Positions 1 to 64,000 of a stretch of DNA of 64,000 bases are shown here, one piece after another (position 1 is the stretch's first letter; each line of letters starts with the position of its first letter). The stretch comes from Alphaproteobacteria bacterium (GTDB lineage Bacteria > Pseudomonadota > Alphaproteobacteria > UBA8366). Under the pieces are notes generated by a model. The model searched no databases. It saw nothing but the letters and a program-made list of their open reading frames with translations, and was not told where the DNA came from. The position numbers and the translations under genes were made by a program. Location of the stretch: NCBI GenBank assembly GCA_021774335.1, contig JAJFJD010000047.1, positions 3,321 through 67,320 on the forward strand, given 5' to 3'.

Positions 1-46
1 TCCTTCGAGCAAAGTTGCAGGACGTAAAAGTGCCGTGAGTCGCAAA

Positions 47-814
47 TTAATTCAAGATAGCTTCTTGTGCCGTCGCGTGCAGCCGCTGTTTCTGGCATCG
101 GATCAGGCCCGGAAAGTACATTGCGCGGGACAACAGCTTGGCCCCCACCATAAAGACGATCGCGGTTACGTCGAAGCCGGGCCGGAAGTGGCTTGGCCGT
201 TGCAGTACGCTGGCGTAAAGCGCCGGGACCGGGACGCTTGCGATGGAATATCCGGCGCGGCAGGCCTCGATCAGCACTTCGCTTTCCATGACGAACCCGC
301 TGCGCCGCTGCCGGTGTAAAGGCACGCGGTTGATCAGCGAAACGGGATAGATGCGGAACCCGCATTGCGTGTCGTGAATCCAGCAGCCCGATGCCCAGGA
401 GATGAAGAAGTTTGCGGTCCGGTTTCCAAATCGGCGGATGGACGGCATTGGATCGGCCGTTGATTTCCGGGCACCGATGACCAGGGTCTCTGCCTCGGCC
501 TTCTTCAGCAGTTCCGGGATGTATTCCGGCGGGTGCTGGCCGTCCGCATCGATCGATATGACGAATTCGGACCCCAACCGGCGAGCCGCCTCGATACCCG
601 ACAGAAGGCTGGCGCCCTTGCCGCGGTTTACCGGGTGCCGCACGATATGCACATCGAGCCCGCTCAAGGTTTCCGCGGAGCCGTCGGTCGAGCCGTCATC
701 AACCACGACGACATGATCGACATACTTGGCGGTGCGCTCGGCGATGCCGGCAACGGTTTTGACTTCGTTGTAGAAGGGAATAACGGCCGTTACCGGCGGG
801 GTGTTTTCGCCCAA
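47..814 (-). CDS. Glycosyltransferase family 2 (DPM1-like), of the type found in aryl-polyene/xanthomonadin clusters
   Basis: VIPFYNE, VVVVDDGSTDGS, NRGKG, IDADGQH (DxD) and DTQCGFR motifs. Confidence 0.9.
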   Translation of the reverse strand: MGENTPPVTAVIPFYNEVKTVAGIAERTAKYVDHVVVVDDGSTDGSAETLSGLDVHIVRHPVNRGKGASLLSGIEAARRLGSEFVISIDADGQHPPEYIPELLKKAEAETLVIGARKSTADPMPSIRRFGNRTANFFISWASGCWIHDTQCGFRIYPVSLINRVPLHRQRRSGFVMESEVLIEACRAGYSIASVPVPALYASVLQRPSHFRPGFDVTAIVFMVGAKLLSRAMYFPGLIRCQKQRLHATAQEAILN

Positions 815-822
815 ATCAGCCT

Positions 823-2142
823 CTACGATCTCTCGGCGACTTCGTCATCGGCCATGATGATCGACCGGAACCGGCGGCGGCGGTCTTCCCATTTCCGGCT
901 GCGCTTGAGCGCAACCAGCGTGGAAGCGCCGAACAGCAATCGGAAGATGCCGAGACGCCAACTCAACCCGCCGCGTCGATAAATATCGCCAGCCAACAAG
1001 GAGACCACCGCCGCTCGGACGCCGAGAACGTTTCTTGGTCCCATGAACAGGGTGCGCATCGCGGGGGTGTTGAATCGATAGATGAACCAGGAATAACGGG
1101 CGATCCCGCGATCGATGCGTCGTTGATACGTGCGCAGGTATCGGGTCGCGCGTTTCGGCCAGTCGAGGCCTTTGTCGATGGCATCCGCCGCCAATTCGGC
1201 GCTGCTCATCGCCAGGAACACGCCGCTGGAAAACACCGGATCGATGAAGGCATAGGCGTCGCCCAGTAACAGGTAGCGTTCGCCGAAGGCCTCGGTCGCC
1301 GAATAGCTATAGTTCCCGGCGGCGCGGATCGGCGTAGCCGCCTCCGCGTCTTTCAGGTGATCCCAAACCTTTGGGCAGAGACGCAGCGTTTGGAAAAAGA
1401 ACTCGTCAAGCGGCCCTTCGCGGGATTTGAGGTAATCCGGCATGCAGACGGCGCCGACGCTGGTCAGGCCGTCGTTCAGCGGGATCAACCAGATCCAGCC
1501 GTGCTCGAACCAGTAGATTGCGATATTTCCCGGCGTTTCCCACGCTTCGGACGGCACGGCCTTGAAATGTGCGAACATGGCGGCGCTGTTGTGTGATTTG
1601 TTGCGTTGTCGGACTTCCATGTGGCGCGCGATCAGACCGTCGCGGCCCGACGCGTCGATCACGAACCGGGCCTGGCATTCTGTCGTGCCGTCATGCGCCT
1701 CGTGTGTAAGGCGATGAGTTTTGTCATCGAAGGCGATTGCCGATACCGCACATCCTTCCCGCACCGCGACACCCTTTCGGCGGGCATTGTTGAGCAGAAT
1801 GGCATCGAACTGGGATCGCCGTACCTGATAGGAGTGGGGCGGATTTGGGTCCAAGGCGTCGCTGAATAGGAAGCATTGGCGGGAGTCGTGGTCAGGTGAA
1901 ACGAATTCCGCCCCCGGCTTATGGATGCCGATGGCCTTGACGGCGTCCAACACGCCGAGACGCTCCAGGATCGGAATGTTCTTGGGTAGCAGCGATTCAC
2001 CGATGTGAAAGCGCGGGTGGGTCGCCTTTTCAAACAGGGCCACGTTGCGGCCCCGTTGCGCCAGCAGGGCCGCGACGGTGGCGCCGGCAGGGCCGCCGCC
2101 GATTACGGCGACATCATAGGGAGCTGTTTCCTCGGTTTGCAT
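823..2142 (-). CDS. FAD-dependent oxidoreductase, flavin-dependent halogenase-like (XanJ-like)
   Basis: GGGPAG dinucleotide fold, HPRFHIGESLLP, Lys in GIHKPGAEF, halogenase WxWxIP motif (GWIWLIP), GDAYAFIDPVFSSGV; start trimmed to ATG at 2142. Confidence 0.8.
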   Translation of the reverse strand: MQTEETAPYDVAVIGGGPAGATVAALLAQRGRNVALFEKATHPRFHIGESLLPKNIPILERLGVLDAVKAIGIHKPGAEFVSPDHDSRQCFLFSDALDPNPPHSYQVRRSQFDAILLNNARRKGVAVREGCAVSAIAFDDKTHRLTHEAHDGTTECQARFVIDASGRDGLIARHMEVRQRNKSHNSAAMFAHFKAVPSEAWETPGNIAIYWFEHGWIWLIPLNDGLTSVGAVCMPDYLKSREGPLDEFFFQTLRLCPKVWDHLKDAEAATPIRAAGNYSYSATEAFGERYLLLGDAYAFIDPVFSSGVFLAMSSAELAADAIDKGLDWPKRATRYLRTYQRRIDRGIARYSWFIYRFNTPAMRTLFMGPRNVLGVRAAVVSLLAGDIYRRGGLSWRLGIFRLLFGASTLVALKRSRKWEDRRRRFRSIIMADDEVAERS

Positions 2143-2252
2143 CACCCTTTTTTTATACCGCATCCGTGACAAGAGGCTATCGGAAACAGATACCGCCCTC
2201 TATCATTCCGCAGGATTGCACCGCAGCGCCGGGAAAATGTCAGGGCAGGGAT

Positions 2253-3014
2253 GTGACGTTGCAAGTGGATGAGAATCGCGTCGCGCCGCATCCGGTGTTG
2301 TCGCGCTACTATACCGACGAGGCGCAGCGTCAGCGGTATCTAAAATCGGCATTCCAAGAAACCGCCGAGCATTACGACAGCATTAACAATTGGATGAGTT
2401 TCGGCTCGGACCGCTGGTATCGCCGTCAGGCGCTGGTCCGGTCGGGCTTGCAGGCCGGCATGCGCATGGCCGATGTGGGCTGCGGCACCGGGCTGGTGTC
2501 CGGCATTGCACGGGAAATCGTCGGACCGTCCGGCCATGTCTTCAGCATCGACCCGAGCCTGGGCATGATTTCCGAAGCGGTCGCGGGCGGCCGCACCATC
2601 GCTCCTGTCGTGGGCAAGGCGGAGGCGCTGCCGATCGCCGACGAGTCGGTCGATTTCTTGTGCATGGGCTTTGCGCTGCGGCATGTCGCCGATCTGGAAG
2701 TGACCTTCCGCGAATACCTGCGGCTCTTGAAGCCGGGGGGCAAGCTTCTGCTCATGGAATTGACGCCGCCGCGCAAAGGGTTCGTGCGGTTCTGCCTCAA
2801 GACGCATATGCGGTATGTGGTGCCGGTCCTGACACGGGTCTTTACCGGCAGCAAGGCGGCGACACTCTTGTACGAGTATTGCTGGGATACGTTCGATATG
2901 TGCGTGCCGCCGGAAAAGGTCGTATCGACCCTCGCCGCGGTCGGGTTCGAAGGACCGTCGCAGCATGTCGTCATTCGGGTGTTCAGCGAATATACGGCGC
3001 ACAAACCGGCGTAA
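2253..3014 (+). CDS. Class I SAM-dependent methyltransferase (UbiE/MenG-like)
   Basis: YDSINNWMSFG, DVGCGTG, GFALRHV, LKPGG; start uncertain (GTG 2253 chosen). Confidence 0.85.
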   Translation: MTLQVDENRVAPHPVLSRYYTDEAQRQRYLKSAFQETAEHYDSINNWMSFGSDRWYRRQALVRSGLQAGMRMADVGCGTGLVSGIAREIVGPSGHVFSIDPSLGMISEAVAGGRTIAPVVGKAEALPIADESVDFLCMGFALRHVADLEVTFREYLRLLKPGGKLLLMELTPPRKGFVRFCLKTHMRYVVPVLTRVFTGSKAATLLYEYCWDTFDMCVPPEKVVSTLAAVGFEGPSQHVVIRVFSEYTAHKPA

Positions 3015-3025
3015 CGGCTGCCGAT

Positions 3026-4024
3026 TTACGTCGATAGAGCGCCTTCGATCTCGAACAACAGGTCCAGCCGGCAAATTTCCGCTTGCAGATACATGACCTG
3101 CGCCCCGTCGCCGAGCCGCTGGGTGACAATGTCCCGCACGGCGGGAAAATCTTTCGCGTGCCGGATGTAGGCTTTGAAAAAGCGTTGGGACGACGCGGCG
3201 AAGGGCTTGTGCGCCGCTTGTTCGGCGGTTCCGATTACCTTTTCGACGTTGTCGAGCGCCAGGCCCACCTGCGCCGTCAGGTCGCCGACATGTTGGGTGG
3301 CGTGACCGGTGATGCTGGCAGTGCCGGAAATGAATAGGTCCGTCCCGGCGTCCCACCGTTTTAGGAGCGCCCGGGAGAAGGATGGGCTGCGCGGACCGTA
3401 TTCCGATGGGTAGTGGAAGGCGCTCATCTGGTTCGGGTTCTCCACCGGGATACCGGGTGCCTGCGCGGCAAGACAGTATACGTTCAGTCCGCCGCGGGTC
3501 GCGCCGAGTGCGCTGGCGGCGGGATAGAATTCTGCCAGATCAGGGCGGAGTGCGGCGAAGGCGTCGTGCCGGCCGGCGCAGAAATGCCGATACCGTTCGA
3601 GGCCGCGCAAATCCGCGTTCACATTCTCGACCGTATTCCACACGCGCAGGATATGCGGATAGCCGCGCGCCTGTAACAATCGGACGAGTCCGCTGTACAG
3701 ATCGAGGGAACGTTTCGCCAGGGGGATGTCCGGGTCTTCGACGGACCGGCATGCCGCGAAAATGAGGTCATCGGTGATCGCCAGGTCGAATGTGTTGTCG
3801 CGCTCGTACTTTGGCGGTGTCGTGGCGAAGAAAGCCTCGATTGTCGGCGAGGCGTCGAACGGGTCGAGGCCGCTGTGGACCTGCGGCCAGGGATCGGCGG
3901 ACGGGCCGTGATCGCCATGCATGACCGTCGCCAACGGCCACGCGCCGTCTGGGACCGGTTGGTCCCGATATGCGTCTTCGCTCAGGTACCGCCATCCGAT
4001 AGGGCGGTTTGGAGGGTGATTCAC
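3026..4024 (-). CDS. Chorismatase, FkbO/Hyg5/XanB2 family (hydroxybenzoate-forming)
   Basis: LRVWN, ERYRHFCAGR, YPAASALG, ENPNQMSAFHYPSEYGPRSPSFSRA, FISGTASITGH, ICRLDLLFEIE. Confidence 0.85.
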   Translation of the reverse strand: MNHPPNRPIGWRYLSEDAYRDQPVPDGAWPLATVMHGDHGPSADPWPQVHSGLDPFDASPTIEAFFATTPPKYERDNTFDLAITDDLIFAACRSVEDPDIPLAKRSLDLYSGLVRLLQARGYPHILRVWNTVENVNADLRGLERYRHFCAGRHDAFAALRPDLAEFYPAASALGATRGGLNVYCLAAQAPGIPVENPNQMSAFHYPSEYGPRSPSFSRALLKRWDAGTDLFISGTASITGHATQHVGDLTAQVGLALDNVEKVIGTAEQAAHKPFAASSQRFFKAYIRHAKDFPAVRDIVTQRLGDGAQVMYLQAEICRLDLLFEIEGALST

Positions 4025-4040
4025 GGGACGCCGTCGCGGG

Positions 4041-4460
4041 CTAGGCCGCCGATCCTTGCGCTTTCAACCTGGAGACGGATGTCTGGATGGACTCTTCCAG
4101 TTCGCTCACCATGTCGTTGTAGGTGTGGTGGATGAATCGTCCATCGTAGCCCATGGCCTGGCTATCCTTGTATCGAATGCTGAAGGTCTTCGGGTCATAG
4201 GAAACGGTGACGGCGACATTGTGCTTACCCGCGCCCCAGGCACGCTTGGCGACGAAGCTACCGGGTTTGACGTTGCTGATCTGCCAGCCTCGTCCCGTCG
4301 CCGAAGATTCGATGGCTGCCTGCATCTGCGCAAGCGTGACGCCTTTCTGTGGTCCGTAGCCATATCCAACCGAGTCCACGCGGTGAATCTCCCCGCCACA
4401 AGCGGCGACCAAGACCAAAAGACCAAGAATTATTCCAAAGCGTTGAAAACCATGTGTCAT
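4041..4460 (-). CDS. Putative lipoprotein (paralog of 5624..6025)
   Basis: Signal peptide with lipobox LVAAC; RGW, GKH and IHHTYN motifs shared with the paralog. Confidence 0.75.
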   Translation of the reverse strand: MTHGFQRFGIILGLLVLVAACGGEIHRVDSVGYGYGPQKGVTLAQMQAAIESSATGRGWQISNVKPGSFVAKRAWGAGKHNVAVTVSYDPKTFSIRYKDSQAMGYDGRFIHHTYNDMVSELEESIQTSVSRLKAQGSAA

Positions 4461-4792
4461 TTCCCGACCCCTCTAATGGTTGACGGCACATAGCGGGCAC
4501 GGCCATGGGATGCATACCGAAGGCAGCGGCATCATAGCAACGTTGATTGCTAATGTCGCCGCCGTCGAAGAAATTGAAATTTAGGGGTGTATTTTAATGA
4601 CAAGTTACTATTTATGACAGCAGGTCGGTCGATATCATCTATGGCGTCTGACTGAGTCCGGAATGGTCCCAGCCGCCGCGGGATGCCGCCAAATCTGCGG
4701 CGTTGCCAGGGTGGCAGGCGAACGTGCATAACCAGTGCGGTATCAGGGGCATGCTTGGGGCGGCTAGCCCGACATGATGACGGTAACGAGAT

Positions 4793-5476
4793 ATGAGAGA
4801 TTTGATGATTCGGCAGATTGCGCAGATTTTAGTCGTCGTCGCGGCCTTTGCCGCGCCCCTGGTGGTCGCGATACCGGCCTCCGCCAATCCGGACATCGCC
4901 CGCGCGAAACAATTCATCACGGACGGGGTGCTCCGCACCGCTAAGATTCTGCGCCAGCACGATCGCACGCGTACGGAAATCGCCGATGACCTGCGCGTCG
5001 AGTTCCGGCGCGGTTTCGATGTCCCGACGATCGCGAACTTCGTCTTGGGCCCCGTGCGGGACAAATTGTCCGCGGAACAGAAACGCCTCTATATGCGTGA
5101 GTTCGAGGAGTTGATCGTCCAGACCTATACGAACCGGGTCATCTATTTCGGGCCGCGCGTCGATTCCGATATCAGCGACATCATCCGCTTTACCAGTCAC
5201 CGGATGGTCAAAAAGGACCAGATCATCCTGCGCAGCCAGATTAACCGGGAGGGCGCGGACTGGGTCAAGATCAACTGGCGGTTGCGCGAACGCGACGGCC
5301 GGCTCGCCATCATCGACATTACCCTTCTCGGAATCAGCCAGGCCCAGCTCTACCGGTCCGAAATCGCCGCCGTCATCAAACGCAATGGGCGCGGGGCCGA
5401 TGGGTTGATCGATGCTCTACGGGCGAAAACGGCGGAAATCCGCAAAGGCAAAGTGACGCGCGCTTCCAGCCCTTGA
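4793..5476 (+). CDS. MlaC/Ttg2D-family periplasmic lipid-binding protein
   Basis: Signal peptide, FDVPTIANFVLG, INWRLR...IIDITLLGIS...YRSEI pattern. Confidence 0.75.
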   Translation: MRDLMIRQIAQILVVVAAFAAPLVVAIPASANPDIARAKQFITDGVLRTAKILRQHDRTRTEIADDLRVEFRRGFDVPTIANFVLGPVRDKLSAEQKRLYMREFEELIVQTYTNRVIYFGPRVDSDISDIIRFTSHRMVKKDQIILRSQINREGADWVKINWRLRERDGRLAIIDITLLGISQAQLYRSEIAAVIKRNGRGADGLIDALRAKTAEIRKGKVTRASSP

Positions 5477-5537
5477 GCCACGCCGCGGCTGCTGTCGCGG
5501 CCCATTGTCGCGCGGGGCGATCGGGCCAGCCGTAACT

Positions 5538-5552
5538 TTAAGAACATGTTAA
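5538..5552. promoter_or_regulatory. CtrA-type binding box TTAA-N7-TTAA
   Basis: TTAA GAACATG TTAA about 70 nt upstream of the lipoprotein ATG at 5624. Confidence 0.45.
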
Positions 5553-5623
5553 GCTAGTGGAATATCAATGCTACATTGTGAATTGTAGCTATCCGATCTT
5601 CCATTAAAAGGGATATCCAATCG

Positions 5624-6025
5624 ATGAAGGGTCCTCTTCTCCGGGCGCTCCCCGTTTTCCTCGGCATCTTGTTCCTCGCGGCCTGCTCGGCGGAACAGAT
5701 GCATAAAGTCAATAATGTCGACTACGGCTATTACACCAAGAAGTCACTGACGATGGAGAAGGTCCGCCCAACCATCGAGCGGACCGCCACGCGGAACGGC
5801 TGGCAGCTTAGCAATCAGAAAGACGGTTCTTTCATGGGCAAGCGCGAGTGGGGCGGCGGCAAGCACAACATCGTGGTCGATGTGCTCTACGATCTGCGGA
5901 AGTTTAGCATCAACTACCGCGACAGCCATCAAATGAGATACGACGGTTCGTGGATTCATAACTCCTATAACCGCATGGTCCAGAAACTCGAAGAAGACAT
6001 CTCTGCCGCCGTGAACGCGCTCTAG
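5624..6025 (+). CDS. Putative lipoprotein (paralog of 4041..4460)
   Basis: Lipobox FLAAC; KREWGGGKHN...IHNSYNRMV aligns with the paralog. Confidence 0.75.
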   Translation: MKGPLLRALPVFLGILFLAACSAEQMHKVNNVDYGYYTKKSLTMEKVRPTIERTATRNGWQLSNQKDGSFMGKREWGGGKHNIVVDVLYDLRKFSINYRDSHQMRYDGSWIHNSYNRMVQKLEEDISAAVNAL

Positions 6026-6133
6026 CGCGGCCGTAATTTGCGCCACCCGCTTCCGGTCAATAGAACTATCTGCACGGAACGAAAGTGAATCGTGCGCGGT
6101 CGGCGCGCGGATTTCGGGCAAAAGGGGTGCGCG

Positions 6134-7477
6134 ATGGCTACTGTTACCGAACCGGCCCGTGAAACGCCGTTGGTCGCCGAGGCCGAGGTCGTGGTGCTTG
6201 GCGGGGGACCGGCCGGGATCGCCGCCGCGGTCGCCGCGTCGCGCACCGGCGCGCGGACTCTCCTGCTCGAACGCTATGGGTTTCTCGGCGGCATGGGGAC
6301 CGCGGCGATGGTCACCAACTTCTGCGGTCTGCACGCCCATATCAACGGCAGCATCCAACAGGTCGTTCGTGGCGTCGCCGACGATATCCTTGAGCGTCTG
6401 GACCGGCTCGATGGGCTGAACCCGCCACATCCGGTCAAGGATCCGGCAGGCGGGCCGGGCACGGCGGCACAGGCCTATGACACGTCTGCCTACAAGCTAG
6501 CCGCCGACGATCTGCTGCAGTCGGCCGGCGTCGATCTCCGGTTTCATGCGATCGCCGTCGGGATCGCGATGGAGGACGACGGAATCGATGCGGTGTTGAT
6601 CGAAACCAAGTCGGGCCGCGCCGCGATCCGGGGCGAGATGTTCATCGATGCGTCCGGCGACGCGGACCTCGCCCATTGGGCCGGTGCCCCGTGTGCGAAA
6701 GGCAATGCCGACGGGTTCATGGCCTACCCGACGACGATGTTCCGGCTCGCCAACGTGGACGACGACCGCGCGATGACCGAAGGGAAGCCGAACCTCTCCG
6801 CGCTGATTGCCGAAGCGGAGGGTGACTACGATCTGCCGCGCAAGACCGGCATTATCAATCCACAGGCCCATAAGGGTGAGTGGCGCGCCAACCTGACGCA
6901 GATCAGCCGTGACGGCGCGCCGATCGACGGCAGCGACTGGGACGACCTGAGTTATGCGGAAACCGAGGGCCGACGACAGGTGCAGGAATACTTCCGCTTC
7001 CTGAGGGACCGGGTGCCCGGATTCGAGAATGCGTATTTGCTGGAGACCGCGCCGCAGATCGGTATCCGCGAGACCCGCCGCATCGTCGGCAAGACGGTGT
7101 TATCCGGCGAGGATGTGCTGTCCTGCCGCGATTTCGACGACCGTATCGGCTGCAACGGCTGGCCGCTCGAACAGCATCAGAAGGGCGTGACGAAGTGGTC
7201 CTTCCTGCGCGGGCGCGGCTATCACCAAATCCCCTACAGCATCTCCTTGCCCGACGGTGTAGCCAACCTTCTGGTGGCCGGACGGTGCGCATCGACGACG
7301 CAGGACGGGCAGGCGTCGTTGCGGGTCAGCGGGCCCTGTTTTGCGATGGGTCAGGCGGTCGGCACCGCGGCGGCAATGGCGCGGCAGGCAGGCGCCACGC
7401 CGGCCACGCTCGATGTCGCGGCGCTTCAGGACCGGCTGATCGCCGACGGGGCCTTTCTCGGCGACGCATCGATCTAG
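6134..7477 (+). CDS. FAD-dependent oxidoreductase (FAD_oxidored family)
   Basis: VVVLGGGPAGIAAA, ERYGFLGGMGT, FIDASGDADL, IGIRETRRIVG, NLLVAGRC, AMGQAVG; start at ATG 6134. Confidence 0.85.
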   Translation: MATVTEPARETPLVAEAEVVVLGGGPAGIAAAVAASRTGARTLLLERYGFLGGMGTAAMVTNFCGLHAHINGSIQQVVRGVADDILERLDRLDGLNPPHPVKDPAGGPGTAAQAYDTSAYKLAADDLLQSAGVDLRFHAIAVGIAMEDDGIDAVLIETKSGRAAIRGEMFIDASGDADLAHWAGAPCAKGNADGFMAYPTTMFRLANVDDDRAMTEGKPNLSALIAEAEGDYDLPRKTGIINPQAHKGEWRANLTQISRDGAPIDGSDWDDLSYAETEGRRQVQEYFRFLRDRVPGFENAYLLETAPQIGIRETRRIVGKTVLSGEDVLSCRDFDDRIGCNGWPLEQHQKGVTKWSFLRGRGYHQIPYSISLPDGVANLLVAGRCASTTQDGQASLRVSGPCFAMGQAVGTAAAMARQAGATPATLDVAALQDRLIADGAFLGDASI

Positions 7478-7483
7478 GACGGG

Positions 7484-8608
7484 CTAGCCGCCGTCGGTTG
7501 GCCGCCGCGGCAGTTGAACGACCGCCCACCCTTTCGCCGTCACTTGATCGCGTTGATCACGCGCCCGGATGTCGAGCCGAAGCCGGCCGCGGTCCGCATC
7601 GATTTCGGTGCATTCGGTGACGGTGCCTTCGCAATAGGTCACGTCGCCGACGAGATTGAAGCGGCGGATTTCGCAATACAGTTCTTCCAGGAAACCGTGA
7701 TCGCCGATCCAGTTGGTCAGCATCGTCGCGATCCAGGCGATGCGCTCCGGGCCGTAGTCGTAGGCTTCCGGCACGCCGACACTGCGCGCCAACTCGCCGT
7801 CCCAATGGACCGCCTCGGGCGGCTCCGGCACGCCGTACGCGTTGGGTATGCCGGCGGCGGGATGACGGTCCAGATAGTCGTACCAGTAGCCATGCGCCTT
7901 GACGAACAAACCGCCCCAGGCCTGTTCGAAGGCGACGGCCGTGGTTGCCGAATAGGGCCCGCGCACGATCGATTGCGCGTCCGTCCCGACCGGCACATCC
8001 TCCCAATACAATGGGTCGTCGCCGCGGCATTGTTCCTTCGCGTAGAGTTTGGTGACCTCTTCGATCAGGTCCTGCGACACCGGTTCGGGCCGCAGCATCT
8101 TGTATTTGCCTTTCTCGCGCGCGGTGTCGCGCTCAGTGCGCATGCCCCAGGATTCAGATGTGGCGACTTCCAGTCCGTCATTGGTGACGAAGCGGATGTC
8201 CGAGACCTGCTTGAACATGCGGCGGGCGAAACGGCTCTTCAATTCGTCGAGCTTGGTGAAGGTGACTTCGGCGGTGATCGCCTGCCCGAGCCGGATTGGC
8301 TCCTTCCAGCGCCACCACGAGCCTCCGAACATGGAATGTACGCCCGGCAGACCGCCGCGATAGCCGATCGAGATTCGGCTGAACGCGTACAACATGCAGG
8401 GCGGCGCCACCAGGCCGCCGGCCGGTGACTGTTTGGCATAGCCCTCGTCCAGGTAAAGCTTGTTGCGGTCGCCGGTCGCCCAGGCCCAATGGCGGATCGC
8501 GTCACGGGTCACCTCCGTCAGATGCGGCGGTTCCCGGATTTCCATGCGTTGCCCCAGCCGGGCGCGTAGCCGTTCAAGTTCTTCTTCGGTTGCTATGCCA
8601 TGCGCCAC
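7484..8608 (-). CDS. Double hot-dog (MaoC-like) acyl-CoA dehydratase
   Basis: DAIRHWAWATGDRNKLY, AVHWD...VGVPEAYDYGPER, two MaoC-like halves. Confidence 0.75.
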   Translation of the reverse strand: MAHGIATEEELERLRARLGQRMEIREPPHLTEVTRDAIRHWAWATGDRNKLYLDEGYAKQSPAGGLVAPPCMLYAFSRISIGYRGGLPGVHSMFGGSWWRWKEPIRLGQAITAEVTFTKLDELKSRFARRMFKQVSDIRFVTNDGLEVATSESWGMRTERDTAREKGKYKMLRPEPVSQDLIEEVTKLYAKEQCRGDDPLYWEDVPVGTDAQSIVRGPYSATTAVAFEQAWGGLFVKAHGYWYDYLDRHPAAGIPNAYGVPEPPEAVHWDGELARSVGVPEAYDYGPERIAWIATMLTNWIGDHGFLEELYCEIRRFNLVGDVTYCEGTVTECTEIDADRGRLRLDIRARDQRDQVTAKGWAVVQLPRRPTDGG

Positions 8609-9868
8609 TTAACTGTCTCCATCATTGGAAGATTCGATGATGCCACTCTTCAAGAGGTCGTTGACCTGGGCGTCGTCGTATCCCAGGACGTCTTGCAAGA
8701 TGGTTCGTGAATCCGCACCGAGCGTCGGGGCGGCCCGCCAGGAGAATTGGAACGGGTCATTGAGGAACTGGATCGGTGAGCCGACGACGTCGACCTTGCC
8801 GGCCTTGGGGTGATCGGTCGTTTTGATTAGGTCCCGGGCTTTAACCGCGGGATGGGTTAGCGCGTCGCCCACGGAATTCACGGGAGAATGCGGCACGTCG
8901 CCGGCATCCAGAATCTCATGCCATTCGGCCATCGTTTTTTCCGCCAGAATATCGATCACGATGGGTTCCAGGATCGTGCGGTTGGCGTGCCGGTCCGCGG
9001 TTTGGCGGAACCGGTCGTCGTCGATCAGCTCGGGGCGGCCGACGGCGTGGCAGAAGTTGCGCCAGAACCCGCCGACATGCAGCGCCAGCACAATGTGGCC
9101 ATCCTTCACCGGATACCGGCCATACGGCACGATGCTGTGGTGGCTGCTGCCGACCCTGCCCGGACTTTCGCCGGTCACGAGATGGATTTCGGCGAGATAC
9201 CCAAGCAACCCGATCAAGCCGTCGAGCATGCTGAGATCCACATGCAGACCCTCGCCCGTCGCGGTGCGGTGCTGCAGCGCGGCCAACACGGCGATGGCGC
9301 CCCACAACCCGCCGCCGACATCGCCCATGGGAATGCCGAGCTTGGTCGGCGGGCCATCGGGCTCGCCGTTGATGCTCATGACGCCGCTCAATGCCTGGGT
9401 TACAAGGTCGAAGGACGGCTTGGTCGACATTGGCCCGGTTTGGCCGAAGCCGGTAATCGAACAGATGATGAGATCGGATTTGGCGGCGCGCAGCGTGTCG
9501 TAGCCCAGGCCCAACCGGTCCATCACGCCGGGGCGGAAATTCTCCAGCACGATATCCGCCTGTGCCGCCAGGCCGAGCGCGATGTCGCGGCCTTCCGGCG
9601 TCTTGAGGTCGACCGCCACGCTGGTCTTGTTGCGGTTGATCGCCATGTAGTAGTGGCTTTCGCCGCCGACATACGGCGGGATCGACCGCGTCTGATCGCC
9701 GTGGCCCAGTTCCTCGATCTTCCAGACTTCCGCGCCCATGTCGGCGAGGATCATCGAGCAGAACGGTCCGGTGAGAACCCGGCTCAGGTCCAATACGCGG
9801 ATACCGTGAAGCGGTCCCTGCCGCGGCGCCGCGGATGCGCCGTCCTTCTTTTTATCTGTCGTCGCCAC
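8609..9868 (-). CDS. Class III CoA transferase (CaiB/BaiF family)
   Basis: PLHGIRVLDLSRVLTGPF, NRNK, ENFRPGVMDRLGL, SITGFGQTGP, catalytic Asp in PMGDVGGG; GTG start 9868 after AGGAG. Confidence 0.9.
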   Translation of the reverse strand: MATTDKKKDGASAAPRQGPLHGIRVLDLSRVLTGPFCSMILADMGAEVWKIEELGHGDQTRSIPPYVGGESHYYMAINRNKTSVAVDLKTPEGRDIALGLAAQADIVLENFRPGVMDRLGLGYDTLRAAKSDLIICSITGFGQTGPMSTKPSFDLVTQALSGVMSINGEPDGPPTKLGIPMGDVGGGLWGAIAVLAALQHRTATGEGLHVDLSMLDGLIGLLGYLAEIHLVTGESPGRVGSSHHSIVPYGRYPVKDGHIVLALHVGGFWRNFCHAVGRPELIDDDRFRQTADRHANRTILEPIVIDILAEKTMAEWHEILDAGDVPHSPVNSVGDALTHPAVKARDLIKTTDHPKAGKVDVVGSPIQFLNDPFQFSWRAAPTLGADSRTILQDVLGYDDAQVNDLLKSGIIESSNDGDS

Positions 9869-9958
9869 GGCCTGACATCGCTCCTGTTTCGGGGACCGGA
9901 AGTTGGGCGGCACGGTTGCGCCGCGCGGCCGATATTATCGCGAAGCGGCGATCGGGGG

Positions 9959-10990
9959 CTAATCGGGCATCGGCCAGGTGTCGGAAAGCCGATAGCCGCC
10001 GGGCCAGGGGTCGTCCGGGTCGAGCATGTGCTGATGCGTACCGGTGATCCAGGCGCGGCCGGAAATCGACGGAACGATGGCGGGCCGCCCGGCGATGTCG
10101 GTCACTGCTTCGACGCGGCAGTCGAAACGCGACCCGATGATCGATCGTCCGATGTAACGATCCCCTTCGGCCAGTTCTCCGCGCGCGTGCAGCACGGCCA
10201 TGCGGGCGGAGCAACCGGTGCCGCAGGGTGACCGGTCGAGCTTGCCGGGCTCGATCGCCACCGTGTTCACGCCGGTCAACACGCCGTCTTCGTGGGTCAG
10301 TGGCAGCGTGAATTGGCAGAAGGAGATATGCGACCAGTCCGGCCGTTCGGGATGGACGAAGCCGATTTGTTCGGTCGCGGCGGCGGTGATCGCAGCCCCG
10401 GTATGTGCCAGGTCGCGCGCTTCATCCGGCTTTAACGCGAAGCCGAGTGCTGTGGCGTCGACAATGACGAAGCTGTCGCCGCCATAGGCGATGTCCACCG
10501 TCAGAGTCCCGTGGCCCGCGACCTCAAGGGGAGCGTCGAGCGCGGCGGCGAAAGACGGCACGTTCCGCACCGTGATGCGGTCGGCCTTTCCGGCGCGGCA
10601 TTCGGCGCGGATCTGCACCAACCCGGCGGGCGCCTCGAGCATGAACACGGTTTCGGGCTCGGTCATCGGGACGATTCCGGTTTCCAGCAGTACGGTCGCC
10701 ACGCAGATCGAGTTCGACCCCGACATCGGCGGGGTATGCACCGGCTCCATGATGATGAACCCCATCGTGGCATCCGGATGCTTCGGCGGGACCAGAAGAT
10801 TCACATGGCGAAAGACGCCGCCGCGCGGTTCGTTCAGCATGAAGTTTCGCAGCGTCTGGTCTTCGGCGATCCAGCGTGCCTGATCGGTCAGCGTGTCGCC
10901 CGGCGGCGGCGCGACCCCGCCGACGATGACATCGCCGACCTCGCCTTCGGCATGGCAGGACACGACATGAATGGATTTGGATGACTGCAT
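9959..10990 (-). CDS. Proline racemase superfamily protein with Ser/Cys catalytic pair (hydroxyproline epimerase/dehydratase-like)
   Basis: HAEGE, NEPRG, PPMSGSN, DIAYGG and DRSPCGTG motifs. Confidence 0.9.
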
Positions 10991-11070
10991 ACTGCCCAGT
11001 ATGCCACAGCAAGGCTGCGCGCTGTCTTTTCCCGCCGGCGCACTCCGCCCACACCGAAAGGAATGAATTC

Positions 11071-11460
11071 ATGCTGACGGTTCACACATTGGAAACGCTG
11101 TATCCGCACAGTTCGAACTACGCGCACGCCGTCGAGGTTCCCGCCGGAGCGCGGATGCTGATCTCGAATGGCCAGATCGGCACCATGCCGGACGGCACGA
11201 CGCCGGATAGCGTGGAAGGGCAGACAGAGGTGATCTTCGACCGCCTTGAGGAAATTTTGGCGGCGGCCGGGATGACGCTCCGCGATGTCGTTCGCCTCAA
11301 TACCTACTTTACCGAGGCCGAGTATCAGGACGCGTATAAGGCGATCCGTGACCGCCGTATGGGCGATCACAAGCCCGGCGCGACGCTATTGATCGTGAAG
11401 GCGCTGGCGCGGCCCAACCTGAAAATCGAGGTGGAAATCATCGCCGCCAAGGACGTATAG
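11071..11460 (+). CDS. RidA/YjgF family protein
   Basis: YAHAVEV, SNGQIG, AGMTLRDVV, PGATLLIV, IEVEIIAA; ATG 11071 after AAGGA. Confidence 0.85.
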   Translation: MLTVHTLETLYPHSSNYAHAVEVPAGARMLISNGQIGTMPDGTTPDSVEGQTEVIFDRLEEILAAAGMTLRDVVRLNTYFTEAEYQDAYKAIRDRRMGDHKPGATLLIVKALARPNLKIEVEIIAAKDV

Positions 11461-11464
11461 GCGA

Positions 11465-12025
11465 TTAACCGACGGGCTGGATCGTCCAGGCTCCCCCCGT
11501 TGACGAGGGCGGTAGGAATTCGATCGGCTGGGCGTTTGGCACCGAATCGTAGGCGACGACCCCCAAGAGATGAACCCGCAGGGCGCGGAAGGTTCCGGAA
11601 TGCGCGACGATGAGCACCGGCGACCGTCCGGTGACCGGCTGCAACGCCTCGATTGTCCGCGCGTTGAACTCCTCAGGGCTTTCACCGCCGTCGGGTTTTA
11701 GGGCGCGGTCGAATTGATCTTTCGGTTGGCCTTCCCAGACACCATATCGGCGTTCCGTAATGCCGGCGACGGCTTGTACCTCCAAATCTTCCTTGGACGC
11801 GGCGATGATTTCGGCGGTTTCCCACGTGCGAAGCATCGGGCTTGCGAAGACGGATCCGATCCGTTCGTTGGCGAGCCGTGCGGCCGCTTCCGCTGCTTCC
11901 TGGCGGCCCACGTCCGTCAGCGCCACGTCGCGTGATCCTCCGATGACTTTCTCGGCGTTGGCTTCGCTTTCACCATGCCGCACGAATAGAAACCGTGAGG
12001 AAAAGAGCGGGACTAGACTTGTCAT
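11465..12025 (-). CDS. Histidine phosphatase (phosphoglycerate mutase family)
   Basis: RHGESEAN, SPMLRTWETA, ERRYGVWEG, GES, VAHSG; start at ATG 12025. Confidence 0.88.
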   Translation of the reverse strand: MTSLVPLFSSRFLFVRHGESEANAEKVIGGSRDVALTDVGRQEAAEAAARLANERIGSVFASPMLRTWETAEIIAASKEDLEVQAVAGITERRYGVWEGQPKDQFDRALKPDGGESPEEFNARTIEALQPVTGRSPVLIVAHSGTFRALRVHLLGVVAYDSVPNAQPIEFLPPSSTGGAWTIQPVG

Positions 12026-12159
12026 AACGTATTCCCATTGGGGTAAGCGGTGACGCCCCGACAATGCTGCCGGCGCTGACGGCACCCGGGAGCCAAGGCA
12101 GTCGCGCCGCGGGTCCGGTTCGACACCGCGGCGCATTGGTCCGGCCGGTTCGCTTCGGC

Positions 12160-13377
12160 CTATTTCTTGGCGTATTTCCGAAGCGCCAGATACAGTTGGA
12201 GATAGCTGTATTTGGTGTCGTACACATGCTCCTGATCGATCGGCCACAAGTTGAGCTTCTCGAAGGGCGGAGTCTTGAATTTCTCCATTTGTTTCTTGGC
12301 CACGTCCGCGCGTGCGGCGAAATCACCAACCACGTTCCAGGGTTTGAACCCTTCTTCCATCATATGGCGGATCAGCAATTTTGCGGCGTTCGGGTGCGGC
12401 GCGCGGTCGGCAATAACCAGAACCGTCGGATAGGCGACACCGAAGGCCGGTTTAACGTCATAGGCGGGCGCCGCCTGCAATGTGCCCTTCTTGTATTTCC
12501 GCATTTTGCTGAAGGTGGTGATCGCCAACGGCGGATTGTCCTGCTTCACGTCGCCGGCGTTCTTGTAGATCTTGGTCGTCGACCCGACATAGGTCGGTTT
12601 GTTCTTCAGCAACCGGAACAGCCATTCCTTGGATGCATCGGCTTTGCCGAGGTTTGGATTCTTCTTCACCGCCTTTTTCAGACCCTTGGAGAACTCGATC
12701 GGTTTGCCGAATTCCGCCTGATAGGCCGCCGCCATTTCTTTGGGATGTTGCAGGATGGTCTGGAGCGTGTTCGCCATCACCGAGCCCTCCAGCGGATTCG
12801 GCATGAGCAGCTTGCTCTTCCATTCCTTGCGGGTCAGATCCCATAGATTGTCGACCGGCGCGCCTTTGGGATATTTCGCGTCATTGTAGAAGAGGACGCG
12901 GCTGCTCCAGCGTTGCACGAGAAACGGCGATTTCTCATCGTCGCTCAGTTGGCCGGCGACGCTGTCGGGGACGAAATTCCAGACCATCTTGGCCGAGAGA
13001 AATTCGTTCTGCAGGATCGGCGTCTCGTTGTTGAACAATACGTCGACATTGTTGAGTCCGGCTTTTCGTTCGCGCCGGAATTTTTCAAGTTGAACGCTGG
13101 ACGAGATATCGAAGGCTTCGATCTCGACGCCGTATTTTTCCTTGAACGCTTTCTGGAGTTTGAAAATTCGCGACGATACCGAGTAGATCGTCACCTTGCC
13201 TTCTTTCCTCGCGGCGGCTTCGATGGCCTTCCAGTCCTGTTTGCCCGCATGCGGGCCGAGCTGTGCTTTCTTCAGCCAGTCGGATTGCGCATCCGCGCTG
13301 GCCGCGCCGACCGGCACGGCCAGCAGGCCGACGATCAGCATCGATTTTGCCGTATTACGAATATGACGGGTAATCAT
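12160..13377 (-). CDS. ABC transporter substrate-binding protein (FbpA/AfuA-like class)
   Basis: Signal peptide, AARKEGKVTIYS, APHPNAAKLLI; ATG 13377 after GGAGG. Confidence 0.85.
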   Translation of the reverse strand: MITRHIRNTAKSMLIVGLLAVPVGAASADAQSDWLKKAQLGPHAGKQDWKAIEAAARKEGKVTIYSVSSRIFKLQKAFKEKYGVEIEAFDISSSVQLEKFRRERKAGLNNVDVLFNNETPILQNEFLSAKMVWNFVPDSVAGQLSDDEKSPFLVQRWSSRVLFYNDAKYPKGAPVDNLWDLTRKEWKSKLLMPNPLEGSVMANTLQTILQHPKEMAAAYQAEFGKPIEFSKGLKKAVKKNPNLGKADASKEWLFRLLKNKPTYVGSTTKIYKNAGDVKQDNPPLAITTFSKMRKYKKGTLQAAPAYDVKPAFGVAYPTVLVIADRAPHPNAAKLLIRHMMEEGFKPWNVVGDFAARADVAKKQMEKFKTPPFEKLNLWPIDQEHVYDTKYSYLQLYLALRKYAKK

Positions 13378-13447
13378 GGCGTTTCCTCCTATGTTGGACG
13401 GCTTGTGCTGCAAACCATATTTCTTGTTGGAACCAGGTAGGCCCGGT

Positions 13448-14545
13448 TCATTGGTGAGCGCCCAGCAACTTCCCTGAGCTTTCGTCGTAAAGGTTCATGG
13501 CGGATGGATCGAATGTGAGCCAAATCGGCTGGTCCATTTTCACATCCTGCTGTGGTGACCCGCGGACCGTGATCATTGTGCTTCCCCGTAGGGCCTGGAC
13601 CATCAATTCGGGGCCGCTGGACAGCGCGCCATACACCTTGAATTCGACGGCGTCGGGCTGCGGTTCCAGCGAGAGTGTAATGTCCTCGGGCCGGGCTGCG
13701 ATCGTGAGACGCCCTTGCGGCGCGTCGTTGAATAATGGAATCCGGAAATCGTCCACATTCGCCCAGCCCCGGCCGTTTTCCTGGACGCTCTCTGCGGAAA
13801 CGAGATTGATCCGCGGCATGCCGATGAAATCGGCGACGAACAGGCTGGCGGGTTGCCGATAGAGGTCGAGGGGCGCCGCCTGTTGTTCGATTTGGCCTTT
13901 GTTCATCACCACGATGAGGCTCGCCAGCGTCATCGCTTCGCCTTGATCATGCGTCACGAAAACCGTGGTGGCGTCTGAATCGATGTGCAGGCGCTTGAGC
14001 TCGGTCCGCATGTCCATGCGCAAGCGGGCATCCAGATTGGACAGTGGTTCATCCATGAGAAAGACCGGCGGTTTCGTCGCGAGCAATCGCGCGACCGCGA
14101 CCCTCTGCTGCTGACCGCCCGACAGTTCGGAAGGGTACCGTTCCCCGAGCCCTTCCATCGCGAGATCGCGCAAGACATTGTCCACGCGGGTCCGGATCTG
14201 ATCGCGCGGAAGCTTCTGAATGCCCAGACCGAAGCCGATGTTGTCGAAGACGGTCATGTGCGGCCACAAGGCGTAGCTTTGGAAAACCATGCCGATCTGA
14301 CGTTTGCCCGGCGGCATCGAGAGTCCTCGCTCGGCGGAGAATACCACGTCGCCGGCGATCCGGATTTCGCCTTCGTCGGGTGTCTCCAACCCGGCCAGGC
14401 ACCGCAGCAGCGTCGTTTTCCCGCAACCCGATGGACCGAGGAGCACCAGGAATTCGTTGGCATCGATATCGAGCGAGACGCCGTCCAACGCGGTCATCTT
14501 GCCGTATCGTTTCGTTAGATTGCGAACTTCGATCGCAGCGCCCAT
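13448..14545 (-). CDS. ABC transporter ATP-binding protein (FbpC/PotA/MalK-like)
   Basis: GPSGCGKTT, LSGGQQQRVA, MDEPLSNLDARLR, VTHDQGEAM; true start MGAAIEV at 14545. Confidence 0.92.
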   Translation of the reverse strand: MGAAIEVRNLTKRYGKMTALDGVSLDIDANEFLVLLGPSGCGKTTLLRCLAGLETPDEGEIRIAGDVVFSAERGLSMPPGKRQIGMVFQSYALWPHMTVFDNIGFGLGIQKLPRDQIRTRVDNVLRDLAMEGLGERYPSELSGGQQQRVAVARLLATKPPVFLMDEPLSNLDARLRMDMRTELKRLHIDSDATTVFVTHDQGEAMTLASLIVVMNKGQIEQQAAPLDLYRQPASLFVADFIGMPRINLVSAESVQENGRGWANVDDFRIPLFNDAPQGRLTIAARPEDITLSLEPQPDAVEFKVYGALSSGPELMVQALRGSTMITVRGSPQQDVKMDQPIWLTFDPSAMNLYDESSGKLLGAHQ

Positions 14546-14562
14546 GGCGAATATCCTGGTTA

Positions 14563-16413
14563 TCAATCCTGAGTCTTGTCGCGCAACTTTTCGAGTTTGC
14601 TCTTGCCGAGCTTCCAGACGATCAGCTCGCCGATGATCGTCAGGACCGTGACGATCAGAACAAGCGCATTGCTGAGTTGGGTTTGGTCTTCTTCGATGTA
14701 TCTGAATCCGACGGTCATCAGCACGCGGGTCGACGGCGTGATCAGCAGGATAATCAGGGTCAGTTCCCGCATGATGCCGACGAAGCTCACCATCGTGCCC
14801 GCCACGACCCCCGGCATGGTCAGCGGCACGACGATGCGCCAGAACCGCGTGAACCAGGATGCACCCTGGATTTCCGCCGCTTCCTCCAGCGACTGGCCCA
14901 ACTGCGTGACCGCGCTCGCACCGGTGCGCACGCTGTAGGGAAGTTTGTTCACAACGGAAATCAACACCAGCAGCGTGAATGTTCCGTAGAGCGCGGGAAT
15001 GGGGCCGTGCGATTCGGCGAACATGCTGAGATACAGGGCCCCGAATGCAATGGATGGAAACAGGAACGGAATGAAGGCCGCCTGGTCGAGCAGGTTCGAG
15101 AGCCAGCGCACCCGGCCGCGGACCACGATATAGCCGATGACCAGGCCGATCACCGCCGCCAGAACGGAGCCGATGAGCGCCAGTTTCAGGGTGTTCCACG
15201 TCGCGCCTAGAATGACGTCGTTGTGCAGGACGCCGGGTTCGCCGAACGCGTAGCGGGGGTCGGATTCGCCGATCCAGTAATGCAGCGTGAAATTGTCGAG
15301 CCCGTATTGGCCATCGACGAGCATCACGGTCTGATACCCAAGCAAGGCGATCGGGAAGATCGCCGCGAGCGCCGCCACCGTGAAGGTTGCGGCGAACACC
15401 GGCCAGCGCCAACGGCCGAGGCGGGTAAGATTGCCCTTGAATCCCTTGCCGCTGATCGTTTCGAAACGCTTCGAGTTGGTGCCGATGATCTTGAAGGTGA
15501 AATACATCGTCGCGCCGGTTATCACGATCAAGACAATCGCGAGGATGTAGCCAAACGCGTCGAGGCCCAATTTGATGTTGGCGAAGAGCATCGTGGCCAA
15601 CGTGTAATATTCAATGGGCGCACCGAGGAGAAACGGCAGGGCGAAGGTGCCGATGGTTTTCCCGAAAGTCAGAACGAAGGCCGCCAGGAACGCCGGCGCC
15701 ACGATCGGGAATGTGATCTTCCGCAGAATCAGGAAGCGCGACGCTCCTTGGATTTCAGCGCATTCCTCCAACTGTGAATCCAAGGTGCTCAAGGCCCCTG
15801 CGACCAGCAGAAGCGCAAAGGGGAAGTAATGAATGGCCATGGTGATGATGATCGGCACGGCGCCGAACGACAGCCACTCCGGCGGCGTGAACCCGAAGGT
15901 CGCATCGAACAATCCGGGTTGCCCGCCTGCCGCGGGGCTTTTGAATAGTGTTTCCCAGGCGAGCGCGATGGCGAAGGACGGGATCACATAGGGCAGCGTG
16001 AGGACCGGCTGCAGCCATCGTTTCCCCGGCATGTCGGTCCGGACGACCACCCATGCCAACAGACCGCCCATCAACAACGCCAAGACCGCCGCGGCGCCGC
16101 CGGTGACCATGGTATTCCACAGCGGATCGAGCAGCATCGAGGATGACGAACCACCGAAGAATATTTCGTACCAGTGGTGCGACGTGAATTCGCCCTCGAC
16201 GGCGCTCCGGTTGAAGCGGCGATCCCCGGCGCCCCACACAAGAGTTCTCCAGATCAACTCGAACAGTGGATAGATCACCAGATAGGCCAGCACGATCAGC
16301 AGGCCCACCGCGATGAGAAACTGCGCCGATGTCAGGCGTGACAGGAATTTGTTGCGCCAACGTTCAAGCCGTGGCGCGGCCGTCCCAAATTCCGGTGCGG
16401 CGGATCCCAGCAT
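14563..16413 (-). CDS. ABC transporter permease (duplicated FbpB/AfuB type)
   Basis: Two EAA-loop repeats (LEECAEIQGAS, LEEAAEIQGAS); many transmembrane helices. Confidence 0.9.
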   Translation of the reverse strand: MLGSAAPEFGTAAPRLERWRNKFLSRLTSAQFLIAVGLLIVLAYLVIYPLFELIWRTLVWGAGDRRFNRSAVEGEFTSHHWYEIFFGGSSSSMLLDPLWNTMVTGGAAAVLALLMGGLLAWVVVRTDMPGKRWLQPVLTLPYVIPSFAIALAWETLFKSPAAGGQPGLFDATFGFTPPEWLSFGAVPIIITMAIHYFPFALLLVAGALSTLDSQLEECAEIQGASRFLILRKITFPIVAPAFLAAFVLTFGKTIGTFALPFLLGAPIEYYTLATMLFANIKLGLDAFGYILAIVLIVITGATMYFTFKIIGTNSKRFETISGKGFKGNLTRLGRWRWPVFAATFTVAALAAIFPIALLGYQTVMLVDGQYGLDNFTLHYWIGESDPRYAFGEPGVLHNDVILGATWNTLKLALIGSVLAAVIGLVIGYIVVRGRVRWLSNLLDQAAFIPFLFPSIAFGALYLSMFAESHGPIPALYGTFTLLVLISVVNKLPYSVRTGASAVTQLGQSLEEAAEIQGASWFTRFWRIVVPLTMPGVVAGTMVSFVGIMRELTLIILLITPSTRVLMTVGFRYIEEDQTQLSNALVLIVTVLTIIGELIVWKLGKSKLEKLRDKTQD

Positions 16414-16416
16414 CGT

Positions 16417-17310
16417 TCACTCACCGTCGCTCAAATCTGAACCGGTCAGCGAGAGCGTCTGCCGTGCCCGGGGCTCCTCCTGGATTTCCCGGGTAAGTTC
16501 CGCCAGCCGTTCCAGCGTCGCGATGGATCGCCCTTTGTCCAGGTGGGAAATCGTCAGGACGATCGCGTTGCAGATCGCCATGGGCACGGTGAGCGTAAGA
16601 AACTCACTCCCCAAGCCGCGATCGGCCATCAAGGTAATCTCCGGCTCCGGCTTGATGAGCGGCGCGACCAGATCGCTGACGAGAATGGATGTCGCCCCGA
16701 CCCTTCTCGAATGGTTGAGGCAGGTGGCGATTCCCCGCGGAACCGAGTGAAAGCCGAATGCCAGCAGGGCGTCGTCCGACTTCATCGGCAGAATTCTTTC
16801 CGCCAACTCCCGGTCTTGATGGTTGAGGATGGTGTGGTGGAATCCGGCCCGCCGCAGCCTGCGGCCCATCATTTCCACCAGCGCCGTCGAATTGCCTTGG
16901 CCGAAAATAAAGATATGCCCCGCGTCGATGAGCGCGCGTGCGGCCTGATTGATCTTGGCCTGCAGTTCGCGGCTGTTCAACCGGTCCAGCGTATCGGTTT
17001 CATGCCGGAGCAGTCCGGAGAGTATTGCGCCCTCCTCCATGTGCGAAAGGCTCTCGCGAATCCGGTCCGCCGGTTCCGCCTTATTGATGATGTCGGCCTG
17101 CAGGTAGGATCGGAGGTCCGGGTAACCGCCGAATCCGAGTTTTCGCGCCAGCCGTACGGCGGTGGCCGGATGGACTCCCGCACGGCCTGCGATATCGGTC
17201 GTGGACAGATAGGAAACTTCGGTCGGGCTTTCCAGCAACGCTTTCAGCAGACGCCGGTCCGCGTCGGTCAGCCGAACCTGATTCTTTTCGATGAGCGTGG
17301 TTAGGCTCAC
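16417..17310 (-). CDS. MurR/RpiR-family transcriptional regulator (HTH + SIS domain)
   Basis: LTDADRR, AGVHPATAVRLARKLGFGGYPDL, IFIFGQGNS; GTG 17310 after GGGAGG. Confidence 0.9.
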   Translation of the reverse strand: MSLTTLIEKNQVRLTDADRRLLKALLESPTEVSYLSTTDIAGRAGVHPATAVRLARKLGFGGYPDLRSYLQADIINKAEPADRIRESLSHMEEGAILSGLLRHETDTLDRLNSRELQAKINQAARALIDAGHIFIFGQGNSTALVEMMGRRLRRAGFHHTILNHQDRELAERILPMKSDDALLAFGFHSVPRGIATCLNHSRRVGATSILVSDLVAPLIKPEPEITLMADRGLGSEFLTLTVPMAICNAIVLTISHLDKGRSIATLERLAELTREIQEEPRARQTLSLTGSDLSDGE

Positions 17311-17389
17311 GAACGCCTCCCGTCGTTGCCAATCCCGCCGGTGTCCATCGGCCGGCGACATCGAAAAGCATACGAGTCGCGAAATTTGA

Positions 17390-17437
17390 TTGCAATAGAA
17401 TTTTCACAATTGGAATTTTCTGCAATTTTTATTGCAA
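17390..17437. promoter_or_regulatory. AT-rich operator-like inverted repeat in the divergent rpiR/NHL promoter region
   Basis: TTGCAATA (17390-17397) ... TATTGCAA (17430-17437) enclosing two GAATTTTC direct repeats. Confidence 0.5.
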
Positions 17438-17531
17438 CAACCAGTTTTGCCACACCGGCTTTGCGCGCGCTGCCGGATTCGCCGACAATGGGGCCTTGCC
17501 ATTCATATTCGAACCCGAGGGGTAAGCGGCC

Positions 17532-18494
17532 ATGTCAGTTATTCTGGGAAGCGGTGATTTCAGGTATCGCGTGGTCGAAGACTGGGCCAAGCTGCCCGAC
17601 GGCTGGGAATTTCGGGACGTGGCCGCGGTCGGGGTCGACAGCAAGGACCAGGTATACGTGTTCAACCGCGGCGACCACCCGATGATGGTGTTCGACCGCG
17701 ACGGCAATTTCCTGCGGTCCTGGGGCGAGGACGTCTTCACCCGGGCGCACGGAATTCATATCGGGCCGGACGACATGCTTTATTGCACCGACGATGGCGG
17801 GCATGCGGTCTACAAATGTACGACCGAGGGTAAAATCCTGCTGGAAATCGGCGTGCCGGGCACGCCGGCGCCCTATATGAGCGGCGAACCCTTCCACCGC
17901 TGCACCCATACCGCGCTGTCGCCGGACAATCACATCTTTGTCTCGGACGGCTACGGCAACGCCTGCGTGCACAAATATTCGCCCGACGGGAAACTGGTGA
18001 AGACCTGGGGTGAATCCGGCACCGAGCCGGGCCAGTTCAACATCGTGCACAACATCGTCGCCGACGACGACGGCTGGATCTACGTCGCCGACCGGGAGAA
18101 CCACCGGGTGCAGGTGTTTAACACCGACGGCAAATACGAAACGCAATGGAACAACCTGCACCGGCCCTGTGGGCTCTACATGCCGCGCGGCAAGTGCCCG
18201 CATTGCTTCATCGGCGAGTTGGGACCGGGCATGAACGTGAACCGGCGCGCCCCGAACATGGGACCGCGCCTCAGCGTCGTCGACAACGAGGGTAAATTAC
18301 TGGCCCGCCTCGGCGGTGAGGACGGCCCGGGCCTGGACGTGGGCAAGTTCATGGCGCCGCACGGCCTGGCGATCGATTCGCGCGGTGACATCTATGTCGG
18401 TGAGGTGTCGTACACCAACTGGCCGTCAAGTTTCGGCGACAAACCGATGCCGAAAAATCTCCGCTCGCTGCAGAAGCTGGAGAAAGTGGCGTAA
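17532..18494 (+). CDS. NHL-repeat beta-propeller, peptidyl-alpha-hydroxyglycine alpha-amidating lyase-like
   Basis: FLRSWGE, AHGIHI, FVSDGYGNACVHKYS, GQFNIVHNI, YVADRENHRVQVF, FMAPHGLAIDSRGDIYVGEV. Confidence 0.85.
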   Translation: MSVILGSGDFRYRVVEDWAKLPDGWEFRDVAAVGVDSKDQVYVFNRGDHPMMVFDRDGNFLRSWGEDVFTRAHGIHIGPDDMLYCTDDGGHAVYKCTTEGKILLEIGVPGTPAPYMSGEPFHRCTHTALSPDNHIFVSDGYGNACVHKYSPDGKLVKTWGESGTEPGQFNIVHNIVADDDGWIYVADRENHRVQVFNTDGKYETQWNNLHRPCGLYMPRGKCPHCFIGELGPGMNVNRRAPNMGPRLSVVDNEGKLLARLGGEDGPGLDVGKFMAPHGLAIDSRGDIYVGEVSYTNWPSSFGDKPMPKNLRSLQKLEKVA

Positions 18495-18529
18495 AGCGTC
18501 GAATCCATCGAGCCTGACCGGCCGCTCAG

Positions 18530-18814
18530 TTAGCCGAGAAGGTCTTCGTCGGCGTAGTCCGATTCCGTGACGAAATTTTTCAGCGCCTGACGTAGCTGGT
18601 CGGGCGCTCCGCCTTCGATTGCCTCAAGATGGTTCAAGTCGTGCGCCAACCGGCGGCGTTCGTCCAAAAGGTAGTTGAACTGTGCGTCGCAGCCGGCGAT
18701 CGGCGTGGGGTATTCGCGGATTTGCCGGTCGATTGGCGCTTTTACCCGCAGCAAGTGCTCGCGAATGCGGCGCAAGGCCGGCGTTGCCGCCTGTTCTTTC
18801 ACCAAATCTTCCAT
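18530..18814 (-). CDS. Small hypothetical protein with YPTPIAGCDAQFN motif
   Basis: Plausible helical protein with a distinctive motif; start 18814 or 18829. Confidence 0.6.
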   Translation of the reverse strand: MEDLVKEQAATPALRRIREHLLRVKAPIDRQIREYPTPIAGCDAQFNYLLDERRRLAHDLNHLEAIEGGAPDQLRQALKNFVTESDYADEDLLG

Positions 18815-18906
18815 CGTTCCGTCCTGCATCGAAGAAATCTCGGAATAAAATCTACCGTAGCGGTGTCAGTTTAGCGTTAACGGCATGATGTCACGACCTT
18901 AAATCG

Positions 18907-19066
18907 ACGTGCGCGCCCGGCCGGTTGGTGAACCAATGCTGGCTCGCGTGCGTATCCCATAGTGCGGCTGCTTCTGGGCCTGCCATCTTCGCAATGGAGC
19001 AGCCGTACGCCCCGCCGTCGTTGTTGGACGTCATACCTCCGAACAGCGCGGCGGGGCATTCTTTTT
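18907..19066 (+). ncRNA. Candidate three-hairpin small RNA ending in an intrinsic terminator
   Basis: Stems 18907-15/18945-53, 18963-74/18996-19007 and 19009-17/19049-57, then ATTCTTTTT; G-U pairs favour the + strand. Confidence 0.45.
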
Positions 19067-19222
19067 GCATTCCTTTTCACCGAACGAGCATTTCAATCGG
19101 CAAAGTCGGAATTTAGCAAAGTTTCGTTAACCATATTGCGCGCAATATTCGGTGTGTTTGCCGTCACAGACGGTGTATGCGGTATGCGCTAGATTTCGCA
19201 TACCTTATTGGGGAGCGGGGGT

Positions 19223-19603
19223 ATGATTTCCATTAGGTTCGAAACATCCGATTTTCACTGCCACGCCGAAGGCTGTGGGAATTGCCATGCCGACGACGCG
19301 CTGGGCGAGGCGTTGGGCCATTACCGTTGCCAGTGCTGTGGCGCGGTGGATCCGCTTTTGTTCATGATCCGCGAGGATTTATGGATGAAGGCGACGGGCA
19401 ACCGCCCGGAATTGCTGCTGTGCTGGCATTGCACCGAAAAGTCGCTGGGCCACTCAATCCGCCCGGCCGATTTGATCGATTGCCCGCTCAATAGGCAATT
19501 TTATCCCGGTATGATGCGGGAAGCGGACCATGGGTTCCGCGCCGTGGCACATGCCCTGCTCGGTCCTTGGCATATGCCGGCGGCCGTTTTCACGCCGGCT
19601 TAG
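19223..19603 (+). CDS. Cys/His-rich putative zinc-binding hypothetical protein
   Basis: CHAEGCGNCH, CQCCG, FMIREDLW, LCWHCTEKSLG, DCPLN. Confidence 0.6.
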   Translation: MISIRFETSDFHCHAEGCGNCHADDALGEALGHYRCQCCGAVDPLLFMIREDLWMKATGNRPELLLCWHCTEKSLGHSIRPADLIDCPLNRQFYPGMMREADHGFRAVAHALLGPWHMPAAVFTPA

Positions 19604-19607
19604 CCCC

Positions 19608-20174
19608 TCAGTACACCGATTTTCGATACAGCAACGCTTCGCAGGTGCAGTGGTCCGTCCGGTCCACGCATTTGAACTCGCCGGCGTCGCATTCCGCTTG
19701 CCAATAGGACGGCAGGCGGGTCCACGGCTCGAACCCTAGCTTTTTCATCAGGCCGTCGACGCGGGAGGCACTGGGCCCGTGCCTAAAGCTGACGATCAGC
19801 TTGTCGGCACCGTGTCCGATCAACGCGTCATGCATCGAGCTAATGAGCCGCGTGCCGAGCCCGGTTCCGCGCTGACTCTCGGCAACCGCCACGATTTCGA
19901 TCACGCCGAGCGCCCCGTCGCGATCCGCCGCCGCGACCTCGTCCGGCACATCGCTCACCTTATGTTCAAGATATTCCGCCAGCGCGTTCTCAGGCAGCAG
20001 GCGGCCTTGCACCAAGCCGAGCAGGCTGCCGTCCGTCTCGTTGCTGACCAGCATTATCGTATCTGGGTCGCCGGCAATCTCGCCGGGTTTCGAGAAATAG
20101 CCCTCGCCGAAGGCTTCCTTGGCGAGGTCGATAACTTTGCTATGCCAAGTCGGTGCGTAGCGTTCAATTCGCAT
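19608..20174 (-). CDS. GNAT family N-acetyltransferase
   Basis: Motif A VAVAESQRGTGLGTRL, KKLGF; Cys-rich C-terminus. Confidence 0.82.
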   Translation of the reverse strand: MRIERYAPTWHSKVIDLAKEAFGEGYFSKPGEIAGDPDTIMLVSNETDGSLLGLVQGRLLPENALAEYLEHKVSDVPDEVAAADRDGALGVIEIVAVAESQRGTGLGTRLISSMHDALIGHGADKLIVSFRHGPSASRVDGLMKKLGFEPWTRLPSYWQAECDAGEFKCVDRTDHCTCEALLYRKSVY

Positions 20175-20379
20175 TCGGTGTCCCCATCCCCGACCCGCAA
20201 ACCGAATGTCGATCTGACATATGTGCGAGCCTGAGGTTATTATAGCAGTAAGTCGTCCTTCGGATGAGCGTTTGTCGCGTTACGGGAAAGCCTTCCTGAG
20301 GGCCTTGCCGATCCCTTGGCAATGCTCAAAAATTCAATTTGTTATAACGATTTCCCTTATTGGGTGGAGATATCAACGC

Positions 20380-21966
20380 ATGGCCGCAACCTTCCGGCAA
20401 CTCCTCGATGATCTGCGCGCCGCGGGCGAATTGGTCGAGATTTCCAAACCCGTCGACATTCGCTATATCGCCGCGCTGGTGGATCAGGCTGAAACGGCGC
20501 TGCTATTCACCAACGTCATCGGCTATGACATGCCGGTGGTCTCTGGCGTGCTGAACAGCCGTGAGCGGCTGTCGATTGCGATGGATTGTCCCTTCGATGA
20601 GATCGAAGGACGCGTTCGCCGCGGTCTCGACCGGCCGGTCGAGCCCAAAACCGTCAATGCCGGGCCGGCGCGCGAGGTGATTCAAGAAGGCGACGACGTG
20701 GACCTGTTCCGCCTGCCGATCCCGTTGTTCTCGGTGCTCGACGGCGGGCCCATGATCACCGCCGGCATCACCTTGGCGAAGGACGAGGAACATGGCCTCA
20801 ACGCGGGAATCTACCGTTTCCTGGTGAAGGACCGGAATACCACCGGGATCGATATCGTCACGCCCAACAACATGCGCAATTTTGCCGAGAAAGCCTTTAA
20901 GGCGGGCAAGCCGTTGCCGATATCGATCAACATCGGCGCGCATCCGAGCGAGATCATCGCGGCGACCTACAAGGCGCCGATCGGTACGAACGAGGTCGCC
21001 ATCGCCGGCGGCATGATGGGTGACGCCGTCGACATGACACCCTGCCGCACGGTCGATGTGCCGTGTCTGGCGAATGCGGAAATCGTTCTGGAGGCGGAGA
21101 TTCTGCCGACTGGCTGGACCCGTCCCGAAGGCCGGTTCGGGGAATTCACCCGCCTGATGGGCGGGCTGCATTGGAATCCGCTGGTCCGTGTTAAGGCGGT
21201 GTCGATGCGCCAGGACGCGGTCTATTACGCGCTGCACATGCCGTGGGAGAATATCTGGCCGTCCGGGCCGATCTACGAGGCGGCGGTCCGGCGTGCCTGC
21301 AAGGAAGCGGGCGTTCAGGTCACCGCGGTCAATATCACGCCCGGCGGATGCTGCCATTGGCACGCGACGATCGCCATCAAGCCGCACACGGGCGACGGCA
21401 AGAACGCGATGATGGCCGCCTTGTCGGTCGCCGATATGAAGCATGTCACGGTGGTCGACGACGAGATCGACGTATTCGATTCCGTTGACGTGGAGTGGGC
21501 GGTCGCGACCCGGGTGCAGGCCGACCGCGACGTGATGATCGTATCGAACGCGCGGGCAAAACCGCTCGATCCCAGTCTCGTCACGATTCCGGGCAAGGTG
21601 CCGACCACGGCGAAGATGGGGATCGATGCGACCATATCGGACGATGTGCCGCGGGAGCGCTTCCAGCGAATCGCCTATGCTTATGCCGACAAGGTGGACT
21701 TGGCGGACTATCTCGGCGACGGAATTGCCGCCTCGAAATCGCCGGCTGACGCGGATATCGCGGCCCTTGCGACCCGTATCAAGGATGTCATCGAGGCGGA
21801 GCCGAAATACTTCGCCGAGCTGACCGAGATGTTCGAGGCGGAGGGGTTTCAGGCCGTGACGCGCGCGATCGGCGTGCTGCATGAAGGCGAAGAGTTATGG
21901 CAGGACGACGTCGGCCGGCTATGCCTGCAAGGATCGTCCTTTGCCGCCGTGCGGCCGACCGCCTAG
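20380..21966 (+). CDS. UbiD family (prFMN-dependent) decarboxylase with C-terminal extension
   Basis: DLFRLPIP, DGGPMITAG, NAGIYR, AEIVLE, EGRFGEF, VDDEIDVFD...VEWAVATR, LDPS, TAKMGIDAT; ATG 20380. Confidence 0.9.
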   Translation: MAATFRQLLDDLRAAGELVEISKPVDIRYIAALVDQAETALLFTNVIGYDMPVVSGVLNSRERLSIAMDCPFDEIEGRVRRGLDRPVEPKTVNAGPAREVIQEGDDVDLFRLPIPLFSVLDGGPMITAGITLAKDEEHGLNAGIYRFLVKDRNTTGIDIVTPNNMRNFAEKAFKAGKPLPISINIGAHPSEIIAATYKAPIGTNEVAIAGGMMGDAVDMTPCRTVDVPCLANAEIVLEAEILPTGWTRPEGRFGEFTRLMGGLHWNPLVRVKAVSMRQDAVYYALHMPWENIWPSGPIYEAAVRRACKEAGVQVTAVNITPGGCCHWHATIAIKPHTGDGKNAMMAALSVADMKHVTVVDDEIDVFDSVDVEWAVATRVQADRDVMIVSNARAKPLDPSLVTIPGKVPTTAKMGIDATISDDVPRERFQRIAYAYADKVDLADYLGDGIAASKSPADADIAALATRIKDVIEAEPKYFAELTEMFEAEGFQAVTRAIGVLHEGEELWQDDVGRLCLQGSSFAAVRPTA

Positions 21967-22082
21967 GCAACCTCTATCGCGGCCGGGATTTGTCCAGCTG
22001 ATATCGCCAACATATGCAACTCTGGTCGCATGTTACCGATCGACGCCCGAGCGCGCCGCGCCCGGCGGTCAGGGAAAAACGT

Positions 22083-22292
22083 TTAGTCGAGGACGGTGAG
22101 GTTTTCCGCCGCGGACTTGCCGTTGCGTCCCGTCTCCAGTTCAAACTCGACTTTTTGTCCTTCGCGAAGCGTGTCCAAACCTGCACGCTCGACCGCAGAA
22201 ATATGCACGAACGCGTCATTCGCGCCGTCATCCTGCTGAATGAAACCATACCCCTTGGTCGGGTTAAACCACTTCACCGTTCCAGTCGCCAT
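22083..22292 (-). CDS. cspA: Cold-shock protein
   Basis: MATGTVKWFNPTKGYGFI, DAFVHISAV; ATG 22292 after AAGGAG. Confidence 0.95.
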   Translation of the reverse strand: MATGTVKWFNPTKGYGFIQQDDGANDAFVHISAVERAGLDTLREGQKVEFELETGRNGKSAAENLTVLD

Positions 22293-22743
22293 GATTACTC
22301 CTTTCCATGGACTTGGCTGGCATCGCACCACACTTTCTTACAGGACGCTGTCCGTGCGGAGGCACCAACAAGTGCAGGAGTAACTAGGCTAGGCATCGCG
22401 GCAACTAACTAGATACGCCAACGAGTTGAGTGACCTTAGAAAGTTCAAATGGTCCATGCCAAAAAGTTTTCACTCGCTATTTAAATCCCTGTTTCGGCCG
22501 TAGGCAACTTTAATGATTCGGCAAAAATGCCCGCTAAATCTCGGGGATGCGGGCCTTCTCGGCCAAATGGCGGATAAACTGTTGGGCCGAAACGCCGAAT
22601 CTTCGAGACATACTCCGAAATCGCCATCTGTCTACACCTTATTCGGACACAGCACCCCCGGGCCCTATGCCATTTTGAGGGCGTGGCGGACGGACTGGAG
22701 GGGCCTGTCCGGCACATCGTTTGAGCAGATGGGTTTTGCCGCA

Positions 22744-23415
22744 ATGGACCATCCTAAGATTTACGTCGGCGGCGGATGCCGCGAAGACCGGGCGTTGGAT
22801 GTTTGCCTCTACGCCATCCAGCGCCGCGCCTCTGATTTGGTGGAAATTTCCCCTTTGAAACGCCCGGCCTTGGCGCCGCTCGGCCGGCTGGATATCGCCG
22901 ACGAAGACCTCGCCGGCCGTATGCGTTTCCTGATTCCCACCCTGAACGGGTTCAAAGGCTGGGCCGCGTTCGTCACGCGTGACACGCTGTTCCAAGCCGA
23001 TATTTACGAGTTGTGGCGGCTCCGCGACGAGCACTGCGCGGTCATGGGCGTCTGGCATGACGACAAGACCACCGATCCGGCTTCCGCCTGCGATCGCCTG
23101 CCCTCGCTGTTGCTGTGGAACTGCGGGCATCCCGCGAACCGCGCATTGACGTTGGACTACGCGCTGCGGTCGGATCGTACAGGGCTGTGTCGCTTCGATT
23201 GGCTGCATGACGGATTGCGCGGTCAGTTGCCCGAGGAATGGAACTGGCGCGATGGGCAGTCCAATCCGGCACTGCCGCCGAAGGCGATCGAATTCGCGCA
23301 GAGCCGGCCCTGGCAAGGGGACGCGAATCCCTGCCGGTATGCTGATCTTTGGCGCCAGGAAGCGCAACGCATCTTCGGCGAGGCGATGCCGGCCGGCCAT
23401 CTCAGTACAGTTTGA
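22744..23415 (+). CDS. Degenerate GT-A glycosyltransferase-like protein (CDI-like)
   Basis: KIYVG..RED.ALDVC, RFLIPTLNGFKGWAAF, SLLLWNCGHP, LPEEWNW; the DxD position reads TRD. Confidence 0.6.
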   Translation: MDHPKIYVGGGCREDRALDVCLYAIQRRASDLVEISPLKRPALAPLGRLDIADEDLAGRMRFLIPTLNGFKGWAAFVTRDTLFQADIYELWRLRDEHCAVMGVWHDDKTTDPASACDRLPSLLLWNCGHPANRALTLDYALRSDRTGLCRFDWLHDGLRGQLPEEWNWRDGQSNPALPPKAIEFAQSRPWQGDANPCRYADLWRQEAQRIFGEAMPAGHLSTV

Positions 23416-24307
23416 ACAGGACCGGCACGGTCACGGCCGCCGCGACCGGCTCCCCATTGTGGCGGGCCGGAACGAACCGCCACTGCCGAACCGTGCGTAC
23501 CGCAGCTGCGTCTAGGCTGTCATAACCGCTGGACGACGCGAGTTCGACACTGTCGGCGGTTCCGTTCGGCAGAACATCGACCCTTAAGACGACCCGTCCC
23601 TGATAGCCGCGTTTCCGGGCGACGAACGGATACTCCGGTTTCGGATTGTCGCCGCGTGGCGCCGCGCCTTTGGTGCCGCCGCGATGGGCGGCGATTTCGA
23701 TGGGTGCCTCGGAGCCGTCGCTTGCTGTCGCGGAGTGGGAGTCGTTGCCATCGGCGGAATCGGTTCGGGGTTGGGGCAACGCTTGCTGCGCTGGCGGCAA
23801 AGAGACGGGCTGTGGGGCGGGTGGCGCTGGTTTAGCTGGCGGCGGTGGTGGCGCCAGCAGCAAGGCAACGGCCTCGGGATCAAGCGGCGCGACGGCCACA
23901 GGTGTCTCCACGGATTGTAATACCGGCGTTGGCTCCTCGCGGTAGACCGGTGCGTCCATGACCGCAGCTCGATCGGTCACATGATCTGCCGCCCGGTCTG
24001 CCGCCCGGTCTGCCGCTCTGTGACGATCCGGCTGGGCGGTGGCGCGGGCCGGCGCAGAGGCGGGCGACGCGCGGTCCCTTTCCTCGCCGGTATCCGCGCC
24101 CGGATGCCGTTCCGGCCCTTCGACCACCGCAACCTCGATGATCACCTGTCCGCCGGCGACCTTGATCTCGCGCGGCGACGGGTCGGGCGATACCATCCAT
24201 GCGATGGCCCCGACATGCAGCGCCGCCGACAGCGTGACCGCCAGCCAGATCGGTTCGCGCAGGAGGGTTTTGGCCAGCAGGAACTGGCGGGTGATGGACA
24301 TGCTCAT
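23402..24307 (-). CDS. tonB: TonB energy transducer
   Basis: TM segment with SxxLH, Pro-rich linker, PEYPFVARKRGYQGRVVL, SSGYDSLDAAA, WRFVPA; ATGA overlap with the upstream ATPase. Confidence 0.88.
   Translation of the reverse strand: MSMSITRQFLLAKTLLREPIWLAVTLSAALHVGAIAWMVSPDPSPREIKVAGGQVIIEVAVVEGPERHPGADTGEERDRASPASAPARATAQPDRHRAADRAADRAADHVTDRAAVMDAPVYREEPTPVLQSVETPVAVAPLDPEAVALLLAPPPPPAKPAPPAPQPVSLPPAQQALPQPRTDSADGNDSHSATASDGSEAPIEIAAHRGGTKGAAPRGDNPKPEYPFVARKRGYQGRVVLRVDVLPNGTADSVELASSSGYDSLDAAAVRTVRQWRFVPARHNGEPVAAAVTVPVLFKLY
23985..24016. repeat. In-frame 12-bp tandem repeat inside tonB (about 2.7 copies)
   Basis: TCTGCCGCCCGG twice plus a partial copy; encodes RAAD repeats. Confidence 0.7.
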
Positions 24308-25095
24308 CGGCGCCCTCCCGGTCCCGCTGTCTCGTGCGTCCACGGCAACAGATAGGGGTGCCCGTCCCGGTCGCCGCGCAGGGCTGTAATGCGGAATACA
24401 TCCGATAGCCGCTCCGGCGATAGCGTGGTGTCCGGCGGGCCTTCGGCGACGACGCGGCCCTTGTCGATCAGAGCCAACCGGTCGCAGAACTGCATCGCCA
24501 GCGACAGATCGTGCAGCACGACGGCGATCGCCATGCCGCCGTCGGCAAGGCGGCGCAAATGACTCATCACATCCAGCCGGTGATAAGGATCGAGATCCGA
24601 TACCGGTTCGTCGGCGAGCAGCAGCGCCGGGTCGCCCGCCAGTGCGCGCGCCAACAGAACGCGGGCCTTCTCACCGCCCGAAAGCTTGTCGATCCGCCGG
24701 TTCGACAGGTCGCCGACTTGGGCCATTGCCATCGCCCGGCCGATTGCCTGAGCGTCCGCCGCCGTCGGGCCCTGCCACGGTGTGAGATGCGGCAACCGTC
24801 CCAGCGCGACCACCCGTTCCACGGTCATCGGCCAATGACAGTCCGCGTTTTGCGGCAGATAGGCGATGCGCCGGGCGAGCGCGGCGCGGCTCCAGGCGGC
24901 GATCGGTTCGCCGTCCAGGGTCGCGGTGCCGGCGGTCGGCGGGGTGAGGCCCGCGGCCGCGCGCATCAGCGTGGACTTGCCGGCGCCGTTCGGGCCGACG
25001 ATGCCGAGAACCTCGCCGGCCTGTAACGTCAGATCGACGGCATGCAGGACCGGGCGGCCGCCGCGCGAAACGGAAAGATTGCGAAGCGTCAGCAT
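24304..25095 (-). CDS. btuD: Cobalamin/iron-chelate ABC ATP-binding protein
   Basis: GPNGAGKST, LSGGEKARVLLARAL, ADEP, VLHDL; start MLTLRN at 25095. Confidence 0.88.
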   Translation of the reverse strand: MLTLRNLSVSRGGRPVLHAVDLTLQAGEVLGIVGPNGAGKSTLMRAAAGLTPPTAGTATLDGEPIAAWSRAALARRIAYLPQNADCHWPMTVERVVALGRLPHLTPWQGPTAADAQAIGRAMAMAQVGDLSNRRIDKLSGGEKARVLLARALAGDPALLLADEPVSDLDPYHRLDVMSHLRRLADGGMAIAVVLHDLSLAMQFCDRLALIDKGRVVAEGPPDTTLSPERLSDVFRITALRGDRDGHPYLLPWTHETAGPGGRR

Positions 25096-25097
25096 CG

Positions 25098-26117
25098 TCA
25101 GGCCATCTCCCGCCGCGTCTTGAGGATCAGGCCGAGGAAGAACGGTACGCCGATCAGGGCAGTCAACACGCCGAGGCGAAGCTCCGCCTCGGTCGGGACG
25201 ACGCGAACCGCGACGTCGGCGAGCAGCAGCAGGGTCGCGCCGCCGAGCGCGCTGGCGGGCAGCAACGAGCTCGGTTGATACCCGACGAATGGCCGCAAGA
25301 GATGCGGCACCACGAGGCCGACGAAGCCGATGGTGCCGGACACCGCGACCGCCCCGCCGACCGACAATGCCGTACCGAGGATCAGCTTCAGGCGTGTCCG
25401 CCGCAGATCGACACCTAGGCTCATGGCGGTTTCGTCGCCCAGGGCCAACGCGTCGAGCGCCCGTCCGGTGCCGCCGACCAGCAGCCAGCCCGCCACCATG
25501 AAGGGCGCGGCCAGCCACACCTGATCCATGCTGCGGTCGGCCAGCGATCCCATTAGCCAGAACACGATCTCGGTCACGGCGAACAGGTTGTTCGACAGGT
25601 TGATTGCAAGCGCGATCAAGGCCGCGCCGAGGCTGCTGATCGCGACGCCCGCGAGGATGATCGTCAAAGCCCCCGCATTCCGGCCAGCCAGGAGATGCAG
25701 GATCATCACCGCCGTGACCGCGCCGAGCATGGCGGACAGCGGCAGGGCGGCGGCGAAGATCGCGTAGAGCCCGAAATACATCGCCACGACCGCGCCGAAG
25801 GCCGCCAGCGATGACGCGCCGATCAGGCCCGGCTCGGCCAGCGGGTTGCGGAACAGGCCCTGCAATCCCGCGCCGGTCAGTCCAAGCGTCGCGCCGATCA
25901 TCAGGCCGAGCAAGGCGCGCGGCAACCGCAACTCCCAGACGATGAGTGTGGTCGGGCCGTCCGCCGTGCCCAGGAACGCCCGCAGGAGATCGGCAGGCCC
26001 GATCGCCGTCGGTCCCAGCGCCAGCGACAGCAGGAAGGCGGCCACCGTCCCGCCACCCAACAGGACGAAGAGTCCGATGGGTCGGGTCTGGCGCATCGGG
26101 ATGTCGAGCGCGGTCAT
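25098..26117 (-). CDS. btuC: Cobalamin ABC permease (FecCD family)
   Basis: ELRLPRALL, QGLFRNPLAEPGLIG, FWLMGSL, IGFVGLVVPH. Confidence 0.9.
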   Translation of the reverse strand: MTALDIPMRQTRPIGLFVLLGGGTVAAFLLSLALGPTAIGPADLLRAFLGTADGPTTLIVWELRLPRALLGLMIGATLGLTGAGLQGLFRNPLAEPGLIGASSLAAFGAVVAMYFGLYAIFAAALPLSAMLGAVTAVMILHLLAGRNAGALTIILAGVAISSLGAALIALAINLSNNLFAVTEIVFWLMGSLADRSMDQVWLAAPFMVAGWLLVGGTGRALDALALGDETAMSLGVDLRRTRLKLILGTALSVGGAVAVSGTIGFVGLVVPHLLRPFVGYQPSSLLPASALGGATLLLLADVAVRVVPTEAELRLGVLTALIGVPFFLGLILKTRREMA

Positions 26118-27007
26118 GGTGTGGACGCCCGCGGTTTTCGCGGGGCCGGCGTAAGGCTGCGGCGGAAGTCCGCCAGCCGCTCGACCGCATCGACGCTTGA
26201 GGGAAGGCCGCAGATCCAGAGCCGGTCCGGTAGTGTGATCGATGGAATTTCGGATCGCAGGCGCTGGAAGGCGGGATGCGAAAGGTACTCGGCGGCGCGG
26301 GAACTACGGGGGCCATGGCCTGATCCGAGGACGATGACATCGGGCGGTGTCACCACCACCGATTCCAGCGAAACCCGGCCAACGCCGGGTAACGCCCGGG
26401 CGGCGTGGTTGACGAAACCCGCATGGCGGATGATTGCGTCCATCAGCGTGTGCCGGCCCTGTGAATACCCGCCCAGCCGGTAGAACAACAACGACGGCGC
26501 CGGGCCCGCCGAACCGGCGGCTGCTGCCAGCCGGCTGTTCAGCGTCTCGATCATGCGGTCGCCTTTGGCTTGGGCGCCGGCGGCGGTGGCGATGCGTCGG
26601 ATATTCTTGCGCACGCCGTCGAAGTCGGTCGCCACGCTGATTTCGAGCAGTGGTATCCCAAGCTTTCGGAACAAGGCCTTGGTGCTCGGCTGGGTGTACT
26701 CGCCGGCAACGATCAAGTCGGGACCGAGCGGCAGGATATCCTCCGCTGATCCGCGGTTGCGCGGGATGCCGGCGATCGCATCGGCGACGCCGGAAATCGA
26801 CGGGGCCGATGCGAAGCGCGTGACGGAAACGATCCGCCGCCGGTCGACCAATGACAGCAGCAGTTGGTCGGCGCAGAGCGACAGCGAGGCAATGCGTTGC
26901 GGCGCGGCGACGGCCGGGATCGAAACGAGACAGCACAGCAGGACCGCCGCGGCCAATCTGCGCCGGCCGCGGCGGGTCCCTCCGTCGTGGTGCTCGTTCC
27001 GCGTCAT
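26114..27007 (-). CDS. btuF: Cobalamin ABC periplasmic binding protein
   Basis: PQRIASLSLCADQLLL, PDLIVAG, WICG (paired Cys); position in operon. Confidence 0.85.
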   Translation of the reverse strand: MTRNEHHDGGTRRGRRRLAAAVLLCCLVSIPAVAAPQRIASLSLCADQLLLSLVDRRRIVSVTRFASAPSISGVADAIAGIPRNRGSAEDILPLGPDLIVAGEYTQPSTKALFRKLGIPLLEISVATDFDGVRKNIRRIATAAGAQAKGDRMIETLNSRLAAAAGSAGPAPSLLFYRLGGYSQGRHTLMDAIIRHAGFVNHAARALPGVGRVSLESVVVTPPDVIVLGSGHGPRSSRAAEYLSHPAFQRLRSEIPSITLPDRLWICGLPSSVDAVERLADFRRSLTPAPRKPRASTP

Positions 27008-28974
27008 TTCCGTCCGGTCAGTAGTTTCAATGGTTGGAACCGAATCCGCACCCCGCCGTAGGCGGCGATGCCTGGCGTGCCGAAGGAGAAGACTTCCTCG
27101 TAATCGTCGTTCAGCAGGTTTTCGCCGCGCGCGAACAGCTCGACATGCTCGTTCACCTTGTAGGAGGCGGCGACGTTGAGCAGGACGTATTTGTCCAAGG
27201 TCACCCGCCGAAACGGGCCGAACGCCACATCCTTCTGATCGCCGTTGTAGCGCACGCCGACGTTGACGTTGGCGCGCTTATTTTCCAGGAAGCCGTAGTT
27301 CACGTTGACGCTGGCGATATGCTGTGGCCGGCGGACCAGTTGCGTGCCGTTGGCGTCGCTCGTGGTCATGTAGGTGTAGCTGCCGGTGACATCCAGCCCG
27401 TCGATGATCTGGGCGCGGCCGGTCATTTCGATGCCCTGGATCCGGCTTGTGCCAGTCTGGTTCGTTGCAGTGCTGCCAAAGCCGATAATCAGGTTATCGA
27501 TCCGGTTGCTGAAATAGGTGACGTCGCCGACGACCTTGCCGTCGAGGAAGGTCTGTTCGATCCCGATATCGAAGGATTCGGACTTCTCGGGCAGCAGATC
27601 GGGGTTGCCGGTGAAGGTGGATGTGAAGCCGAACAGCTCGAAAACGGTCGGGTTCTTAACCGCCGTGCCGCCGCTCATATGCAGCTTGCTGCCGGTTTCC
27701 GGCACATGCAGCGCGGCCGTCATCCGCATCGTGGTGGCGTCGTCGAATATCTCGTTGTCGTCGAAACGTCCGCCGCCGCTCAGGAACAGGCGCTTGAACA
27801 GGCCGAGTTGATACAGGCCGTAGACCGATTGTGTATCCAACTGGCGGTCGACGGTGGAGAAGCTGCTTTGCGACAGTACTTCTTCGCGCTCGTTCTCGAA
27901 CCCGAGGCTGATCGTATGTGTCGCCGGCGCGATCTCCGACGTTTCGAGCGACAGGTTGGTCTTATACGCGATCTTGCGTTTGTCGCCCTCGGTCGAGCTG
28001 GGGCCGAAGGCACCGCCGCCGCTGCGCAGCGTGTTGCTGAACAGCGAACCGGATAGGATATGCTCCCAACGGTCGTCGAGCAGCGAGAGTTTCACCTCCG
28101 CCTGGCCGAACTGTTCGAGGCTGTTGGTGAACGAACCGTCGTCGGTTGCGACCGTGCCAAAGGCGTCGGTATCGACCTTGGCGCGCTGCCAGCGGCCGGT
28201 GAAGTTGATCTCGAGATTGTTGGCCGGCCGCAGCCCGAGCGTGCCGTGCACCGTTTTGTTGCGGTTGGGGTCTTCCTCGGTATTGCCGTCATTTTCGTTG
28301 GCCGCAGAGATACCGTCCGTCTTGAAATAGGTACCGCTCAGCGCGACGCTGTAGTGCTTACCGCCGGCCCGCAGCGCGGCGCTGGTCTGGGCCGACTTGA
28401 AGGATCCGTATTCGCCGCTGGCGGTGACCGTCGGTTCGCCGACACCTTTCTTGGTGATGATGTTGACGACGCCGCCGACCGCGTCGCTGCCATACAGGAC
28501 GCTTTGCGGGCCGCGCAGGATTTCGATCCGGTCGATATCGGTGACCAGAAGATTCCCGAAATTGAACTGCGAGCTGAGCGCCGGGTCGTTCACCTCGATG
28601 CCGTCGATCAGCACCAGGGTCTGGTTGGCTTCGGCGCCGCGAATACGCACGTCGGTCGACGACCCGAAACCGCTGGTCCGGTTGACCGCGACGCCGGGAA
28701 CGGTGCGCAGCGCGTCGGAGACGAATCGGATCTGCTGTTCCTGCAGCTTTTGGCTGCTGATAACGGTGATCGCGCTGCCGACTTGCTCGCTCGGCGTTTC
28801 GGTGCCCGTCGCGGTGACGACGGTTTCCGGCAGCAGGGTCGTTCCCTGGGCATAGGCCGCCATTGCGCCGCTACCAAGTCCGACCGCCGCGCCTAGCATG
28901 GCGGCGGCCAAGCGGGTGGCGTTATTGCCGGTACGCTTTCGGGTCTTTGCTTTTTTCGATGAGTGGGTAGGCAT
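27004..28974 (-). CDS. btuB: TonB-dependent cobalamin receptor
   Basis: TonB box ETVVTAT, IRGAEANQTLVLIDG, IDRIEILRGPQSVLYGSDAVGGVVNI, GNPDLLPE; downstream of a cobalamin riboswitch; start 28974 (or 28995). Confidence 0.9.
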   Translation of the reverse strand: MPTHSSKKAKTRKRTGNNATRLAAAMLGAAVGLGSGAMAAYAQGTTLLPETVVTATGTETPSEQVGSAITVISSQKLQEQQIRFVSDALRTVPGVAVNRTSGFGSSTDVRIRGAEANQTLVLIDGIEVNDPALSSQFNFGNLLVTDIDRIEILRGPQSVLYGSDAVGGVVNIITKKGVGEPTVTASGEYGSFKSAQTSAALRAGGKHYSVALSGTYFKTDGISAANENDGNTEEDPNRNKTVHGTLGLRPANNLEINFTGRWQRAKVDTDAFGTVATDDGSFTNSLEQFGQAEVKLSLLDDRWEHILSGSLFSNTLRSGGGAFGPSSTEGDKRKIAYKTNLSLETSEIAPATHTISLGFENEREEVLSQSSFSTVDRQLDTQSVYGLYQLGLFKRLFLSGGGRFDDNEIFDDATTMRMTAALHVPETGSKLHMSGGTAVKNPTVFELFGFTSTFTGNPDLLPEKSESFDIGIEQTFLDGKVVGDVTYFSNRIDNLIIGFGSTATNQTGTSRIQGIEMTGRAQIIDGLDVTGSYTYMTTSDANGTQLVRRPQHIASVNVNYGFLENKRANVNVGVRYNGDQKDVAFGPFRRVTLDKYVLLNVAASYKVNEHVELFARGENLLNDDYEEVFSFGTPGIAAYGGVRIRFQPLKLLTGRK

Positions 28975-29213
28975 GAAGAGGTGCTCCGTTCGCATTTGGT
29001 TTTGCCAATTGCGCGAGCGAAGGACCGGAACTGCCGTGTGCCGGGCACGCCAATGCCCTGCACGACCACCGCAGATACGGTGGCATGGCGGAATAGTGGA
29101 GAGGTGGTTCGGTCGATACCCATCGACGCATTCCCCGGTGGCCCATCCCTGCGCGCACGCCACCACAACGGAGATCCGTCCCGTTGGGCGCCCCGCCCAC
29201 CGGTGGGTGACGA

Positions 29214-29407
29214 GTTGATGGCAGGTCTCCTGGCTTGCGAGTCACCGCCTGTCATCCAGCCTTCCCGAGCTATCGCTCAGTGGCGTCTCATGGACACAGG
29301 CTCGTCGCCTACAGTTGCGGGGGCAGCCACGGCTTGGGTTCAAGATGCGCGGGTAAGCGCGAACCGAACCGTGTTCCCTCTTCCTCCCCTTGCGGGGAAC
29401 CATCAAC
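29214..29407 (-). ncRNA. Cobalamin riboswitch
   Basis: P1 GTTGATGG/CCATCAAC, AAGAGGGAA, GCCCCCGCAACTGT, GCCACTG, GGGAAGG, B12 box AGCCAGGAGACCTGCC. Confidence 0.95.
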
Positions 29408-29477
29408 GGATTGGATTAAACGCCAATTCTTCCGGCCGCTCAACACCGCTGTTGGACAGGGCCGAAATTGAGGGCCG

Positions 29478-30329
29478 CTAAACCGGGGTATCGCCTTCGA
29501 TTGTCACGCGGTGCATCAGCCGCCGGTAGCCTTGATAGTCGTTCAGGGCGTAGTGATGGGAACAGCGGTTGTCCCAGAGGGCGACGGCATCGACTTTCCA
29601 GCGATAACGGCAGGTGAATTCCGGCCGGCTCATATGCTCGAACAGGAAGTGCAGGATCGGCCGGCTTTCCTCCGGCGTTATGCCGACGAAATGCGAGCTA
29701 TGGGCGCAATTGATGTAGAGCGCCTTGCGGCCGGTTTCCGGGTGGGTGCGCACGACCGGATGTTCGGCGGCCATGTCGCGCTGGTCCACATTCTGGCCGC
29801 GGCCGGTTTGGGCGGCGATCCGGCTGCGCGCGCCGCCTTCGCTCTTGTCCCGCAGCGACGCGGAACTGACGGCATACAGTGGCGCCAGCATCGCCTTCAT
29901 GCCGTCCGACAAGGTCTCGTAGGCCAGGTACATGTTCGCGAATAACGTATCGCCGCCGCGTGGCGGCAGCTCGCGCGAATACAGCATGGAGCCGAGCGGC
30001 GGCTTGGGCAGATAGGTCGTGTCGGAATGCCAGAGGCCGCCGAAGTTGAGCGTGTCCGCCTCCGTCTTGGTGATTTCGGTGATGCCGGGATGGCCATCCA
30101 TATCCTTGACGAAGGGATAGTTGACGATCGGGCCGAACCGCCCGGCGAAGGCGAGCAACTGATCCGGCGTCAGATCCTGGTCTTCCAGAAAAATGACGAG
30201 ATGCTTGAGAAAGGCGGCGTGGATTTCCGCGAAACACTGTTGGTCGAGCGGCTGCGACAGATTGGGGCCGCGGATAACCGCGCCAAGCGCGCCGGCGATC
30301 GGTTCGACCGTGATGGTTTCGTAAGTCAT
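29478..30329 (-). CDS. TauD/TfdA family Fe(II)/2-oxoglutarate dioxygenase
   Basis: WHSD (HxD), GGDTLFAN, HPVVRTHPETGRKALY, WDNRCSHHYA, RRLMHRVT. Confidence 0.92.
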   Translation of the reverse strand: MTYETITVEPIAGALGAVIRGPNLSQPLDQQCFAEIHAAFLKHLVIFLEDQDLTPDQLLAFAGRFGPIVNYPFVKDMDGHPGITEITKTEADTLNFGGLWHSDTTYLPKPPLGSMLYSRELPPRGGDTLFANMYLAYETLSDGMKAMLAPLYAVSSASLRDKSEGGARSRIAAQTGRGQNVDQRDMAAEHPVVRTHPETGRKALYINCAHSSHFVGITPEESRPILHFLFEHMSRPEFTCRYRWKVDAVALWDNRCSHHYALNDYQGYRRLMHRVTIEGDTPV

Positions 30330-30406
30330 GGCGACGGGTTGATCCAAGCGAATCGTTCGGCCCCATTATAGGCGGGACAACCGGGCTGTGCGCAAACCGC
30401 GGGCGG

Positions 30407-31573
30407 CTACGCAGGCAAGGTCCGGAACAGGTCGATGAGATCGGCCCGGGTCTCGAAGCCGATGCCGGGCACATCCGGCGGCCGGGTATGACCGTCGTCG
30501 ATATGGACATCGTCGGCGTACCCGCCGAACGGCTGGAAATTATGCGGATTGGCCTCGCACCCGCCGAGCCCCAACGCGGCCGCGAGATGCAGATGAAACA
30601 GATGCCCGCCATGCGGCAGGAAATCCCGGCGCGACCAGCCGCCGCCTTCCATGACATCGATGATCCGCAGATACTCCGGCACGCCGTAACAATGCGCAGG
30701 GTCGAACACCAGCACATCGTGGCCCGGGCGCAGGCCACCGTGCCGCAGCAGATTGCGGGCATCGGCCGCGGAAAACAGGGCCTCTCCGGCGGCGATCGGC
30801 GGCGTGTAGGCCGCGGCGGTCTCGGCATGCAGGGCATAGTCGAGCGGGTCGCAGATATCCTCGAACCAGCGCAGGCCGTAGGGCATCAAGGCTGTCGCCG
30901 TCTGCGGCAGGTCATCCGGACCGTAGCTGTTCATGGCGTCCACGGCGACCGCGTCGGCGGGCAGCAGCGACAGTGCCGCCTCGATACGCGCCAGATCGTC
31001 CGCCAGCGGCAGCGCACCGATCTTGATCTTGGCCTGCGTGAACCCCTGGCTTTGAAAGCCGGCGATCTCTTCCTTCAGCCGGGCGACGTCGTCGTCGGGA
31101 AAATAATATCCGCCTCCGGCGTAGACCGGGACGGGGACGGAGGCATCGGCGGCCGGACGGCCCGTCATTTCGCCGAGCAGTTGATAGAGCGGAACGTTCG
31201 CAATTTTGGCTGCCGCATCCCACAGCGCCATGTCGAGCGTGCCGACCGCGACGCAGCGTTCACCGTGGCCGCCGGGTTTCTCGCCGGCCATCATCGCGGT
31301 CCAGGCGCGGAAGGGGTCGATCGTTTGCCCGTCCGCCGTCGCGAGATCTTCATCCGCCAGTGCCAGGAGCCGCGGCGCGAAGCGCTCGCGGGTCAGGCCG
31401 CTTTGCGCGAACCGGCCGATCGAGGAAAAGCCGTAGCCGACGACCGGCGCGCCGTCGCGGTGCATGTCGGTGGTGACGGCGACGATGCTTGTCGTCAGGC
31501 CGCCGGAAGGAACGGTTGGATCGGCGTAGCGGGAGATTGGGACGCTGCGCTCGGCGATATCGAGAATACGCAT
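30407..31573 (-). CDS. Mandelate racemase-subgroup enolase, D-tartrate dehydratase-like
   Basis: EKPGGHGER, VYAGGGYY, KxK (AKIKIG), metal ligands D/E/E, DPLDY, PHGGH, FQPFGG; ATG 31573. Confidence 0.85.
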   Translation of the reverse strand: MRILDIAERSVPISRYADPTVPSGGLTTSIVAVTTDMHRDGAPVVGYGFSSIGRFAQSGLTRERFAPRLLALADEDLATADGQTIDPFRAWTAMMAGEKPGGHGERCVAVGTLDMALWDAAAKIANVPLYQLLGEMTGRPAADASVPVPVYAGGGYYFPDDDVARLKEEIAGFQSQGFTQAKIKIGALPLADDLARIEAALSLLPADAVAVDAMNSYGPDDLPQTATALMPYGLRWFEDICDPLDYALHAETAAAYTPPIAAGEALFSAADARNLLRHGGLRPGHDVLVFDPAHCYGVPEYLRIIDVMEGGGWSRRDFLPHGGHLFHLHLAAALGLGGCEANPHNFQPFGGYADDVHIDDGHTRPPDVPGIGFETRADLIDLFRTLPA

Positions 31574-31681
31574 GGATTGCCGCAGGTTGGTTGAAGACCG
31601 AACCCTATCACGGCGGCAGCGCACCGGCGCTCCAAAAATGACGACGCGCCGGTGGTTGCCCCGATGCTTGTCGAGTCGTCT

Positions 31682-32245
31682 CTAATAGGTCCCGCCGGAG
31701 TAATTCCCGCCGGTGGCCGTCACGGCGTCGGGCTGCGGCGGAACCGGACGCCCTTTGCTCGCCTGGCGCAACGCGAGGATCGAGCGGCGTGAATCGGCGG
31801 CCGGCTGATACGTATGCGAAATCTCCGACAGGGCATTCCACCACGCGTCCACCGCCGCGTCGTCCGCGACCTCGAATGTGTCGAATCCGCAGCGGTGCAG
31901 GAACGAATATTGGTCGCGCAAGACATTGCCGACGGCGCGCAATTCCTTGGCATACCCGTAGCGTTCGCGCAGCAGCCGCGCGTAGGAATAAGCGCGGCCG
32001 TCCTTGAAGACGGGAATGTCGAGGGCGATCAGGTCGAAGCGGTCGAGGTCGTCGGCGATCAGTGCCGGTGACTGGTTGCTTTCCAGCCGAATTCCGAGCG
32101 GGGCGTTGCGGCGCAACAGCGCCTCGCGGTTCGCGGTCCAGGTCGCATAGCTGACGAGCAAGGCGCCCTCGGCCGGCAGCGTTGCGTTGTCGGCCACTGG
32201 GGTCCAGGGATCATCGATAAGCCGTCCGTCTTTAATGAGGGGCAT
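31682..32245 (-). CDS. DUF934 family sulfite-reductase-associated protein
   Basis: FKDGRAYSYARLLRERYGY, ELRAVGNVLRDQ, RCGFD, YQPAAD; start overlaps the end of cysI. Confidence 0.9.
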   Translation of the reverse strand: MPLIKDGRLIDDPWTPVADNATLPAEGALLVSYATWTANREALLRRNAPLGIRLESNQSPALIADDLDRFDLIALDIPVFKDGRAYSYARLLRERYGYAKELRAVGNVLRDQYSFLHRCGFDTFEVADDAAVDAWWNALSEISHTYQPAADSRRSILALRQASKGRPVPPQPDAVTATGGNYSGGTY

Positions 32246-33887
32246 AGAGCGTCTCCTTAAAAGGGGCGAGGCCGACACGGCGATAGGTGTCGATGAAAGC
32301 TTCGCCGTCACTGCGCAGGCCGAGATAGGTGTTCACGATGGTTTCGATGGCATCGACAATGTCGTCTTCGCCGAAGGCGGGACCGACGATGTCGCCGATC
32401 GCAGTGTTCTCGTCGGCGCTGCCGCCGAGCGTGACCTGATAGAACTCGGTGCCTTTCTTATCGACGCCGAGGATTCCGATGTTGCCCACGTGATGGTGTG
32501 CACAGGCGTTGATGCAGCCGGAGATGTTCAGCGAGATATCGCCGATGTCCCGCAATCGGTCCAGGTCGCCGAAGCGCGCGCTGATGCGCTGGGCGATCGG
32601 GATCGAGCGCGCATTCGCTAGGCTGCAATAGTCCAATCCCGGGCAGGCGATGATGTCGGTCAGCAGGCCCGCATTCGGGGTCTCCAGGCCGTGCGCCTGT
32701 AGGTCACGCCACAGCGCGAACAGGTCGCTCTTGCGGACATCGGCCAGCACCAGGTTCTGGTCCTTGGTGACGCGTAATTCGCCGAAGCTGTAGGTGTCGG
32801 CGAGATCGGCGACGGCGTCCATCTGCTCGGCCGTCGCATCGCCGGGGATCCCGCCTTCCGGCTTTAGCGATACCGTAACGATGGCATAGCCCGGCACTTT
32901 ATGCTCGGTCACGTTCGATCCGACCCAGTTGCCGAAAGGGAGGTCCGCCAGCAGTTTCGCGTCGAAGTCCGGCACATCGTCCGCAATGTCCCGGTACGCC
33001 GGTGGCGCGAAATACGCCTTGATCCGGGCGATCTCGTCGTCGGGCAGGGCGAGCGCGCCGTCGCGGAGGTGCCGCCATTCTTCTTCTACGAGATCGGTGA
33101 ACGTCTCGACGCCGGTCTCGTTCACCAGGATCTTGATGCGCGCCTTGTAGATATTGTCGCGGCGGCCGAGCTGATTGTAGACCCGCAGGATCGCCTCGAG
33201 ATAGGACAGCAGGTCGCGCTTCGGCAAAAAATCGCGGATGCTTTTCGCGATCACCGGTGTCCGTCCCTGGCCGCCGCCGACGAAGACTTCGAAGCCGGAT
33301 TCGCCTGTCGGCCCGCGCTTGATCGCGATGCCGATGTCATGGGTCTTGATCGCCGCGCGGTCATGCGGCGCGCCGGTTACCGCGATCTTGAACTTGCGCG
33401 GCAGGAAGGCGAATTCCGGGTGCAGGGTCGACCATTGACGGATGATCTCAGAATAGATGCGCGGGTCCTCGATCTCATCGGCCGCGACCCCGGCGAAAGG
33501 ATCGGCGGTGACGTTGCGGATCGTGTTGCCGCTGGTCTGGATGGCGTGCATTTCGACACTTGCCAGCTCATTCAGGATATCCGCCGTTTCGTCCAGCCGT
33601 GGCCAGTTGTATTGGATATTCTGGCGCGTGGTGAAATGGCCATAGCCCTTGTCGTAGCGCCGCGCGATGAAGGCGAGCTTGCGCATCTGCCTCGACGACA
33701 GCATGCCATAGGGGATGGCGACCCGCAGCATGTAGGCGTGCAGTTGCAGATACAGCCCGTTCATCAGGCGTAGCGGTTTGAACTCATCCTCGCTCAAATC
33801 GCCGGACAGGCGGCGTGCAACCTGATCGCGGAATTGCAGGACACGTTCGGCGACCACCGTGTGGTCGAATTCGTCATAGCGGTACAT
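32232..33887 (-). CDS. cysI: Sulfite reductase hemoprotein (nitrite/sulfite reductase)
   Basis: RLMNGLYLQLHAYMLRVAIPYG, HFTTRQN, LPRKFKI, CPGLDYCSLA, ISGCINACAHHH siroheme/FeS ligands. Confidence 0.95.
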   Translation of the reverse strand: MYRYDEFDHTVVAERVLQFRDQVARRLSGDLSEDEFKPLRLMNGLYLQLHAYMLRVAIPYGMLSSRQMRKLAFIARRYDKGYGHFTTRQNIQYNWPRLDETADILNELASVEMHAIQTSGNTIRNVTADPFAGVAADEIEDPRIYSEIIRQWSTLHPEFAFLPRKFKIAVTGAPHDRAAIKTHDIGIAIKRGPTGESGFEVFVGGGQGRTPVIAKSIRDFLPKRDLLSYLEAILRVYNQLGRRDNIYKARIKILVNETGVETFTDLVEEEWRHLRDGALALPDDEIARIKAYFAPPAYRDIADDVPDFDAKLLADLPFGNWVGSNVTEHKVPGYAIVTVSLKPEGGIPGDATAEQMDAVADLADTYSFGELRVTKDQNLVLADVRKSDLFALWRDLQAHGLETPNAGLLTDIIACPGLDYCSLANARSIPIAQRISARFGDLDRLRDIGDISLNISGCINACAHHHVGNIGILGVDKKGTEFYQVTLGGSADENTAIGDIVGPAFGEDDIVDAIETIVNTYLGLRSDGEAFIDTYRRVGLAPFKETLYAPH

Positions 33888-33892
33888 AGCGC

Positions 33893-34201
33893 TTACTCCT
33901 GCGCGGCCTGATGGCCGAGATCCAAGCGGACGCTCGGGCCGGCGGCGCGGATGGTTTCCCGCTGCCCGACGGCACGGGGCGGTTGATCGCCAACCGTGCC
34001 GCGGTCGACCGGGATCAGATAAGGTTCGACGACGATCTGGGCCTCGACCGAGGCCTGCGCGGACTGCAGCAACGCGTCGGCCTGTTCACCCGCCTTGGCA
34101 AGGCGGCTGGCCTGGAGCGTCTCGGACCAGGTGAGGGTGGGTGTCAGATAGACGACCTGCCCATCGTTTAGCCGATTTGCGGTAACAGCTTGCAACGTCA
34201 T
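33893..34201 (-). CDS. DUF2849 family protein
   Basis: VTANRLNDGQVVYL, VVEPYLI, RETIRAAGPSV; ATG 34201. Confidence 0.88.
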   Translation of the reverse strand: MTLQAVTANRLNDGQVVYLTPTLTWSETLQASRLAKAGEQADALLQSAQASVEAQIVVEPYLIPVDRGTVGDQPPRAVGQRETIRAAGPSVRLDLGHQAAQE

Positions 34202-34215
34202 GATCTGTTCCTCCG

Positions 34216-35022
34216 TCACTCGGCGGCGGCCAACGGCCAGCGCTCGGGTTCCGATGCTTTGGCGAACCGCGCCACGTCGCCGATGACGATCAGCGCAGGG
34301 CCGGTGACCCCGTTGTCCCGAATGACCGCTTCCAGCCCGGCGACGGTGCCGACTGCGACTTTCTGTGTCGCCAGCGTCCCATTCTCGACCACCGCGATCG
34401 GCGTGGTCGGGGCAAGACCACTTTCGATCAACCGCGCACCGACACGGCCCGCGGTCGAAATGCCCATGTAGACGACGATGGTCTGACGGCCCCGTGCCAA
34501 CCCATCCCAATCCAGATCCGGGTCGCCGTCCTTGGCGTGCCCGCTGATAAAGGTCACGGCGGTGGCATGGTCCCGATGGGTCAGCGGGATGCCCGCATAG
34601 GCCGCGCAGCCGGTCGCCGCGGTGATGCCCGGTACGATCTCGACCGGGACGCCGCGCGCGAGCAAATAATCGACTTCCTCGCCGCCGCGCCCGAAGACGA
34701 ACGGATCGCCGCCCTTGAGCCGGATCACACGCTTACCGGCTTGCGCGCGGCGCGCCATCAGGGCGTTGATCTCGTCCTGTGGAACGCTGTGGTTGGCCTT
34801 CGCTTTGCCGACGTAAAGGACTTCCGCGCCGGGCCGGGCGAAGTCCAGGATGCCGGGCCCGATCAGGCGGTCGTGGATCACGACGTCGGCGTCGCGCAGC
34901 ACGCGCAGCGCCCGCAACGTCAAAAGGTCGGGATCGCCGGGTCCGGCGCCGACGATGAATACCGTCCCGGGCTGTCGTGCTCTTGCCGGGCGTGGTGCCG
35001 GAAAGGATAGAAAATTAGTCAT
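34216..35022 (-). CDS. cobA: Uroporphyrinogen-III C-methyltransferase (siroheme branch)
   Basis: VGAGPGDPDLLTLRA, RLKGGDPFVFGRGGEE, VPGITAA, GIPLTHR; ATG 35022 after GAGGAG. Confidence 0.93.
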   Translation of the reverse strand: MTNFLSFPAPRPARARQPGTVFIVGAGPGDPDLLTLRALRVLRDADVVIHDRLIGPGILDFARPGAEVLYVGKAKANHSVPQDEINALMARRAQAGKRVIRLKGGDPFVFGRGGEEVDYLLARGVPVEIVPGITAATGCAAYAGIPLTHRDHATAVTFISGHAKDGDPDLDWDGLARGRQTIVVYMGISTAGRVGARLIESGLAPTTPIAVVENGTLATQKVAVGTVAGLEAVIRDNGVTGPALIVIGDVARFAKASEPERWPLAAAE

Positions 35023-35073
35023 AGAACGTGTCTCCTCGCATCGACCATATGGGCCCACGGAGCACGTCTCCGT

Positions 35074-35127
35074 GGCGCTTTAGCGGTTGGTATCGCGGTC
35101 GCAAGCTGCCCGTTCAAATCCCACGGG
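35074..35127 (-). ncRNA. SAM-II (SAM-alpha) riboswitch aptamer 2
   Basis: CGTGG-GATTTG-AACGGGCAGC-TTGCG-A-CCGCG-ATACCAAC-CGCTAAAGCGCC; P1 and pseudoknot both pair. Confidence 0.75.
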
Positions 35128-35153
35128 CCCTTTCAGAGGGAAGGACCAACCCC

Positions 35154-35187
35154 AACAAAAATCCGCCGCGGCAAAAAGCCGGGCGGA
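35154..35187 (-). terminator. Intrinsic terminator between the two SAM-II aptamers
   Basis: TCCGCC-CGGC-TTTTT-GCCG-C-GGCGGA followed by TTTTTGTT. Confidence 0.65.
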
Positions 35188-35193
35188 GCCCTT

Positions 35194-35251
35194 GTCGCTT
35201 TAGCCGCATTTATTAAGCGCCCGCAATCTGACCGTTTCTCAAATCGGCGCT
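35194..35251 (-). ncRNA. SAM-II (SAM-alpha) riboswitch aptamer 1
   Basis: AGCGCC-GATTTG-...-GTCAGA-TTGCG-GGCGCT-TAATAAAT-GCG-GCTAAAG-CGAC matches the SAM-II consensus. Confidence 0.8.
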
Positions 35252-35258
35252 GATGGAT

Positions 35259-35287
35259 GAAATAACACTGACTATGGGTAGAGTCAA
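35259..35287 (-). promoter_or_regulatory. Putative sigma70 promoter with overlapping inverted repeat
   Basis: TTGACT-N17-TATTTC placing +1 near aptamer 1; TGACT-N8-AGTCA repeat at 35269-35286. Confidence 0.45.
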
Positions 35288-35353
35288 TTAATACACGTAA
35301 TTATCACGTATATTTTATATATAACTATATTGATGTGTAATTAATTGGAGAGA

Positions 35354-36769
35354 TCATTGTAACGAAAGGAGTTTTGGAGATTCTGGCCCGTTTGCGATCG
35401 CCGGAAAGCGCAACCGCACGCGAAGGCCGGGTTGGTTATCTTCCAGCGATAGTTCGGCATAATGCAGCCGCGCCGTGGCGGCGACCTGACTGAGCCCTAG
35501 CCCGCTGCCGGGTGTGCTGCGGCTGTCATCGAGACGGACGAAACGTTCGAGGACACGCTCGCGCTCTTCCGCCGCAATGCCCGGCCCGGTATCGGAAATC
35601 GCGAATCCCGGCCGCCCATCCGCGTCGCGCCACACGGCAAGTGCGATGGCGCCGTTCTCCGGCGTGTGGTTGAACGCGTTGTCCAGCAAATTGGTGATCG
35701 CCTGCGACAACAGGTTCCGATCGCCATCGATCAAACAGTCATCGGCCGCGTTCACCTCGAGGCGCAGCCCCCGATCGTCCGCCGCCGCGCTGTACAGATC
35801 GGCCGCGTCCCGCACGAGTGCGCCCAGATCGAGCCGTTCGAACCGGTCGCGCAGGACCCCCGATTCCGCCAAGGCAATCGCAAGGAGGGCGTTGAAGGTA
35901 TCGAGAATGCCGTCGGTTTCCTCGATCGTCTTGGTAAGCGCCGCTCGATACTCCTCCGGATTGGATTGCGCCATCAGCGTGACTTCGAGCCGGCTGCGCA
36001 AACGCGAGATCGGGCTGCGCAGGTCGTGCGCGATGTTGTCGGCGACGCCGCGCATGCCTTCCATAAGCCGTTCAATCTGATCAAGCATGTCGTTGAGGTT
36101 CTGCGCCAGCCGGTCGAATTCGTCCGCATAGCCGGTCACCGGCATGCGCTGCGTCAGGTCGCCGTGTAGGATCGCCCGGCTGCCCAGGTTGATCGCGTCG
36201 AGCCGACGTAGAAAATTCCGGCTCAACAGCAGCCCGCCGCCGAAACCGAGTGCCAGTGTGGCCAGCAGGGCCCAGATCAGCGCATTGGTAATGGTTTCGC
36301 GAAAAGCTGCGCGCTCGGTCAGGTCGCGCCCGACCAGCAGGTGGAACCCGCCTTCGAGTTTGAAGGTGCGCGCCCGAGCGATTTGCGGCCGCAATGTAGG
36401 CCGGGCCGCCTGCTTGATGTGGAAGTCGATCCACCGCGGCGCGCCCTTGGCCGATTCGGGCCAACCGGTCAGGTTTCCTGCCAGCGGTGTGAGAAAAGGA
36501 TCGGTCAGCAGATAGACGCCCCGTCGGCCGCTTTCGCCGGAACTGCGCTCCCGGATGATTTCGACGAGCCCGACGACGCTGCGTTCGCGGTACTGCTCGG
36601 CGAGGCCGGTGATCTCCGCCTCGATGGTGTCGTCGCTTTGCGCGTCGATGACGCTGACGGTGCTCCAATACACAAAGACCAGAACGCCGCAAACCGACAA
36701 CCCGAACACCGCCATGTAGAGCATTGCGTAGCGGAATGTGGATGTGCGGAATAGCCTATTCCGGAACAC
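35354..36769 (-). CDS. HAMP-containing sensor histidine kinase
   Basis: Two TMs, DEFDRLAQNLNDML, H-box IAHDLRSP, NLLDNA, DTGPGI, GSGLGL. Confidence 0.93.
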   Translation of the reverse strand: MFRNRLFRTSTFRYAMLYMAVFGLSVCGVLVFVYWSTVSVIDAQSDDTIEAEITGLAEQYRERSVVGLVEIIRERSSGESGRRGVYLLTDPFLTPLAGNLTGWPESAKGAPRWIDFHIKQAARPTLRPQIARARTFKLEGGFHLLVGRDLTERAAFRETITNALIWALLATLALGFGGGLLLSRNFLRRLDAINLGSRAILHGDLTQRMPVTGYADEFDRLAQNLNDMLDQIERLMEGMRGVADNIAHDLRSPISRLRSRLEVTLMAQSNPEEYRAALTKTIEETDGILDTFNALLAIALAESGVLRDRFERLDLGALVRDAADLYSAAADDRGLRLEVNAADDCLIDGDRNLLSQAITNLLDNAFNHTPENGAIALAVWRDADGRPGFAISDTGPGIAAEERERVLERFVRLDDSRSTPGSGLGLSQVAATARLHYAELSLEDNQPGLRVRLRFPAIANGPESPKLLSLQ

Positions 36770-37433
36770 GGAGACAGTATCCTGCGCCGCGCACGGTATG
36801 CAGCAGCGGCGTGTCGAAATCCTTGTCGAGCTTTTGCCGCAGCCGGCTGATCTGCACGTCGATCACGCCGGTCTTGGGGTCGAAGTGATAGTTCCACACA
36901 TTCTCCAGCAGCATGGTACGGGTCACCACCTGCCCGGAATGGCGTATTAGGTATTCCAGGATCTGAAACTCGCGCGGCAACAGATCGATCCGCGTGCCGG
37001 AGCGCGTAACGGTCCGGGCCAGCAGGTCGACTTCCAGATCGCCGAGCGTCAATGTTGTTTCGGTCGGGGCGGTCTGGCCGCGCCGCATTAGGGCTTCCAG
37101 ACGGGCCTGCAATTCGGAAAAGGCATAGGGCTTGGTCAGGTAATCGTCTCCGCCGGCGCGCAATCCTTTCACCCGGTCGTCGACCCTGTCCATCGCGCTG
37201 AGGATCAACACCGGTGTGGTGTTCCCTTCTTTGCGCAGCAGCTCGATGATGTGCAGGCCGTCCATACCGGGCAGCATGCGGTCGACGATCATTCCGGCAT
37301 AGGCCTCGGTGGTGGCGAGATGCAGGCCGTCCGGGCCCGTTGCCGCGTGATCCACCACGAATCCCGCCTCCTCGAGGCCTTTCTGCAGAAACGCCGCCGC
37401 TTCCGTGTCGTCTTCGATCAGCAATAGTCGCAT
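36756..37433 (-). CDS. OmpR/PhoB-family response regulator
   Basis: LLIEDD, DRMLPGMDG, GGDDYLTKPY, winged helix LHTVRGAGY. Confidence 0.95.
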   Translation of the reverse strand: MRLLLIEDDTEAAAFLQKGLEEAGFVVDHAATGPDGLHLATTEAYAGMIVDRMLPGMDGLHIIELLRKEGNTTPVLILSAMDRVDDRVKGLRAGGDDYLTKPYAFSELQARLEALMRRGQTAPTETTLTLGDLEVDLLARTVTRSGTRIDLLPREFQILEYLIRHSGQVVTRTMLLENVWNYHFDPKTGVIDVQISRLRQKLDKDFDTPLLHTVRGAGYCLRVPE

Positions 37434-37662
37434 AGGCTACCGTGATTACCGTTCCATCGCAGGGCTAATTCGGCTCCGCTTCATACATAGATGCGGTTTC
37501 GCTTCCGGTTTCGCAAGTCATGCCCTCTGCGCGGCCCCCGGCATGACAGCGGCCGCTAAATCCGGGTATTGTGCGGTCACTGGGAATTGGCCGTTTTCGC
37601 GGCGAAATTCACAACGACACTCCGACGCGGGCACGGGCCGCAGCAGGAAGAAGGAACAAATA

Positions 37663-38685
37663 ATGGCGGACATGCAATTCGGTTTGATGATGCGGGCGCA
37701 ATTCCCCAAGGAAGACGATATGCAGGAACGCTTCCGGGAATTGATGGAACAGGCGCGCCTTGCCGATAAACTGGGTTTTGCCAGTATTACCAACGGTATG
37801 CATTATAGTAGCGCGCCCTTCCAGGACTTTCAGCAGCTCCCCTTTCTGGCTCGCGTGATGGCCGAAGCGCCGAACCTGCGGCTCAATTTCGGCATTATCC
37901 TGCTCTCGCTGATGAAGCCGATCGACGTTGCCGAGTATCTCGCCACCGTCGACGTGATGAGCGGCGGCAAGGTCATCTTCGGCGCGGCGCTCGGCTACCG
38001 CGAGGTCGAGTTCCTCGCCTTCGGCACGACGCAGCGGGAGAGGGTCAAACGGTTCGAGGAAAACCTGGAGGCGATCAAGCGGCTGTGGACCGAAGAGACG
38101 GTCGATATGGTCGGTTCGCATTTCGAGTTGAAGGGCGCGTCGCTTGGCACCAAACCGATTCAAAAGCCGAATCCGCCAATCTGGATCGGCGCCAACGCGG
38201 ACCCGGCGATCGAGCGCGCGGCGCGGATCGGCGATTGCTGGTATGTGAATCCGCACAACCGGATCGACACGATCATCCGCCAGACCGAGCTCTACCGGAA
38301 GGCGCTCGACGCGTGCGGCAAACCTTTCCCGGCGGAGTTTCCGGCGCGCCGCGAGGTCTTCGTCGCCAAGACGCGCGAGGAAGCGATGCGGCTATGCAAG
38401 CCCTTCCTGGCGACGAAATACGAGGCCTATCATCAATGGGGTCAGGACAAGGCGATGCCCGAGGGTGACGATGATCTGGGGCTCGATTTCGACGATCTGG
38501 TCCGCGATCGTTTCCTCGTCGGGTCGCCCGACGAAGTGGCGGAACAGATGATCCGCCTCAACAAGAAAACCGGCATCAACCATCTGATCATGAGCGTCCA
38601 ATGGCCCGGTATGCCGCAAAGCATGGTGGTCGACGTCATGAACATGTTGTCGGAAGAGGTGTTCCCGAAGGTCCGCCAGGGCTAG
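37663..38685 (+). CDS. LLM-class (luciferase-like) oxidoreductase 1, possibly F420-dependent
   Basis: KPIDVAE, LGYREVEF, PPIWIGANAD, WGQDKAMP, VGSPDEVAE; ATG 37663 after AAGGA. Confidence 0.88.
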   Translation: MADMQFGLMMRAQFPKEDDMQERFRELMEQARLADKLGFASITNGMHYSSAPFQDFQQLPFLARVMAEAPNLRLNFGIILLSLMKPIDVAEYLATVDVMSGGKVIFGAALGYREVEFLAFGTTQRERVKRFEENLEAIKRLWTEETVDMVGSHFELKGASLGTKPIQKPNPPIWIGANADPAIERAARIGDCWYVNPHNRIDTIIRQTELYRKALDACGKPFPAEFPARREVFVAKTREEAMRLCKPFLATKYEAYHQWGQDKAMPEGDDDLGLDFDDLVRDRFLVGSPDEVAEQMIRLNKKTGINHLIMSVQWPGMPQSMVVDVMNMLSEEVFPKVRQG

Positions 38686-38724
38686 CGCGGGGCGCGGTCG
38701 CCAAAAGCAAAGGAACAGTCGAAA

Positions 38725-39750
38725 ATGGCCAGCATGCAATTCGGCGTGATGTTGCGCGGCGTTTTTCCACAGGGCGAAGACATGCGGGCGCGGTTCGCGG
38801 AACTGATGGAACAGGCCCGTCTAATGGATAGCCTGGGGTACGATTCGCTTACCAAGGGATCGCACTACGCCACCTATCCGATGCACGAGATGGTGCAGCT
38901 TCCTTTCCTGTCGCGGGTGATGGCGGAAGCGCCGAGCCTGCGGCTCAACGCCGGCGTGGTTTTGCTGGCCCTGCACAAGCCGCTCGATGTGGCCGAACAG
39001 TTCGCCACCATGGATCTGATGTCCGGCGGCAAGATGATTTTCGGCTGCGCCCTCGGCTATCGCGACGTCGAATACAAGGGATTCGGGGTGCCACGCAAAG
39101 GCGGCGTCCGCCGCTTCGAGGAAAACCTGGAAGCGGTGCGCAAGCTCTGGACCGAGGAGCCGGTCTCGATGGTCGGCTCGCATTTCGAACTGGACGAAGC
39201 CCGCATCTCGGTGCCGTTGGTGCAGAAGGGCGGGCCGCCGGTCTGGATCGGCGCGAATGCCGACCCGGCGATCGAACGCGCGGCCCGGCTCGGCGATTGC
39301 TGGTATGTGAACCCGCATCAACGGCTCGACACGCTGACCCGGCAGCTCGACATCTATAAGCGCGCACTCGACGAGCATGACAAACCGTTCCCCGCCGAGT
39401 TCCCGATCCGGCGCGAGGTGTTCTGCGCCCCGACTCACGACGAAGCGGTGCGCGTCGCCGGGCCGCATCTCAAGGCGATGTACGAGGCTTATGAGGAATG
39501 GGGTCAGGACAAGGTGATGCCGGCCGACGACAACGACATCAGCCAGCGCTACGAGGAACTCGCGCGGGATCGCTTCATCGTTGGCAGTCCGGACGAGGTC
39601 GCCGAGGAAATGCTGCGCTATCACCGTACACTCGGCGTCAATCACATCATCATGAGCGTGCAGGGTACGGGCCTGCCGCAAAGCGCCACGCTCGACACGC
39701 TCGAACTGATGGCGAAGGAAGTATTCCCCAAGGTTCGCCAGGGAATGTAG
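38725..39750 (+). CDS. LLM-class oxidoreductase 2, possibly F420-dependent
   Basis: HKPLDVAEQ, LGYRDVEY, PPVWIGANAD, WGQDKVMP. Confidence 0.88.
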   Translation: MASMQFGVMLRGVFPQGEDMRARFAELMEQARLMDSLGYDSLTKGSHYATYPMHEMVQLPFLSRVMAEAPSLRLNAGVVLLALHKPLDVAEQFATMDLMSGGKMIFGCALGYRDVEYKGFGVPRKGGVRRFEENLEAVRKLWTEEPVSMVGSHFELDEARISVPLVQKGGPPVWIGANADPAIERAARLGDCWYVNPHQRLDTLTRQLDIYKRALDEHDKPFPAEFPIRREVFCAPTHDEAVRVAGPHLKAMYEAYEEWGQDKVMPADDNDISQRYEELARDRFIVGSPDEVAEEMLRYHRTLGVNHIIMSVQGTGLPQSATLDTLELMAKEVFPKVRQGM

Positions 39751-39775
39751 CGGCAGGGTGCGAGGAGCAAGACCG

Positions 39776-40801
39776 ATGACGGCGTTTCAATTCGGATTTA
39801 TGACGCGGGCGCAATACCGGCGCGACGAAGATATTCCCGCCCGGTTCACCGAGTTGATGGAACAGGTCAGGCTCGCCGAGAAGCTCGGCTTCGTCTCCTT
39901 CGTGAAGGGCCAGCATTTCAGCAGCGATCCCTTCTACGAGTTTCAGCAGATGCCGCTGCTCGCCCGCGCCATGGCGGAAGCCCCGAGCTTGCGCCTGGTG
40001 ACCGGGGTTAGCCTGCTGACGTTGCACAAACCGCTGGATATTGCCGAGCAGATGGCCACGCTGGACCTGATGTCGGGCGGCAAGGCGGTCTTCGGCTGTG
40101 CGCTTGGCTACCGCGATGTGGAATACAAGGCCTTCGGCGTTAAACGCGGCGAAGGCGGCAAACGGTTCGAAGAGAATCTCGAAGCGATCAAGCAGCTGTT
40201 CACCGGTGGGCCGGTCACGATGAAGGGCTCGCATTTCGAGTTGGACGAAGCGCGCCTCTCGGTGCCGCTGATGCGGGAGGGCGGGCCGCCGATCTGGATC
40301 GGGGCCAATGCCGACGTGGCGATCCAACGCGCGGCCCGAATGGGCGACTGCTGGTACATCAGCGCGCATCACCGGCTCGACACGCTGGAGCGTCAGATCG
40401 ATCTCTACAAGCGGGAACTCGACGCGGTCGGCAAGCCCTTCCCGGCGGAAATGCCGTTCCGGCGCGAAACCTTCGTCGCCGACAGCCGCGAACAGGCGAT
40501 CGAGATGGTGCGGCCGCATCTCGGGCTCAAATACAATGCCTACCATCAATGGGGCCAGGACAAGGTCATGCCGAAAGGCGATGACGACCTGGGCCAGGAT
40601 TTCGACGACCTGATGCGCAATCGCTTCATCCTGGGCTCATCGGATGAGGTGGCCGAGGAAATCATTGAGTGCCACCGCAGGCTCGGCGTGAACCACATGA
40701 TCGTGTCCCTGCAATGGCCCGGCATGCCGCAAAGCATGACCCTTGAAGCGATGCATCGCTTCGCCGAGGAAGTCTTCCCCAGGGTGCGCGCCGGCATTTG
40801 A
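39776..40801 (+). CDS. LLM-class oxidoreductase 3, possibly F420-dependent
   Basis: HKPLDIAEQ, LGYRDVEY, PPIWIGANAD, WGQDKVMP; ATG 39776 after GAGGAG. Confidence 0.88.
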   Translation: MTAFQFGFMTRAQYRRDEDIPARFTELMEQVRLAEKLGFVSFVKGQHFSSDPFYEFQQMPLLARAMAEAPSLRLVTGVSLLTLHKPLDIAEQMATLDLMSGGKAVFGCALGYRDVEYKAFGVKRGEGGKRFEENLEAIKQLFTGGPVTMKGSHFELDEARLSVPLMREGGPPIWIGANADVAIQRAARMGDCWYISAHHRLDTLERQIDLYKRELDAVGKPFPAEMPFRRETFVADSREQAIEMVRPHLGLKYNAYHQWGQDKVMPKGDDDLGQDFDDLMRNRFILGSSDEVAEEIIECHRRLGVNHMIVSLQWPGMPQSMTLEAMHRFAEEVFPRVRAGI

Positions 40802-40828
40802 TAATAACGCGATGAGCCGAAGGAGATA

Positions 40829-41866
40829 ATGGTGAACGCCGACAGCAAAATGAAATATGGCATCATCATGCGGACGCAATACCCGCAGGGCGAAGACATG
40901 GTGCGCCGGACCGAGGACCAGATGGAGCAGGCGCGGCTTGCCGATAAACTCGGCTTCGACAGCCTGCTCAAGAGCCAGCATCTCGCCGGTTACCCGCTGC
41001 AGGAATTCCAGCAGGTGCCGTTCCTCGCCCGCGCCATGGCGGAGGCGCCCAACATGCGCCTGCTGACGGGCGTCATGCTTTTGTCGCTGCACAAGCCGCT
41101 CGACATCGCCGAGCAGTTGGCGACCCTCGACGTCATGTCCGGCGGGCGTTTGATCTTCGGCGTCGGGCTTGGGTACCGCGAGGTCGAGTTCAAGGCCTTC
41201 GGCACGACCCAGAAAGAGCGCGTGCCGCGCTTCATGGAGAATTTGGAAGCGATCAGGCGGCTCTGGACCGAGGACGAAGTATCGATGGTCGGCTCGCATT
41301 TCGAGCTCGACAAGGTTCGAGTCTCGTTGAAACCCGCGCAGAAACCGACGCCGCCGGTCTGGATCGGCGCCAATGCCGACGCCGCGATCCGCCGGGCCGC
41401 CAAGGTCGCCGATTCCTGGTTCATCAATCCGCACCAGAAGATGGAAACCATCGCCCGGCAGGTCGAGGTGTACCGGCGCGCGCTGGACGAGGCGGATAAG
41501 CCCTTCCCGGATGAACTGCCGCTGGCGCGCGAAATTTTCATCGCGCCCAGCAAGCAGGAAGCGATCGACCGCTGCGGCCCCTATCTGGCCGAGAAATACA
41601 AGGTCTATCACCAATGGGGCCAGGACAAGGCGATGCCGGACGACGACAACGACCTGTCCATGGCGCTGGAGGAACTACAGGAAGACCGGTTCCTTTTGGG
41701 GCCGGCGGACCAGATCGCCGAGGCACTCATTCAGTACAACCGGCAACTCGGTGTGAACCATATGGTGCTCGGATTCCACTGGGTCGGGATGCCGCAGGAG
41801 ATCGCCTTGGATCAGATGCGAATGTTCGCCGAGGACGTCATGCCCAAGGTCGAACAAGGCCTCTAG
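40829..41866 (+). CDS. LLM-class oxidoreductase 4, possibly F420-dependent
   Basis: HKPLDIAEQ, LGYREVEF, PPVWIGANAD, WGQDKAMP. Confidence 0.88.
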   Translation: MVNADSKMKYGIIMRTQYPQGEDMVRRTEDQMEQARLADKLGFDSLLKSQHLAGYPLQEFQQVPFLARAMAEAPNMRLLTGVMLLSLHKPLDIAEQLATLDVMSGGRLIFGVGLGYREVEFKAFGTTQKERVPRFMENLEAIRRLWTEDEVSMVGSHFELDKVRVSLKPAQKPTPPVWIGANADAAIRRAAKVADSWFINPHQKMETIARQVEVYRRALDEADKPFPDELPLAREIFIAPSKQEAIDRCGPYLAEKYKVYHQWGQDKAMPDDDNDLSMALEELQEDRFLLGPADQIAEALIQYNRQLGVNHMVLGFHWVGMPQEIALDQMRMFAEDVMPKVEQGL

Positions 41867-41957
41867 GAATCGCGTGGGGCCGAAATTTGGCGGCGCGCGG
41901 GCAGACGGGGTAGGCTCGCGGAAAGATCGACAACCCAGAGACGTGGAGGCAGGCTAG

Positions 41958-42974
41958 ATGAAATACGGATTCTTCATCCGTGGGCAGTACCGGCAGGGCG
42001 ACGACATGGTCGCGCGGTTCAATGAGTTGGTGGAGCAGGCGCGGCTCGCCGATGAACTCGGGTTCTCAGACCTGATCAGTGGCATGCACTATGCCGGTTA
42101 TCCGCTCAGCCAGTTCCAGCTTCTGCCATTCCTGTCGCGGATCATGGGCGAAGTGCCCAACATGCGCATCATTACCGGCATCATCCTGCTGTCGCTGCAC
42201 AAGCCGCTCGACATCGCCGAGCAGTTGGCGACGATCGACGTCATGTCGAACGGTCGGCTGGTGTTCGGCGCCGGGCTTGGCTACCGCGAAGTCGAGTTCC
42301 GCGGATTCGGCACCACGCCGAAGGATCGGGTGCCCCGGCTGATCGAGAACCTGGAAGCGATCAAGCGGCTCTGGACGGAAGAGCATGTCAACATGAAGGG
42401 GTCGCATTTCGATCTGGTCGACTGCACGCTGTCGCTCAAACCCGTGCAGAAACCGATGCCGCCGATCTGGTTTGGTGCGAATGCCGACGGCGCGGTGCGC
42501 CGGACGGCGAAGCTCGCGGATACTTGGTTCATCAATCCACATCAGCGGATGGACACGATCGAACGCCAACTCGACGTCTACAAAACGGCGCTGGATGAAT
42601 ACGGAAAGCCGTTTCCGACCGAGCTGCCGTTGATGCGAGAGATTTTTGTCGCCGGCTCGCGCGAGGAAGCGACGCGTCTTGCCCGGCCCTATCTCGAGGA
42701 GAAATACAAGGTCTACCACGAGTGGGGACAGGACAAGGCGATGCCCAAGGGCGACGACGACTTGAATCTGGACTTCGATGAATTGACCCGCGACCGCTTT
42801 CTGTTCGGGTCACCAGATGAGGTTGCCGAGCAGATCATCGGCTATGAGAAGAAATTCGGCGTGACCCATATGGTGCTCGGGCTGCACTGGGTCGGCATGC
42901 CGCACAGCCAGGTGACGGACAGCATGCGTCTGTTCGCCGAGGAAGTGATGCCGAGGGTGAAGCAGGGCCTCTAA
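41958..42974 (+). CDS. LLM-class oxidoreductase 5, possibly F420-dependent
   Basis: HKPLDIAEQ, LGYREVEF, PPIWFGANAD, WGQDKAMP. Confidence 0.88.
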   Translation: MKYGFFIRGQYRQGDDMVARFNELVEQARLADELGFSDLISGMHYAGYPLSQFQLLPFLSRIMGEVPNMRIITGIILLSLHKPLDIAEQLATIDVMSNGRLVFGAGLGYREVEFRGFGTTPKDRVPRLIENLEAIKRLWTEEHVNMKGSHFDLVDCTLSLKPVQKPMPPIWFGANADGAVRRTAKLADTWFINPHQRMDTIERQLDVYKTALDEYGKPFPTELPLMREIFVAGSREEATRLARPYLEEKYKVYHEWGQDKAMPKGDDDLNLDFDELTRDRFLFGSPDEVAEQIIGYEKKFGVTHMVLGLHWVGMPHSQVTDSMRLFAEEVMPRVKQGL

Positions 42975-42989
42975 CGGGAGGCGCGGCGC

Positions 42990-44048
42990 TCAGAACCGGA
43001 CCGACAAGGCGGCCGAGCCGAAGCTGTTGAAGCCTTCCTGGCCGTCGAATTCCGCCGAACGAAAGACCTGGGTGAAGGCCAGCCGGGCGCGCAGAAATGT
43101 GACGGCAAAGCCCATCTGTATGTCGCCGACAAAGTATTTTTTGTCGACGCTGCGGCTATCGCGGAAGGTATTGCCGTCGAGGAAGATATTGCGGCCGATC
43201 ACCCGTCCTTCGGCCCCGGCGAACAGGTACCAGCCGAAGCTATCGTCGGGGACGAAGAAATCGGACCCCGGCAGATTCGGCCGAATCTTCGGGGGTCCGA
43301 AATCGTTCGGCAGGTCATCACCGAAGCGAACGGTGAATCCGGCGGCGCCATGCGTGAAGACGTTGCCCAGCGCACCGCCGATATGCGGCGTGAAATCCAC
43401 GCCGAGGTTTTCGATCGGAATGACGTCGTGCAACGGCAATTCATGGAACTGGCGGAAGCTACGCTCGTAGAACAACGTTGCGCCAGGCTCGGTTTTAAGC
43501 TGGGTGTTCCAGCCCCTAGGCTCGGTGATGCCGATAAGTTTATGCCACTTGGTCTGAACCTCGTTCGCCAACGAGTAAGGGCCGACCACGCCGATATCGA
43601 GTTCGAGCTTGTCCAGCACCGACCCGTTTTCCGCGACCAATCCAATGCCCGCGAACAACCATCCGGCATAGGGCCGGTCGTCCCGCGGCGGGTCGGTCAG
43701 GCTGATGTCCTCCGGCGTGTAGATGTTCTGACCCACCGAAAAACTCATCCGCATGCGCCGAGTGGCCTTGAAGAACGGAACGAAAGAGGCTGCATCCCGG
43801 ATGAAGCGGGGCGCACCGCCCTCTTGCGACAGCCAGGCGGCGCGCATGCCGTTGGTGAAATGCCGGTCCGTGCCGCCGAACATATCGTTGTCGAACTGCA
43901 GCGTGATGTATTGGCTTTGATCGAGCGGTTTGTCGATTGCGTGTGCGGCGCCGGCCCACAGGCCTGTTGCGCTGGCCGCGATAAGACCGGCGAAAACACC
44001 CTGCCGAACGGATTTTTGGTCACCGAAAAGATCTAAAAAATTCGTCAT
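42990..44048 (-). CDS. Lipid A deacylase LpxR-family outer-membrane protein
   Basis: DNDMF..TDRHFTNG, GQNIYTP, DRPYAGWL, VQTKWH, GWNTQL, NIFLDGN, C-terminal Phe. Confidence 0.85.
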   Translation of the reverse strand: MTNFLDLFGDQKSVRQGVFAGLIAASATGLWAGAAHAIDKPLDQSQYITLQFDNDMFGGTDRHFTNGMRAAWLSQEGGAPRFIRDAASFVPFFKATRRMRMSFSVGQNIYTPEDISLTDPPRDDRPYAGWLFAGIGLVAENGSVLDKLELDIGVVGPYSLANEVQTKWHKLIGITEPRGWNTQLKTEPGATLFYERSFRQFHELPLHDVIPIENLGVDFTPHIGGALGNVFTHGAAGFTVRFGDDLPNDFGPPKIRPNLPGSDFFVPDDSFGWYLFAGAEGRVIGRNIFLDGNTFRDSRSVDKKYFVGDIQMGFAVTFLRARLAFTQVFRSAEFDGQEGFNSFGSAALSVRF

Positions 44049-44057
44049 CTGTAAATT

Positions 44058-46493
44058 CTAATCCGCTGCATCTAATCCGGGCCGGACGAGGGATTTCGGG
44101 CCCGCCGACGGTGGGCGTTCGTAGCGTAGCGCGCGCGGTAATTGTACCGGGTCTAGTGTCGCAGCCCCATAGGCGGCGTCCCGCCGGTCTTGCGGTACGT
44201 CGCCGTACAGGGTGGTCCGTTGTTTCGGCGTCCGGTCCAGTGCTTGAATAATTTGGTCCATGGACTCCGGCGGCATTTCCTCGCCGTGCGATGCGCCGGC
44301 GGCACGGGTAATCGTCTCGTTCATCAGCGTGCCGCCCAGGTCGTTCGCCCCGGCGTTGAGGCAGGCGTGCACACCGTCAGGTCCCATTTTGACCCAGGAC
44401 GCCTGGATATTGGTGAAATGGGGATGCAGCGCCAGCCGTGCAACCGCATGCATCAGCACAGCCTCGCGGAAGGTCGGCCCGCGCCGCGCGCGTCCTTTCA
44501 GGTAGATCGGCGCTTCCATCGGCACGAAGGGCAGCGGCACGAACTCGGTGAAGCCGCCGGTGCGTTTCTGCAGATCGCGCAGGCGCAGCAGATGGCGCGC
44601 CCAATGCACCGGCCGGTCGACATGCCCGAACATGATCGTCGCCGTGCTGCGCAGCCCGGCCACATGCGCTTGTTCCATCACCGACAGCCATTGTTCGGTG
44701 TTCACCTTGTCCGGGCAGATGATGTCACGCACCTCGTCGTCGAGAATCTCGGCGGCAGTGCCGGGCAGTGATCCAAGGCCGGCATCTTTGAGTTGCGCCA
44801 GAAAATCGCTGACGGAAATTCCGAGCGTCGCAGCACCTTGCCAGACTTCCAACGGTGTAAAGGCATGCAGATGCATGTCCGGCAGCACCGACTTCAGGCG
44901 GTGGCAGATGTCGAGATAGGTCTCGCCGGTATAGTCCGGGTGGATGCCGCCCTGCATACAGAGTTCGGTGGCGCCCCGGTCCCAGGCTTCGCGGCCGCGA
45001 CGCTCGACCTCGTCGAGACCCAGGTCATAGGGCTTGCCGCGCAGGTTCTCGCTGAGCTTGCCTTTCGAGAAGGCGCAGAACTGGCAACGGAAATAGCACA
45101 CGTTCGTGTAGTTGATGTTGCGGTTCACCGTGTAGGTGACCGTGTCGCCGACCGTCTCACGCCGTACGGTATCGGCGGCGGCGCAGACCTCGGCGACCTC
45201 GCCGCCGCGCGCCTGGAACAGCCGAACGATCTCCGCCTCGCTGAGGTCGCTGCCCGCGCGTGCCTTGTCCAGAATATGGGTCAGTGCATCGGTCTGTACC
45301 GCTTCCTCATAAGGATGGAACAGCGGCGGCGGCGTCTCGGTGCTGCCGGGGCTCCAGTCTTCGGCGCGTGCGAAGCCGTCGGAATCGATGGCCCGCAATA
45401 CCGGCGTATGGAATGCCGCGTCGAGCCACCGGTCGGGCGCGCGGGCGTAGTCGGGATAGATCGCAAGTCGCTCGATCAATGTCTTGCCGGCGGCGCCAGT
45501 CTCGCGCGCCAGCGCGTCGAGATGCGGCCACGGCGCTTCCGGATTGACGTGGTCAGGCGTCACCGGGGACACCCCGCCCCAATCGTTGATCCCCGCGTCG
45601 ATCAGCGGGCGCAGGGCACCCGGGCTCAGGTTCGGCGGCGCTTGAATGTTCATTTCCGGGCCGAAGATCAGCCGGGCGACTGCCAGCGTCCAGGTCAGGT
45701 CGTCCGCGTCCGGTTCGGGCGCCTCGGCCATCTTGGTGTCCGGCTTAGCGCGGAAATTCTGGATGATGATTTCCTGGATATGGCCGTGTCGGTCGTGCAG
45801 ATCGCGCAGCGCCAACAGCGACTCGATCCGTTCGCGCCGCGTCTCGCCAATGCCGATCAGGATGCCCGAGGTGAAGGGGACGCCGAGCGCGCCGGCGATA
45901 TCGATGCACTCGAGCCGGACCGAAGGCTCCTTGTCCGGTGATCCGTAATGCGGGCCGCCCTTCTCGCACAACCGCGCGCTCGCGCTTTCCAGCATGATAC
46001 CTTGCGAGACGGAGACTTCGCGCAGCCGGGCAATTTCGTCCCGCGTCATGACGCCGGGATTGACGTGCGGCAACAGGCCGGTCTCCTCGAAGACCAAGCG
46101 CGCCATCGCCACGAGGTAGTCGATCGTCGTGGCGTGGCCAAGTTGCGCCAGTTCCTCTCGCGCCACGCGATAGCGTAGTTCCGGCTTGTCGCCGAGGGTG
46201 AACAGCGCTTCCTTGCAACCCGCCGCCGCACCGGCGCGGGCAATGTCGAGCACCTGATCGGCGGTGAGATAAGCTGCTTCGCCCGGGCGTGGCGGATGCG
46301 CGAATGTGCAGTAGTGGCAGACGTCGCGGCAGAGCTGTGTCAGCGGGATGAAGACCTTGCGCGAATAGCTGACGGTATTGGCATGCCCTTGCTCGCAAAG
46401 CGCGCCGGCGCGTGCCACCAGCGCGGCCGTATCCCGGTCGTCGGCGAGGGCCAAAGCGGTGGTGCGGTCCATGGGGCGGAAAGTCTCCATCAC
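44058..46493 (-). CDS. fbiC: Bifunctional FO synthase (CofG-CofH fusion)
   Basis: Two radical-SAM CxxxCxxC motifs (CRDVCHYC, CYFRCQFC), DWGGVSPVTPDHVNPE, PGTAAEILDD, GANDLGGTLMNE. Confidence 0.95.
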   Translation of the reverse strand: MMETFRPMDRTTALALADDRDTAALVARAGALCEQGHANTVSYSRKVFIPLTQLCRDVCHYCTFAHPPRPGEAAYLTADQVLDIARAGAAAGCKEALFTLGDKPELRYRVAREELAQLGHATTIDYLVAMARLVFEETGLLPHVNPGVMTRDEIARLREVSVSQGIMLESASARLCEKGGPHYGSPDKEPSVRLECIDIAGALGVPFTSGILIGIGETRRERIESLLALRDLHDRHGHIQEIIIQNFRAKPDTKMAEAPEPDADDLTWTLAVARLIFGPEMNIQAPPNLSPGALRPLIDAGINDWGGVSPVTPDHVNPEAPWPHLDALARETGAAGKTLIERLAIYPDYARAPDRWLDAAFHTPVLRAIDSDGFARAEDWSPGSTETPPPLFHPYEEAVQTDALTHILDKARAGSDLSEAEIVRLFQARGGEVAEVCAAADTVRRETVGDTVTYTVNRNINYTNVCYFRCQFCAFSKGKLSENLRGKPYDLGLDEVERRGREAWDRGATELCMQGGIHPDYTGETYLDICHRLKSVLPDMHLHAFTPLEVWQGAATLGISVSDFLAQLKDAGLGSLPGTAAEILDDEVRDIICPDKVNTEQWLSVMEQAHVAGLRSTATIMFGHVDRPVHWARHLLRLRDLQKRTGGFTEFVPLPFVPMEAPIYLKGRARRGPTFREAVLMHAVARLALHPHFTNIQASWVKMGPDGVHACLNAGANDLGGTLMNETITRAAGASHGEEMPPESMDQIIQALDRTPKQRTTLYGDVPQDRRDAAYGAATLDPVQLPRALRYERPPSAGPKSLVRPGLDAAD

Positions 46494-47164
46494 GCGCCTT
46501 TCGCCGATTCCGTCGCGGCGCGCAGCCGCGCGGCGATCCCACTTGCGTCCAGATAGGCATGCGTTCGCGTTTCTGCCGGGCGGTGGATCAACTGGCGCAG
46601 GTCATCCGGCGTGTCGATGTCGAGGGCAATCCCCGGCAGGTCGACGATGATGGGTTCCACGCCGCGCGCCCGCGCCGCCGCCAAATGCGGTTTGAAACTG
46701 TCATTGCCGAAGCTGAACGGGATCAGGTCCGGTGGCGACAGGGCAATGCAGTTGGAGCCGCGCCGGTCATGGGCCGGAACGATCGTCATCGCCGGGGCGT
46801 CGCCATGCGCGGCCAGGACGGTTTCGATCTCGTCCCGCGTAATCAGCGGCGCGTCGCCGGGAAACGTCATGATGCTCGTGATGCCGCCGTCGATGAGGGT
46901 CGCAACCGCGGCTTCGACCGCGGCGGTCTGTCCCTGATTTTCGGCTTCGGTGATGATGCGGGCGCCGTAGCTCTTGGCGACGGCGGCGGCTTCCTCGTCC
47001 CGGGTGATCACGGCGATGCCGGCCAGTCCCGGCACATCGGTCAGCACCGACAGCACGTCCTCGTACATCGTGCGGAACAGCAGCCGCCGTTCCGGCGGGC
47101 TGAGCGCGTCGGCTAGCCGCTGTTTGGCGTCGACAAGATCCTTGGCCGGCAGCACCGCCCACAT
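46490..47164 (-). CDS. cofC: 2-phospho-L-lactate/PEP guanylyltransferase
   Basis: AVLPAK...AKQRL, PGDAPL, GSNCIAL, FSFGNDSF, LDIDTPDDL; ATG 47164. Confidence 0.92.
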   Translation of the reverse strand: MWAVLPAKDLVDAKQRLADALSPPERRLLFRTMYEDVLSVLTDVPGLAGIAVITRDEEAAAVAKSYGARIITEAENQGQTAAVEAAVATLIDGGITSIMTFPGDAPLITRDEIETVLAAHGDAPAMTIVPAHDRRGSNCIALSPPDLIPFSFGNDSFKPHLAAARARGVEPIIVDLPGIALDIDTPDDLRQLIHRPAETRTHAYLDASGIAARLRAATESAKGA

Positions 47165-47243
47165 ACAATATTTCCTTACTTCGGTGCAGCGTGTTGATGA
47201 GGCTCGGACTATAGCAAAGGGGTGAGATTGCGCGCCAGTCCGC

Positions 47244-48215
47244 CTAACCATGCGATGAGTTGCCTAGCTTTTCGGCGAAGGTAAGTACTTCTCGGGCGAG
47301 CCTTTCCTTGTCGGCGAGAGTCTTCATGATCGTATCGGTCATCAACACGTCGACGCCGAGGGATCGTACCGCATCGTCGCTACCGGCGTCGCTGCTGTCG
47401 AGCACGAATCCATCGAGCAGGTCGCCGTAATGCCGGGCAACCGCCACCGCGTCACTGTCCAATCCCAGCTCGGTCATCATCTTCGCGGTCGGGCCCTTCA
47501 ACGCCTTGCCGCCGACGATCGGCGAGACCGCGACGACCGGGGCCTTGGCCGCCGTTAGCATATCGCGCAGACCGGGAACGGCGAAGATGGGATCGATGCT
47601 GATAAACGGGTTGGAGGGGCAGATCACGACCGCGCTGAGATCGTCGCCGGCCAATGCTTCGGCGATCCCCGGCGCCGGGTGGGCGTCCGCAGCGCCATCA
47701 AATCGGAAGCCGGTGACCACGGGCGCACATTGCTCGCGCACGAAATAATGCTGGAATGGCAGCGGTCCGTCCGGCGTTTCGACGATGGTGCGGACGGGCG
47801 TGTCGCTCATCGGCAGGATCTTTGGCTCGATACCCAGCCGCTGCCGAAAATCGCCGGTGATGCCGGTCAGGGTCTCGCCGGATGCAAGACGGCGGCTGCG
47901 TTCGACGTGGGTGGCCAGGTCGCGGTCGCCGAGTTGGAACCAGGTTTCGCCACCCAATGCCTCCATCGAGGCCATGAATTGCCAGGTCTCACCGCCGCGG
48001 CCCCAACCGGTTTCAGTATTGCTGATGCCTGCCAGGGTGTAGGTCAGCGTGTCGATGTCGGGACAGATCGTCAGGCCGAGATGTTCGAAATCGTCGCCGG
48101 TGTTGGCGATGATCGTCAGGTCTTCGGGTAGGAGGGTTCGCGCCAGACCCAGCGCCAGCTTGGCGCCACCGACGCCGCCGGACAGCGCGACGCAGCGGGG
48201 TGCCTGCGTGGTCAC
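47244..48215 (-). CDS. cofD: LPPG:FO 2-phospho-L-lactate transferase
   Basis: LSGGVGGAKL, ANTGDD, CPDIDT, WFQLGDRDLATH, PSNPFISIDPI, VSPIVGG, KGPTAKMM. Confidence 0.95.
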   Translation of the reverse strand: MTTQAPRCVALSGGVGGAKLALGLARTLLPEDLTIIANTGDDFEHLGLTICPDIDTLTYTLAGISNTETGWGRGGETWQFMASMEALGGETWFQLGDRDLATHVERSRRLASGETLTGITGDFRQRLGIEPKILPMSDTPVRTIVETPDGPLPFQHYFVREQCAPVVTGFRFDGAADAHPAPGIAEALAGDDLSAVVICPSNPFISIDPIFAVPGLRDMLTAAKAPVVAVSPIVGGKALKGPTAKMMTELGLDSDAVAVARHYGDLLDGFVLDSSDAGSDDAVRSLGVDVLMTDTIMKTLADKERLAREVLTFAEKLGNSSHG

Positions 48216-48982
48216 CGGAACAAATCCTCATTCTCGCCGCGCAGCAACTCGCCGACGGTGCCGTCTTCGGCCTCCGGGGCAAAGCCCCGGATCAGCGCGA
48301 CCGGCGTTCCTTCCGCTCCTTCGCCCTGCACTACCGATGCAGTCGCGGCCAGTTCATCCGCTAGACCGACCGTGGACACGCGCAGCTCGCGGCCGAACAG
48401 GTCTTTGTCGCCGCGCAGGTCGAGAAGCGAGCGCAGGCCCGATACGCCGATCGCGGTGCCGACAGTGCCGTACCGCCACGCCCGGCCGATGCTGTCGTTG
48501 ATGATCACGGCGGGCGTGGTGCCCGTGATTCCGGCGATCGCGGCGCGCAATTGTTTGCAGGATCGATCCGGATCCTGCGGCAATAGCAACACGCGTTCGT
48601 CGCCGTTCGTCGGCTCCACGTTCGAGGCGTCGATTCCGGCGTTGGCCAAGACGAATCCCAGGCGATGTTCCACGATCAACAGGCCGGGCCGTTGCCGCAC
48701 TACCCGTGTCGACTCGCCGAGGATCAGTTCGATCAGCCGCGGGTCCTTGTCGACTTCCGCCCCCAGCGCCACGGCTTCGGCCGACGGCGTAATGTCGCCG
48801 AGCGTGGCGTAGCGTCCTTCCGCCTTCGAGACAATCTTCTGGGCGACCACGATCACGTCGTCGCGCCGCAGTGTCACGTCGGCCCGGCCCAGTGCCGAGA
48901 GGATCAGGTCACAAAGGTCGTCGCCGGGCTGGACCAGCGGAATGCCGGGAAGGGCGAGGGTTTCGATCCGCCGCGGCGTCAC
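48212..48982 (-). CDS. cofE: Coenzyme F420-0:L-glutamate ligase (single domain)
   Basis: VAQKIVSKAEG, ANAGIDASN, LLPQDPD, DSIGRAWR, ADELAA. Confidence 0.95.
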   Translation of the reverse strand: MTPRRIETLALPGIPLVQPGDDLCDLILSALGRADVTLRRDDVIVVAQKIVSKAEGRYATLGDITPSAEAVALGAEVDKDPRLIELILGESTRVVRQRPGLLIVEHRLGFVLANAGIDASNVEPTNGDERVLLLPQDPDRSCKQLRAAIAGITGTTPAVIINDSIGRAWRYGTVGTAIGVSGLRSLLDLRGDKDLFGRELRVSTVGLADELAATASVVQGEGAEGTPVALIRGFAPEAEDGTVGELLRGENEDLFR

Positions 48983-49635
48983 GCCTTCGGCTCACCCGTG
49001 ATGCGGATGCCCGCGTGGTCCAGATCGTTCCGGTTGATGAAGATCAGGATCGACGTCAACGCTTCCGCCGCCGCCGAATTGTCGATCGAGCCGGCATGCC
49101 AGGCGATCAGCCCGGCGGCTTCCGCAAGGTCGACCGCGCTTTGCCGCGCCGCGCGGCTGTTGCCGCAGACCAGCACGTCGCAGTCGATCTTGGCGTTCGG
49201 ATCCTGCAGCAAGTCGGCAGCCACATTCTGGAAGGCGGATACCACCTTGACCCCGTCGCCGAGGAATTCCTGCGCCGCCTTGGCGGCGGACCCTGCGGGC
49301 GGCAGTTGCACGCGGGCGACCTTGGGCGGGACGAGCGGCACGGTCGCGTCGACCAGGACTTTCCCCTGTGCCCCGTCGCGCACCGCCTCCAGCATCGCCT
49401 GATGCGTGCCGAAGGGGACGGTCAGGACGACGATATCCGCCGCCGCGGCGGCATCGCCGTTCTCCAGCCCGCGGATCGAGCCGCCGGACATCTCCGCTGC
49501 CTTCTTCTCGGCATTCTCCGCCGAGCGGGAGCCGATGATGATGTCATATCCGGCGCTGGCCCACCGCTGCGCCAGACCGGAGCCCAAGGCCCCGGTGCCG
49601 CCGATTACGGCGATGGTTGGTTTTTGGTCCGCCAT
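48979..49635 (-). CDS. npdG: F420H2:NADP+ oxidoreductase (Fno)
   Basis: GGTGALGSGLA, IGSRSAENA, LTVPF, VDATVPL, GSAA, VVSAFQNV, first gene of the cof operon. Confidence 0.92.
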   Translation of the reverse strand: MADQKPTIAVIGGTGALGSGLAQRWASAGYDIIIGSRSAENAEKKAAEMSGGSIRGLENGDAAAAADIVVLTVPFGTHQAMLEAVRDGAQGKVLVDATVPLVPPKVARVQLPPAGSAAKAAQEFLGDGVKVVSAFQNVAADLLQDPNAKIDCDVLVCGNSRAARQSAVDLAEAAGLIAWHAGSIDNSAAAEALTSILIFINRNDLDHAGIRITGEPKA

Positions 49636-49690
49636 TTTGCGTCCTTTTCCTACTTCTTATTGCTCTTGTTCTTTTGTGACCGTGCTGCCG

Positions 49691-50479
49691 TCAGTGCTTG
49701 CCGAAATGCGCCAGCACCGCCGTGTTGAAGGCCTCCGGCTGTTCGATATTCGACAGATGCGCTGCATCGTCCAGCACCACCATCTCCGAACCGGAAACCG
49801 CGTCGTGAATGACCTTGGAATGCTCGACCGTGGTCGCCGGATCGTCCGCGCCAACCAGCACCAGCGTCGGTGTTGTGATCTTCGGCAGCAGGTCGCCGTG
49901 GTCCATCACGTCGATCGCCATGCCGCACCCGACGAAGCCGTCGACCGGCGTCGTCTTGATCATTTCCGCGACCGGCGCCAGTTCCGCTGCATTATTCGCC
50001 CGAAAACCTTCAGTGAACCAGCGTTGCAGCGTCGGATCGACGAGCGACGGCATGCCGCCCTCGCGCGCCATGTTGATGCGTTCTTCCCACATGCCGGGGG
50101 CGCCCAACTGGCTTGCGGTATCGCACAATGTCAGGCTGTGCAGCACTTCGGGATTCTTCGCGCCGAGCTGCTGGCCAATCATGCCGCCCATGGAAAGGCC
50201 GCAGAAATGCACCTTGTCCAGACCGAGCGCGCCGATCAGCGCCACCGCATCCTGGCGCAGCCCATCAAAGCTGTAGGGCGGTTCGGTCGCCTGCGTGCCG
50301 CCGTGGCCGCGCTGGTCGTAGCGCAGCACCCGGTACTTCTGGGTCAGCGCCGGAATCTGCTTGTCCCACATACTGTAATTGGTCGCGAGGCTGTTGCTCA
50401 GCATCACCACCGGTGCATCCGCCGGGCCGTCGAGCTGATAGGCAATATCGATGTCGTTGGCGTTGATCGTTTCCCCCAT
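49691..50479 (-). CDS. pcaD: 3-oxoadipate enol-lactonase-like alpha/beta hydrolase
   Basis: LSNSLAT, RYDQRGHG, GLSMGG, RWFT, AAHLSNIEQP. Confidence 0.82.
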   Translation of the reverse strand: MGETINANDIDIAYQLDGPADAPVVMLSNSLATNYSMWDKQIPALTQKYRVLRYDQRGHGGTQATEPPYSFDGLRQDAVALIGALGLDKVHFCGLSMGGMIGQQLGAKNPEVLHSLTLCDTASQLGAPGMWEERINMAREGGMPSLVDPTLQRWFTEGFRANNAAELAPVAEMIKTTPVDGFVGCGMAIDVMDHGDLLPKITTPTLVLVGADDPATTVEHSKVIHDAVSGSEMVVLDDAAHLSNIEQPEAFNTAVLAHFGKH

Positions 50480-50644
50480 GGTCTTTCTCCCTATGCGTAT
50501 TGTTCGTCGTTGTGCGGTTGCTGCGGCGTGGCTGCCTACAGTCGATTAGCGTATAGCGCGATGGAATTTCAAGCAGGAGTATCTTGGCACAGCCGGGCGA
50601 TTGAAACATAACAGTGATCTGACAAATTGCACGAGGGGGCCGCG

Positions 50645-51700
50645 ATGCAGTGGGTGAAGGTTTGTCTGATCGGATTTGCCGCGATACTCCAGGCTGGGTG
50701 CCAAACCACCGACCCGGCGGAATACAAGACCGCGGCCGATCTGTTGCTCGATCTTTCGCACCGGTCCCGGGACAGCCTGTCCAGCATGCCGCCGATCGAA
50801 CCGGTGGAAAAACCCTTCACCGCCGCCTTGAATGCAGTGCTCGACGGCGACCGCGCGGCAGCCGACAAGCACGCGGCCGCGGCCGGCTACCGGATCGTCG
50901 ACAAGCAGTATGACGGCAAAGGCTACGCCATTCTGCTCGAGAGCGACGGTGCGGGCATCGGGCCGGTTGTCGCCATCGCCAAGACCCCGGCGCGCGATGC
51001 CATCATCCAGGCGCCGCATCCGGTTAAGGACAGCCACACCGACAAGCAGGCCGCCGTGCTGTTCCTGAAGCTCGGCGCGCGGGCGTTGATCGTCGCCGGG
51101 GCGCATCGTTGCGCCGCTCGGGACGAATCGCCGTGCAGCGGCAGGACGGGCGTTTGCGGCGACGGGCGCGCGCCCTACCGGACCTCGGACCCGGCGCATA
51201 ACCCGGCGACCCTGTTCCACGTCGCGCACCGCACCTTCACCCGGCGCTGGGAAAAGTCCATCGCGATCCAGACGCACGGGTTCAACAATTCCGGCAGTTC
51301 GGTCTGGTTCGTCATGTCGGACGGGACCAAGGAAAAACGTCCCGGCGATTCGTCGCTGGTCGGTAAGGTCCGTGACCGCATCCACACGGTGCTGGGCCGG
51401 AAGGAACGCGCGGTGAGCTGCCAGGACCCGAATGACCGTAGCATCCGGACGCGCTGGCTCTGCGCGGCGACCACGGTGCAGGGCCGCGACCTGAACGGCA
51501 GCCCGGATATATGCCGCGTTTCGGCCAAGAAATCCTCCGGGCGGTTCCTCCACATCGAGCAGGCATTGGAGGAAGTACGCCGTCCCTACGGCCGGGATTG
51601 GAAAAATATCTCCCAATATCCGGGGAGTAACGCCATACTGAAAGCCCTGGCGCAAGAACTGCCCTGTCTCCAACCGGGCTGCGCGCCCGTCCGGCGGTAA
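50645..51700 (+). CDS. Hypothetical Cys-containing lipoprotein with possible metallohydrolase motifs
   Basis: Lipobox LQAGC; QAPHP, SDPAH, IQTHGF, FLHIEQ; several Cys. Confidence 0.6.
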   Translation: MQWVKVCLIGFAAILQAGCQTTDPAEYKTAADLLLDLSHRSRDSLSSMPPIEPVEKPFTAALNAVLDGDRAAADKHAAAAGYRIVDKQYDGKGYAILLESDGAGIGPVVAIAKTPARDAIIQAPHPVKDSHTDKQAAVLFLKLGARALIVAGAHRCAARDESPCSGRTGVCGDGRAPYRTSDPAHNPATLFHVAHRTFTRRWEKSIAIQTHGFNNSGSSVWFVMSDGTKEKRPGDSSLVGKVRDRIHTVLGRKERAVSCQDPNDRSIRTRWLCAATTVQGRDLNGSPDICRVSAKKSSGRFLHIEQALEEVRRPYGRDWKNISQYPGSNAILKALAQELPCLQPGCAPVRR

Positions 51701-51729
51701 ATCCAACAATACCGCCGCGACTTCCAACA

Positions 51730-51754
51730 CAGCCAATCAGCCAATCAGCCAATC
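51730..51754 (+). repeat. Short tandem repeat (CAGCCAAT)x3
   Basis: Three perfect 8-bp units just upstream of the RBS of 51772. Confidence 0.75.
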
Positions 51755-51771
51755 CGGCAAGGGAGAGCACG

Positions 51772-52917
51772 ATGCCCGAACGCAGTTCCAATACTCCGAA
51801 GGTTGATCCCCAGGAGATTCTCGACGGCATCCAGAAATGGGTCGAGATCGAGACACCGACCTATGAAGGCGACGCGGTCAATATTCTCGTCGACGAGGTT
51901 GAGGAAAGCATGAAGGCGCTGGGCGCGAAGATTAACCGCACGCCCGGCCGAGATGGCTTCGGCGACATCCTGCGCACGCGCACGCCGTGGGGCGGCGACG
52001 GGCCGGGCATTTTAGTGCTCAGCCATCTCGATACGGTCCATCCGATCGGCAGCAAGGAAGAGTACAATCCCTGGCGCCGCGAGGGTGATTCGGTGTACGG
52101 CCCCGGCATCTACGACATGAAGGCCGGCGCGTATCTCGCCTATTACGCCTATCAGCATCTCGTCCGGATGGGGAAGCAGACGCCGCTGCCCGTGACTTTC
52201 ATGTATATCCCGGAAGAAGAGATCGGCAGCCCGACGTCGCGCGCGCTGATCGAGGAAGAAGCCAAGAAGCACAAATACGTGCTGGTGACCGAACCCGCCC
52301 GTGAAGGCGGCAAGATCGTCACCGGGCGTAAGGGCGTCGGCCGGTTCGAGGCGCGGACCCATGGCGTCGCCGCGCATTCCGGATCGCGCCATCAGGACGG
52401 CCGCAGCGCGATTCAGGAAATGGCGCGGGTGATCCTCGCGATCGATGGCATGACCGACTACGACCGCGGCGTAACCACGAATGTCGGTATCGTGAAGGGC
52501 GGCTCCGGCGTCAACGTGATTTCCCATGAATGCTACGTGGAAATCGACCTGCGTGTGCCGACGCCGGAACTGGCTGCGGAATATGAGGCCAAGATCCTCG
52601 GTCTCACGGCGGAAAACCCGGACGTGAAGCTGGAAATCACCGGCGGCATCAATCGCCCGCCCTACCAGAAGGACGAAGGCATCCAATCGCTGTTCGAGCA
52701 TGCCAAGGAACTGTGCGCCGAGATCGGCTTCGAGCTGGAAGACATGCATACCGGCGGCGGCAGCGATGGCTGCTTCACCGCGGCACTCGGGATTCCCACG
52801 CTGGACGGCCTCGGCGCGGACGGCGTCGGTGCGCATGCCCAGAACGAGCAGATCTACTTCTCGTCGCTGGAACCGCGCGCCAAGATGTGGGTCAGGCTCC
52901 TGGAAACGTTGGAATAA
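51772..52917 (+). CDS. M20 metallopeptidase, glutamate carboxypeptidase (CPG2-like)
   Basis: HLDTV, GPGIYDMKAG, EEEIGS, GRKG, AHSG, GGGSDG, GAHAQNE. Confidence 0.9.
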   Translation: MPERSSNTPKVDPQEILDGIQKWVEIETPTYEGDAVNILVDEVEESMKALGAKINRTPGRDGFGDILRTRTPWGGDGPGILVLSHLDTVHPIGSKEEYNPWRREGDSVYGPGIYDMKAGAYLAYYAYQHLVRMGKQTPLPVTFMYIPEEEIGSPTSRALIEEEAKKHKYVLVTEPAREGGKIVTGRKGVGRFEARTHGVAAHSGSRHQDGRSAIQEMARVILAIDGMTDYDRGVTTNVGIVKGGSGVNVISHECYVEIDLRVPTPELAAEYEAKILGLTAENPDVKLEITGGINRPPYQKDEGIQSLFEHAKELCAEIGFELEDMHTGGGSDGCFTAALGIPTLDGLGADGVGAHAQNEQIYFSSLEPRAKMWVRLLETLE

Positions 52918-52929
52918 AACGAACGGCGG

Positions 52930-53649
52930 TTACGGACAGCCCAACTGGTCGGCGAGACCGGTGAAGCTGTCGGCGACGTAGTCGAAGTCGTGCTCCGCCT
53001 TGGTGTCGGTCGCTTGGTCCGGGCCATGCTCGCTGGGCCGCAGGACGAAGGCAGTGCGGAAGCCCTGCTGGCTCGCCGCGACCAGGTCATTATTGTGGGC
53101 CGCGGTCATCATGCAGCTTTCCGGCGGCAGGCCGAGCGCGTCGGCGCAGTTGATATAGGCGTCGGGACACGGCTTGTAGTGGCGCACCACCTCGGACCCC
53201 AGGATCACGTCCCACGGCAGCCCGGCGTTCTTCGCCATGTTGACCATCAATGCGATGTTGCCGTTCGACTGGGTCGCGATGATGAAGCGCTGCTTTAGGC
53301 GGGTCAGTCCCTCCACCGAATCCGGCCACGGGGTCAGGCGATGCCAGGCCCGGTTCAGATGGTCGATGTCGTCCTCGGCGAGGCCGCCGATATCGTAACG
53401 GCGCAGCAATTCGTCCAGGTTCATCCGGTGCAGCACGTCGAGCTTGGTGAAGGGCAATTCGCCGCTGCGCACGCGCTGCATCGACGGGTTGTAGAGCGCC
53501 CGCCACGCCACCGCGAACTCCACCGGATCGACGCCTTTGATGCCGTGGTCGGCGAAAAATGTCTCGGCCTCACGCGCGATGCTGCTGCGCCAGTCCACTA
53601 CCGTGCCGAACACGTCGAAGGTGAGTGCCTTGATCTCCGGTGCCGCCAT
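52930..53649 (-). CDS. Haloacid dehalogenase type II
   Basis: FDVFGTVVDW, WHRLTPWPDS, SNGN, YKP, AAHNNDL. Confidence 0.9.
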   Translation of the reverse strand: MAAPEIKALTFDVFGTVVDWRSSIAREAETFFADHGIKGVDPVEFAVAWRALYNPSMQRVRSGELPFTKLDVLHRMNLDELLRRYDIGGLAEDDIDHLNRAWHRLTPWPDSVEGLTRLKQRFIIATQSNGNIALMVNMAKNAGLPWDVILGSEVVRHYKPCPDAYINCADALGLPPESCMMTAAHNNDLVAASQQGFRTAFVLRPSEHGPDQATDTKAEHDFDYVADSFTGLADQLGCP

Positions 53650-53725
53650 GCGATTGATCCTTGTGCCGATTGGTCCCGGTATCAGAGGTGGACCACGGCT
53701 ACCGCTGCGTCAAGCGCCCGGCCAA

Positions 53726-54037
53726 TCAGTCGGGAATCTCGATGTCGAGCAGCGGCGCATGCTGTTGCGCCCCGTAGATGTCGGAATCCTCGGGGTCGCC
53801 CGACCGTGCCAAGCGCGGGATCGTGACCTTGATCGCATAGGCGACGTCGTAAGGGATGATCGACACCTCGTTGTTCGACACGCCGTAGAGATCGGCGATG
53901 CGCTGTACGTTGATCGCGCCGCTGTCGAGGACACGACGGTAGGTCGCTTCGTCCTCGAACATCATGTCGAGCGTGCAGAGCAGCGCACCCGCGTTCTTTG
54001 AGCGCAATACCTGCGCTAAATCGACCAGTCTTGCCAT
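53726..54037 (-). CDS. DUF4387 family protein
   Basis: RSKNAG, AIKVTIPR, DIYGAQQHAPLL. Confidence 0.85.
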   Translation of the reverse strand: MARLVDLAQVLRSKNAGALLCTLDMMFEDEATYRRVLDSGAINVQRIADLYGVSNNEVSIIPYDVAYAIKVTIPRLARSGDPEDSDIYGAQQHAPLLDIEIPD

Positions 54038-54047
54038 GCTCCGCCTC

Positions 54048-55412
54048 CTATACGTCGATCATTTCGATGGGGAAGGGCGCCAGCGGGTCGTCCAATTCCA
54101 TCGTGTGCCATACATTGAAGCCGTAGGTCATGCCGACCGGCATGTCGGACGGCGAGAACGGGATCGCCAGATTCCCCGAGATGCATTTGCGGCCCGGAAA
54201 GTCGGTGTGCAGCAGGGCGTAGCGGCATTTCGCCATGACCGCCTTGCTGGTGTCCTCGTCGTCGGCCAGCACATCGACCAGCACGCCGATTTCATGCGCC
54301 GCCGTCTGTTTCACCGGCTCGCGCACGCCCATCGTGGCGTCCTTGCCGTAGACGCGGACGTTCAGCGTGTAGCTGTCGCGGCCGACGCCCAGGTTGGCCA
54401 TCTCGCCGGCAACGCGCTCGTGGCAGGATTCGATGAACCCGTCGATTCCGGCGATCAGCACCGGGTCGCGCACGCCGGCGATGAACACCGTGCGGTAGCC
54501 GGTCTCCTTCACGCCTTCCAGCTTTACCGTGTAGCGGTTGGCGGCCTCGAAACGGCTGCCGCTCACCCGCACGACGCGGGGATCGACCTGCTCGTATTCG
54601 GAATCGGTGGTGACCAGCGTGCCGTCCGGCTCGATCAGGTGATAGGGGCTGGGATTCTCGTACAGCGTATGCGCGGCGATCCGCATGCGGGTGCAGCGCT
54701 TGTCCGGATGTCCCGGTTCGACCAGGAAATGATCGTCGGCCAGCGTGCCCAGCACGCAGTCCTGGCCGGGGCGTGGCGTCGTCACCTGTCCCGCGCATTC
54801 GATGATCTTGGCGAGATGCCAGACCAGGCCGGGATCGTAGCCGTGCATCAGCGGGATCGCCGAATAGATCGATGCATCGGTCGCGCGCCCGGCGATCACC
54901 ACCTGCGCGCCGTCATTCAGCGCCTTCTGAAACGGCTCCACCCCCATCATGCCGACCACGCGGTGCGTTTCGTCGACGTCCTCCTCGGTCAGGTCGTTGA
55001 TCGGACCAAGCGGGGCGACTTTGCCTTCGCCGATCTTCTTCTTGATGAATTCCTTCGGTTGTTCCGCGTGGATCAATGCCATGCGGAAGGACAGGCCCTT
55101 CTCCTTGGCGATCTCTTCCGCGATTTCCTGGACGAAGGCGACCTGCGGATCGCTGCCGCCGCCTCCGGCTGAGCCGATGAGCACCGGGATGTTGTGTTCG
55201 ACGCCCGCCTCGAGCATGAGAGCGAGGTCGCGCTTCATCGCCTGGCGGGAGACGAACGGGATGCCTTCGCCCAGATAGTAGGGTCCGGGGTCCATCGATC
55301 CGCCGTCCGCGGCGATGAAATCGGGTTTCTGCTCCAAGCCGCGGCGAAACGCTTCTTCGGTATAGCCGTAGCCGAGCATTCCCGTGGTCGCCATCATGCG
55401 CATTTCCGGCAT
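54048..55412 (-). CDS. AtuA/DUF1446 family protein
   Basis: TGMLGYG, DGGSMDPGPYYLG, IGSAGGGG, AGRATD, AKIIEC, AHTLYEN, GNLAIPFSPS. Confidence 0.82.
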   Translation of the reverse strand: MPEMRMMATTGMLGYGYTEEAFRRGLEQKPDFIAADGGSMDPGPYYLGEGIPFVSRQAMKRDLALMLEAGVEHNIPVLIGSAGGGGSDPQVAFVQEIAEEIAKEKGLSFRMALIHAEQPKEFIKKKIGEGKVAPLGPINDLTEEDVDETHRVVGMMGVEPFQKALNDGAQVVIAGRATDASIYSAIPLMHGYDPGLVWHLAKIIECAGQVTTPRPGQDCVLGTLADDHFLVEPGHPDKRCTRMRIAAHTLYENPSPYHLIEPDGTLVTTDSEYEQVDPRVVRVSGSRFEAANRYTVKLEGVKETGYRTVFIAGVRDPVLIAGIDGFIESCHERVAGEMANLGVGRDSYTLNVRVYGKDATMGVREPVKQTAAHEIGVLVDVLADDEDTSKAVMAKCRYALLHTDFPGRKCISGNLAIPFSPSDMPVGMTYGFNVWHTMELDDPLAPFPIEMIDV

Positions 55413-55625
55413 GGTCTGCCTCCTGGTGGGGGATTCCTGAAATCGATCCGTGCGTTAACCATAGAGGAGACTCGCTGAACGCGCTATATATCTTAAATAT
55501 CAATGAGTTAATGGGCCTTGGAATCGCCTGATTCTCTCCCAAGATTCACCCTGAATCCTCCCTGTTCCCGCCTTGACGCCTGCGCATCCTGGCCACCGTC
55601 GCATCATGCGACTTGGGAGCGTGTC

Positions 55626-55895
55626 ATGAAGCAATTGAACATCGCCGCCACCTTTGCCGCCGCAACCGTGTTGACGGTCTTCTCGCTGACCTGTTGGGTC
55701 TACGAGGGTCAGCCCTTCAAGTCGCCCGGGATTGCCATCGACCGCATGAAGGCCGTGCAGGATGATGCCTTCGGCGGCCGCTTCGGCATTCGCGGTCCCG
55801 TCGGGGCGTCGCAAGCTTCGATCGCCTGGCCGGCGGGCATGGTCCTGGACAAATGGCCGGAAGATCTGCCGCGACCGGTACGCTACATTCGCTAA
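55626..55895 (+). CDS. Small hypothetical membrane-anchored or exported protein
   Basis: Hydrophobic N-terminus after GGGAG; no family recognised. Confidence 0.45.
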   Translation: MKQLNIAATFAAATVLTVFSLTCWVYEGQPFKSPGIAIDRMKAVQDDAFGGRFGIRGPVGASQASIAWPAGMVLDKWPEDLPRPVRYIR

Positions 55896-56055
55896 ACCGC
55901 TGTTTTCGGTGGATGTTCACACCGCGCCGGTGGCCACCGTGGGCCGAGATGAAGCCGATCTCCATTTGTTGTAGACTTGCCGCATCTGCATGCGGACCGG
56001 TCCGCCGGTCCGCATATTTATGACGACGGCAAGCTAGGTTTTTGGAGGACGAGAC

Positions 56056-57483
56056 ATGAGCGGCGCGGCAAGAATTTCGGAATCGGCGGATGCATTGACG
56101 GAAGCCCCGTCGCGGGGCTTGGCGCGTTTCGCCCAATCGCTGTCCTATGACGACATTCCCGAGGCCGTGCGCGAGCGCGGCAAGTATCTCATTCTCGATT
56201 CGCTGGGCATCGCGCTTGCTTCCACGACGTATCATTTCGCCGAGCGTACGCAAGCCGGCGTCGAGGCGCTGTCCGACGGGCCCGGCACCTGCACGGTGAT
56301 CGGATCCGACCGGCCGTTGGCGCTGCGCGACGCGGTCATGATGAACGGCGTGCTGATGCATGGGCTCGACTTCGACGATACCCATATGACCGGCCTGCTG
56401 CACGCCAGCGTGGCCTGCCTTCCAGCGGCATTGGGCGTCGCAGAGCAATTGGACGTGAGCGGCAAGGATTTCCTGACTGCCTATGCAGTCGGCATGGAAT
56501 CGGGCATTCGCATCGGCGCATCGGTCGACGGCGGGTTCCATCATGTCGGGTTCCACGCGACCGGCATCGTCGCGCATTTCGCATCGGCCCTGTCGGTCGG
56601 GCGGCTCTACGGCCTCGATCTCGAGCAACTGGTGGCGGCGCAAGGGGTTTCCGGCAGCACGGCGGCGGCGATCCAAGTCTTTCTCGAGTCCGGCGCCTGG
56701 ACCAAACGCCTGCATCCCGGCTGGGCGGCGGTCGGCGGCATCACCTCGGCGCGACTGGCGCAGCATGGGTTCGAAGCGCCGGAACGTGTCTACGAGGGAC
56801 GCTACGGGCTGTTCCACACGCATCTGCAGGATTTGGAGGCGAAGGTCGACTACGCGGCCATCACCGATGGGCTCGGCGAGAATTGGGAAATCTCCAATGT
56901 GGCGATCAAGCCCTATCCGGTGTGCCATTTCATCCATGGCTGCGCCGATGCGGCGATCGAGCTGTACAACCGGCAGAGCTTCGCGCCCGAGGATATTGTC
57001 GGCATCCGCGCCTTCGTTGCCGAAGACACGCTGCCGATCGTGACCGAACCGATCGCCAATAAGAAGGAGCCGGCGAACGAATACGATGCCAAGTTCAGCA
57101 CCCAGTTCGTGGTTGCCGGATGCTTGGCGCGCGGCAAGTTCGGGCTCGCCGAACTGAAGGACGACGCGCTGCAGGACGAAGAAATCCTGCGGCTGTCCCG
57201 CATGGTCGATTGCGTGGCCGATCCGGACTCCGAGTTCCCGACCTATTTCTCCGGCGGCGTGGCGGTGACGACCCGCAGCGGCGAGGAGTTGACCAGCCAT
57301 GTCCGGATGAACAGCGGTGCCGGCGAACGTGCGCTCGACGGTGCCGCCATCGCGGAGAAATTCATGGCCAATGCGACACTCGCGGTGTCCGAAGACCGGG
57401 CAACGGCGGTGCGCGACGCGATCCTCGGTCTGGATGATCGCCCGATCCGGGATTTGACCGCATTGTTGCACGGCAAGGGCTAA
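56056..57483 (+). CDS. MmgE/PrpD family protein
   Basis: HGLDFDDTH, GFHATG, KRLHPG, KPYPVCHFIH, AKFS. Confidence 0.92.
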   Translation: MSGAARISESADALTEAPSRGLARFAQSLSYDDIPEAVRERGKYLILDSLGIALASTTYHFAERTQAGVEALSDGPGTCTVIGSDRPLALRDAVMMNGVLMHGLDFDDTHMTGLLHASVACLPAALGVAEQLDVSGKDFLTAYAVGMESGIRIGASVDGGFHHVGFHATGIVAHFASALSVGRLYGLDLEQLVAAQGVSGSTAAAIQVFLESGAWTKRLHPGWAAVGGITSARLAQHGFEAPERVYEGRYGLFHTHLQDLEAKVDYAAITDGLGENWEISNVAIKPYPVCHFIHGCADAAIELYNRQSFAPEDIVGIRAFVAEDTLPIVTEPIANKKEPANEYDAKFSTQFVVAGCLARGKFGLAELKDDALQDEEILRLSRMVDCVADPDSEFPTYFSGGVAVTTRSGEELTSHVRMNSGAGERALDGAAIAEKFMANATLAVSEDRATAVRDAILGLDDRPIRDLTALLHGKG

Positions 57484-57493
57484 AAACCGGCCG

Positions 57494-57522
57494 CTTGAAC
57501 CGGCGGCGCGAATTCCCCATAT
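57494..57522 (+). promoter_or_regulatory. RpoH (sigma32) promoter
   Basis: CTTGAA-N15-CCCCATAT upstream of the small heat-shock gene. Confidence 0.8.
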
Positions 57523-57528
57523 GCAGAC

Positions 57529-57643
57529 TGCGGCGGGACGTTTGATCCGCCGCGCCGGATGCCGATTGTCGGGTCCGGTAAGTCCAGGCGCCCTCGGGCG
57601 CTACGGCTACTCGCTCATGCGAAGAGGAGGAAGCTGCGTCATG
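57529..57643 (+). promoter_or_regulatory. ROSE-like RNA thermometer
   Basis: Several hairpins, then TCGCT opposite the GAGGAGG SD of the hsp20 gene. Confidence 0.6.
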
Positions 57644-58105
57644 CCCCGCATGTCCGTATTCGACAGTCCGCTGCTGCTTGGGTTCGACCATTTCGAACGA
57701 ACGCTCGATCAGATCTCCAAGAAAGCCGCCGACGGATACCCGCCCTATAACATCGAACAGGTCGGGGAAAACCATCTCCGCATCAGCCTTGCTGTGGCCG
57801 GTTTCTCCGAAGACGACCTGACGGTCGAAATCGCAGATAACCAACTGATTATCCATGGGAATCGACAACAGGACGACAGCCAGCGCGTATTCCTGCATCG
57901 CGGCATCGCGGCGCGGCAATTCCAGCGCGCTTTCGTGCTTGCCGATGGAATTGAGGTGGTCGGCGCCGAGTTGGATAACGGATTGTTGCATATCGATATA
58001 ACCCGGCCATCCCCCGATACCCGGGTGCGGCGCGTGGAAATCCGTTCCCAGAAGCGTTCCGGCGTTAAGGATTCGGCAACCAAGCTGGACTTAGAATCCC
58101 GCTAA
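57641..58105 (+). CDS. ibpA: Small heat-shock protein (Hsp20)
   Basis: LLGFD, YPPYNIEQ, LAVAGF, FLHRGIAARQFQRAFVLA, NGLLHI. Confidence 0.93.
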   Translation: MPRMSVFDSPLLLGFDHFERTLDQISKKAADGYPPYNIEQVGENHLRISLAVAGFSEDDLTVEIADNQLIIHGNRQQDDSQRVFLHRGIAARQFQRAFVLADGIEVVGAELDNGLLHIDITRPSPDTRVRRVEIRSQKRSGVKDSATKLDLESR

Positions 58106-58344
58106 TGTCGCAACAGGAGACATTGGTGATGGTTAACGTCGAAAAGCTTCGCGAGATTTCGCAGAACGATTTGGCCCAACTTGGCGCGGACGACCTCGCC
58201 TACGTGCGGCCGATCATGCTCGCGGACGAGATGGTCTTCGCCGTGAACACGGCTGACGGCCGGCAAATCGCCGTGGCGGAGGATTTCGACGCGGCCATCG
58301 TCGCAGCGCACGAGCACAGTTACTACACTGTCAGCGTGCACTAA
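58105..58344 (+). CDS. DUF1150 family protein
   Basis: LAYVRP, FAVNTADG, C-terminal SVH; coupled to ibpA. Confidence 0.85.
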   Translation: MSQQETLVMVNVEKLREISQNDLAQLGADDLAYVRPIMLADEMVFAVNTADGRQIAVAEDFDAAIVAAHEHSYYTVSVH

Positions 58345-58385
58345 ATCCCACTGATCCACGTTCGGGGTTGGTCGATCGGGTGACC

Positions 58386-58850
58386 TTAAGCGGCGTGACT
58401 CGTCGCCGTTTCCGTCAGCAACGCAAAGAGCGCTTCGGGCTGATCGGACCCGCGTAATTTTTCGCACATCGCCTTGTCGCGCAGCAGCCGCGATACACGG
58501 GCCAACGCCTTCAGGTGATCGGCGCCCGCGTCTTCCGGCGCCAGCAGCATAAAAATCAGGTCGACGGGTTGTTCATCGATCGAATCGAAATCGATCGGCG
58601 TCTCTAGACGGGCAAACAAACCGTATAGCCGGTCGATGCCCGGCAGCTTGCCATGCGGAATCGCAATTCCGTTGCCGACCCCGGTCGTGCCCAGCCGCTC
58701 CCGCTCCAACAGGACGTCGAAGACGGTGCGTTCATGCAGGCCGGTAATCGCCGACGCATGTTTAGCCAGTTCTTGTAACGACTGCTTCTTCGACGTGGCA
58801 TGCAACTTGGCAATGACCCCATCGGTTGAAAGCAGATTAACGATATCCAT
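58386..58850 (-). CDS. ptsN: PTS IIA-Ntr
   Basis: ERERLGTTGVGNGIAIPHGK, DHLKALARVSR. Confidence 0.95.
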   Translation of the reverse strand: MDIVNLLSTDGVIAKLHATSKKQSLQELAKHASAITGLHERTVFDVLLERERLGTTGVGNGIAIPHGKLPGIDRLYGLFARLETPIDFDSIDEQPVDLIFMLLAPEDAGADHLKALARVSRLLRDKAMCEKLRGSDQPEALFALLTETATSHAA

Positions 58851-58885
58851 CGGTACCCCTTCCGCGTTCGTACCGCGGTAAATCC

Positions 58886-59491
58886 CTAGGACTTATTTTC
58901 CTGCGGGTCAATCCATCCACTATTGCCGTCGCGGCGCACGTAAACCATGTTCAGCGCCCCATTTGCCCGGTTGCGAAACAACATCGCCGGTAAATTCGCG
59001 AGGTCCATCCGCATCACCGCGTCGCTGACGGTCAGTGTCTCGATATCGGTCTGCATCTCCGCGATGATGACCGGTTGATCGCCGTTGGTGCCTTCGTCTG
59101 CGGCGTCTTTGGCGTCCGTTTCCGAAACCTCTTCGACTTCCGGCGCCAAAACATACTGTGCGGCCGAGAATCGCTCGTCCTTGCCGCCCTGCCGGCGATG
59201 ATGGTCGCGCAATCGCCGTTTATAGCGCCGCAACCGTTTGCCGACGTGATCCAACGCCTCGTCGAAGGAACCATACGCATCGCCTGACGTGGCATGGCCC
59301 TGCACCATGATGCCCTTGCCGACATGGACGGCGACATCGGTGCGGAACGACGATCCTTCTTTGGAAATCGTAACGCTCGCGTCAGTGGGGTCGACGAAAT
59401 ATTTCTCGACGACCACGGGGACCTGACGCTCGATATGCTCTTTCAAAGAGCTCCCGATATCGAGCTGTTTTCCATTAACTGTTAGCTGCAT
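58886..59491 (-). CDS. hpf: Ribosome hibernation promoting factor (long HPF)
   Basis: GKQLDIG, KRLRRYKRRLRDHH, AVMRMDL, VYVRRDGNSGWIDP; ATG 59491. Confidence 0.93.
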   Translation of the reverse strand: MQLTVNGKQLDIGSSLKEHIERQVPVVVEKYFVDPTDASVTISKEGSSFRTDVAVHVGKGIMVQGHATSGDAYGSFDEALDHVGKRLRRYKRRLRDHHRRQGGKDERFSAAQYVLAPEVEEVSETDAKDAADEGTNGDQPVIIAEMQTDIETLTVSDAVMRMDLANLPAMLFRNRANGALNMVYVRRDGNSGWIDPQENKS

Positions 59492-59564
59492 TGATCCTTG
59501 CTTCGGGCTTGCCGCGCAAGACAAATTAAGGGTGCCACAACCGGCGCCTGAAAGCGAGGGGCGG

Positions 59565-59593
59565 AACATAGTGAGCGTGCCGACACGAGTCAA
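59565..59593 (-). promoter_or_regulatory. Putative sigma70 promoter for hpf-ptsN
   Basis: TTGACT-N17-TATGTT. Confidence 0.55.
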
Positions 59594-59598
59594 TAGGG

Positions 59599-59635
59599 GG
59601 CACCTGCGCCGGCTGCCGCACCCGTCGCAGGTGCC
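59599..59635 (-). terminator. Hairpin downstream of rpoN
   Basis: GGCACCTGCG ... CGCAGGTGCC 10-bp inverted repeat; no clear U tract. Confidence 0.4.
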
Positions 59636-59665
59636 GTGCCGTGATAGGGAAAATCGATTAAAATA

Positions 59666-61261
59666 TTATAATTCTTGGCGTTTTTGCCGCCGCCGCTGCA
59701 CGGACGACGGAATCTTTAGGGCTTCCCGGTATTTCGCGACCGTACGGCGGGCGATGTCTATGCCATCCCGCTTCAGGATTTCCACGATCCGGTCATCCGA
59801 GAGAATTTCCGCCACCGATTCGCTATCAATCAGCGACTTGATGCGGAATCGCACCGCCTCGGCAGAGTGCGCGTCGCCGCCGCCGGTATTGGCGATCGCG
59901 GCCGAGAAGAAATACTTCAGTTCGAAAATGCCGCGCGGCGTGTGCATGTATTTATTGGTAGTGACCCGGCTGACCGTGCTCTCGTGCATTTCGATCTCTT
60001 CGGCGATATCGCGTAACACCAGCGGCTTCATATGGGCGATGCCCTTGCGGAAGAAGGCGTCCTGCTGGCGCGTGATTTCCGACGCGACCTTCAGGATCGT
60101 GGTCGCCCGCTGGTGCAGCGACTTGACCAGCCAGTTCGCGGAATGGAAGCACTCGTTGATGTACTCCCGCTCTTCCTTCTTGCGCGTCGCTTTCCGCACA
60201 CGGGCGAAATAGTCGACATTGACCAGCACGCGCGGCAGCGTTTCGGGATTCAACTCGATCGTCCAGCCACCGTCTGGATGCGGCCGCATAAGGATGTCCG
60301 GCGTCACGGTCAGCGTGACTTCCCGATCGAACGCCTGCGCCGGTTTCGGATTGAGAGCGCGAATCTCGGCGACCATATCGGTCAGGTCTTCGTCGTCGAC
60401 GCCACAGACCCGCAGCAGCGCTGATTTATCGTGCTTGGCCAGAAGCTCGAGGTTGTCCAACAGGGCCTGCATCGCGGGATCGAGGCGATCCAGGTCGCGC
60501 AACTGCAGCGCCAGACACTCCCGGAGGTCGCGCGCAAACAATCCCGGTGGATCGCAGCGCTGCAACAGCTCCAGCACCGACGTCACGCGCTCGATATCGC
60601 AATTCAGCTGCTTGGCAACCTGTTCCAGCGGTTCGGAGATCCATCCGGACTCGTCGAGCGTCTCGATCAGTTGAATGCCGATCATTCGGTCGCCCGGGTC
60701 GGTGATATCGACGAGCAGTTGCGCGGTCAGGTGGTCGCGCAGCGTCGGCGCGTCGCTCAACGTTGCCTCAAGGTCGCCGACGCGTTCCGAGAATTCCCGG
60801 CTGCCGCCGCTGACGGTGCTGCTCAAGCCTGTGCTAGGTGCGTCGAGCGTCGAGTTATCCAGCGTGTCGATCGCGTCCATTGTACCGATCGTTTCGGCGG
60901 CGTCGCGGTTGTCCGCGATGGCGTCGCTTGGCCCGTCCTCGGTCCAAACGCTTTCGCCGTCGATATCCAGCGCGGCGTCGCCGTCCGTCAGCACCGTTTC
61001 CGTTGCCGTGTGTTCCAGCGATTCCGGCTCGAACAGATCGTCCGCCTCGGCGTCCCCGCCCTCCGCGGTTTGCGACGCCGTGTCGTCGCCGGGGTTGCTG
61101 CTTTCCTCCCGTTCGAGCATCGGGTTTTGCAGCAGTTCATCCTCGACATAGGCCGAGAGTTCGATATTCGACAACTGCAGCAGCTTGATCGCCTGCTGCA
61201 ACTGCGGCGTCATAACGAGTGACTGAGATTGCCTGAGATCCAGGCGCGGGGTTATGGCCAT
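59666..61261 (-). CDS. rpoN: RNA polymerase sigma-54 factor
   Basis: MTPQLQQAIKLLQLS, MHESTVSRV, RpoN box ARRTVAKYRE. Confidence 0.97.
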   Translation of the reverse strand: MAITPRLDLRQSQSLVMTPQLQQAIKLLQLSNIELSAYVEDELLQNPMLEREESSNPGDDTASQTAEGGDAEADDLFEPESLEHTATETVLTDGDAALDIDGESVWTEDGPSDAIADNRDAAETIGTMDAIDTLDNSTLDAPSTGLSSTVSGGSREFSERVGDLEATLSDAPTLRDHLTAQLLVDITDPGDRMIGIQLIETLDESGWISEPLEQVAKQLNCDIERVTSVLELLQRCDPPGLFARDLRECLALQLRDLDRLDPAMQALLDNLELLAKHDKSALLRVCGVDDEDLTDMVAEIRALNPKPAQAFDREVTLTVTPDILMRPHPDGGWTIELNPETLPRVLVNVDYFARVRKATRKKEEREYINECFHSANWLVKSLHQRATTILKVASEITRQQDAFFRKGIAHMKPLVLRDIAEEIEMHESTVSRVTTNKYMHTPRGIFELKYFFSAAIANTGGGDAHSAEAVRFRIKSLIDSESVAEILSDDRIVEILKRDGIDIARRTVAKYREALKIPSSVQRRRQKRQEL

Positions 61262-61279
61262 CCGTGGCTACCCGACTGC

Positions 61280-62077
61280 CTAAAGACTGAATCGGTCGCC
61301 GAGGTAAACGCGCCGGACTTCGGAATTGGCGACGATCTCATCCGGACGGCCTTCCATCAGGACCTGGCCGTCGTGCAGAATGTAGGCTCGGTCCACCACA
61401 TCCAGCGTCTCGCGCACGTTGTGATCGGTGATCAGAACGCCGATCCCGCGATCCTTCAGATGGATGACGAGTTCCCGGATGTCGCGCACCGCAATCGGAT
61501 CGATGCCGGCCAAAGGTTCGTCCAGAAGGACAAAGTGCGGATGCGATGCCAGCGCGCGGGCGATTTCTACGCGCCGGCGTTCGCCGCCCGACAAAGCCAG
61601 TGACGGCGTCCGGCGCAAATGGGTGATCGAGAACTCTGCAAGCAGGGCTTCCAGGATCGACTCGCGCCGGTCCGAGTCCTTTTCGATGCATTCGAGGACC
61701 GCGCGGATGTTCTGTTCGACGGAAAGCCCGCGGAAGATCGACGGTTCCTGCGGCAGGTAGCCGATGCCGATGCGGGCGCGCCGGTACATGGGCAGCCCTG
61801 TGATGTCCTGCCCGTCCATATAGACCGAGCCGTAGTCGGCCGAGATCAAGCCGGTGATGATGTAGAAGCACGTGGTCTTACCGGCGCCGTTCGGACCCAG
61901 AAGGCCGACCGCTTCGCCGCGTTGCAACGAAATGCTGACGTCGCGCAGAACCGGCCGTTTCTTGAATTGCTTCCCCAAATTATGGGCGGTCAGTCCGGTA
62001 TTCTTGGCAATAAGCCGCGGTCCATCGCTGTCACCGACACCATCGCCGTTGGGCTCCTGGCTTTCCGATTCAGTCAT
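61280..62077 (-). CDS. lptB: LPS export ABC ATPase
   Basis: GPNGAGKTTCFY, YLPQEPSIFR, LSGGERRRVEIARAL, ITDHNVRETL. Confidence 0.96.
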   Translation of the reverse strand: MTESESQEPNGDGVGDSDGPRLIAKNTGLTAHNLGKQFKKRPVLRDVSISLQRGEAVGLLGPNGAGKTTCFYIITGLISADYGSVYMDGQDITGLPMYRRARIGIGYLPQEPSIFRGLSVEQNIRAVLECIEKDSDRRESILEALLAEFSITHLRRTPSLALSGGERRRVEIARALASHPHFVLLDEPLAGIDPIAVRDIRELVIHLKDRGIGVLITDHNVRETLDVVDRAYILHDGQVLMEGRPDEIVANSEVRRVYLGDRFSL

Positions 62078-62113
62078 GCGATCCGCTCTTACCCCTTGTT
62101 CCGCCGCCTGCAG

Positions 62114-63025
62114 TCACTTCTGTTCCCGACTCGGCAGCACCAGTCCTTTGGCCCGGCCGGTGAGCTTGTAGATGCCCGTCCGCAAATTGACCTCGGCGCA
62201 TTTGCCGTTCAACTGGTTCTTACCGCTGGTTATACGCACGTTTCCACACAATGTGGCAACCCCGCGCGAGGGAACATACACGCCCGTATCGCCCCGGACG
62301 ATAGCCTTTTGCAAAGAGATATGCACGTTGCCGAAGGCATCAACCTGGCGGATTTGCGAATCGTTGCCGCCGAAACCAAGGTCGCCGCCAGCGGTGTTTT
62401 TCGACTTCGTCTTCTTCGTCTTTGCTTTTTTATTCTTCGGTTTGGTCTTTTGTTTCGTCTGTGGCGTTTTCGAGTCGGTCGCGGCATCCATATGCGCGGT
62501 CATGACGTCGGCGCGGACACGCTGTCCGTCCTGGACGACCACAGCGTCGCCGCGGGCGACGGCCAGCCGCTTTTCTTCCCAATATTCGAGACTGTCCCGG
62601 GCGGTCAGGACACCCTGGTTGGACGTAAGTTTCAGGTTCTTGCCGACCAATACGAAGACCGATTTGTCCACATGATAGACAGCCTTGTCGCCGACCGCCT
62701 GCTGGTCGTCGGTCGAAATCCGCACATTGCCGTCGGCGTCGACCCGGAAGATTTCCTGCCCCTTTCCATCCTTCTTTTCGCGATAGAAGGCGGTAAGAGT
62801 ATCGGCCTTGATGGTGGCGTTGTTGCGGTTCGCGCTGGCGTTGCCGCGGGCTATGTATTTCTTTTCGTCGCGGACCCATTCGATGCCGTTATCGGCATTG
62901 ATTGTCATCGGCGCGTCGCCGCCCTTTGACAGTAGCCCTTGCGCGAGGGCGCTTTGCGACGCCATCAGGATCACAACGGCTGTTGCGAAGGAACGGGCGC
63001 GGCTTGTGATCGTTGGCATCCTCAT
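62114..63025 (-). CDS. lptA: LPS export periplasmic protein (two OstA-like domains)
   Basis: Signal peptide, repeated jellyroll motifs (ARGNA, ADTLTA, ARGDA, AFGNV); lies between lptC and lptB. Confidence 0.85.
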   Translation of the reverse strand: MRMPTITSRARSFATAVVILMASQSALAQGLLSKGGDAPMTINADNGIEWVRDEKKYIARGNASANRNNATIKADTLTAFYREKKDGKGQEIFRVDADGNVRISTDDQQAVGDKAVYHVDKSVFVLVGKNLKLTSNQGVLTARDSLEYWEEKRLAVARGDAVVVQDGQRVRADVMTAHMDAATDSKTPQTKQKTKPKNKKAKTKKTKSKNTAGGDLGFGGNDSQIRQVDAFGNVHISLQKAIVRGDTGVYVPSRGVATLCGNVRITSGKNQLNGKCAEVNLRTGIYKLTGRAKGLVLPSREQK

Positions 63026-63714
63026 CCGCCCGGCGTCTGATCCGGGTGCAGCACGATCGTCGACCGGCCGGTGAATTCGATCCGCTCGCCGCGATTGTGG
63101 ATGACGAAACCCTCCGCCTTCAAATTGCCGAACGGACCCTGGCCCTCGACCGGCTTGCTGCCGCGGGCGTCCCCGGCATTCATATCGACCGTGGCGGCAT
63201 CGGTCCGGAATTCGTAGCCGCTGTCATGGAACAGGTTTACGGCGCCATTAAGTTTGAGGATCTTTTCGTCGCGATTGTATTTGCCGGTTTTCGCGGTCAC
63301 GGCGATCCAGCTTCCGTCCAGCATCAGGATGTCGGCCTTCGGGCTGACCATGTCGACCTTGGTCCATCCCTCGCTCGCGAGTTGCACCGAGTCTGCCGTC
63401 AGCGTGAAGGGACGTTGTTTTTCGTCGACCCCTGTATAGACACCGTTGACCATGGTCACCGTTTCCGTCGCCTTGGCGTCGACCTTTGCCGGCGTGATGG
63501 AATAGCGGCGTTGTTGATCGGACAGCTGCGGCCACAGGGCGACGACAATGATCAGCGCCGTGGCAACCGTCGGCAGCAGAATCCGCATGATGCCGACGAA
63601 GCGGCCGTAGGATCGCGAGACCCGCGGCTTCCGCGGCGCGGAAAAGGCGATCCGCTGGCGCGCTTTACGCCCGCTTGAGGCTTCTTCTTCCGCTCGGTCC
63701 ACGGTCACCTTCAT
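63022..63714 (-). CDS. lptC: LPS export protein LptC
   Basis: Single TM, YTGVDEKQRPFTLTADS, PVEGQGPFG; operon position. Confidence 0.88.
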   Translation of the reverse strand: MKVTVDRAEEEASSGRKARQRIAFSAPRKPRVSRSYGRFVGIMRILLPTVATALIIVVALWPQLSDQQRRYSITPAKVDAKATETVTMVNGVYTGVDEKQRPFTLTADSVQLASEGWTKVDMVSPKADILMLDGSWIAVTAKTGKYNRDEKILKLNGAVNLFHDSGYEFRTDAATVDMNAGDARGSKPVEGQGPFGNLKAEGFVIHNRGERIEFTGRSTIVLHPDQTPGG

Positions 63715-63839
63715 GGTCTATACGACGCTCGTTAAGCGGCCGTCCTGCATGGCCGCACCGTCAACGCGATCCGAATACCCCGCCTCTAAACTGGTGATGC
63801 TCCGATGTTGCATCAAGGTGCGCCGCATCAAGACGCAGT

Positions 63840-63975
63840 CCGGCAACTCCGCGATTCGGCGCTGCGAGTTCTGGTTGGGGTGGTTCATGCCTGTAGCCAT
63901 CAAGTGCCATCGTTCAACTGCCGTTCGGGTTCCGGCCCATGAGGAGCCAGCGCCGCCCCGGAGATGAACTGCCGG
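63840..63975. other. Long imperfect inverted-repeat (rod-like) element upstream of lptC
   Basis: Nested stems 63840-49/63966-75, CGGCGCTG/CAGCGCCG (63857-64/63948-55), TCATG/CATGA. Confidence 0.35.
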
Positions 63976-64000
63976 CATACAATATCGCGCATAGGGTTAA

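Follow-up and report, generated by a model that had tools for sequence, protein, structure and literature searches.

The SAM-II (SAM_alpha) regulon described in Rhizobiales and Rhodobacterales has metY at its core and further comprises hom, metA, metX, metC and metW (Leyn 2014, PMC4239095); the main text of that study does not mention a cys or siroheme gene. Selective binding of SAM and rejection of SAH have been reported for the metA RNA of A. tumefaciens (Corbino 2005, PMC1273637). The single SAM-II element of metA (RF00521; PMC1273637, PMC4239095) combines a P1 stem with a pseudoknot, has a promoter immediately ahead of P1, often carries an intrinsic terminator and follows an OFF logic. The initial annotation of the locus presented here had called SAM-II usually translational, which needs correction, as many representatives carry intrinsic terminators (Corbino 2005, PMC1273637).

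Tandem arrangements have been described as well. Sherlock et al. 2022 (RNA Biol, PMC9481103) reported 44 examples of tandem SAM-II and 149 SAM-II/SAM-V tandems. Some of the tandem SAM-II elements have a terminator after each aptamer, others a terminator at the first aptamer and RBS control at the second; the main text gives the 44 examples without gene contexts or species. The SAM-II/SAM-V tandem of Pelagibacter, mentioned in the initial annotation, is described in the same paper. In 'Candidatus Pelagibacter ubique' the leading SAM-II is coupled to a terminator and the SAM aptamer behind it to the RBS, so that sulfur and methionine genes are switched off by two mechanisms (PMC9481103, PMC11508383).

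The leader of a cobA-like gene on the minus strand of the window (the whole stretch of 64,000 nucleotides analysed) has the tandem SAM-II layout: a pair of aptamers, the first with a terminator and the second with an RBS platform. It resembles the Pelagibacter tandem in its two mechanisms and OFF logic, with SAM-II instead of SAM-V as second aptamer and with different genes under control. It shares the P1 and pseudoknot fold of the single metA element, and differs from it in having two aptamers and in its targets, which are cobA/cysG, DUF2849, sulfite reductase and DUF934. We consider it likely (probability roughly 80%) that the leader contains two independent SAM-II OFF switches, aptamer 1 acting on the terminator and aptamer 2 on the cobA RBS. 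The tandem architecture as such is already published, so the cobA case is sound and not new in kind. The genes concerned are the following.

34216..35022, minus strand: cobA-like uroporphyrinogen-III C-methyltransferase (268 aa from the ATG at 35022; Pfam TP_methylase, E 3.5e-55)
within frame 34510-33893, minus strand: DUF2849 protein (Pfam DUF2849, 2.2e-21)
33887-32232, minus strand: sulfite/nitrite reductase hemoprotein of 551 aa (NIR_SIR, 1.1e-58; NIR_SIR_ferr, 4.7e-33)
32311-31682, minus strand: DUF934 protein (Pfam DUF934, 3.9e-38)
31682..34510, minus strand: remainder of the cobA operon after cobA (DUF2849, sulfite reductase, DUF934)

Upstream of the leader, Pfam identified an OmpR-type response regulator and a HAMP/HisKA kinase. 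Reading the minus strand from 35500 to 34800, the histidine-kinase gene stops at 35354 and is followed by an AT-rich stretch and then by TTGACT. From there the leader runs through aptamer 1, a G+C-rich, bulged hairpin and its U tract, about 28 G+C-rich nt and aptamer 2. Promoter and aptamers are listed below.

35260..35287, minus strand: promoter-like region (TTGACT 35287-35282, 16-nt spacer, T-rich -10-like TTATTT 35265-35260)
35194..35251, minus strand: SAM-II aptamer 1 (RF00521 32.3 bits, E 1.6e-5, model 1-79; own model R1 76.3 bits)
A35251-C35246 with G35221-U35216, minus strand: P1 of aptamer 1, from the sequence
35245-35240, 35226-35223 and 35204-35198, minus strand: boxes of aptamer 1, from the sequence (L1 GAUUUG, UUGC and GCUAAAG, respectively)
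35232-35225 with 35200-35194, minus strand: predicted pseudoknot of aptamer 1, including an A.G mismatch (A35227/G35198)
35232-35230 with 35196-35194, minus strand: end of that pseudoknot, from the sequence (GUC with GAC)
35074..35125, minus strand: SAM-II aptamer 2 (RF00521 30.3 bits, E 5.5e-5, model 1-79; R1 60.4 bits)
C35125-G35121 with C35098-G35094, minus strand: P1 of aptamer 2, including one G.U pair
35120-35115 and 35084-35078, minus strand: boxes of aptamer 2, from the sequence (L1 GAUUUG and GCUAAAG, respectively)
35110-35103 with 35080-35074, minus strand: predicted pseudoknot of aptamer 2 (end GGC 35110-35108 with GCC 35076-35074)

A few nt separate the end of the promoter-like region from P1 of aptamer 1, and the promoter is usually found a few nt 5' of SAM-II P1 (Corbino 2005, PMC1273637). 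Its TTGAC and GTTATT were kept in 8 related leaders. A consensus promoter scan did not flag the region 35260-35287 and proposed another, AT-rich candidate instead (ATTACA/TAAAAT at 35341-35312). The mRNA leader would probably start just upstream of 35251. Since only the 28 or so G+C-rich nt separate the U tract from P1 of aptamer 2, there is no space for a second promoter; both aptamers are predicted to lie on a single transcript.

All motifs that the initial annotation had listed for the two SAM-II copies were found in place, with stems and pseudoknot ends that differ between the copies and still pair. Each copy has a P1 enclosing a loop with the GAUUUG and UUGC boxes, and in each the 3' GCUAAAG tail forms a predicted H-type pseudoknot (P2) with the P1 loop, the distal helix of which is only 3 bp long. 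The leader is located before sulfur-metabolism genes and carries the expression platforms, a terminator and an RBS. It thus holds two complete aptamers with platforms of different kinds, and both aptamers would be expected to bind SAM.

In a covariance search by E-value of positions 34900-35450 (551 nt), RF00521 (SAM_alpha) matched the minus strand at 35260-35179 and 35134-35060, 45 nt apart. The expectation of two SAM_alpha matches was therefore borne out by two hits covering the full model, though only below the curated threshold: neither aptamer reaches the gathering score of 36 bits, and a search of the whole window at this threshold lists neither. Within the same 551 nt the SAM-V riboswitch (RF01826) gave no match at E up to 10, and the SAM-II long-loop model (RF01726) reached only 15.2 bits, with aptamer 2. 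In the whole 5.4-Mb genome RF00521 has four matches with E<0.01, of 62.3 (canonical), 32.3, 30.3 and 24.6 bits. Homologous aptamer-1 copies in the tandems of relatives do pass the Rfam cut-off, at 36.6-42.8 bits. The sole Rfam match in the window at gathering thresholds is a cobalamin riboswitch at 29419-29203.

The low scores might suggest that short motifs resemble SAM-II by chance, with no functional RNA involved. We find this hardly credible. The matches extend over the full model, the arrangement is kept across genera and families with compensatory changes, and none of 14 control genomes had an RF00521 match at E<=0.01; the comparative data already contradict a chance resemblance.

Covariation was counted with our own model, R1, which was built from 30 aptamers and encodes P1 only, without the pseudoknot. 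To this model 36 aptamers (34 distinct) were aligned, the pseudoknot was added by hand and the pairs were counted. In the 34 distinct aptamers 85.4% of the P1 and pseudoknot cells were paired, compared to 73.8% in shuffles (0 of 500 as high) and 28-50% in slid controls. For P1 alone the figure was 95%, with four of the six pairs changing on both sides, and for the pseudoknot 78.3%, with three such pairs; the relatedness of the sequences inflates these covariation counts. Pseudoknot column 24-63 contained GC (17), CG (7) and UA (1), and column 25-62 UA (12), GC (11), CG (4) and UG (4). The low slid controls and the switching pair types argue for a real pseudoknot. The GAUUUG, UUGC and GCUAAAG boxes were invariant or nearly so in 30 aptamers.

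In aptamer 1 the consensus C of GCUUGC (RF00521) is replaced by A, which causes the A.G mismatch in its pseudoknot. In the family of this genome (f1) the variant (GAUUGC) was seen only in the cobA leaders (all nine) and in one further leader, before a gene without a Pfam match (L114). This restricted distribution, together with the sub-threshold scores and the fact that other SAM and FMN riboswitches have variants with switched ligands, could be taken to mean that one aptamer has changed its specificity to a ligand other than SAM, for example SAH or another sulfur metabolite, and that the pair forms a two-input gate. Such a change is very unlikely in view of the near-invariant boxes. Moreover, the same A is the consensus base in RF01726, which places the mismatch within known natural variation, and leaders outside f1 have it too: a cysG tandem (L104) and the leader of a periplasmic binding-protein gene (L111). 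Aptamers of type 1 with the canonical C, and with the same P1 and linker, were present before metY-like genes.

The GC hairpin and U tract noticed after aptamer 1 are present, and a pairing that competes with them can be drawn.

35187-35154, minus strand: intrinsic terminator (stem 35187-35178 with 35172-35162, C35168 bulged; loop U35177-U35173; U tract 35161-35154)
35168..35207, minus strand: proposed anti-terminator (tail GCGGC-U-AAAGC 35207-35197 with GCUUU..GCCGC, 35179-35175 + 35172-35168)

The terminator forms in equilibrium folds and is kept, with changes, in leaders L007-L010 and L019-L021. A simple terminator scan reported no terminator in the leader, including 35187-35154, probably because the stem is bulged. 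The partner of the aptamer 1 tail in the proposed anti-terminator is the apical half of the terminator, comprising its loop and inner 3' arm. RNAduplex gave this pairing -15.2 kcal/mol in the window, and it is the MFE structure of the nascent 90-nt prefix. The complementarity between tail and terminator was seen again in most of 26 leaders, with matching changes (GCGGC:GCCGC, GCAGC:GCUGC or GCUGU, ACGGC:GCCGU). On average a tail paired with its own terminator at -11.2 kcal/mol (n=26), compared to -8.3 kcal/mol (n=498) for mismatched combinations, made of tails and terminators from leaders with a different 5-mer. An alternative anti-terminator, the P1 3' strand (CGGGCG with CGCCCG), appeared in one constrained fold only (L007), and the tail/terminator pairing is better supported.

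Without SAM, the tail 35207-35197 would pair with the apical half of the terminator and RNA polymerase would read through. The tail bases are shared with the SAM-bound pseudoknot, so SAM would be expected, from the anatomy, to keep the tail in the pseudoknot and to free the terminator 35187-35154, stopping transcription. In equilibrium folds P1 and the terminator formed always, with the aptamer constrained or not, and no ligand-dependent choice was seen; control by aptamer 1 would therefore have to be kinetic.

Aptamer 2 would act as a second tier, on the transcripts that escape termination. As the initial annotation had noted, it is followed by a hairpin, CCACGGAG/CUCCGUGG (35075-35055), and then by the cobA RBS (GAGGAG 35037-35032) and start codon (ATG 35022-35020). 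Two alternative structures were predicted in this part of the leader.

35053..35078, minus strand: candidate anti-sequestor hairpin (CCACGGAG 35075-35068, loop 35067-35063, CUCCGUGG 35062-35055, two outer pairs)
35026..35067, minus strand: predicted RBS-sequestering helix (ACGUGCUCC 35067-35059 with GGAGACACGU 35035-35026)

The 5' arm of the hairpin mimics the RBS region, and its bases 35078-35074 are common to the pseudoknot strand of aptamer 2. In 12 distinct relatives 96.6% of the hairpin cells were paired, with three pairs changing on both sides (slid controls 28-50%). ACGUGCUCC comprises the hairpin 3' arm and loop, and its alternative pairing with GGAGACACGU covers most of the RBS. When P1 was forced and the loop and tail of aptamer 2 were blocked, the pairing probability of G35034-G35032 and C35030-G35027 was 0.94-1.0, compared to 0.08-0.62 in the unconstrained fold. 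A35031 is bulged and unpaired, and G35035 had high pairing probabilities either way (0.96 and 0.93).

The relatives fold to the same two near-isoenergetic alternatives, hairpin or RBS helix. For sister genomes the MFE structure with a free tail already contains the RBS-sequestering helix, the energy gap being <1 kcal/mol. In three more distant elements (L109, L036 and L043) 5' arm, anti-RBS strand and RBS have changed in step.

Without SAM, the hairpin 35078-35053 would sequester the anti-RBS strand and leave the cobA RBS free. With SAM, the pseudoknot would take the base of the hairpin, and ACGUGCUCC would re-pair with GGAGACACGU and block initiation at the ATG at 35022. The suggestion in the initial annotation of two SAM-II units, first transcriptional and then translational, is supported by the full-length matches, the covarying P1 and pseudoknot, the anti-terminator, the anti-sequestor hairpin and the conservation of the tandem; both switching events are predictions from these elements.

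The distribution of the tandem was investigated with RF00521 in 61 genomes of the same order, including that of the window. Adjacent aptamer pairs on the same strand were present at 13 loci in 11 genomes, and 16 regions were then oriented. All four other genomes of the genus contain the same tandem before the same cobA. In two genomes of another family (L012 and L014) the genes behind the tandem encode CysG (a siroheme synthase of four domains), DUF2849 and sulfite reductase, and at six loci (L011, L013, L015-L018) a tandem lies ahead of Cys_Met_Meta_PP (metY-like) genes.

An order-wide search with R1 (91 genomes, E<=1e-4) detected pairs at 26 loci in 22 genomes, with further tandems before CysG (L103-L106) and before metY-like genes (L107 and L108). 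With downstream genes assigned at 19 of the 26 loci (those of G072-G076, G063:C1:1738750 and G064:C238 excepted) and the regions examined as far as L117, a tandem ahead of cobA or cysG was counted in 11 genomes out of 91, belonging to three genera and two families (5/5, 4/4 and 2/2 genomes per genus). The cobA tandem accounts for all five genomes of its genus; the tandem before cysG, DUF2849 and sulfite reductase was found in six genomes from two genera of another family. Within single genomes, metY-like as well as cysG genes are preceded by this pair in unchanged order and with identical P1 sequences.

Each module also occurs by itself. In four genomes of two sister genera (L019-L022) aptamer 1 and the terminator are followed directly by the RBS and cobA; the identity of this cobA was confirmed with Pfam for L019 and L022. 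A wider sample consisted of 80 sulfite-reductase loci across Alphaproteobacteria (62-72% identity, near kin absent). An aptamer was detected upstream in only four of these (L036, L043, L054 and L099), with at least 4 of the 80 having <1 kb upstream of cysI and thus being unable to show a leader. In all four only the type of aptamer 2 was detected, followed by hairpin and RBS. The contig of L036 begins 124 nt upstream of the aptamer, so a first aptamer could still have been present there. The same single element of the aptamer 2 type was found before cysG in L109.

The single modules bear on whether only one of the two aptamers regulates cobA, the first with its terminator being a constitutively terminated sRNA or a SAM-insensitive attenuator and aptamer 2 alone being in control, or the reverse. 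The terminator that formed in all equilibrium folds and the scores of both aptamers under the Rfam cut-off would fit this, and there are precedents: a terminated SAM-II leader yielding an sRNA was described for S. meliloti metZ, and for the SAM-II/SAM-V tandem, inactivation of the SAM-II domain was reported in 2024. Nevertheless, we regard it as unlikely, since aptamer 1 with its terminator is the sole cis element before the cobA RBS in L019-L022 and aptamer 2 stands alone before cysG in five other lineages. In addition, the conserved boxes are intact in both aptamers, both pseudoknots covary, and so does the complementarity of tail and terminator. Two independent OFF switches are the preferred reading.

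Under this reading, the end product SAM would feed back on siroheme synthesis, in which CobA consumes SAM, and on sulfite reduction. Together these provide the sulfide that goes into cysteine, homocysteine, methionine and SAM. In Bacillus subtilis the cysH operon, which includes siroheme genes, is under SAM-I (S-box) control, a precedent for SAM sensing before genes of sulfate assimilation and siroheme synthesis. The SAM-I cysH leader differs in its aptamer class, in having a single aptamer, in belonging to another phylum and in acting on transcription only. Within an open-access library no relevant paper connected SAM-II with siroheme, uroporphyrin, sulfite reductase or cysI, and the tie of SAM-II to siroheme and sulfite-reduction genes may be new.

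Modest additions to what is known are the tie to cobA/cysG and sulfite reductase, scores that lie under the threshold, and the series in which modules occur singly and in tandem. With scores under the Rfam cut-off, both aptamers would go unnoticed in standard annotation; a threshold-based survey could likewise pass over them, and surveys with curated thresholds may consequently undercount the SAM-II regulon. The case adds a well-supported member to the tandem SAM-II class, with explicit, testable models for both expression platforms.

Tentatively, and at somewhat less than even odds, we propose that the SAM-II regulon of this order exceeds the methionine genes, extending to siroheme and sulfite reduction, and that separable modules, each also found singly, make up the two-tier leader as a mosaic. 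If true, the mosaic would represent a natural series of tandem assembly or disassembly, followed by copying between operons. The relatives with a single module are natural controls for what the second, translational tier adds. For the biology of these bacteria, the findings suggest that in one alphaproteobacterial order SAM feedback acts on the siroheme/sulfite-reductase step, beyond the methionine genes.

Apart from the tandem SAM-II pair itself, the following elements were recorded in the window and in its genome:

35266-35286, inverted repeat between the -35-like (TTGACT) and -10-like (TTATTT) elements of the tandem leader
29203-29419, minus strand, cobalamin riboswitch (RF00174; 122.7 bits, E 2.6e-30)
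L004:1509-1574 (contig C53), minus strand, third SAM-II-like element (24.6 bits with the Rfam model RF00521, 38.6 with our own model R1)

The sequence of the inverted repeat varies across genus members, while its pairing capacity is retained; the arms are GACU/AGUC in the window, CUGCC/GGCAG in locus L008 and CACCGUC/GGCGGUG in locus L009. An operator is one possible role for the repeat; should the transcript begin further upstream, a 5' RNA hairpin is another. Just upstream of TTGACT (region 35291-35310) there is a TACGTG direct repeat with a period of 11 bp (35310-35305 and 35299-35294), which the other eight leaders of the window's family retain in a looser CGTGA..GTGT version. The leader is adjoined by genes for an OmpR-type response regulator and a histidine kinase (region 35354-37433), an arrangement that was syntenic in all family loci checked by tblastn (8/8). 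This may represent a second, protein-based layer of control over the promoter of the tandem leader.

A gene for a TauD-family dioxygenase (29478-30347) lies immediately upstream of the cobalamin riboswitch.

The SAM-II-like element at L004 precedes a metY-like Cys_Met_Meta_PP gene. Its L1 reads GCACUUG instead of GAUUUG, its pseudoknot end comprises 4 bp, and it has its own terminator. The element is kept in 4/4 genus relatives (23.5-27.4 bits); the changed U-rich box could affect ligand binding.

Divergent or single elements were also seen at other loci. The L114 leader (genome G026) contains aptamer 1 and the terminator. Behind them comes a second aptamer that is divergent (GCUUGU, CACUAAAG); its tail continues directly into the RBS of a gene for a 175-aa protein, which had no Pfam match. 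Single SAM-II-like elements were present before a gene for an NMT1/THI5-like periplasmic binding protein (L111, G066) and distantly upstream of a gene for an AsnC-type regulator (L112, G013), which are additional unusual gene associations within the order. In a Nisaea sp. MAG (L054:1700-1760), a single aptamer is followed by a 16-codon upstream ORF terminating in ATGA; the overlap with the cysG start suggests translational coupling. An ORF likewise precedes cysG at loci L036 and L099.

Shared module sequences were noted at L011/L012 (G039), L013/L014 (G043) and the window. All aptamer-1 copies have the P1 AGCGC(C/U)/GGCGCU, and their linker is U(U/A)A(U/C)AAA in every case except L018; all aptamer-2 copies have the P1 core CGCGG/CCGCG, with CGUGG as the window variant. 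Because these sequences are shared across three families and irrespective of the downstream gene (cobA, cysG or metY-like), it seems that the two aptamers either spread together as one unit or descend from two founder copies.
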